A stretch of DNA of 32,000 bases from Trichlorobacter lovleyi SZ (GCF_000020385.1 NC_010814.1:1560001-1592000), one strand, 5' to 3'; shown: positions 1 through 32,000, counted from the first letter of the stretch. Notes: generated from the letters alone by a model not told the origin. A program made the numbers and translations.

Positions 1-732
<732 letters not shown>

Positions 733-735
733 GCA

Positions 736-1986
736 TCACCATAAGTTAATTCTGCCTGCAGCGGACATGATTGCGTCAGCAAGGCGTCGCACTCCTTTCT
801 GCTTAGAATAGAAGTTTTTAGCAAAAATCTGGCCGTTTGCCCCTAAGGTAACTAGCTCACACTGCGGAGTTATGATAACCTCTTGCATCTTTTTAGCCAA
901 CCAACAAATATCCTCAGGGGGGCCGACCCAGCCACATTTGGCCTGTCTGATAAGAGAAGCTGTATCGCTTTCTTCATCTACTGTTGCCAATACAGGTTTT
1001 CCAGAGAAGAGATAAGCTGGAAGTTTGGAAGGAATAGAGCTCATAGCAGAACCATGCTTCATGGGTAACATAAAAATATCAGCCATGCTCTGCAGCAAGG
1101 GAACGTTAGCGGCATCGGGATCCTGAATAAAGTGTATATTTTGAGCGCCGAGATTAAGGCTAAACTCAATACATCTAATACGTTCAGATCCATCTCCTAC
1201 AATTATCAGTTGAGCCTCCTTAAGGCCGGATTCATAAAAGGCTCGAATCAAAAAATCAACCCCAGCAACGGGACCTATGTTGCCAAGATACAGAAAAGTA
1301 AAAAGATCATCTCGCATTGTATATTGCCGACAGGCCAGCGTACGGTTATTGGATACATTGAACAACGAATCATCCTGCCAAGTTGGGATGAGCTTTACAA
1401 CTTCACCAGGCAGCTTTCTTGTCTGAGTATAACTGCGTCGCATGTTTTCAGAAATTACAACTACTGATTTTGCACATTTGGCAATCTGAGTATCCAGATA
1501 CAGAAGAGATCCCGCCACAACTGTTTGCGCCCAAACCGGAAGTTTATGAACAAGCGATTCAGGGTAAATATCCATAATCTGCAGGACTGTCGGTATTCCG
1601 ACTTTATATGTGTACCGCATGATAAGTGCTTGTGCAAGCAATGGCCAACTGTTTAGATATATGGCATCAGGCTTCTCATCGCACTTTTTTAGATAACAAC
1701 ATACATGACGGCCAAAGCTCCAACTTTCAGCAAGCCTTGGTAACAAGCGAGATGTGGGACAGCGATACGAGGGTAAACGGACTACCTCAACGCCAGCTTC
1801 AAGAGTCGTTACATTATCTGGAGATTGTAGAGTTTGATAGTCTGCTGTAACTGGACGTGAAGGCTGTGGCGCAAGCACGGTCACGCTTGTTCCCTGTTGA
1901 ATAAGACCTAAAGCAAGATCTTGGGCCATTCTAGCAGAGACCACCGGCTCGGGGGGATAGACTGCGGTGATAATAACAATGTGCAT
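736..1986 (-). CDS. GT4 (group 1) glycosyltransferase, WbuB-like
   Basis: 416-aa ORF. The N-terminus MHIVIITAVYPPEPVVSARMAQDLA and the C-terminal SSIPSKLPAYLFSGKPVLATV segment resemble the WbuB-like subgroup of GT4 enzymes. ATG start at 1986; tightly packed with its neighbours. Confidence 0.75.
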   Translation of the reverse strand: MHIVIITAVYPPEPVVSARMAQDLALGLIQQGTSVTVLAPQPSRPVTADYQTLQSPDNVTTLEAGVEVVRLPSYRCPTSRLLPRLAESWSFGRHVCCYLKKCDEKPDAIYLNSWPLLAQALIMRYTYKVGIPTVLQIMDIYPESLVHKLPVWAQTVVAGSLLYLDTQIAKCAKSVVVISENMRRSYTQTRKLPGEVVKLIPTWQDDSLFNVSNNRTLACRQYTMRDDLFTFLYLGNIGPVAGVDFLIRAFYESGLKEAQLIIVGDGSERIRCIEFSLNLGAQNIHFIQDPDAANVPLLQSMADIFMLPMKHGSAMSSIPSKLPAYLFSGKPVLATVDEESDTASLIRQAKCGWVGPPEDICWLAKKMQEVIITPQCELVTLGANGQIFAKNFYSKQKGVRRLADAIMSAAGRINLW

Positions 1987-1988
1987 CG

Positions 1989-3188
1989 TTATTGTTCCGT
2001 TTCGAGCATCCGCTCATACAAAGAGATCAGCCTTGGAATCTGTGACTCCCAAGTATAGCACTCTCTGAAGGCTAACTGCCCCCGGCACCCTAGCTTCTGC
2101 GCCAGCTCCTTCTCTTGCACAAGTTTCTCTATCGCTGCCACGAAGGAATCGGGATCCTCCGGTTTGGCCAGAATCCCATTTTTGTGCTTGTTGATCAGCT
2201 GTTGCTGATAAGGAAGGTCACTTGATACAATGGGTAGTCCGGCAGCCATGTATTCGAAGAGCTTGGTAGGTATGGCTAGCTCTTGTTTTCTCACCCTAAG
2301 GTTGGGCGCAAGTCCGATCGTAGCTTGATTCAGCAACTCCATAAGACTTGAGGAGGAGACACTAGGAACCACTTGAATTGCCAAAAGTTCCTCCTTAATT
2401 GTGTTACGGAACATCTTCTCAAAATCTCTGCTAGCAAAGCGGTCAGTAACCCATATCTCCACCGTAATCTGTCGTTTCTTCAGTCGTCGAGCTACTTCTA
2501 GAATGAGTGAGCTCCCATTTTCCTGGTAGTGTCCACCGGTAAAAATAATTCTGTCAGTTCTTGTGAGGTAATCGTCCCGATACCCCTCAAGAAGTTTGAT
2601 GCTGGCATAGTTAGGAAGGCTGATCACGTTAAAGCCCCGCCCGGTAAATTCGGTCTCCTGCTGAGGGACTACTATCACGATATTCCTAACAAACAGCGGG
2701 AAGAACCAGTGCATCCCCTGCACGAGCCGCTTAAGGGGGATACGTAGAGGCTTGGGGATCCACTCCCTTACCAGCATCTCTTCGGCGTAGTTTTCGTGGA
2801 CGTCATAGACCACCGGCTTGAACAGTGCCAACAGAGCCATCCAAGGGAGAAGGTCCAAATCGTGGAAATGGACCAGATCAACTTGGGAGAGCCTGGGGAA
2901 CAGGGTGTGCAGTACCCGCCAAGGCACTAGCACACCTCGGACAAGCCTGTTTGCCACGCGAGGGAAAACGTTAACCGATAGGTTTGCCCCTCTGACTCCA
3001 GTGGCACGTTCCCACGGGCAGATAAACTCAACCCGAATCCCTCGTTCTGCCAGTGAATTTACATGCTTCCATATCCTGGCATCAAAATCAGGATGAATGG
3101 ACGTTACTACTGCAACAGAACGTAGCTTATACTTAGTAGCTTTATTAATTGTTGTTATAGTTGTTTTATGAGTTAATAATGAAATCAT
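1989..3188 (-). CDS. GT4 (group 1) glycosyltransferase
   Basis: 399-aa ORF with a GT4 C-terminal sugar-donor motif (IPTKLFEYMAAGLPIVSSDLP). The first ~22 codons are extremely AT-rich and overlap the 3' end of the wzy-like gene by 23 nt. Confidence 0.75.
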   Translation of the reverse strand: MISLLTHKTTITTINKATKYKLRSVAVVTSIHPDFDARIWKHVNSLAERGIRVEFICPWERATGVRGANLSVNVFPRVANRLVRGVLVPWRVLHTLFPRLSQVDLVHFHDLDLLPWMALLALFKPVVYDVHENYAEEMLVREWIPKPLRIPLKRLVQGMHWFFPLFVRNIVIVVPQQETEFTGRGFNVISLPNYASIKLLEGYRDDYLTRTDRIIFTGGHYQENGSSLILEVARRLKKRQITVEIWVTDRFASRDFEKMFRNTIKEELLAIQVVPSVSSSSLMELLNQATIGLAPNLRVRKQELAIPTKLFEYMAAGLPIVSSDLPYQQQLINKHKNGILAKPEDPDSFVAAIEKLVQEKELAQKLGCRGQLAFRECYTWESQIPRLISLYERMLETEQ

Positions 3189-4455
3189 TACTATTTCTAT
3201 GTTTAAAAAGGTAAATTGTACTATCAGAAAATGACATGAAAATAAGTAAAAAAGGGAAAGTGAGTGGGCTAAATATGACTGCGGCTGGTATCATAAATAC
3301 GCAGGCTAGTAATATAATTGATAATACTAAAGTATTTATGTTTTTAGCTATTTGTTTTGATTTTTTATTAAATATAAATGGTGCTATTAACAAAATCAAT
3401 AACCAAACTACGCCCAAAAGACCTAATGATCTTAATATATATATCCACTCGTTATCCGCCCCTATGAAAATATTAGTAGCGCGAGGCATAAACCCCACTC
3501 CCAGAATAGGACTCATATTAAAGTATTTCCAATTTATACTCCAACCACCATATCTAGCAGAAAAACTAGTGTCTTCAGCAACATTATCTAAGTTTTCATA
3601 TCGATACAAAATTGCATTATATAAAAGTTCATTTTGCAGCAAAAATTCATATGAATAATATAGAGTAAAAATAATAATTAAACCAATAGCTATTTTTATT
3701 AATTTAATTTTAGTACTAGTATTTTTCATTGCGAATAGAAACAAAAATAAACCTGCAAAAAGAGATATTAACGCTCCACGCGAAAGAGTCATAAAAAGTG
3801 CTATAAACATAACTGGTAGTGTAATTGTAATTGCAGTCTCCTTTTTATTCAAAGTCATATAGATAGCTAAAAGTATACCTATCGCCAGAGCATATCCTTG
3901 TATATTTGGATTACCCATCATTCCTACGACTCTTGGTGTTGGATAACCTGGCATCAAAGAAGTAAACTGGGTCGGTGCTATGAGAGGTATATAAATAGAA
4001 TTTAAGTTAAACAAATTAAAATATTGTTGAAAACAAACAAGAGATGAGACTGCCGCTAGTGATATATATGATCTTATTATAAATTCAATTCTGTTATTAA
4101 GCCCTGATCCATCTAAATTTATAAAATTATAAAAGATAATATATATTAATATTGACTTTGCAAGCCAAACTAACTTCATTAAATCTGCCAGCGTAGCAGG
4201 TAAAGCACAAACTGCTCCAGCAAATATTGATAGCATCAATATAGGGGGGAAAAATAGCATTATTATTACTCTTGATGGTATTTTTATACTCCAACCATTT
4301 TTGTTGGGAATGCAAAATATTATCAAAACGAATAATAATACGTAAATTTCTTCTAGCCTTATACCTATAACACCTGGGGCGTAAAAAGTTGGTGTTAATA
4401 AGAGCATAAATAGTATTGTGAATGTACTATATTTATATAAATCTGAAGTAGTCAT
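3166..4455 (-). CDS. wzy: O-antigen polymerase / O-antigen-ligase-family (Wzy-like) integral membrane protein
   Basis: 429-aa ORF, very hydrophobic, with roughly 10-12 predicted TM segments and a central loop (SRGALISLFAGLFLF...) typical of the Wzy_C/O-antigen ligase family. Very low GC. Embedded among glycosyltransferases and a flippase. Confidence 0.65.
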   Translation of the reverse strand: MTTSDLYKYSTFTILFMLLLTPTFYAPGVIGIRLEEIYVLLFVLIIFCIPNKNGWSIKIPSRVIIMLFFPPILMLSIFAGAVCALPATLADLMKLVWLAKSILIYIIFYNFINLDGSGLNNRIEFIIRSYISLAAVSSLVCFQQYFNLFNLNSIYIPLIAPTQFTSLMPGYPTPRVVGMMGNPNIQGYALAIGILLAIYMTLNKKETAITITLPVMFIALFMTLSRGALISLFAGLFLFLFAMKNTSTKIKLIKIAIGLIIIFTLYYSYEFLLQNELLYNAILYRYENLDNVAEDTSFSARYGGWSINWKYFNMSPILGVGFMPRATNIFIGADNEWIYILRSLGLLGVVWLLILLIAPFIFNKKSKQIAKNINTLVLSIILLACVFMIPAAVIFSPLTFPFLLIFMSFSDSTIYLFKHRNSNDFIINS

Positions 4456-5576
4456 TTGATTAAATTGATATACACGTCATTCAATTTCTTTTCTACGGCA
4501 GAATAAGAAAAATTAAGAACAGCGTATTCACGAATCTCAAATGGATTATAATTTGATTTTAGTAGGTTTACTAATCCTTCGTATAAATCACCACCACTGT
4601 CTAAAAGTAGACCTAATTTATTGCTAGTAATTATTGACTCGGGTCCTCCGGCCTTAAAAGCTAATGCAGGTAACCCACAAGCCATGGCTTCGATTAAAAC
4701 AACGCCAAACGTCTCTTGAATGCTTGGTAAAATAAAATAATCTGAATCTTCTAACAACTTTTTGATTTCTAATCTCGATAGTTCCCCTAACAAAACGACA
4801 ACACTTTGTAAATTGTTATAATGAATATATTCAAGCAATTTATCTTTTTCTTTTCCGTCGCCAGCAATAGAGAGTTTTACGTTGTAGCCATTTATATATA
4901 ATTTATGCACGGCTTTTATAAGTGTTAAATGATTCTTGTTGATTGTTAAATTACCAATAGATACTAGTTTTGTTACAAAATTTTTTTTATTTGAATCATT
5001 TATGTTAAAAAAATCAGTATTAACTAAATTTGGTATATAATAAAATGGAAGATTTAAAACATTCGACAGTTTATCAGCAAGCGCTTTACTAACAGCTATA
5101 TTAACACTGCTCTGAGAATAAATTCGCTTCAACCTGTCAAATTCTGATGTTTTCATATCCATTAAATTCCACATAACACTTGAATGCTCTGTTATAACGA
5201 ACTTAATTTTGAAATTTTCTTTTATCCAGACAGCAATATCTGCAGCATTTACGTTATGCACATGTATTATATCTGGTAATCCATTAACTTTTATATATTT
5301 TAAAAAAAGTATTTTGCTGGCATTAAGTACAATAAATTTATTTATTTTCAATAACCACCTTATTGCGGGAACTTCGTAAACCCAGTCTTCCTCTTCAATT
5401 TGACCAAATTTAAAATTTTTTGATTTGAAGCACATATTAAATGTCTTTGGAATTGCACCCAAAACGCCAACTTTGGGAATGGACTGCCTTAGTGCAAACA
5501 CTTGCTCCTTAATAAAAATTGCATTGTACAAAAAATGTTTGGTTGGATAAGCATATGGTATTATGAGCACATGCAT
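4452..5576 (-). CDS. GT4 (group 1) glycosyltransferase
   Basis: 374-aa ORF with an EX7E-type motif (QETFGVVLIEAMACGLPALAFKAGGPESII). 4-nt overlap with the downstream wzy-like gene. Confidence 0.8.
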   Translation of the reverse strand: MHVLIIPYAYPTKHFLYNAIFIKEQVFALRQSIPKVGVLGAIPKTFNMCFKSKNFKFGQIEEEDWVYEVPAIRWLLKINKFIVLNASKILFLKYIKVNGLPDIIHVHNVNAADIAVWIKENFKIKFVITEHSSVMWNLMDMKTSEFDRLKRIYSQSSVNIAVSKALADKLSNVLNLPFYYIPNLVNTDFFNINDSNKKNFVTKLVSIGNLTINKNHLTLIKAVHKLYINGYNVKLSIAGDGKEKDKLLEYIHYNNLQSVVVLLGELSRLEIKKLLEDSDYFILPSIQETFGVVLIEAMACGLPALAFKAGGPESIITSNKLGLLLDSGGDLYEGLVNLLKSNYNPFEIREYAVLNFSYSAVEKKLNDVYINLIK

Positions 5577-5769
5577 AATATAGTTGCCTCAGGCTGTTGC
5601 GCAATATTTTGAGTGTTAGTCTTTTTTATATATGAAATCACTACTGTCCGGTAAATTTTGATTGTACAGTTGTAACTGACTGAGTTTCATTGCTCTTTGA
5701 CACAATTGTTCTTTTTTCAATTTGAATTCGTTCCAGGTGTACCCTTTCTGTGGCTACAGGAGGGTGCAT

Positions 5770-6270
5770 ATGAACACCGGCATAACTGTTTTCAAGCAAT
5801 TGCTGCAGCATCTGCCCCGCTACGAATTCAATCTCTGCGTTCGCCGCTATAACGGAGAATACCGGGCCAGAAAATTCTCGTCTTACGACCAGTTCCTCTG
5901 TCTGGCCTACGCCCAGATGACAGGACGCGACAGCTTGAGAGATATTGAAACCTGCCTCAACTCCCACAAGGAGAAGCTCTACCACATAGGTTTCCGTGGT
6001 GATGTTTCCCGGACGACTCTTGCTGATGCCAACGAACGTAGGAACTGGCGCATCTTTCAGGATTTTGGCCAAGTCCTGATTGGCAGAGCGCAGCGGCTTT
6101 ACCAGAATGATCCGATTGCGATTGAGTTGAAGCAGCCGCTCTATGCTTTTGATTCAACTACCGTTGACCTATGCCTGTCTCTGTTTCTCTGGGCGGAGTT
6201 CCGTACAACCAAGGCTGCGGTAAAGATGCATGCACTGATTGATCTGCGTGGCCCCATCCCTACATGGGTA
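5770..6270 (+). pseudogene. IS4-family transposase, N-terminal fragment (DUF4372-type N-terminus), cut by the IS256 insertion
   Basis: An AGGAGG RBS precedes ATG 5770. The translation MNTGITVFKQLLQHLPRYEFNLCVRRYNGEYRARKFSSYDQFLCLAYAQMTGRDSLRDIE...KMHALIDLRGPIPTWV matches the conserved N-terminal half of IS4-family transposases. The reading frame then runs into the IS256 left end and the DDE core is missing. Confidence 0.75.
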
Positions 6271-7647
6271 GATAACGTAAAATATCTTTCGCTTTTTTAA
6301 AAAGAGTCACAGCAGTGCCTGATTTTGGTTAGAATTTAAGTCGCCAAACACAAATTCGACCGAAAAGGAGAACACTGCTGTGGACGATCATTCTACTAAA
6401 AAGGCATAAATAATCCAGCTCAATGAGAGCGCCGTACGGGACAACCTCGGGGAAATGGTCAGAAACACCGTTGAGGATACCCTCAACAGCATGCTGGATT
6501 CTGAAGCTGATCGTTTGTGCAATGCCGAGAAGTACCAGCGTCATGATGCCAGAATCGACACCCGTGCCGGTCATTACCAGCGCAAGCTCATGACCAAAGC
6601 CGGAGAAGTGAATCTCAACATTCCGAAGCTTAGACGCCAGACCTTTGAAACGGCCATCATTGAACGTTATCGTCGTCGTGAAGCATCTGTCGAAGAATCG
6701 CTGATCGAGATGTACCTGGCCGGTGTATCGGTACGCAGGATAGAAGACATCACCGAAACCCTGTGGGGCACCAAGGTAAGCCCCGGTACTATCAGTAACC
6801 TCAACAAAAAGGTCTACGCCAAGATTGAAGAATGGCGCAATCGCCCGATTATCGGCAACCATCCCTACGTCTACCTGGATGGTATTGTTCTGAAGCGTTC
6901 CTGGGGCGGAGAGGTATGCAACGTATCAGTACTGGTTGCCATCGGCGTCAACGAGTATGGCTACCGCAAGATTCTCGGAGTCTGTGAAGGAGCCAAGGAA
7001 GACAAGGCAGGCTGGTCAAGCTTCCTGCACCACCTGAAACAGCGTGGCCTGACCGGTGTCCAACTCTTCATTACCGATGCCTGTATGGGGCTGGTGGAGT
7101 CACTGGCTGAGTATTACCCTGAGAGCAAATGGCAACGCTGCATTGTTCATTTCTACCGGAACGTCTTCAGTGTGGTACCGCGCAAGAAGATGCCAGAGGT
7201 GGCTGCCATGCTCAAGGCGATTCATGCCTCAGAAGACAAACAGGCTGCCATAGAAAAAGCCGGTACGGTCTTCACCAAGCTGGAAGAGATGAAGCTCAGG
7301 GAGGCAGCAAAGAAGGTGCAGGACTCAATCAGTGAAACCCTGACCTACTTTGATTTTCCGCGAGAACACAGAATCAGGATCAGAACCAACAACGCACTTG
7401 AGCGGATCATGAAAGAAATCAGGAGACGAACCAGAGTAGTCGGTGCATTTCCTGATGGTCACTCAGCCTTAATGCTCTGTGCTGCCAGACTACGACATAT
7501 TGCAGGCACCCAATGGGGCTCGAAACGCTATCTGAATATTGATCTTCTCAAAGAACAGGAACTCGAACTGCAACTGCAAATAAATGAGGCGGCTTAATAA
7601 CCAAAAGGCACTGCAAAACAAAAAAGCGAAAAAATCTTTACACTACC
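6267..7647 (+). mobile_element. IS256-family insertion sequence nested in the IS4 relic (ends approximate, +/- 6 nt)
   Basis: Imperfect terminal inverted repeats. Left end: GGTAGATAACGTAAAATATCTTTCGCTTTTTT (from 6267). Reverse complement of the right end: GGTAGTGTAAAGATTTTTTCGCTTTTTT (ending 7647). The ~1.38-kb size and single Mutator-type transposase gene fit IS256. There is no flanking target duplication, consistent with an adjacent deletion of the IS4 core. Confidence 0.7.
6455..7597 (+). CDS. IS256-family (Mutator-type) transposase. This is the longest intact ORF; the ancestral start seems to be GTG 6380, with an in-frame TAA at 6407-6409.
   Basis: 380-aa ORF with typical IS256 transposase blocks (RAGHYQRKLMTKAGEVNLNIPKLR, MYLAGVSVRRIEDI, YVYLDGIVLKR, ITDACMGLVESL, WQRCIVHFYRN, RTNNALERIMKEIRRRTRVV). 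Upstream in the same frame: RBS AAAGGAG (6364-6370), GTG 6380, VDDHSTKKA, stop, then IIQLNESAVRDNLGE-M6455. Confidence 0.8.
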   Translation: MVRNTVEDTLNSMLDSEADRLCNAEKYQRHDARIDTRAGHYQRKLMTKAGEVNLNIPKLRRQTFETAIIERYRRREASVEESLIEMYLAGVSVRRIEDITETLWGTKVSPGTISNLNKKVYAKIEEWRNRPIIGNHPYVYLDGIVLKRSWGGEVCNVSVLVAIGVNEYGYRKILGVCEGAKEDKAGWSSFLHHLKQRGLTGVQLFITDACMGLVESLAEYYPESKWQRCIVHFYRNVFSVVPRKKMPEVAAMLKAIHASEDKQAAIEKAGTVFTKLEEMKLREAAKKVQDSISETLTYFDFPREHRIRIRTNNALERIMKEIRRRTRVVGAFPDGHSALMLCAARLRHIAGTQWGSKRYLNIDLLKEQELELQLQINEAA

Positions 7648-7648
7648 G

Positions 7649-7807
7649 AAAAAGGAGCTTGGGGTTCAGTGCTCGCTCTACACTTTTCTACAGATTCTTG
7701 AGGTCAATCTGTTCGAGAAAAGGCCCATTTTATCGGTACTCACAGATGCACTTAGGCAGAAAAACAACATAGACGACGAAATGCAGCTGAATTTATTCAA
7801 CTATTAA
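7649..7807 (+). pseudogene. IS4-family transposase, C-terminal fragment
   Basis: The frame reads EKELGVQCSLYTFLQILEVNLFEKRPILSVLTDALRQKNNIDDEMQLNLFNY-stop. This is the characteristic C-terminal tail (..LYxxLQILxxxLFEKxPI....QLxLF) of the same IS4 transposase family. The stop TAA at 7805-7807 overlaps the right inverted repeat. Confidence 0.7.
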
Positions 7808-7846
7808 CCGGACAGTAGTGATATGAAATACCTATGAAATGATGTG

Positions 7847-9055
7847 TCAGTCAGAAGTTTGTTTTGAAGCACTCTTTATTATTTCTATAACACTTGAATA
7901 CTCGAGTTCCATACGCTCGTCCCACGTAAGTACTAAATTTGAAAATGTATCATAACTATTATTTACTATTTTGTCTTTTAATTTGCAATTAATCACATTC
8001 AATATTTTTTTTGCGTTATCTAAATAATTAAATTGATCTGACATAATACCATTTATTCCGTCTTTTATAACCATATTAGTATCACCATTGTTTATTGTAA
8101 CTACAAGGCATTTGTTATACATTGCTTCTAAAAGTGGATTTCCTAAATTTGATAGGTCATAATGAGATAAAAATATATCTGAATTAGCCATTAAATAATT
8201 TACCTCATCTCTATTGACAGAACCTAAGAAAGTAACAGAATCATGTATACCACTCTTTTTGACAATCGATAATAAATGTGCGGATAATGGACCATCACCG
8301 ACAATAAGTAATCGGGATTCAGGCAACTCCTGATGAACTTGCCTAAAAACTTCGATTGAACGATCAACCCTCTTCCATTTTTCAAGCCTAGAAACAGTTA
8401 TAAAGTTATATTTTAGCCTAGAACCTACAATATTTATAATATTAACAGAAACGTTAGCTCGATTAATAATGTGTTTATCAACGCCATTCATCAAAAATAT
8501 AATGTTGCTTTTATCTTTAGCTCTTAGTGTCGACAATACTAAGTCGCCTTTAGTACCATCGTTTGTCATGATCGTTAAATGCGATTTAATTTTAAGTGAT
8601 AAATAATGAGGAAAGAACCTGAGTTGCCACAGTGCGCTATCCATATGTGGATAAAGAATAGTTCCCTGAAAACGAGTAATCAGCTGTATTTTTTTAAAAT
8701 ATGAAATTAGCTTTAAAGCGGGAACAAATTCAATTTCATATGCATATAACAAATCTATTTCATGTTTACTCCTTATAAACGTATATAAAAAAATAAATTG
8801 ATTGAGAATATAATTTAAAATACGTTTGATATTAGATAATATTGGCTTATTCCAGCTAGAAAGTTTAGGTAATTTAATAAACACTACATTATTCAACTCT
8901 GGAACTGGATTTATTGCTTCTGTTGAATATAAATATATATTGTGTTTCTTTTTGTTGTAAAGTTCTAGTGTTTTAAAAAATGATGGTGCCCCAGAACTTT
9001 TTGATAGCGACCATACATTCAAATTTGTGGCTATCAGTATACTACTGTTTTTCAT
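7847..9055 (-). CDS. GT4 (group 1) glycosyltransferase
   Basis: The track ORF 7847-9199 is trimmed to ATG 9055 (MKNSSILIATNLNVW...), which overlaps the upstream gene stop as ATGA and has a GGAG RBS. C-terminal GT4-like segment: LGNPLLEAMYNKCLVVTINNGD. Low GC. Confidence 0.7.
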   Translation of the reverse strand: MKNSSILIATNLNVWSLSKSSGAPSFFKTLELYNKKKHNIYLYSTEAINPVPELNNVVFIKLPKLSSWNKPILSNIKRILNYILNQFIFLYTFIRSKHEIDLLYAYEIEFVPALKLISYFKKIQLITRFQGTILYPHMDSALWQLRFFPHYLSLKIKSHLTIMTNDGTKGDLVLSTLRAKDKSNIIFLMNGVDKHIINRANVSVNIINIVGSRLKYNFITVSRLEKWKRVDRSIEVFRQVHQELPESRLLIVGDGPLSAHLLSIVKKSGIHDSVTFLGSVNRDEVNYLMANSDIFLSHYDLSNLGNPLLEAMYNKCLVVTINNGDTNMVIKDGINGIMSDQFNYLDNAKKILNVINCKLKDKIVNNSYDTFSNLVLTWDERMELEYSSVIEIIKSASKQTSD

Positions 9056-9591
9056 CTCAACTCCTTCAGTATTTTTGCAGGAATACCTCCAATTATAACA
9101 CGATCTGGGAATGATTTGGAAACTATTGCTCCTGCGGCAATTACAGTTCTGTTGCCAATTCTTGCATCTTTTAGCACCATTGAACCTCTTGCAATCCAAA
9201 CATCATTGCCAATTTCAACAGTACCTATATCCATTCCTTGTTCACGTATTGTCTTGTCTTGTAAATCAAATCGATGGTTGCTGTCAGTAATATATGTATA
9301 AGGAGCCATAATTACATCACTCCCTATTGTAACGTACTTTCCAACTGATATTTCAGTGTCATGCCCGGTACTTGTGTTGTCTCCAATAATTAATGAAGCG
9401 CCTTTTTTAACATAAATAACTGTACCAGGCTTGAGTCTACATCCTCTACCCAGTACCAGTTTTGATTCCTTTTCCAAAAGTATTCGCACATTTGGGCACA
9501 TTGAAACAAATCCGTTTAGATGGATACGCTTATCTAATTTGAGTCGTAAATATCTAAACAATAACAGTAGTTGCTTTAACTTGCTTAACAT
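9052..9591 (-). CDS. Left-handed beta-helix (hexapeptide-repeat) acetyltransferase
   Basis: 179-aa ORF with successive hexapeptide-type repeats (IGDNTSTGHDTEISVGKYVTIGSDVIM...VEIGNDVWIARGSMVLKDARIGNRTVIAAGAIVSKSFPDRVIIGGIPAKI), typical of WcaF/maltose-O-acetyltransferase-like enzymes. Confidence 0.75.
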   Translation of the reverse strand: MLSKLKQLLLLFRYLRLKLDKRIHLNGFVSMCPNVRILLEKESKLVLGRGCRLKPGTVIYVKKGASLIIGDNTSTGHDTEISVGKYVTIGSDVIMAPYTYITDSNHRFDLQDKTIREQGMDIGTVEIGNDVWIARGSMVLKDARIGNRTVIAAGAIVSKSFPDRVIIGGIPAKILKELR

Positions 9592-11429
9592 GATTTAATA
9601 TCTCTTTTTATAAAAATATTGTGCCATATTTCTAATGAAATTAGCATCCATAATTGACGGTCATTTATCTGCAATGATTTCATTTTATAATAATCAACAA
9701 AGTGGTAAATAAACGAGCTTTTATTGCTGATAACATCTTTAATAAATGCTGTAACATGCTGATCTGAAAGCCATGAATGAATCGGCGATACATAGCCCAT
9801 TTTCTGTTTGTTGTTTTTAACGTGATTGGGAAGTATATCAGAAAAAGCATCAATAAATATCTTCTTGTTTAGCACACCATCGATCATAAAATGGGGCGGG
9901 AGAGAGAATACGAATTCTACAAGACGGTGATCCAACAATGGAACTCTTGATTCAAGGCTATGAGCCATACTAGATCTGTCTTCGACGTGTAGTAAGCCGT
10001 GAAGCCAATAATTAAACTCAAATTTCTTTAATTCAGACAATTTTAAGCATCCGCTTACAGGAGAATTAGCACCTTCTTTTATTTTAATATCCTGTAACAA
10101 ACTGAAGCAACCATAGCCTCTCCACGTATCAATATAAATTTCACTAAGGGGCCTGCCAAATGACTTGAAAGAATCAAAGATTAAACGTAATGCAGTTCTT
10201 TTAGGTGAATTCAATAGAAAACTTATGACTACTTTGACTTTATCTAATAACTTGAAATCTGCTACAGATGAGAATGATAAAAATGATTTCAAAAGTAAAT
10301 TACTATACCAAGCATAACCAAAAAACAACTCATCTCCGCCCTGTCCACCCAACACTACCTTTGTCTGCTTTGCCACTTCACGACTGACTGCCATTTGCGA
10401 CAACAAGCTATAGCCCACTTCAGGTTCATCCATGAAATAGGTACTATTCTGCCACAAAGAAAGAGTATCCGCATTCTCTATTTCGATTTCATGATGATCA
10501 GCGTGAATCAAATCTGCCGTTAAGCGAGCATTTTGGGATTCATCAAATCGCGGATATTTCTTTGATGTAAAAGTATAGGTTGAAAGGCTGGATAATTCTT
10601 TTGCGGCCGATGTAGCTATAATTGTTGAATCGATACCCCCACTGAGGTATGAAGCAACTGGGACATCAGACCGTAAACGGATTTTCAATGAATCCTCTAC
10701 TAAGTTTTTTATCCTGAGCTTGGCCTCAGCATAGGATATGGAATAGTCTACCTCGACGTCTGCAAGGCTCCAGTATTCCCGGCTTTTAAAAACACCATTA
10801 CGTAATGTAGCGCAATGTCCGGGTAGGAGTTTATAGATTCCTGTAAAAAAAGTTTGAGCGCTTAACGTAAACTGATATTCGAGATATTGTCGAATTGCTA
10901 CTTCGTTAGGAATGCCCTCGATAATTCCACTAGAGATAACCTGTTTAGGTTCAGAAAAAAAGAAGAACTCGTTTTCGTTTTTAGAATAATAAAGTGGCTT
11001 TTCTCCGACCCTATCCCGTGCAAGGAAAAGGGTGCGCTCCAAGAGATCATATAAACCAAAAGCAAACATTCCATTCAAGTGTGTTACACAATCCTCACCC
11101 CATTCGGCATAAGCTGCAAGAATGACTTCTGTGTCAGATGTAGAGATAAAGTAATACCCTTTATTGGATAATTCTTCCTTTAATTCTAGATAATTATAAA
11201 TTTCACCGTTAAATGTAATAATAAAACGGTCCAAGTAGCACATGGGCTGGTGCCCGCTAGGGCTAAGATCAATGATAGCAAGCCTTCTATGCCCCAACAC
11301 GACATTCTCTGCTTCGAAAACTCCCATCCCGTCCGGTCCGCGATGATGAATTAGCTTAAGCATTTCAGCTATCTGCTCTGAATGGTTGCTTTTTTTATTT
11401 CTGTAAACAATCCCAGCGATTCCACACAT
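9585..11429 (-). CDS. Asparagine synthase (glutamine-hydrolysing) family amidotransferase, probably a sugar amidotransferase (WbpS/WbpG-like role)
   Basis: 614-aa ORF. The N-terminus MCGIAGIV supplies the Ntn catalytic Cys2. The glutaminase domain is followed by the PP-loop SGGIDS (VASYLSGGIDSTIIA). Its position inside an O-antigen-type gene block argues for a sugar-modifying role rather than housekeeping asnB. Confidence 0.8.
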   Translation of the reverse strand: MCGIAGIVYRNKKSNHSEQIAEMLKLIHHRGPDGMGVFEAENVVLGHRRLAIIDLSPSGHQPMCYLDRFIITFNGEIYNYLELKEELSNKGYYFISTSDTEVILAAYAEWGEDCVTHLNGMFAFGLYDLLERTLFLARDRVGEKPLYYSKNENEFFFFSEPKQVISSGIIEGIPNEVAIRQYLEYQFTLSAQTFFTGIYKLLPGHCATLRNGVFKSREYWSLADVEVDYSISYAEAKLRIKNLVEDSLKIRLRSDVPVASYLSGGIDSTIIATSAAKELSSLSTYTFTSKKYPRFDESQNARLTADLIHADHHEIEIENADTLSLWQNSTYFMDEPEVGYSLLSQMAVSREVAKQTKVVLGGQGGDELFFGYAWYSNLLLKSFLSFSSVADFKLLDKVKVVISFLLNSPKRTALRLIFDSFKSFGRPLSEIYIDTWRGYGCFSLLQDIKIKEGANSPVSGCLKLSELKKFEFNYWLHGLLHVEDRSSMAHSLESRVPLLDHRLVEFVFSLPPHFMIDGVLNKKIFIDAFSDILPNHVKNNKQKMGYVSPIHSWLSDQHVTAFIKDVISNKSSFIYHFVDYYKMKSLQINDRQLWMLISLEIWHNIFIKRDIKSC

Positions 11430-11432
11430 TTG

Positions 11433-11933
11433 TTATAGTTCCTTAATTATTCTGGCAGGGCTACCGGCAATAATAACATTACCTTGTGGAAAAGATTTAT
11501 TAACAACACTGTTAGCACCTACAATTGTCCGGTCACCTAACACAACACCGCTTAATATAACTGCACCAGCTCCTATCCAACAATTTCTGCCAATCACAAT
11601 CGAACCCTTGGAAGTCGGTTTATTGTAATCTGACAAATCATGATCTAGGCTAACCATCGATACATTGAAAGACCATATGGTACCTTCACCTATTTTTATC
11701 CCACTATAAGCATGAATGTAACATCCGCCACTAACAGCCAAGCTGTTTAAAACAGGTACAGAATTGTTTTCGATTTCTAAATTTTTTCCACATAAAACTC
11801 TTGAAGTATAATTTTTGAGGTAAGGGCAATCAGAGTCAATTAAAAAAAACTTTTGAAAAATCAAGTTTACTATTTTAATAGATAATATGTTTTTTATGTA
11901 ACTGACAATATGATGCATTTTTCTCGTTATCAT
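11433..11933 (-). CDS. Left-handed beta-helix (hexapeptide-repeat) acetyltransferase
   Basis: 166-aa ORF whose C-terminal half shows hexapeptide repeats (IVIGRNCWIGAGAVILSGVVLGDRTIVGANSVVNKSFPQGNVIIAGSPARII). 4-nt overlap with the wzx-like gene upstream. Confidence 0.7.
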   Translation of the reverse strand: MITRKMHHIVSYIKNILSIKIVNLIFQKFFLIDSDCPYLKNYTSRVLCGKNLEIENNSVPVLNSLAVSGGCYIHAYSGIKIGEGTIWSFNVSMVSLDHDLSDYNKPTSKGSIVIGRNCWIGAGAVILSGVVLGDRTIVGANSVVNKSFPQGNVIIAGSPARIIKEL

Positions 11934-13195
11934 TTGCCACCTCGTGCAAGTCTGTAAGATACATAAAGATAAATCGAATAGTTAACACATTGAACAACAG
12001 ATATGTAAAAGATAAATCTGAAGTGGTTATTTTCTTTTACACCTAAAACAACTGCTGAAGTCATCATTACAAAAAACAATACGTTGAAAAACAAGTTTAA
12101 GTTTTGCCTCTGAGTAACTTGAAATGTATAACTCAATGGATTTACTAAGAAATTCAAAAGATATGAAGGGGCTAATATCTGTGCTATCACACCAGCATCG
12201 CGCCATTGATTGCCAAATACAAATGAAAAAATTGCAGGTGCGAAAAAAGCTAGAATACAAGTTGGTACAGCTCCAAGCATTAAAAGCTTAAAAAATACTT
12301 TTATATAAATATCCTTGCAGTTGCCATGCTTAAGGTAGTCTTCAGTAGCTCTTTGTTTAAATACATCAAGTATTGAATTAGATATAAGTCCAATAGGCGC
12401 CATGACTATCTTATTCATTAGTGAATAATTACCTAGAAGACCTAAACCCAAATACTTACCCATTGCTAACAATGGCAGTTGGTTAGATACAATATTAATC
12501 AATATAGCTGGTATGTCATATTTCGGGTAACGTATGTACTTAATAGCAATGTATTCTGCTTGTTTTCTTCCACACGGTTTAAAAAAACCTCTAATTTCAC
12601 TTGATCTAAATATCATCCAAATAGTTATCAGATAAGCACCAATATTTGAAGCTAACATACCAAGTGCCCCAAACCCAAGCAATCCTAATCCAACTTGAGA
12701 AGGCCCTGATATTGCAGAAAAACACACTTTGTTAATGGATAGTTGCTTGAATTTACTTTGTCTGATAAGCAGGTAATTCAATGTCTGGTATAAACCGGTA
12801 ATTATGACAGAAAATGGCGCTATATATAGCCATCCTGAAATTTCAGGACGATTTAGCATTGAAGCAACCTGCTTATTAAAGACAACAAACAGCACAAAAC
12901 AAATTAAGGTGACCAGCATCATCATTACAGTTGCTACAAATACAATAATTATTACCTCGTCATCCTCATCTTTTGAGGGCATCATGATCGCCATCTCATA
13001 GCGGCCAGTCGCAATCACTGAAATGATTCCCACAATTGACATATAAAATGCAAAGAGTCCGAAATCTGCTGGCGAATATAAACGCGAAAGAATGGGACTG
13101 ATTGCTATCGGTATTATTTGGGCAATAGTGGTCCCTGTCATCAATGTGATAACATTACGGGCAAATTCACTTTTAGGCTTAGTGAGTTTCAGCAT
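11930..13195 (-). CDS. wzx: Wzx-type polysaccharide/O-unit flippase (MOP superfamily)
   Basis: Roughly 12 hydrophobic segments. The N-terminus MLKLTKPKSEFARNVITLMTGTTIAQIIPIAISPILSRLYSPADFG is typical of Wzx/RfbX flippases. Start set at ATG 13195 (GAGGA RBS 5 nt upstream) rather than the track start 13213. Confidence 0.75.
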   Translation of the reverse strand: MLKLTKPKSEFARNVITLMTGTTIAQIIPIAISPILSRLYSPADFGLFAFYMSIVGIISVIATGRYEMAIMMPSKDEDDEVIIIVFVATVMMMLVTLICFVLFVVFNKQVASMLNRPEISGWLYIAPFSVIITGLYQTLNYLLIRQSKFKQLSINKVCFSAISGPSQVGLGLLGFGALGMLASNIGAYLITIWMIFRSSEIRGFFKPCGRKQAEYIAIKYIRYPKYDIPAILINIVSNQLPLLAMGKYLGLGLLGNYSLMNKIVMAPIGLISNSILDVFKQRATEDYLKHGNCKDIYIKVFFKLLMLGAVPTCILAFFAPAIFSFVFGNQWRDAGVIAQILAPSYLLNFLVNPLSYTFQVTQRQNLNLFFNVLFFVMMTSAVVLGVKENNHFRFIFYISVVQCVNYSIYLYVSYRLARGGK

Positions 13196-13287
13196 ACTAT
13201 CCTCGCAGTCCAATTGCCGAGACGTCTTTACCCCATTTGACGTTCACCCGCTAAAAGCACCGGCAGCAGCTTACCTTTCCGATCTTT

Positions 13288-14543
13288 TGATTCTGGTCCT
13301 GTGCGCTGTAAATTCTTCCGGTGTCATTCTAATTCATTCAAGTCATAGAAAATATTCCGTTAAGCGAGTATACTCAATGACGGAGGAGTTTAATGGCAAT
13401 GAAAGCAAAGTCAAACCAAGTAAGACAGCGTTATTCTCAACAGTTCAAGACAGAAACGCTGGCGTTTGTTGAAAAGGTCGGCATTCCTGCAGCAGTCAAA
13501 CAATTAGGTCTTCACGAAAGCCAGTTTTACCCCTGACGCAATTAGTTTCGTCTTTCACAGGAGCGCAGTGCTGTAGAAGAACGGCTTCTTGCTGAGAATG
13601 CTCGACTCAAGAGTCAGTTGGCTGAGCAGGTCGTGGAGCTGGCACTAGTGAAAAGGCCGCAGCGTATTTCGCGAAAAGCCTGAAGAGAAGTACGCCTTTA
13701 TCCGTGAGCATGTTGGCCAGTTTTGAGTCAGCAGCATCTATCGGGCTCTCGTCGTTTCACACAGTGGCTATTATCGCTGGTTAAACCGCGACCAACGGCC
13801 AATAAGCCGTCAGATGCAGCGTGAATTTCTCGATCAGTTAGTTGCAGGTGCCTTTGCTGTCTGGAAGAAACGCTCAGTATCGCTGATGCTGGCTCTTTAC
13901 CTAAAAGAGCAAGGTCACCATTATGATCGCAAAACTGTGGCTGCCAGCATGAAACGCCAACATCTGAGGGCGAAGGTAGCAAAGACGTTCAAGGCAACCA
14001 CCAATTCTAAGTACGACCTACAGGTGGCACCGAACCTGCTGCAGCAATATTTCAGCGCTGCGGCACCAAACCAGAAGTAAGTGGTGACATTACCTACTTT
14101 TGAACTGAAGATGGCTGGCTCTACTTGGTCGTTATAATCGACCTTTACCCGCCTGCCAGTTAACTAGCGAAGCACAGAAAATGGCTTTATGACGTCGAAG
14201 AATGCCCAAAGGGGTGAGCGTCCACTCCGACAGCGGCAGTCAATACTGCTCAGTCCCCTATCAACCGGTACTGACGCAGTATTCGCTGATTTGCAGCATG
14301 AGCGCCAAGGGCAACTGTTATGACAACGCCTGTGCTGAAAGTTTCTTCCACACCTTGAAAGTTGAAGCCATTCAAGGAGAACGATTTGTAACTCGCGAAG
14401 AGGTGCGTCATACTGTGTTAGAATATATTGAAGTAGACTACAGTTGTAATCAACGCCACAACGCAATTGGTCGTATCAGCACAATAGCGTTTGAGGTTCT
14501 CAAAGCAGCTTAGCTGAATGTCTACTCTGATCGGGCAAGATCA
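13288..14543 (+). mobile_element. IS3-family insertion sequence relic (boundaries tentative)
   Basis: Contains decayed orfA/orfB (next feature). Candidate ends are TGATTCTGG... at 13288 and ...GCAAGATCA at 14543 (TG...CA termini, weak inverted-repeat similarity). The ~1.26-kb length fits IS3 family members. Confidence 0.6.
13393..14513 (+). pseudogene. IS3-family transposase OrfA/OrfB, inactivated by several stops, frameshifts and an internal deletion
   Basis: OrfA-like MAMKAKSNQVRQRYSQQFKTETLAFVEKVGIPAAVKQLGLHESQFYP then TGA where IS3 OrfA proteins have W (..YNWR..), followed by a leucine-zipper remnant (LLAENARLKSQLAEQVVELALVK). OrfB fragments in shifting frames: KYAFIREHVGQF, YYRWLNRDQRPISRQMQREFLDQL, YDRKTVAASMKRQHLRAKVAK, GDITYF-stop-TEDGWLYLVVIIDLY, VHSDSGSQYCS, SMSAKGNCYDNACAESFFHTLKVEAI (rve integrase core). 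Confidence 0.8.
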
Positions 14544-14545
14544 GC

Positions 14546-15691
14546 TTAGTGTAGAAAGAGATTCAGTATCTTATTGGAAGCATCGCCCGTGCCATATAGT
14601 GCTCGATCGACATCGACTGTTTTAGACGACATCTCCTGAAAACATGCAAGTATCCGCATGTAATCCGCACTGGCCAAGATGTTAAAGCCATTATCTACCA
14701 GCTCGACCCACTCCGTTTCATCACGCAAGGTGATACAGGGCTTGCCAAAGAAATAGGCCTCTTTTTGTAAGCCGCCACTGTCAGTCATAACCATCGTCGC
14801 ATGTTTCAGCAGCTCAACCATGTCAAAATAACCAACCGGGTCCAGTAGTGTCAGAGCATCGTTGATTATAGCGAGTGCATCAGAACCGCTGAATACAGTC
14901 GTAAGTATATTGCGTGTGCGCGGGTGCAAAGGCACTACTACACGCATGTCTTTGTTGATTTCTACCAGAGCTCTGAAAATGCTTTTCAACCGATCTGGAT
15001 CATCAGTATTTTCAGCACGATGGATGGTGCAGAGAACAAACTTCCGGCCTTTCAAATTCAAGCCTTTCATAACGGTACTTCGTTCAGCAGAAAACGTACT
15101 GTAATGTAAGGCGGCGTCATACATTACATCTCCTGTGTTGACAACCAGCGGTACGCTATTTGCTGATAGCAGCTTGTCGCTATTTTGAAAACCTTCGGCA
15201 ACAAGATTTTTAACTGCTGTTTCAGTCGGGCAGCAGAGGATGTCGCTGATCCGGTCGGTGAGGATACGGTTAATCTCTTCAGGCATATTCATATTGAAAC
15301 TACGGAGCCCTGCTTCCACATGCACAACCTTGATATGGAGCTTTCTTGCTGCCAATGCTCCGGCAAGGGTAGAATTAGTATCACCATAGACAAGCACATA
15401 ATCAGGCTTTTCCTTAAGCAGTACTTCTTCGATTTTCTCCAGCATTCTGCCAGTCATAGCGCCATGGCTGAGCGAGTTTATTGCAAGGTGATAGTCAGGC
15501 TTTGGTATATCCATTTCTTCAAAGAAGATGTCTGACATATTGGCATCAAAATGCTGGCCAGTGTGAACAATAATTTCGCTAATTGAGGATTGTTGATCGT
15601 TTCGCGCTGCGATATGAGCCGCAATGGAACGGCTGACGGCAGCTGCCTTGATAAATTGCGGGCGTGCCCCGATGATGGTTACAATCTTCAC
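14546..15691 (-). CDS. wbpI: UDP-N-acetylglucosamine-type 2-epimerase (WbpI/WecB family), predicted UDP-2,3-diacetamido-2,3-dideoxy-D-glucuronate 2-epimerase
   Basis: 381-aa ORF. The N-terminus (V)KIVTIIGARPQFIKAAAV and later blocks (VLVYGDTNSTLAGALAA, HVEAGLRS, PEEINR, DSGGLQKEA) are hallmarks of non-hydrolysing 2-epimerases. GTG start overlaps the wbpE stop (GTGA). Co-located with wbpA/B/D/E. Confidence 0.85.
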   Translation of the reverse strand: MKIVTIIGARPQFIKAAAVSRSIAAHIAARNDQQSSISEIIVHTGQHFDANMSDIFFEEMDIPKPDYHLAINSLSHGAMTGRMLEKIEEVLLKEKPDYVLVYGDTNSTLAGALAARKLHIKVVHVEAGLRSFNMNMPEEINRILTDRISDILCCPTETAVKNLVAEGFQNSDKLLSANSVPLVVNTGDVMYDAALHYSTFSAERSTVMKGLNLKGRKFVLCTIHRAENTDDPDRLKSIFRALVEINKDMRVVVPLHPRTRNILTTVFSGSDALAIINDALTLLDPVGYFDMVELLKHATMVMTDSGGLQKEAYFFGKPCITLRDETEWVELVDNGFNILASADYMRILACFQEMSSKTVDVDRALYGTGDASNKILNLFLH

Positions 15692-17295
15692 TTTATAACT
15701 CCAGCTCCAGCGACTGTAGTAGAGATAGCTATCTGTTGATCTGTTGCAAGATACGCGTGCATCGGCAGGCTTATGACCCGTTGTGCCAGTGCGGCTGCCA
15801 CTGGTGTTTCAGCACCTTTGCACAGAGTTTTATAGGCAGGTTGTTCATTCAACGGAATCGGATAGTGGACTGCGGTGGGGATGGACAAGGGTGAAGGGGG
15901 AAGAGTGAAGGATGAAGAAGAGACGCCTTCAGTTAACCTCTTCTGCAGCTCATCTCGATTATCCACCAACACGGTGTACTGGGCGAAGACGCCGGTTCGA
16001 TCAGGCCGTTGCTGTACCCGCTGGATACCGTGTTGATCCATCAGTTGATTGTACTGCGCACCGATCTTGATCCGCTGTTTTATTTCCCACTCAAACTGTT
16101 CTAATTTGGCCAGCAGCACGGCAGCCTGGATGGTGTCAAACCGCCCGCCAACACCGATGCGGGTATGGACATACCGTTTGCTCTGGCCATGCACCCTTAT
16201 CTCACGGCAGGCCTGGGCTAGGGCGTCATCACTGGTGAAGATGGCTCCGCCATCGCCATAGCAGCCTAGCGGTTTACTGGGAAAGAAGCTGGTGCAGCCG
16301 ACCGTGCTTACGTTGCAGGATTTTCTGCCTTTGTAGGTGGCGCCAAAGGACTGGCAGGCGTCTTCAATAACCGGCAAACCATGCTTTGCTGCAACGGCGT
16401 TGATCTCATCCATATCGGCCGGTTGCCCATACAGGCTGACCGGGATGATGGCCTTTGTTTTGTCAGTAATGGCTGCCTTTATCTTGCTGGGGTCAATGTT
16501 GCAGGTGTCAGGCTCAACATCCACAAAGACCGGTGTGGCACCCAAGAGGACAATCACTTCGGCAGTGGCAACAAAGGTAAAGGGGGGGGTGATGACTTCA
16601 ACGCCTGGGCCTATACCCAACGCCATCAGGCTGATCAGCAGCGCCTCGGTACCGCTGGCTACGGTGATGCAGTGCTGTGCACCGGTGTAGGTAGCCAATT
16701 TTTCTTCCAGTTGCTTGATTTCTGGCCCCATGATGTACTGGCCGTGACGAAGAACTGTCGCAATATTTTTCTCAATGTTTGGCAAAATCCGGTGTTGCTG
16801 TGCTGCCAGATCAATAAAGGGAATTGATCCCTTCGCAGTATCGCTAGATGTTATCCAGGCCAAGGCTTGCGCTGGATTAAAAACAGGTACTTCACCTAAT
16901 GCATCAAACTCCTCATCTTCAGAGACAATACACACAGATGCACCATGCAGGCTTCTGATCGAAGCAGCAATCTGAGCATCTTCAAAGTCTTTAGCAGAGC
17001 TGTAGATTCCCTTCTGATCAAAGCCATAGTTGGTTAGAATATCGACACATTGAAAAAGATCCGTCATCAGTCCAGAGACCAGAGTTTGTACCTCATCTGG
17101 TGGGACACCACGCTGCTTAAATGAACGCTTGGCAACATATTCAATGGTTGGAATGCTGGACGCTGATAACCACAGCTTTACCTGATCAGCTCTTGAGAGA
17201 TCTAAAATCTTTTCTGTGATCTCTTCAGAACCTAGCCCCAACCAAGTGTCAACTATCACGTTTACATCAAGTAGTAGATGTTTATCACCTCTCAA
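15688..17295 (-). CDS. wbpE: Single ORF fusing a PIN-domain (PIN_3-like) toxin (codons 1-156; 17295-16828) to a DegT/WbpE-type PLP aminotransferase (16827-15688)
   Basis: Track ORF 15688-17487; its first 64 codons overlap the antitoxin gene out of frame and are discarded. A TTG at 17295 (GGAGGAG 9-12 nt upstream) gives (M)RGDKHLLLDVNVIVDTW...SIPTIEYV...KDFEDAQIAASI...CIVSEDEEF...VFNPAQALAWI, a PIN layout with four acidic residues. From SIPFIDLAAQQHRILPNIEKNIATVLRHGQYIMGPEIKQLEEKLA... to the end it aligns by eye with P. aeruginosa WbpE (FIDL, RHGQYI.GPE, ASGT.AL, IPVSLYGQ.AD, SFFPSKPLGCYGDGGAIFT, TAVHYPIPLN.QPA). There is no stop and no ATG/GTG at the junction. Confidence 0.6.
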   Translation of the reverse strand: MRGDKHLLLDVNVIVDTWLGLGSEEITEKILDLSRADQVKLWLSASSIPTIEYVAKRSFKQRGVPPDEVQTLVSGLMTDLFQCVDILTNYGFDQKGIYSSAKDFEDAQIAASIRSLHGASVCIVSEDEEFDALGEVPVFNPAQALAWITSSDTAKGSIPFIDLAAQQHRILPNIEKNIATVLRHGQYIMGPEIKQLEEKLATYTGAQHCITVASGTEALLISLMALGIGPGVEVITPPFTFVATAEVIVLLGATPVFVDVEPDTCNIDPSKIKAAITDKTKAIIPVSLYGQPADMDEINAVAAKHGLPVIEDACQSFGATYKGRKSCNVSTVGCTSFFPSKPLGCYGDGGAIFTSDDALAQACREIRVHGQSKRYVHTRIGVGGRFDTIQAAVLLAKLEQFEWEIKQRIKIGAQYNQLMDQHGIQRVQQRPDRTGVFAQYTVLVDNRDELQKRLTEGVSSSSFTLPPSPLSIPTAVHYPIPLNEQPAYKTLCKGAETPVAAALAQRVISLPMHAYLATDQQIAISTTVAGAGVIK

Positions 17296-17593
17296 TGTAC
17301 TTCTCCTCCAGATGCTCATGCCACAGTGCCTTGTAATCTGCTTTGCCTGATGGTCCACCATGATGTCGCCATTTACCAAGTAGTGCGTCAAGGCGTTCGC
17401 GTGTGGGTGACAGATGAGCAGTTGAAGGTTGCTGTTCGACCAGAGTAGGCTGGACAATTGTTGACTGAAGTTGAGCCTCTTCTTCAATATATTTGTCAGG
17501 AATTATTACATCCAGTTCAATTCTTTTTGCTCTTAAATAAACAGGCTGCTGGAATGTAAGCTTTCCATCTTCATAAATTGCATGTACTTGCAT
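17285..17593 (-). CDS. Small antitoxin-like protein (AF2212/DUF104-like N-terminus) upstream of the PIN ORF
   Basis: 102-aa ORF. MQVHAIYEDGKLTFQQPVYLRAKRIELDVIIPD resembles the MxxIxAxYENGxLKPLEPLxLxEGxxVxxxI signature of DUF104-type antitoxins that pair with PIN toxins. AAGGAA RBS. Its 3' end overlaps the TTG start of the PIN ORF by 11 nt. Confidence 0.6.
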   Translation of the reverse strand: MQVHAIYEDGKLTFQQPVYLRAKRIELDVIIPDKYIEEEAQLQSTIVQPTLVEQQPSTAHLSPTRERLDALLGKWRHHGGPSGKADYKALWHEHLEEKYIER

Positions 17594-17613
17594 ACTTGTT
17601 CCTTTTATTACCT

Positions 17614-17917
17614 GCGGTCTCGCACAGAGGCGCAGAGAACATCATGACGCACTGGTGATACAGCATTAACCAATCTGGTGATTCCATCCTTCAAACAGCC
17701 ACGTTTAAATTTATAAATAAACCTAGAAGCTTATGAGCCAACAGTAAATAGGTAAGCAGTTGCCTGGCATGAACCGGCTGCGCCTTTTCAAAGCTTCCTC
17801 GCACAGAGACACAGAGAAAACCTGATTACCTAATGATAATAATGACAAAAAAGAACCTATCATGCTTCTAACATTTTTGACTTTCTCTGTGCAACTCCGC
17901 GCCTCTGTGCGAGACTG
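17614..17917. repeat. REP/MITE-like element: three copies of CTCGCACAGAG(G/A)C(G/A)CAGAGAA, the outer two inverted
   Basis: GTCTCGCACAGAGGCGC at 17617-17633 has a perfect reverse complement at 17899-17915 (19/20 when extended). A third, direct copy CCTCGCACAGAGACACAGAGAAAA lies at 17797-17820. The AT-rich interior has no credible ORF. The right copy starts 5 nt after the wbpA stop. Confidence 0.65.
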
Positions 17918-17920
17918 CCT

Positions 17921-19225
17921 TTACGCTTTTATGATATTCTCTGCCGGTTCCAGGTAAACCCCACGGGTATCGACAATCAAGGCCGCATGTTGTTTGATTA
18001 ATGCATAATCAAACTTGTCATGGTTGGTAGCCACAATAACACAATCATACCCTTTTAGCGATTGTTCGGTTACGTCAACACTGGAGAGCTCAAAGCGGTG
18101 TTCCCGCATCTGGGGAAAGACCGGCACGTGGGGGTCGGCGTAGGAGATAAGCGCGCCTTTATCCCGCAGTTGTTCCATGATCTCAACCGAGGGAGACTCG
18201 CGCATGTCGTCCACATTCTTTTTGTAGGCGATCCCCAGCACCAGCACCTTGCTGCCTTTGATCGATTTGCAGTGGTTGTTGAGCCCTTCAGCTACTTTGG
18301 TTAACACCCATTCCGGCATGGAACTGTTGACTTCGCCGGCCAGTTCGATAAAGCGGGTGTGCAGGCCGTATTCGCGGGCCTTCCAAGTTAAATAGAACGG
18401 GTCAATTGGGATACAGTGACCACCCAGGCCGGGGCCGGGGTAGTAGGCGGTAAACCCGAACGGTTTGGTGGCTGCAGCCCGGATGACTTCATGGATGTCA
18501 ATCCCCATTTTGTCGGCAACGATCTTCATCTCATTAACCAGGCCGATATTGACCGCCCGATGGATGTTTTCCAACAGCTTGGTCATTTCTGCCACACGGG
18601 TGCTGCTGACCGGTACGACCGTGTCGATCACCTGGCCATACAGCGCCAGACCTGCCTGCTGGCAGGCCGTGGTGCAGCCGCCGCAGACCTTGGGAATGGT
18701 GCGGGTGTGGAAGTTGGGGTTGCCCGGGTCTTCCCGCTCTGGTGAATATACCAGAAAAACATCTTTGCCAACCACCAGTCCCCTGGACTCAACACGCGGC
18801 TTGAGCTCTTCATCAGTAGTGCCGGGATAAGTGGTGCTCTCCAGTGAAACCACCTGGCCTGCCCGCAGGTGCGGCACCAGGGCATCGGTGGTGTCGGTAA
18901 CGAAACTGAGGTCGGGCTCGCGGTATTTGTTGAGCGGTGTGGGGACGCAGACGATCAGGGCATCGGCCTCGTTGCTGCGAGAGAAGTCAGTGGTGGCCTC
19001 AAAGCCATTGCTGACCGCTTGAGCAATGGCTGAAGCAGGGATATGCTCGATGTAACTCTCGCCGCGATTGAGCTTCTCAGTTTTAGCTGCGTCAATATCA
19101 AGTCCCAGTACCTTGTAGCCGACTTCTGTATAGCGCAGCATCAGTGGCAGTCCGACGTAGCCCAGGCCGACAATACCGATGGTGGCGGTTTTTTGGGTGA
19201 GTTTTTCCACTAGCGGTGCAAGCAT
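17921..19225 (-). CDS. wbpA: UDP-N-acetyl-D-glucosamine 6-dehydrogenase (nucleotide-sugar dehydrogenase family)
   Basis: 434-aa ORF. N-terminal Rossmann motif [13 protein letters not shown], catalytic-Cys region [11 protein letters not shown], and C-terminal UDP-binding domain. Its size and its neighbours (wbpB/D/E/I) match WbpA/WecC-type enzymes. Confidence 0.85.
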
Positions 19226-19260
19226 TACTCGTTTCCTTCCTGTTGTCCTCTAAAAAACAT

Positions 19261-19386
19261 TTTACGCAACGGCGCGACGACGCAGCGTATAAAAAATGTG
19301 AAGATCAGATCATTACCCGAAAGACGTAGACTGTTTTTTATAAGATTCTGACTTTTATTCATACTTGGCGTCTTTGCGTGAGTAAA
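19261..19386. repeat. Second, more degenerate REP-like inverted-repeat pair in the wbpD-wbpA spacer
   Basis: TTTACGCAACGGCGCGACGACGCAGCG (19261-19287) and CTTGGCGTCTTTGCGTGAGTAAA (19364-19386) are imperfect inverted copies. The reverse complement of the latter, CTCACGCAAAGACGCCAAG, matches the 17.6-17.9 kb repeat consensus at 12 of 19 positions. Same layout: one arm just after a stop codon, an AT-rich centre, then the other arm. Confidence 0.4.
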
Positions 19387-19400
19387 TGCCGTTTTTGGGT

Positions 19401-20045
19401 TTATTTCAGGTCATCATAGCAGACGCTGCCAACCGCTTTTTCTGATGGTAGTGGTGCATCTTCATCGAGGTCCAGGCATTTAAGCAGTCCCGGCTGCACC
19501 TCCTGATAGCAGTAACCGCTTTCTTTGCAGACCATGATGCCATCGGGGCCGGGAGTAAGCGGCAGTCCGTGGCGGCTCATCCAGCCTTTCTGACGGGCAG
19601 GCACTCCAACCATCAGTGCGTAATCGGGAACATCTTTGGCAACCACCGCACCGGCAGCGACAAAGGCATAGCGACCTATGGTGATGCCACACACGATGGT
19701 TGCGTTCGCTCCGATGGAACAGCCCCGCCGCAGCAGGGTTGTCTCATACAGGCTACGCCGCACCACCTGGGAGCGGGGGTTGGTGACATTGGTCAAGACG
19801 CAGGAGGGGCCAAGGAAAACATCGTCTTCAATCACCGTGCCCTCATAGATGGAGACGTTGTTCTGGACCTTGACATTGGAACCGATTACCACACCGGGCG
19901 ATACCACACAGTTCTGGCCAAAGCTGCAGCGTTCACCAATGGTTGCTCCGCTCATAATGTGGCTGAAGTGCCAGATCTTGGTGCCTGCACCAATTTCTGC
20001 ACCTTCGTCGATATAGGATGATTGGTGGGCAAAGAATTCAGACAT
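19401..20045 (-). CDS. wbpD: UDP-2-acetamido-3-amino-2,3-dideoxy-D-glucuronate N-acetyltransferase (hexapeptide family)
   Basis: 214-aa ORF with left-handed beta-helix repeats and the WbpD/WlbB-like blocks KIWHFSHI, VKVQNNVSIYEGTVIEDDVFLGPSCVLTNVTNPRS, IGANATIVCG, VGVPARQKGWMSRHG. Confidence 0.8.
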   Translation of the reverse strand: MSEFFAHQSSYIDEGAEIGAGTKIWHFSHIMSGATIGERCSFGQNCVVSPGVVIGSNVKVQNNVSIYEGTVIEDDVFLGPSCVLTNVTNPRSQVVRRSLYETTLLRRGCSIGANATIVCGITIGRYAFVAAGAVVAKDVPDYALMVGVPARQKGWMSRHGLPLTPGPDGIMVCKESGYCYQEVQPGLLKCLDLDEDAPLPSEKAVGSVCYDDLK

Positions 20046-20048
20046 GGG

Positions 20049-21005
20049 CTACCTCACACTATGCTGGAGAAATGGATGTGAGTCAGAAGATATACCTGAC
20101 GCAGAGACATTGCGGATGGCATGAGCCAGTTCGATGGCCGGACGGGCATCGTCAAGGCCGAAACCGTTGCCTGCCAGGGTGTGTTTATAGACTACTGTGT
20201 GCAGATCAGTAAACCCTTCAGAGAATTCGATCTCCCTGCCATCGACCGTAATCGAGCGGAAGGTGGAGAGGCCGCACTGGGTTGCTGATTCCGGTAGGCT
20301 GCTGCGGTCAATGGAGAGGAACCACTTAACCCGGGCCTGTTCTAACTCAATCACACCACCGGTTTTCAGATTGTCGGTGTAGTGCACCTCGTTACTTTGG
20401 ACCGCGCCAAACAGCCAGATCAGCAGGTCAAAGAAATGGATGCCGATGTTTGTGGCAACGCCGCCGGCCTTTTCCTGATTGCCTTTCCAGGAGTTGAGGT
20501 ACCAGGGACCGCGGGAGGTGATGTAGGTAAGCGTGACTTCGTGTTTGGCTGATGATTGGGGGGCAGCAGCCAGTTCATCATGCAGGGTAACCAGCGAGGG
20601 GTGGACCCGCAATTGCAGGATGGTGTTGACCCGCTTTCCGCTCTCCTGCTCCATTTGTTGCAGGGCATCAAGGTTCCAAGGGTTGAGCACCAGCGGTTTT
20701 TCACAGATGGCATCGGCGCCGGTGCGAAGGGCAAAGCGGATGTGAGCATCATGCAGGTAGTTGGGGGAGCAGATGCTGACGTAATCGATCTGTCTGCCTT
20801 CCCCCTGGCGGCGTAGCTTGTCTGCAAAACGGTCAAAGCGTTCAAATTCGCTAAAGAAGGGGACATCGGGAAAAAAACGGTCCAGAATACCGACAGAATC
20901 GTTGACATCCAGGGCGGCAACCAGCCGGTTGCCGGTTTCTTTAATGGCCTTGAGATGGCGAGGGGCAATGTAGCCGCCAACACCGATTATGGCAAAGTTC
21001 TTCAT
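20049..21005 (-). CDS. wbpB: UDP-N-acetyl-D-glucosaminuronate 3-dehydrogenase (Gfo/Idh/MocA oxidoreductase)
   Basis: Start set at ATG 21005, giving MKNFAIIGVGGYIAPRHLKAIKETGN, near-identical in pattern to the WbpB N-terminus (MKNFALIGAAGYIAPRH...). 318 aa. Follows the wzz-like stop by 2 nt. Confidence 0.8.
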   Translation of the reverse strand: MKNFAIIGVGGYIAPRHLKAIKETGNRLVAALDVNDSVGILDRFFPDVPFFSEFERFDRFADKLRRQGEGRQIDYVSICSPNYLHDAHIRFALRTGADAICEKPLVLNPWNLDALQQMEQESGKRVNTILQLRVHPSLVTLHDELAAAPQSSAKHEVTLTYITSRGPWYLNSWKGNQEKAGGVATNIGIHFFDLLIWLFGAVQSNEVHYTDNLKTGGVIELEQARVKWFLSIDRSSLPESATQCGLSTFRSITVDGREIEFSEGFTDLHTVVYKHTLAGNGFGLDDARPAIELAHAIRNVSASGISSDSHPFLQHSVR

Positions 21006-21007
21006 GC

Positions 21008-22276
21008 TCACGTCCTTTTTCGGGTTACAGCGGTGATCCTGGCTTGTAATGCAGTGAACAAGGAGCTTAGCCAGGGAAAATGCTCTTGCAACGCTAGCAG
21101 ACGTGTACGGTCTTCGGGCCGCATCTGCTCCACAAAGTTGAGTAGAAACGCCAGCAGCACCATCAAGAAGCCGGTGGCAAAAGCGGCCAAGATCACGATC
21201 TGAGCACGTTTGGGCTTGCTTTTGCGCTCCGGAACCTTGGCTTTTTCCAACAGCTGGAATGGGGCAGTGTCCTTGGCCTCAGAGACCTGGGCCATCTCAT
21301 ACTGCTTGGTGAGCATCTCCAGGACTGCTTCCTGGATCTTGAACTCCCTCATCAGGCGCAGATAGTCCTGTCCCAGTTGTGGGACAGCCCCTAGTTGCGG
21401 AATGGCACTGCTGCTGTTTCCCTTGCCCTCTAGGCTGGCAATTTGACCACGCAACTGCGCCACTGCCGCCTTGACACTTTTAACCTCTTGGCTGTTGTCG
21501 GTAAACTGACGCTGCAGGGTGCCTAGTTCTACCTCTTTCACTGCCAGTTGCGCCCGCAGCTGGGCCACCCCTTCAATGGTGGCCTTGGCCTGGTCAGGGA
21601 CTGATATTGATTTATTTTTACTTTGGAATATCTTTAGTTCTTCTTCTGCCTTACTGAGGTCAGCCTTGGTTTCGGTGATCTGCTTTTCAAGGAAACGTCG
21701 GTTGTTGGTGGCACCGGTCATGTTGAGCTGTGCTGACAATTTGCCCAGTTGATCCACATACTCGTTGGCTATGGCTGCGGCTAACTTTGGGTCTTCATCG
21801 CTGAAGCTGACCGTGATGACGCCATCTTTTTTACCCAGGTTGATGGCAGTTGCACCATCAAGGGTTAGATAGACATTACTGCGCAGCTTCGCCTCATATT
21901 TTTCCATCAGTTTGAATTTATCGATGATCGGATCTTTAACGGTTTCGCTCTTAAGCATGGTGACGTAGAGATCTGCGGTGGTCTTACCCCCCAGTGGGCC
22001 GCCGGCCATGGTTACCAGGCCACCGAGCTGGGCCATCAACGCACCCATACCGCTTGAGCTGTCTTCACTGGGGATGATCATGGTCTTGGCAGTATAGATG
22101 TTAGGCATGAAGAGGGTGATGATGGCGGTGATGGCGGCCACCACAAACGGAACACCAATGATCATCCGCCAGCGCTTGGCCAGCACCAGCAGCAGGTCAA
22201 GTAGGTTGATTTCGCCCTCGACAGGGTAAGGCGTAGTATGGATACTTTTTTTGGGGGGGGGATCAGTTTGCGACAT
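21008..22276 (-). CDS. wzz: Polysaccharide co-polymerase / chain-length determinant (Wzz domain + coiled coil + C-terminal TM, no kinase domain)
   Basis: Start set at ATG 22276 (GGAGAGG RBS): MSQTDPPPKKSIHTTPYPVEGEINLLDLLLVLAKRWRMIIGVPFVVAAITAIITLFMP (Wzz motif plus TM1). There is a long coiled-coil centre and a C-terminal segment PERKSKPKRAQIVILAAFATGFLMVLLAFLL (GNVR-like plus TM2). Confidence 0.75.
   Translation of the reverse strand: MSQTDPPPKKSIHTTPYPVEGEINLLDLLLVLAKRWRMIIGVPFVVAAITAIITLFMPNIYTAKTMIIPSEDSSSGMGALMAQLGGLVTMAGGPLGGKTTADLYVTMLKSETVKDPIIDKFKLMEKYEAKLRSNVYLTLDGATAINLGKKDGVITVSFSDEDPKLAAAIANEYVDQLGKLSAQLNMTGATNNRRFLEKQITETKADLSKAEEELKIFQSKNKSISVPDQAKATIEGVAQLRAQLAVKEVELGTLQRQFTDNSQEVKSVKAAVAQLRGQIASLEGKGNSSSAIPQLGAVPQLGQDYLRLMREFKIQEAVLEMLTKQYEMAQVSEAKDTAPFQLLEKAKVPERKSKPKRAQIVILAAFATGFLMVLLAFLLNFVEQMRPEDRTRLLALQEHFPWLSSLFTALQARITAVTRKRT
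22246..22261 (-). repeat. Homopolymeric tract C9 followed by A7 (coding-strand sense) in codons 6-11 of the wzz-like gene
   Basis: The plus strand shows T7 (22246-22252) and G9 (22253-22261). The coding strand reads GAT CCC CCC CCC AAA AAA AGT = D PPP KK S. Confidence 0.95.
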
Positions 22277-22316
22277 TACCTCTCCAACAGGGGGAAGAGT
22301 AGTATATTTGTATATC

Positions 22317-22345
22317 TGTATACTGTATGGATGGTGTTCTGGCAA
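22317..22345 (-). promoter_or_regulatory. Candidate sigma70-type promoter upstream of the wzz-like gene (TTGCCA-N17-TATACA)
   Basis: The minus strand reads TTGCCA (22345-22340), a 17-nt spacer, then TATACA (22322-22317), about 40 nt upstream of ATG 22276. Sequence match only. Confidence 0.25.
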
Positions 22346-22412
22346 GCGGGATGTTTATATGGAAAAATCATCAAATGTTCTCCAGTTTTTCTTCAAAGAA
22401 GCACTGCATCGT

Positions 22413-24242
22413 CTATTCTACCGTCACACTCTTGGCAAGATTACGTGGTTGATCCACGTCGGTACCTTTTAATACGGCAATATGGTAGGCCAACAACTGC
22501 AACGGTACCGACAGCAGGATCGGATCAAGGTCGTCACTGAGCTCAGGCAGTTCCAGCGTTGCCTCGGCCTTATCCTGCACCTCATGGTCACCTTCACTGC
22601 AGAGGGCGATCACCCGGCCGCTTCGTGCGATCACCTCTTCCATGTTGGAGACGGTCTTTTCGTAGGTGCTGTTCTTCGGCACCAGCACCACCACCGGCAC
22701 ATGCTCATCAATCAGGGCGATCGGACCATGCTTCATCTCGCCGGCGGGATACCCTTCCGCGTGGATGTAGGAGATCTCCTTCAGCTTGAGTGCACCTTCC
22801 AAGGCGATCGGGAAGTTCCTGCCCCGTCCCAGGTAGAGAAAATCGCGGGCGTTCATGTACTGGCGGGCGATCTTTTCGGTCTGGCCGTTCAGTTTCAGGG
22901 TCTGTTCCAGCAGTTCCGGCACCTTCTTCAGATCGGCAATCATCTGCTGCCCCTCTGACACACTCAACCGGCCGATGGCCCGGCCAAGACGGATGGTAAA
23001 CAGATAGAGCGCGGTTAACTGGGTCACAAAGGCCTTGGTGGAGGCCACCCCGATCTCAGGACCGGCATGGGTATAGATCACCCCGGCGGCGTCACGGGCA
23101 ATGGAGGAATCCAGCACGTTGCAGATGGCCAGATTCATGGCCCCCAGCTTCTTGGCCTCCCGCAGGGCTGCCAGGGTATCGGCGGTTTCGCCTGATTGGG
23201 AGATGACCATCACCAGCGTTTTCTCATCAATCACCGGACTGCGGTAGCGGAATTCCGAGGCGATATCGATCTCAACCGGGATACGGCAATGCCCCTCGAT
23301 CAGAAACTTGCCGGTCAGGGCAGCATGCCAGGAGGTGCCGCAGGCCACGATGACCATCCGCTGCACGGTCTGCAAAGCAGCGTCAGCGTAGCCCAGGTCC
23401 TCCAAGTAGACATCCCCCTGCTGCTCCTGCAAACGCCCGGCAATCGTATCCCGCACCGCCCGGGGCTGCTCGTGGATCTCCTTCAGCATGAAATGCTTGT
23501 AGCCCCCCTTTTCCGCCATCAGGGGCGACCAGTCGATATGCCGTGCCTTCTTCTCCAGCGGCGCTCCGGCAATGGTGGAGAAACAGGCTGACCGGCCGTT
23601 AAAGACCGCCAGTTCGCCATCCTCCATGAAGACCATCTCACGGGTATGGGCCAGGATGGCAGGGATATCGGAGGCGACAAAAAACTCACCCTGCCCCAGC
23701 CCGACCACCATCGGTGAACCGACCTTGGCCGCAATCAGGGTATCAGGTTGATCCTTGCAGAGGATGCAGACCGCAAAGGCCCCCTGCAGCTCCTGCAGGG
23801 CGGTACGGACCGCGACCTCAAAGGAACCGGCTGTTTTCAGACGTTCCTCCACCAGATGGGCGATCACCTCGGTATCGGTCTGGCTGGAAAATTTGTGTCC
23901 TGCTGCCTGCAGCTGTTCCTTCAGGCCAAGGTAGTTTTCAATAATACCGTTATGTACCACCACAATGGAACCGGCCCGGTGGGGATGGGCGTTGGTCTCG
24001 GAGGGACGGCCATGGGTGGCCCAGCGGGTATGGCCGATGCCGATGGAGCCGGCCAGCGGCTGCTCCCGCAGCAGTTTCTCCAGATTAAGCAACTTGCCTT
24101 CACTGCGACGCACCGCAATACCATCCGGCTGCAGTGTTGCGATACCGGCAGAATCATAGCCGCGGTATTCCAGCTTGCGCAGTCCCTCAAAAATGATCGA
24201 GGTTGCCTCTTGTTCACCGATATAACCAACAATACCACACAT
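22413..24242 (-). CDS. glmS: Glutamine--fructose-6-phosphate aminotransferase (isomerising)
   Basis: 609-aa ORF. N-terminus MCGIVGYIG..., GHTRWATHG, two SIS domains, and the canonical C-terminus ...[15 protein letters not shown]. Confidence 0.95.
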
Positions 24243-24340
24243 AGAATTAACTGGTATGCTCCTTGTGTTAATAAAATCAAATGTTTGTTTGGTTGTCGCG
24301 GTTTTTTTTTGCTTTATGCTTTTCTTATGGTATTAAGAAT

Positions 24341-24369
24341 TGTATACACTTTGATAACATATATTGCAA
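24341..24369 (-). promoter_or_regulatory. Candidate sigma70-type promoter upstream of glmS (TTGCAA-N17-TATACA)
   Basis: The minus strand reads TTGCAA (24369-24364), a 17-nt spacer, then TATACA (24346-24341), about 100 nt upstream of the glmS ATG. Same -10 hexamer and spacing as the candidate before wzz. Confidence 0.25.
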
Positions 24370-24385
24370 GCTAAATGACTTAACA

Positions 24386-24406
24386 TTTTGTTTTTGTTTT
24401 GTTTTG
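24386..24406. repeat. Pentanucleotide simple-sequence repeat (TTTTG)x4 with one extra T, in the divergent glmS / wbpM-like control region
   Basis: The sequence reads TTTTG TTTTTG TTTTG TTTTG at 24386-24406. A separate T9 run lies at 24302-24310. Confidence 0.9.
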
Positions 24407-24584
24407 TGAGGGTTTGCTGATGGGGTGGAGCTGTTCTTGATACGGCGAAATCTTTGGTTGATTTGTCGCTCTCTTCATCGACGGCAAGGTGCGGGATCAG
24501 AGTCTCTTCTCCTACAATCAGGAACGTCTGGCAAAGGCCAACACCTCCTGTCGTTTCCTGTAATTTTGAAAGGATTTGTCGTAT

Positions 24585-26501
24585 ATGACGATACCGAGAA
24601 GTCTACTAAAGTTTTTGCTTGATCTGATATTGATTGTTGTTGCATACAGCTTTGCGCTGTTGCTTGATGAAGACCTCGTTGTTTCTGCTGTCTATCTTAC
24701 TCGCTTTTTACGATCATTACCGTATGTTGTTGTAATTCAAGCCTTGGTTTTTGTTACTTCAAGGCTTTATAGTAACATCTGGCGATACGCTTCGTTGCAG
24801 GATGTGCTTGAGATCTTTAAGGCGGTCACACTTGCCGTTATTATGACCGCCTTTGGGCTTTTGTTTGTCCGCGATACCCTGGTGTTTTACCGAACATTAT
24901 TGATTCTTGACTGGGGTGTTTTGATGGCTCTGATGCTCTCCAGTCGCTTTGTGCTTCGGTTTAATCGTGAAAACTGCAGCCTGCTGCCCCAATGTTTGAA
25001 ACAACAACCTAAAGGTCGTGCAACCCTGATCGTTGGTGCTGGTGATGCAGCCAACTTACTGATTAAGGAGATACAAAAGCAGCATGATACCGGCTTCAGA
25101 ATTGTTGGCCTGGTTGATGACAATCCAGAAAAACAAGGATTGAAGTTGGGAGGAATCCCGGTATTGGGGCAAACGTCGCAATTGCCTAAATTTATTAGTG
25201 AGTTCCGTGTTGAAGACGTTATTATTGCCGTGCCTTCTGCACATAAGAAGTTCATTCGGAAAATTGTGGCCTGCTGCAAGTCTTCTGGTGTACATTTCAA
25301 AACTCTGCCAAGTATTCCGGATTTGATTGACGGCTCTGTCTCAATTTCACAAATCAGAAAAGTTGAGATTGACGACCTCCTTGGAAGAGATCCGGTGCAA
25401 CTTGATCAACAGGCCATCAGCTCTTATCTGACTGGCAAGCGGGTTTTGGTGACTGGTGCTGCTGGTAGCATAGGTGCTGAGATCTGCCGACAAATATGTG
25501 CCTATAACCCGGCTAAACTTCTGATTTTAGATAGTGCTGAAACACCCCTCTACCATATAGAAAAAGAGTTGGTGGCGCAATTCCCTGCTTTACGTATAAT
25601 TCCGATTATTGCTGATGTGCGCAATCGTGACCGTATCGCTTGCCTGTTTGACAGTTTTATACCTCAGGTTGTTTTTCATGCCGCTGCTTATAAGCATGTA
25701 CCAATGATGGAGTATAACCCGATGGAGGCTGTCTGTAATAATGTTGGTGGAACCATGCATCTTGCGGATGCTGCCCATGCCTGTAGAGCAGAACGTTTTG
25801 TTATGATTTCTACTGATAAAGCAGTCAATCCCACTAATGTAATGGGGGCCAGCAAGCGGGCTGCTGAGTTATATGTGCAGGCTTTGGCCCAAGGATCGCA
25901 CACCTGCTTTACCACAGTCCGGTTCGGCAATGTGCTGGGTAGTAACGGTAGTGTGATACCGCTTTTCAAAGAGCAGATTCTGAAAGGTGGGCCTGTCACA
26001 GTAACCGATCCCAGAGTTATCCGTTTCTTTATGACCATTCCTGAAGCGTGTCAGCTGGTACTGCAGGCTGGCTGTCTGGGGCAGGGGGGCGATATTTTTG
26101 TGCTGGATATGGGAGAACCAGTACGAATTCTTGACCTCGCTGAAGAGTTGATTCGTCTTTCCGGTCTGACTCCGTATGAAGATATTGAGATAGTGTTTAG
26201 CGGTCTGCGGCCAGGTGAAAAAATGTTTGAAGAGTTGTTGGTTGATGGTGAAAATGTTTTGCCAACAGCTCACGAAAAGATTTGCGTTGTTAGAGCTATC
26301 AATCTTAATTACGAAGAGATTTTGTGTATGGTTCAGAAACTACTCGTTGTTGCAAATAATTTTGATACCGGTGCTATTTTACAACAGTTAAAGCTTATGG
26401 TGCCAGAGTTCACGGCACAATACCATTTTAAGGGCGAACCGCCGTTTCCGTTTCGACGTTTGCGTCCAGATGTCATGGAATCAAATGAATACACTATATA
26501 A
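24585..26501 (+). CDS. wbpM: Membrane-anchored nucleotide-sugar 4,6-dehydratase/epimerase (CapD / WbpM / PglF family polysaccharide biosynthesis protein)
   Basis: Four N-terminal TM segments, then two Rossmann regions (LIVGAGDAANLL; VLVTGAAGSIGAE) and the short-chain dehydrogenase core (HAAAYKHVPMME, STDKAVNPTNVMGASKR). ATG 24585 is preferred over the TTG 24576 used by the track. Confidence 0.85.
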   Translation: MTIPRSLLKFLLDLILIVVAYSFALLLDEDLVVSAVYLTRFLRSLPYVVVIQALVFVTSRLYSNIWRYASLQDVLEIFKAVTLAVIMTAFGLLFVRDTLVFYRTLLILDWGVLMALMLSSRFVLRFNRENCSLLPQCLKQQPKGRATLIVGAGDAANLLIKEIQKQHDTGFRIVGLVDDNPEKQGLKLGGIPVLGQTSQLPKFISEFRVEDVIIAVPSAHKKFIRKIVACCKSSGVHFKTLPSIPDLIDGSVSISQIRKVEIDDLLGRDPVQLDQQAISSYLTGKRVLVTGAAGSIGAEICRQICAYNPAKLLILDSAETPLYHIEKELVAQFPALRIIPIIADVRNRDRIACLFDSFIPQVVFHAAAYKHVPMMEYNPMEAVCNNVGGTMHLADAAHACRAERFVMISTDKAVNPTNVMGASKRAAELYVQALAQGSHTCFTTVRFGNVLGSNGSVIPLFKEQILKGGPVTVTDPRVIRFFMTIPEACQLVLQAGCLGQGGDIFVLDMGEPVRILDLAEELIRLSGLTPYEDIEIVFSGLRPGEKMFEELLVDGENVLPTAHEKICVVRAINLNYEEILCMVQKLLVVANNFDTGAILQQLKLMVPEFTAQYHFKGEPPFPFRRLRPDVMESNEYTI

Positions 26502-28113
26502 AGCGATAATTGTATCTGTACTGCTTGGTATGACAGCGCCTGCATTGGCAGATATGCTTTCCTCCTCAAACATACCGTTGGACAGCCCGATCTATCTGTA
26601 TCTGGAGAAGCTCTCTGGCATGGGGTTGATCCGCTCGGATAGCAGGGGGCTGAAACCTTTTTCACGGGCTGAGGCGGCACGTCTGACCGTTGAGGCGACT
26701 GAAACGTATCGATCAAGCGCCAGCCATGGGGATGCCTCGGCCGCGGTGGCCAAGGCGATGCTGAAGGAGCTTAAAAGTCAACTTGCACGTGAACTGGCGC
26801 TCTACAACAACGATACAAGAGCCCGGCTCTTTGACGCTACGCCGGTGTTGTCGGCGCGCCTACGCTATGTTTATCTGGACGGGACTCCACGCAGCTATGA
26901 GCGGCAGGCGAACGATCCGGGTAATGACGGGGTGTTCGGTATCGGCCAGGGCTTGCGTCCCCGAAATCCGTACCCCTCGCCGGTACAACACCATGGCTCT
27001 GAAGGCACCCCTTTGCTGGAGAACAATGAAGGCACGGTTTACAGCCGAGGCCATAATGCAGAGTTCAGGGTAGCAGGTGAGGCGTATATCAGCCGCTATG
27101 CCGTTGGGCTGTTTGAACCGCAGCTTCTATATGGTTCTGAACGGCATAGATCTGTTGCAACCCTTAATCGTGCGTATGTAAAGCTTGGTGGTGGGGCGCT
27201 GGAGTTGGAGGTGGGACGAGACAGTACCTGGATGGGGTTGGGCCAGCGCGGAGCTATCACGCTTTCAAACAACGCCCGTAACCTGGATATGCTCAAGCTT
27301 TCAAGCCCTGAGCCGTTCACGGTAAGCTGGCTCTCCTGGCTGGGCGACATGAAGTATATGTTTTTGGTCTCCAGGCTTGATCATACGGTAACTAACGGCA
27401 AAGAACGCCAGCCGTATTACTACGCAGTCAAGCTGATTAGCAAGCCGTCCGATAATCTGGAGATCGGCTTTAACCTGGGGAAACAGGCGGGCGGAACCGG
27501 CCTGAATAACAGCCTGCAGCAGTATGTAAACGGCATACTGGGGGGCACCTCTGCAGACAACTCAAACGGCATGGCCGGGTTTGAACTCCGCTATCGCGCC
27601 CCCTGGCTGCGTAACACCGAGTTTTATGCCGAGTTTTCCGGCGAGGATACCGCCAGCTTCTGGCCGATTGTGGAGAGTTACCTGGCCGGATTCTACATCC
27701 CGATGTTGACAAGTGACGGACGTAACGACCTGCGCTTTGAGTACTTCAGGGGTAATAATATTCTTTACACCAGTAGTACCATGCCCCAGGGATATCTGTA
27801 CCACGATCTGCCGCTGGGGCATGCCCAAGGTGGCGCCACCGAGGACTTTTTTGTACGCTACAGCCATTGGTTAGGCGTAAAAAACAACATCGCGCTTGAT
27901 TACTCCTATACAACGCGAGGAAATTTTGGCGGGTTGCCCGGTCAAGCCGTTGAGCAAAAACATGCCGGCCGGGTTTCCGTGACCGTGCCGCTGTTTGAGC
28001 GCATTGAAGCGCAACTGCTGTATGGTGTAGAGGGGATCAGGAATGTCAATCTGGTCTTGGGGCAACACCGTACCAACCAGCTGATGAAGTTGGAACTACG
28101 CTATAATTATTAG
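26485..28113 (+). CDS. Outer-membrane beta-barrel protein, Wzi-like capsule-assembly family (tentative)
   Basis: Signal peptide MNTLYKAIIVSVLLGMTAPALA-D. An N-terminal helical segment IPLDSPIYLYLEKLSGMGLIRSDSRGLKPFSRAEAARL resembles the Wzi N-terminal motif. The remainder is rich in alternating aromatic/Gly beta-strand patterns and ends in ...LELRYNY (aromatic OMP C-terminus). An alternative start is ATG 26470. Confidence 0.55.
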   Translation: MNTLYKAIIVSVLLGMTAPALADMLSSSNIPLDSPIYLYLEKLSGMGLIRSDSRGLKPFSRAEAARLTVEATETYRSSASHGDASAAVAKAMLKELKSQLARELALYNNDTRARLFDATPVLSARLRYVYLDGTPRSYERQANDPGNDGVFGIGQGLRPRNPYPSPVQHHGSEGTPLLENNEGTVYSRGHNAEFRVAGEAYISRYAVGLFEPQLLYGSERHRSVATLNRAYVKLGGGALELEVGRDSTWMGLGQRGAITLSNNARNLDMLKLSSPEPFTVSWLSWLGDMKYMFLVSRLDHTVTNGKERQPYYYAVKLISKPSDNLEIGFNLGKQAGGTGLNNSLQQYVNGILGGTSADNSNGMAGFELRYRAPWLRNTEFYAEFSGEDTASFWPIVESYLAGFYIPMLTSDGRNDLRFEYFRGNNILYTSSTMPQGYLYHDLPLGHAQGGATEDFFVRYSHWLGVKNNIALDYSYTTRGNFGGLPGQAVEQKHAGRVSVTVPLFERIEAQLLYGVEGIRNVNLVLGQHRTNQLMKLELRYNY

Positions 28114-28176
28114 TTGTTTGTGTATTTGCACGCTTGGTCTTTGTTTATAGTCTAATTGTTTTAAAGGGGTTTTACG

Positions 28177-30786
28177 ATGCTTCGTCAGTTAATCACAGGG
28201 TTGAGTTTGGTGTTGTTGAGTTTGGTGCTGTTCAGGGGGGAGGCGTTTACTGAAGGTGGCGGTGTAGTCGCCGCGGCCGGAGGGCCTGCAGTTGTCACTT
28301 CTGGTGGTGCTCCCATGGCTGGACCTGTGGCACCCATGGGGAGTGGTTTTGGACCGTTGGCGCCGGTAGGTGGTGCTTCCAGCACAGCTCCAGCAGGCAT
28401 GGGGGGCGGCAGCATAACTTCATCTGGTGCCATTATAAACAGCTCTTCGGCGATTGCCCCGGCAGCTCAGCAAGCGCCGCTTGGCCCTACAACCGCCCAG
28501 AGTCCGGCAGCACCGGTCGCAGAGACCAGTCTTGATCTGTCTGTTTCAGAGCGTGCTATGCAGGAGGCTGCTGATGGCAGCCAAAAAGCAAAACCCCAAG
28601 CTACTGCACTTGCTCCGCTGCAGCAGTTTGGTTACAACTTTTTTCGTGGGGATGCTCGGGGCTTTGCGCCACTGACCGATGTACCAGTAAGTAATGACTA
28701 TATCTTGGGTACCGGTGACCGGATCAGCCTGAGTATCTGGGGGAGTGTAGAAGCAAACCTTGAGCTTGAAGTTAACCAGAATGGCGATTTGGTCGTTCCG
28801 AAGGTCGGTACGATTCATGTTGCCGGAGTTTCTTACGGGCAACTTCCCGGTGTATTAAAAGGTCAGATCGGTCAGTACCTGAAGGATTTTCATCTGAGTG
28901 TGACTATGAACAGGCTGCGCCTGGTAAAGGTCTATGTGGTCGGTCAGGTCAAGGCGCCGGGGGACTACAGCGTTCCCGGTCTTTCAACGGTACTGAATGT
29001 TTTAACTGCAGCTGGTGGCCCTACTAAAAATGGTTCGCTCCGCTCAATTGTAGTGAAACGTGATGGCAAGGTGGTTGAGACTGTTGACCTCTACGATTTT
29101 TTTCTGAAGGGAGATAAATCAAAAGATATCAGGTTGCTACCCGGCGATACCATGTATGTTCCCAGTATTGGCCCTGTGGCAGGCATTGCCGGAAATGTAC
29201 GGCGTCCCGCTATTTATGAACTGAAGCATGAAAAGACTCTGAAAGATCTGCTTGCTTTGGCAGATGGTTTGGTTCCAACCGGCTATCTGCAACGGGTACA
29301 GATTTCACGGGTTGACGCCCATGAAAAACGGACTGTCAGCGATATTAATCTTGACCCCAAGGCAAGTGGTAAAGTTCTTGATGGGGTGACCGCTTCAGTT
29401 GCCATCAAGGACCTTGATGTTGTAAAAATATTTCCGATTGATGCAACGTTACGGGGGTACGTGCGTTTGGACGGCTATGTTCTGCGCCCCGGTGATTACG
29501 CCTTAAAGCCTGGTATGCGGGTTGAAACACTGCTTGCCCAGGATAATCTGCTCCCTGAATACTATGGTGAAGCAGCTCAGATAATCCGTCTGGTAGCACC
29601 TGATTTCCATCCTGAGGTGTTGTATTTTAATGTCAAGCAGGCCATGGCCAAGGACCCAAAGCAAAATCTTGAGTTGCAGGAGTTTGATAGTATCAAAATA
29701 TTTTCGCGCTGGGAAATGGAGGAGATGCCGCAAGTGCGGATTAGTGGTGAAGTCCAGAAACCCGGTGTGTATCGTCTGTTCAGTGGCATGCGGGTACGTG
29801 ACCTGCTGGTGTTTGCCGGTAATCTTAAGTTGACTGCCTTTACTCAAAATGCCGAGATTACCCGCACGGACTATACTAAAACTTCCGTAAAAAACTATTC
29901 CATCATTATCAACTTGAGTAAGGCGTTGGCTGGAGACCCACAGCACAATATACCACTTGAAAAGTTTGATGAACTCTATATCAGAAAAATACCGAATTGG
30001 GCTGAAGAAACAGAGCGCTATATTACCCTAAAGGGGGAGTTTGTCTTTCCGGGGGTATACCCCGTGTACCGTGGTGAACGTTTGAGTTCAGTTATCAGGC
30101 GGGCAGGCGGATATACGGAGAGGGCCTACTTGCGCGCCGCAAAGTTGACTCGGCGTTCTGTGCAGGAACAGCAACAGAAACGGATGGATGAGGCGTTGCA
30201 ACGCGCGGAGAAAGATCTGATGCAAAAACAGGCAACCTTGGCCAGCGTGGCTGCAAGTAAAGAGGAGTTGGAAAGTACCAAGGCTACTCTTGAGGCGTTG
30301 ACAAAAACTATTGAGCAAATGCGTAAACTGAAAGCTGAAGGGCGGATCGTACTCAACCTTTCAGCATTGCAACAGTTTGAAGATAGCACCTATAACCTGG
30401 TTCTTGAAGGTGGTGAAACGCTTGAGGTCCCGCCCCAACCGGGTGTGGTACATGTACTGGGTAATGTCTATAACCAGACCTCCTTTGTCTATGAACCGGA
30501 GATGGACGACGTTGGCAGTTATCTTGAAAAAGCCGGCGGCCCGACATCAGACGCAGATGCATCTGAAATATATGTAGTTCGTGCTGATGGCTCTGTTGTT
30601 AGCAAAAAACAGAGTTCAATTTGGCGGTTTGGTGGTTTTGACACTACCGCCATGTTGCCTGGTGACACCTTGGTCGTACCACAAAAGATCGAACGAACCG
30701 CCTGGTTGCGTGATATTAAAGATATTACCCAGATTCTTTCAAACGTGGCTTTGGCTGCCGGCAGTGTTTACCTCTGGTTTAAGTAG
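28177..30786 (+). CDS. Large outer-membrane polysaccharide export (OPX) protein, Wza/KpsD-like with multiple SLBB domains
   Basis: 869 aa. A signal peptide is followed by a ~100-aa Gly/Ala/Pro/Ser-rich low-complexity region. Then a Poly_export-type PES motif region (YILGTGDRISLSIWGS...NGDLVVPKVGTIHVAGVSYGQL) and repeated SLBB-like units (VKVYVVGQVKAPGDY; RISGEVQKPGVYRL; ITLKGEFVFPGVYPV; VHVLGNVYNQTSF). There is a coiled-coil insert (QEQQQKRMDEALQRAEKDLMQKQATL...) and a hydrophobic C-terminal helix (ILSNVALAAGSVYLWFK). Confidence 0.8.
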   Translation: MLRQLITGLSLVLLSLVLFRGEAFTEGGGVVAAAGGPAVVTSGGAPMAGPVAPMGSGFGPLAPVGGASSTAPAGMGGGSITSSGAIINSSSAIAPAAQQAPLGPTTAQSPAAPVAETSLDLSVSERAMQEAADGSQKAKPQATALAPLQQFGYNFFRGDARGFAPLTDVPVSNDYILGTGDRISLSIWGSVEANLELEVNQNGDLVVPKVGTIHVAGVSYGQLPGVLKGQIGQYLKDFHLSVTMNRLRLVKVYVVGQVKAPGDYSVPGLSTVLNVLTAAGGPTKNGSLRSIVVKRDGKVVETVDLYDFFLKGDKSKDIRLLPGDTMYVPSIGPVAGIAGNVRRPAIYELKHEKTLKDLLALADGLVPTGYLQRVQISRVDAHEKRTVSDINLDPKASGKVLDGVTASVAIKDLDVVKIFPIDATLRGYVRLDGYVLRPGDYALKPGMRVETLLAQDNLLPEYYGEAAQIIRLVAPDFHPEVLYFNVKQAMAKDPKQNLELQEFDSIKIFSRWEMEEMPQVRISGEVQKPGVYRLFSGMRVRDLLVFAGNLKLTAFTQNAEITRTDYTKTSVKNYSIIINLSKALAGDPQHNIPLEKFDELYIRKIPNWAEETERYITLKGEFVFPGVYPVYRGERLSSVIRRAGGYTERAYLRAAKLTRRSVQEQQQKRMDEALQRAEKDLMQKQATLASVAASKEELESTKATLEALTKTIEQMRKLKAEGRIVLNLSALQQFEDSTYNLVLEGGETLEVPPQPGVVHVLGNVYNQTSFVYEPEMDDVGSYLEKAGGPTSDADASEIYVVRADGSVVSKKQSSIWRFGGFDTTAMLPGDTLVVPQKIERTAWLRDIKDITQILSNVALAAGSVYLWFK

Positions 30787-30814
30787 TGTTGTGATATTGA
30801 CATCCCCATCTGTA

Positions 30815-31171
30815 ATGCGCCTTTTGCTAGCAGGTGTTACAATTGCCGTGCTGTATCTCTCCCTGACCCCTGCTCCGCCAAGCGACGGGCTTGGGTGGGA
30901 TAAGCTGAATCATGCCATAGCTATGGCTGTTGTCACCGTTATTGCTTTTCGTACGCTCCGGCCCGTTTCACCGCGGGCCATTTTATTAGGAGGGCTGTAT
31001 GCCCTGCTGCTGGGAGCGCTGATCGAGCTGTTGCAAGGTACGCTGACCACAACCCGTTCGGCTGAATGGGGTGACCTGCTGGCTGATGCTGTTGGTGTGG
31101 CGCTTGCCATGCCGGGTCTGTACCTGTGGAAGCGAAAGACAATTTTGAATGCTGAATTTGAGAGGCAATGA
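30815..31171 (+). CDS. VanZ-like small membrane protein
   Basis: MRLLLAGVTIAVLYLSLTPAPP...WDKLNHAIAMAVVTVIAF...LIELLQGTLTTTRSAEWGDLLADAVGVALA matches the VanZ pattern (DKxxH, E..Q......R......D...N..G). The track ORF 30581-31171 begins inside the export gene; ATG 30815 (or GTG 30791) is the first plausible start after its stop. Confidence 0.6.
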   Translation: MRLLLAGVTIAVLYLSLTPAPPSDGLGWDKLNHAIAMAVVTVIAFRTLRPVSPRAILLGGLYALLLGALIELLQGTLTTTRSAEWGDLLADAVGVALAMPGLYLWKRKTILNAEFERQ

Positions 31172-32000
31172 TGAATTTTAAATGGTGGGTTCCGCATTCA
31201 AAATTAAAAATTCAACAAATAACATTTTTTTTGCTCCTGTTTTTAACTCTTTTTTGCCAGCCTGTCCTGGCAGAGGACCCGACTGTGCGTGGCGAGTTGA
31301 AAGGTTTCAGCACCCGGCTGTGGGATGAGTCTGTTGATCTTGCCCGTACCCCCTTTACGCTGCAGGATGGCAATCTGTTCTGGACACTGGGGGTTGTCGG
31401 TGTGATCGGTCTGACCTATGCCTACGATGGGGATATCCGTGACAAACTTGCCGAAACCCACAGCAGGTCATTGGGGAAGCTGACCGACGCAGGAGAGCTG
31501 ATCGGTAATCCGTACCTGCATCTGGGGGTGGCTGCGCTGGTGTACGGTGGTGGCCTTGCAGCAGGTTCTCCAAAGTGGAAGGAGACCGGTGAGATGCTGG
31601 GCGAGGCGTTGATTCTTGCTGATGCCGTCACCCTGCTGGTCAAAGAGGGGACCGGTCGTGGACGTCCGGTGGCAACGGCACATAAGGATGACTTCAGACC
31701 GTTCCAGTTCAGGAATGATTACGATTCCTTTCCTTCCATGCATACAGCCAGTTCATTCGCCCTGGCTTCGGTGCTGGCCCACAGCTCGGAGAGTGTCCCG
31801 GTTGCGCTTGTATCCTACTCAGCTGCTGCATTTGTGGGATTTTCTCGTCTGTATCAGAATAAACACTGGGCCAGTGATGTCTTGCTCGGGGCGGCGATTG
31901 GTGAACTGGCCGGCCGCGTGGTAACCTCCTTCCACGCGGACAGGGGGAACAGGCTTGTACTGCTGCCGGCAGTCAGCGGAGACGCAGTGAGTATGAACCT
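31168..32000 (+). CDS. PAP2-family (acid phosphatase / lipid phosphate phosphatase) protein with signal peptide, 3' end off the window
   Basis: An open frame runs from ATG 31168 (ATGA overlap with the VanZ-like stop) to the window end: MMNFKWWVPHSKLKIQQITFFLLLFLTLFCQPVLAEDP... All three PAP2 motifs are present: KEGTGRGRP (KxxxxxxRP), PSMH (PSGH), SRLYQNKHWASD (SRxxxxxHxxxD). It is not in the ORF track because there is no stop in the window. Confidence 0.75.
   Translation, partial: MMNFKWWVPHSKLKIQQITFFLLLFLTLFCQPVLAEDPTVRGELKGFSTRLWDESVDLARTPFTLQDGNLFWTLGVVGVIGLTYAYDGDIRDKLAETHSRSLGKLTDAGELIGNPYLHLGVAALVYGGGLAAGSPKWKETGEMLGEALILADAVTLLVKEGTGRGRPVATAHKDDFRPFQFRNDYDSFPSMHTASSFALASVLAHSSESVPVALVSYSAAAFVGFSRLYQNKHWASDVLLGAAIGELAGRVVTSFHADRGNRLVLLPAVSGDAVSMN

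Follow-up and report, generated by a model that had tools for sequence, protein, structure and literature searches.

Toxins with a PIN domain and aminotransferases that act on nucleotide sugars are, to our knowledge, well understood solely as separate proteins. In type II toxin-antitoxin systems of the VapBC kind (the PIN_3, or PF13470, branch of VapC), the toxin is a free protein of ~130-150 aa, and a small partner gene lies upstream and overlaps the toxin start. WbpE/WlbC of P. aeruginosa (PDB 3NU7, 3NYS) is a stand-alone enzyme of ~360 aa with its own initiation codon. Two further systems are relevant here. PhoH2 is a PIN-PhoH fusion in which the PhoH partner domain acts on RNA, and the archaeal AF2212-like proteins (DUF104, PF01954) are encoded adjacent to PIN genes.

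The locus described here, found in a 32,000-nucleotide window of the Trichlorobacter lovleyi SZ genome (the whole stretch of DNA that was analysed), resembles each of these systems and departs from each. As in VapBC, there is a PIN fold with conserved acidic residues, an overlapping upstream partner, stand-alone relatives in restriction-modification and defence islands, and a toxin class that co-varies with its partner and turns over rapidly, much like a cassette. Unlike in VapBC, the putative toxin forms the N-terminal domain of a biosynthetic enzyme of 535-543 aa, and its partner has no recognisable AbrB, RHH, PhD or HTH DNA-binding domain. The enzyme is 56-61% identical to WbpE/WlbC (TM 0.96-0.98, alignment from residue 2) and shares its SKPLG motif with the PLP lysine and its wbpA, wbpB, wbpD and wbpI/wecB-like neighbours, but it lacks its own initiation codon, is extended N-terminally by ~165 residues of PIN sequence and has a 13-residue Ser/Pro-rich loop insertion. 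The partner recalls AF2212-like proteins in its N-terminal ~30 residues (MQVxAIYExGxL..P..L) and its position next to a PIN gene; the similarity is non-significant, however, and the proteins here are longer (87-134 aa) and contain a variable linker as well as an additional conserved segment at the C terminus. Finally, PhoH2 likewise joins a VapC-like PIN domain covalently to a second catalytic domain, whereas the partner here, a PLP-dependent nucleotide-sugar aminotransferase, is unconnected with nucleic acids.

The features of the locus are as follows (positions are those of the window):

14546-15691, minus strand: wecB/wbpI-like UDP-GlcNAc 2-epimerase, downstream neighbour
15688-17295 or 15688-17319, minus strand: fusion gene, a VapC-like PIN domain, short linker and complete WbpE-type aminotransferase without interruption
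15688-16824, minus strand: complete WbpE-type UDP-2-acetamido-2-deoxy-3-oxo-glucuronate aminotransferase domain (Pfam, PDB, Foldseek)
16825-16848, minus strand: interdomain linker SSDTAKGS, variable in sequence among relatives
16849-17283, minus strand: VapC-like PIN domain, residues 13-157 of the 543-aa protein (Pfam, AF2, Foldseek, conservation)
17293-17319, minus strand: alternative starts of the fusion gene, ATG at 17317-17319 (543 aa) and TTG at 17293-17295 (535 aa)
17285-17593, minus strand: small 102-aa ORF (ACD95223.1 / WP_012469565.1, annotated 'hypothetical protein'), antitoxin-like partner
16747-17920, minus strand: putative exchangeable cassette, comprising spacer, small ORF, PIN domain, linker and first ~25 aminotransferase codons
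17921-19225, minus strand: wbpA-like UDP-GlcNAc 6-dehydrogenase, upstream neighbour
19401-20045: hexapeptide acetyltransferase, wbpD-like context gene
20049-21011: ORF with weak oxidoreductase matches; its counterpart in the related locus L024, 81% identical, carries the GFO_IDH_MocA family

An uninterrupted PIN-WbpE reading frame

The minus-strand frame is open from 17487 down to the TGA at 15688-15690. No stop codon separates the PIN domain from the aminotransferase, so the PIN domain is not a free-standing small toxin. Of the two possible starts, the ATG gives a product identical in sequence to a UniRef entry, and the TTG one of the same length as GenBank ACD95222.1. The TTG is preceded by GGAGGAG (17303-17309) at a spacing of 7 nt, and the predicted structure shows disorder in residues 1-9 of the 543-aa form. 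We favour the TTG because homologues begin 2-5 residues ahead of the KHLxLD motif. Either start overlaps the end of the small ORF (stop at 17285-17287), by 35 nt for the ATG and 11 nt for the TTG.

At the junction (codons GCG AAG GGA TCA ATT CCC TTT ATT GAT CTG), the position of the WbpE initiator methionine is occupied by Ser165 (TCA), and no ATG, GTG or TTG was found within 12 codons on either side of it. The first in-frame ATG is Met197 (16729-16731), 32 codons inside the enzyme. Given that the junction has no start codon, the enzyme would be synthesised solely as a C-terminal portion of the PIN protein. The spacing between the domains varies across relatives, with 8-18 residues separating the tryptophan of ALAW from the phenylalanine of FIDL.

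The preliminary description of this DNA had proposed an unbroken frame from PIN to WbpE, a 102-aa ORF overlapping the PIN start, a junction lacking ATG and GTG, a first in-frame ATG about 30 codons into the enzyme core and stops in both alternative frames within 16844-16853. All of this stands; the two out-of-frame stops are TAA at 16851-16853 and TAG at 16844-16846, and Pfam places PIN_3 on the N-terminal and DegT_DnrJ_EryC1 on the C-terminal part, as had been expected. Its caveat that a sequencing error or indel might have created the fusion is refuted both by the conservation of the fusion in relatives and by the source, a finished isolate genome.

The fusion is genuine. It is in frame in 7/7 GTDB reference-genome loci returned by the search, all from different genera (among them Halochromatium, Halomonas, Halospina, Thauera and Accumulibacter). 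Moreover, the best 120 database relatives, taken as clusters at 90% identity, are all fusions; they are 448-597 aa long and cover at least 78% of the query, and at least 93% with the exception of five shorter entries. None of these 120 has a methionine at the WbpE Met1 position, and nine have one a single position later; at the DNA level, a junction ATG occurs in 2 of 13 loci (Thauera, Thiofilum). The question of whether relatives share the fusion or carry separate genes is thereby answered in favour of the first alternative raised earlier, a true PIN-aminotransferase fusion behind an antitoxin-like gene. The comparison indicates that the fusion is a recurrent, selected arrangement rather than a single mishap that damaged wbpE. 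Maintenance of the fused state is not absolute: in one relative, L010, the enzyme is interrupted at 15 codons by an in-frame TAG. The choice of query matters for such counts: a word-index homologue search with the PIN domain alone returned 4 proteins and under-represented the family, and the full-length query revealed its true size. Literature searches on PIN together with DegT or WbpE, or with aminotransferases, toxin-antitoxin systems and O-antigen, turned up no description of the fusion, and the main text of a PIN classification paper (PMC5499597) makes no mention of a PIN-aminotransferase fusion.

The two domains, the small partner and their relatives

The PIN_3 match to the N-terminal part lies barely over its cut-off (28.0 bits versus 27, E 4.3e-6). 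Searches of the PDB by sequence produced nothing but spurious ubiquitin and designed-repeat matches, whether the query was one sequence or a profile, so confirmation of the fold rested on structure prediction and structural comparison. The AF2 model of the domain has a pLDDT of 90, and its top Foldseek matches (1V8O, 7VWO, 9H6A, 4CHG and 5WZF, each with probability 1.0) comprise PAE2754, Mtb VapC toxins, F-plasmid VapC and the SMG6 PIN domain. Together with the Pfam match, these results support an alpha/beta/alpha PIN fold for the PIN-type domain proposed at the outset. The four acidic positions reported as intact are indeed so, giving a VapC-type active site of D18, E60, D111/E113/D114 and D135 (543-aa numbering). 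In the best 120 fusion relatives, conservation is 117/117 for D18, 119/120 for E113, 116/120 for D111, 112/120 for D114 and 106/120 for D135; position 60 is acidic in 93/120. The PIN domain is genuine and under selection. A tblastn search with it against 72,556 plasmids gave no match.

The small ORF encodes a family with conserved motifs at both ends (MQVxAIYExGKL...IPD and IDAILGPW...W.HLEEKYL) around a variable linker. Six of the seven reference-genome fusion loci have it upstream of the PIN domain, as do all three loci with other PIN classes (L023-L025), and it also accompanies those stand-alone and remnant PIN relatives that were examined. Overlapping or abutting the PIN start as it does, it is a conserved upstream partner of the kind seen in VapBC, an antitoxin-like partner of the PIN domain. 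The protein of the window matched nothing in Pfam or NCBIfam, and family searches for antitoxins gave no significant match. The earlier label 'DUF104/AF2212-like' is weakly supported: 3 of 12 family members match PF01954 weakly (best E 0.028, not significant), but the window protein itself has no Pfam match. A profile of the family against PDB 2NWT reached E 0.74 over residues 3-30. PADLOC, a set of defence-system models, matched neither the PIN domain nor any of four small ORFs.

Relatives of the pair that are not fused to an enzyme occur in settings typical of toxin-antitoxin and defence genes, as judged from their neighbours. For example, one stand-alone PIN gene with its small upstream ORF lies between hsdS and hsdM, and another adjoins a SIR2 gene and a second PIN pair. 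In addition, in remnants that have lost the enzyme (P0001, found on 19 contigs, and P0005), the small ORF persists together with an intact PIN domain. The small ORF and PIN pair thus looks like a toxin-antitoxin pair.

The C-terminal part scores 401 bits against DegT_DnrJ_EryC1 and matches WbpE (3NU7) with E 9e-130, the alignment starting at residue 2 in both proteins. Foldseek comparison with WbpE structures gives TM 0.96-0.98 at 56-57% identity, and the PLP lysine lies within SKPLG at residues 348-352 (16264-16278). The Ser/Pro-rich loop insertion (15886-15924) is common to 7 close relatives. With a DegT fold, the PLP lysine, high similarity to a characterised WbpE and the UDP-ManNAc3NAcA pathway context (wbpA, wbpB, wbpD, wbpI), the aminotransferase half is shown by homology to perform, in all probability, the normal WbpE step. 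Its stop codon overlaps the GTG start of the wecB/wbpI gene. An Rfam scan of the window found nothing, and a promoter and terminator scan returned no more sites than expected by chance.

Cassette exchange between wbpE alleles

Comparison with L024 delimits the part of the locus that differs. The interval 16747-17920 has no DNA similarity to L024, and the locus is elsewhere 75-82% identical. The same interval has a GC content of 0.41-0.45 versus 0.53-0.59 in the flanks. At the protein level, wbpB, wbpD and wbpA are 81-90% identical between the two loci (wbpA 90%), and the small ORF and PIN domain are 25% and about 20% identical, respectively. Within the enzyme, identity is mostly 70-100% in 30-residue windows from residue ~181 onwards, and falls to 43% in the last ~30 residues.

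More generally, four PIN classes that are ~20% identical to one another sit on enzymes that are 74-82% identical, each with its own co-varying small ORF. Identities of the PIN and aminotransferase domains are uncorrelated (r = -0.01, a value reached in 574 of 999 Mantel permutations). Compared with unfused P. aeruginosa WbpE, the aminotransferase domains of loci L015-L018 share 74-81% identity, but with the enzyme of the window only 59-62%. Comparison shows that the small ORF, PIN domain and first ~25 wbpE codons move between wbpE alleles, most likely by recombination in the flanking conserved sequence, and such exchange would account for divergent PIN classes on closely similar enzymes. The preliminary description had offered, as its second alternative, that an inserted toxin-antitoxin cassette destroyed the native wbpE start. 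The cassette part of this holds, since these elements behave as an exchangeable unit; the accident that destroyed wbpE does not.

Possible roles of the fused PIN domain

We propose that the locus is a VapBC-like cassette, open to exchange, and that its toxin is produced solely as an N-terminal domain on WbpE, and put the probability of this reading, in which toxicity and neutralisation are inferred, at roughly 60%. This two-gene module lies within the T. lovleyi SZ operon for the UDP-ManNAc3NAcA (wbp) polysaccharide. Its first gene encodes the 102-aa antitoxin-like protein, and the second, translationally coupled to the first, encodes a PIN domain with intact acidic active site, a flexible linker and full WbpE. 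By analogy with VapBC, the PIN half may be a Mg-dependent RNase that the small protein keeps inactive. The pay-off would then resemble that of a toxin-antitoxin or addiction module tied to a polysaccharide cluster, which could be stabilised against replacement or gain an RNase triggered by stress or phage.

A stronger version, which we offer tentatively and consider possible rather than probable, is that the cassette is mobile and specialised for in-frame recombination onto the 5' end of wbpE, physically tying O-antigen or capsule biosynthesis to a module of addiction or abortive infection. If so, it may kill cells in which the polysaccharide cluster has been replaced or lost, or fire upon phage shutdown of host expression, and PIN and antitoxin specificities would be swapped among strains as in other conflict systems.

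Some observations count against the main reading, namely the missing antitoxin-family and PADLOC matches, the marginal PIN_3 score, the non-acidic residue at position 60 in 27/120 relatives and the in-frame TAG of L010.

The foremost alternative is an exapted PIN domain, serving as an oligomerisation or scaffold module or as an RNA-binding or RNA-cleaving regulator of the operon's own mRNA, with the small ORF as a regulatory partner instead of an antitoxin. The fusion has been stably kept in many lineages, and the full-length model (pLDDT 92.9, pTM 0.89) suggests a fixed arrangement in which the PIN domain packs against the enzyme, which could mean a structural instead of a toxic role. Foldseek searches with this model returned aminotransferases only, with no solved structure spanning both domains. 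The small ORF without a significant antitoxin-family match, and the failure of defence-system models to match either protein, fit this account too. A structural role, however, would have no need of near-invariant catalytic acidic residues, nor does exaptation predict divergent PIN classes with co-varying small ORFs on such similar enzymes, or the persistence of stand-alone and remnant pairs in toxin-antitoxin and defence contexts. We therefore regard it as unlikely, if still a serious competitor. We also considered, and rejected for want of support, that the PIN domain might act on UDP-sugars instead of RNA; a toxin-antitoxin origin is indicated by the small partner ORF and by stand-alone relatives that lie among restriction-modification and defence genes.

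It is improbable that the enzyme is also, or mainly, made by internal initiation at the ATT at 16822-16824 (codon 166) or the ATG of Met197, leaving the fusion as a minor product. An SD-like AAGGGA does lie upstream of ATT166, and the Thauera and Thiofilum junction ATGs occupy this position, but a spacing of 3 nt is too short for an efficient start, ATT is a very weak start codon and methionine is absent there in 11/13 loci and 111/120 best relatives. A start at Met197, for its part, would lose 32 conserved residues of an enzyme that aligns to WbpE from residue 2. Moreover, because no stop precedes the junction, the PIN product would always be fused to the enzyme. That two genes were fused accidentally, through sequencing error, an indel or a recent insertion, as the out-of-frame stops directly upstream of the junction and the GC dip over the PIN and small-ORF interval might suggest, is effectively refuted by the same fusion in 7 reference genomes and >120 protein clusters, by an isolate source assembled in a 3.9-Mb contig and by intact catalytic residues in both halves.

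In >100 lineages of Proteobacteria and Desulfobacterota, an enzyme of the O-antigen or capsule pathway carries, covalently joined to it, a toxin-type RNase domain whose active site is preserved, and this toxin half and its small partner have been swapped without the enzyme half. Should the PIN domain be active, the locus would be a natural toxin-antitoxin module tethered to a metabolic enzyme. It would also connect, in a way that can be tested, growth control at the RNA level with surface-polysaccharide clusters, which serve as phage receptors and are hot spots of recombination. In databases, the fusions are annotated merely as 'aminotransferase', with the PIN domain unmentioned and the partner named 'hypothetical'.

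An in-frame PIN-WbpE protein

The gene under study encodes a genuine, widespread two-domain protein, a PIN domain joined through a linker to a WbpE-type aminotransferase, with a conserved small partner gene upstream. On the minus strand, one uninterrupted frame runs from 17487 to a TGA at 15688-15690. As the preliminary description predicted, Pfam places PIN_3 over the N-terminal region (28.0 bits, cut-off 27, E 4.3e-6) and DegT_DnrJ_EryC1 over the C-terminal region (401 bits). Two starts are plausible, and the small open reading frame (ORF) overlaps either of them, the TTG overlap as first described:

17317-17319, minus strand: ATG, first start candidate of the fusion gene (543-aa product)
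17293-17295, minus strand: TTG, second start candidate (535-aa product), GGAGGAG 7 nt upstream
17285-17593, minus strand: small ORF (102 aa), its TGA end overlapping the fusion starts by 35 nt (ATG) or 11 nt (TTG)

The junction peptide reads ...T-A-K-G-S-I-P-F-I-D-L... (residues in 543-aa numbering below). The window sequence holds neither the ATG or GTG already reported missing at this point nor a TTG. The earliest in-frame ATG past the junction is Met197, 32 codons inside the enzyme (about 30 had been estimated), and the out-of-frame TAA and TAG noted nearby are both present. In all its checkable details, the original observation is confirmed.

The enzyme half aligns with P. aeruginosa WbpE (PDB 3NU7; E 9e-130) from residue 2 in each, so Ser165 takes the place of WbpE Met1. 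The full-length AF2 model (pLDDT 92.9, pTM 0.89) superposes on WbpE with a TM of 0.96-0.98, and a structure search with this model found no solved structure covering both domains. The PIN half has no sequence-detectable relatives in the PDB; its AF2 model (pLDDT 90.1) supports the proposed PIN fold, matching PIN/VapC structures with a probability of 1.0 for the top matches (among them PAE2754, M. tuberculosis VapC toxins, F-plasmid VapBC, C. crescentus VapBC1 and SMG6).

Catalytic motifs are intact in both halves. The aminotransferase keeps its lysine motif (SKPLG), and the PIN acidic positions are conserved across the best 120 fusion clusters: D18 (117/117), D111 (116/120), E113 (119/120), D114 (112/120) and D135 (106/120), with position 60 acidic in 93/120. 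This conservation argues that catalytic or metal-binding function has probably been retained.

The C-terminal domain of the aminotransferase varies in two ways. Relative to P. aeruginosa WbpE, the window carries a 13-residue Ser/Pro-rich in-frame insertion at 15886-15924 (VSSSSFTLPPSPL). This loop occurs in 8/120 of the best fusion clusters, the window's closest enzyme relatives, and comes with two different PIN classes. A low-complexity Ala/Ser/Pro/Gly/Arg-rich insertion of about 70-80 residues, missing in the window and in WbpE, is found in a Great Salt Lake metagenome-assembled genome (MAG) and in Halochromatium glycolicum (L013 and L014).

Spread of the fusion and its partner

Scanning GTDB with the PIN profile, one genome for each species, gave seven loci (the Great Salt Lake gammaproteobacterial MAG, Halochromatium glycolicum, Hydrogenophaga, Halospina denitrificans, Halomonas lysinitropha, Thauera phenylacetica and Accumulibacter), and in 7/7 the PIN frame reaches a full WbpE-like enzyme without a stop. 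A profile search run exhaustively against 1.84 billion representatives returned 91 relatives, of which the strong ones mostly run on into an aminotransferase, the complete ones being 511-548 aa long. When the full-length protein serves as query, the best 120 clusters (448-597 aa) show a coverage of at least 78%, and at least 93% except for five shorter entries; their sources are Accumulibacter, Thiothrix, Thiofilum, Methylococcaceae, Kentrum and Halochromatium, along with many metagenomes. Of the two origins first considered, a true fusion is therefore upheld, and a sequencing error/indel or strain-specific accident is excluded by the conservation of the same fusion in other genomes and these clusters.

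The missing start is likewise shared. The residue at the WbpE Met1 position is P, S, K, A, T or V in the best 120 and never M (0/120); M stands one position later in only 9/120, and a junction ATG is present in the DNA of only 2/13 loci. The linker sequence is variable, its stretch from the ALAW tryptophan to the FIDL phenylalanine spanning 8-18 residues, as expected for two independently folding domains.

A homologous small ORF of 87-134 aa, overlapping or abutting the PIN start, lies upstream in the window, in 6/7 GTDB genomes and in metagenomic relatives. Its layout (~35 conserved residues at the N-terminus, then a linker that is variable and of low complexity, then the conserved C-terminal motif IDAILGPW...W.HLEEKYL) resembles that of type II antitoxins. 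Its position bears out the earlier account; the AF2212-like/DUF104 assignment made there is tentative.

Exchange of the cassette and its remnants

The PIN and its partner have been exchanged as a module, independently of the enzyme. Pairwise identity averages 0.37 (range 0.11-1.0) for PIN halves vs 0.68 (0.54-0.97) for enzyme halves, and the two are uncorrelated (Pearson r -0.01; observed value reached in 574/999 Mantel permutations). BLAST clustering of the best 120 fusion clusters gives four PIN classes (97, 11, 9 and 3 members), each with its own small upstream ORF and within a wbp-type cluster (UDP-ManNAc3NAcA polysaccharide genes). L024, a fusion locus of another PIN class, has the window's gene order:

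Identity between the window and L024
wbpB: 81%
wbpD: 88%
wbpA: 90%
small ORF: 25%
PIN: about 20%
enzyme body: mostly 70-100% per 30-residue window from residue ~181; last ~30 residues 43%

Across 17920-16747 no DNA similarity to L024 is detectable, so the exchanged unit takes in the first ~25 wbpE codons, in agreement with the WbpE stub on the remnants described below. The GC content is 0.41-0.45 in the window's cassette vs 0.53-0.59 in its flanks. Enzyme halves of four further loci (L015-L018) share 74-81% identity with unfused P. aeruginosa WbpE and only 59-62% with the window's enzyme; fused enzymes are thus interspersed with unfused ones. In L025, a wbp-type cluster with a class-2 fusion, two '23S rRNA-intervening-sequence protein' (PF05635) genes are found at 868-1230 and 3607-3963.

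PIN relatives that stand alone, again with a small ORF upstream, occur in typical toxin-antitoxin (TA)/defence settings: one is flanked by the hsdS and hsdM genes of a type I restriction system, and another adjoins a second PIN pair as well as a SIR2 gene. Remnants of the fusion also exist. P0001, found on 19 contigs in DNA rich in IS and TA genes, comprises an intact PIN with ~45 residues of the WbpE N-terminus and the small ORF still upstream; P0005 keeps the PIN with the enzyme internally deleted. L012, which lies elsewhere and away from any aminotransferase, is a truncated copy with ~79% protein identity to the window's cassette. In L010 (metagenome contig, 1-1385), a PIN in frame with a WbpE-like enzyme meets an in-frame TAG 15 codons inside the enzyme. 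The small ORF and PIN thus outlive the enzyme, as expected of a selfish or addictive pair.

The L010 enzyme resumes in the same frame after the TAG, which may reflect a nonsense mutation, decay of the copy or an error in the reads. Around P0001 (L001-L009) lie IS21 and Mu transposases, PemK and PD-(D/E)XK genes, with no aminotransferase alongside; a gene next to L012 looks AlbA_2/Schlafen-like by eye.

We propose that the PIN domain would act as an RNase toxin neutralised by the small protein. The cassette may benefit from its tie to an important polysaccharide gene, through addiction or hitch-hiking; alternatively, the host may gain an RNase set off by stress or phage. The chief competing view is that the PIN domain has been exapted as a structural or regulatory part. 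The high pTM and a small ORF without a recognisable antitoxin fold leave room for this view; it fits poorly with the conserved PIN active site, the swapped PIN classes and the TA-like relatives. The toxin-partner module is like VapBC, except that the putative toxin is fused to a biosynthetic enzyme. We found no description of a PIN-DegT/WbpE fusion in the literature searched, nor is it mentioned in the main text of the PIN superfamily classification (PMC5499597). The fusion merits attention: it is common, has gone unremarked and can be tested directly.

Genomic setting and database record

Databases already list the gene as a long 'aminotransferase', with no hint of the PIN domain in the name: the 543-aa product is identical to a Trichlorobacter UniRef entry whose 90% cluster includes ACD95222.1 (535 aa, 'DegT/DnrJ/EryC1/StrS aminotransferase [Trichlorobacter lovleyi SZ]'), located on a 3,917,761-bp contig. 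The small ORF is ACD95223.1/WP_012469565.1, a 'hypothetical protein'. Together they belong to a UDP-ManNAc3NAcA-type polysaccharide cluster, with these neighbours:

glmS
chain-length determinant
GFO/IDH/MocA-type oxidoreductase, wbpB-like (family assigned through the 81%-identical L024 gene)
hexapeptide acetyltransferase, wbpD-like
17921-19225: UDP-GlcNAc dehydrogenase, wbpA-like
wecB/wbpI epimerase, its GTG start overlapping the fusion-gene stop
IS3 transposase remnant
flippase, amidotransferase and glycosyltransferases

The IS3-family transposase lies in fragments at 13393-14513, between the flippase gene and wecB/wbpI; its ORF at 14202-14513 covers positions 275-369 of a 369-position profile, with short ORFs upstream. 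The spacer between wbpA and the small ORF measures 327 nt vs 53 nt in L024, the excess being explained by a 24-nt inverted repeat (17614-17637/17895-17918, 92% complementary) around 257 nt. The motif occurs a third time at 17798-17818, and the region 17614-17918, which folds with a z of -3.9, looks like a MITE or long palindromic element.
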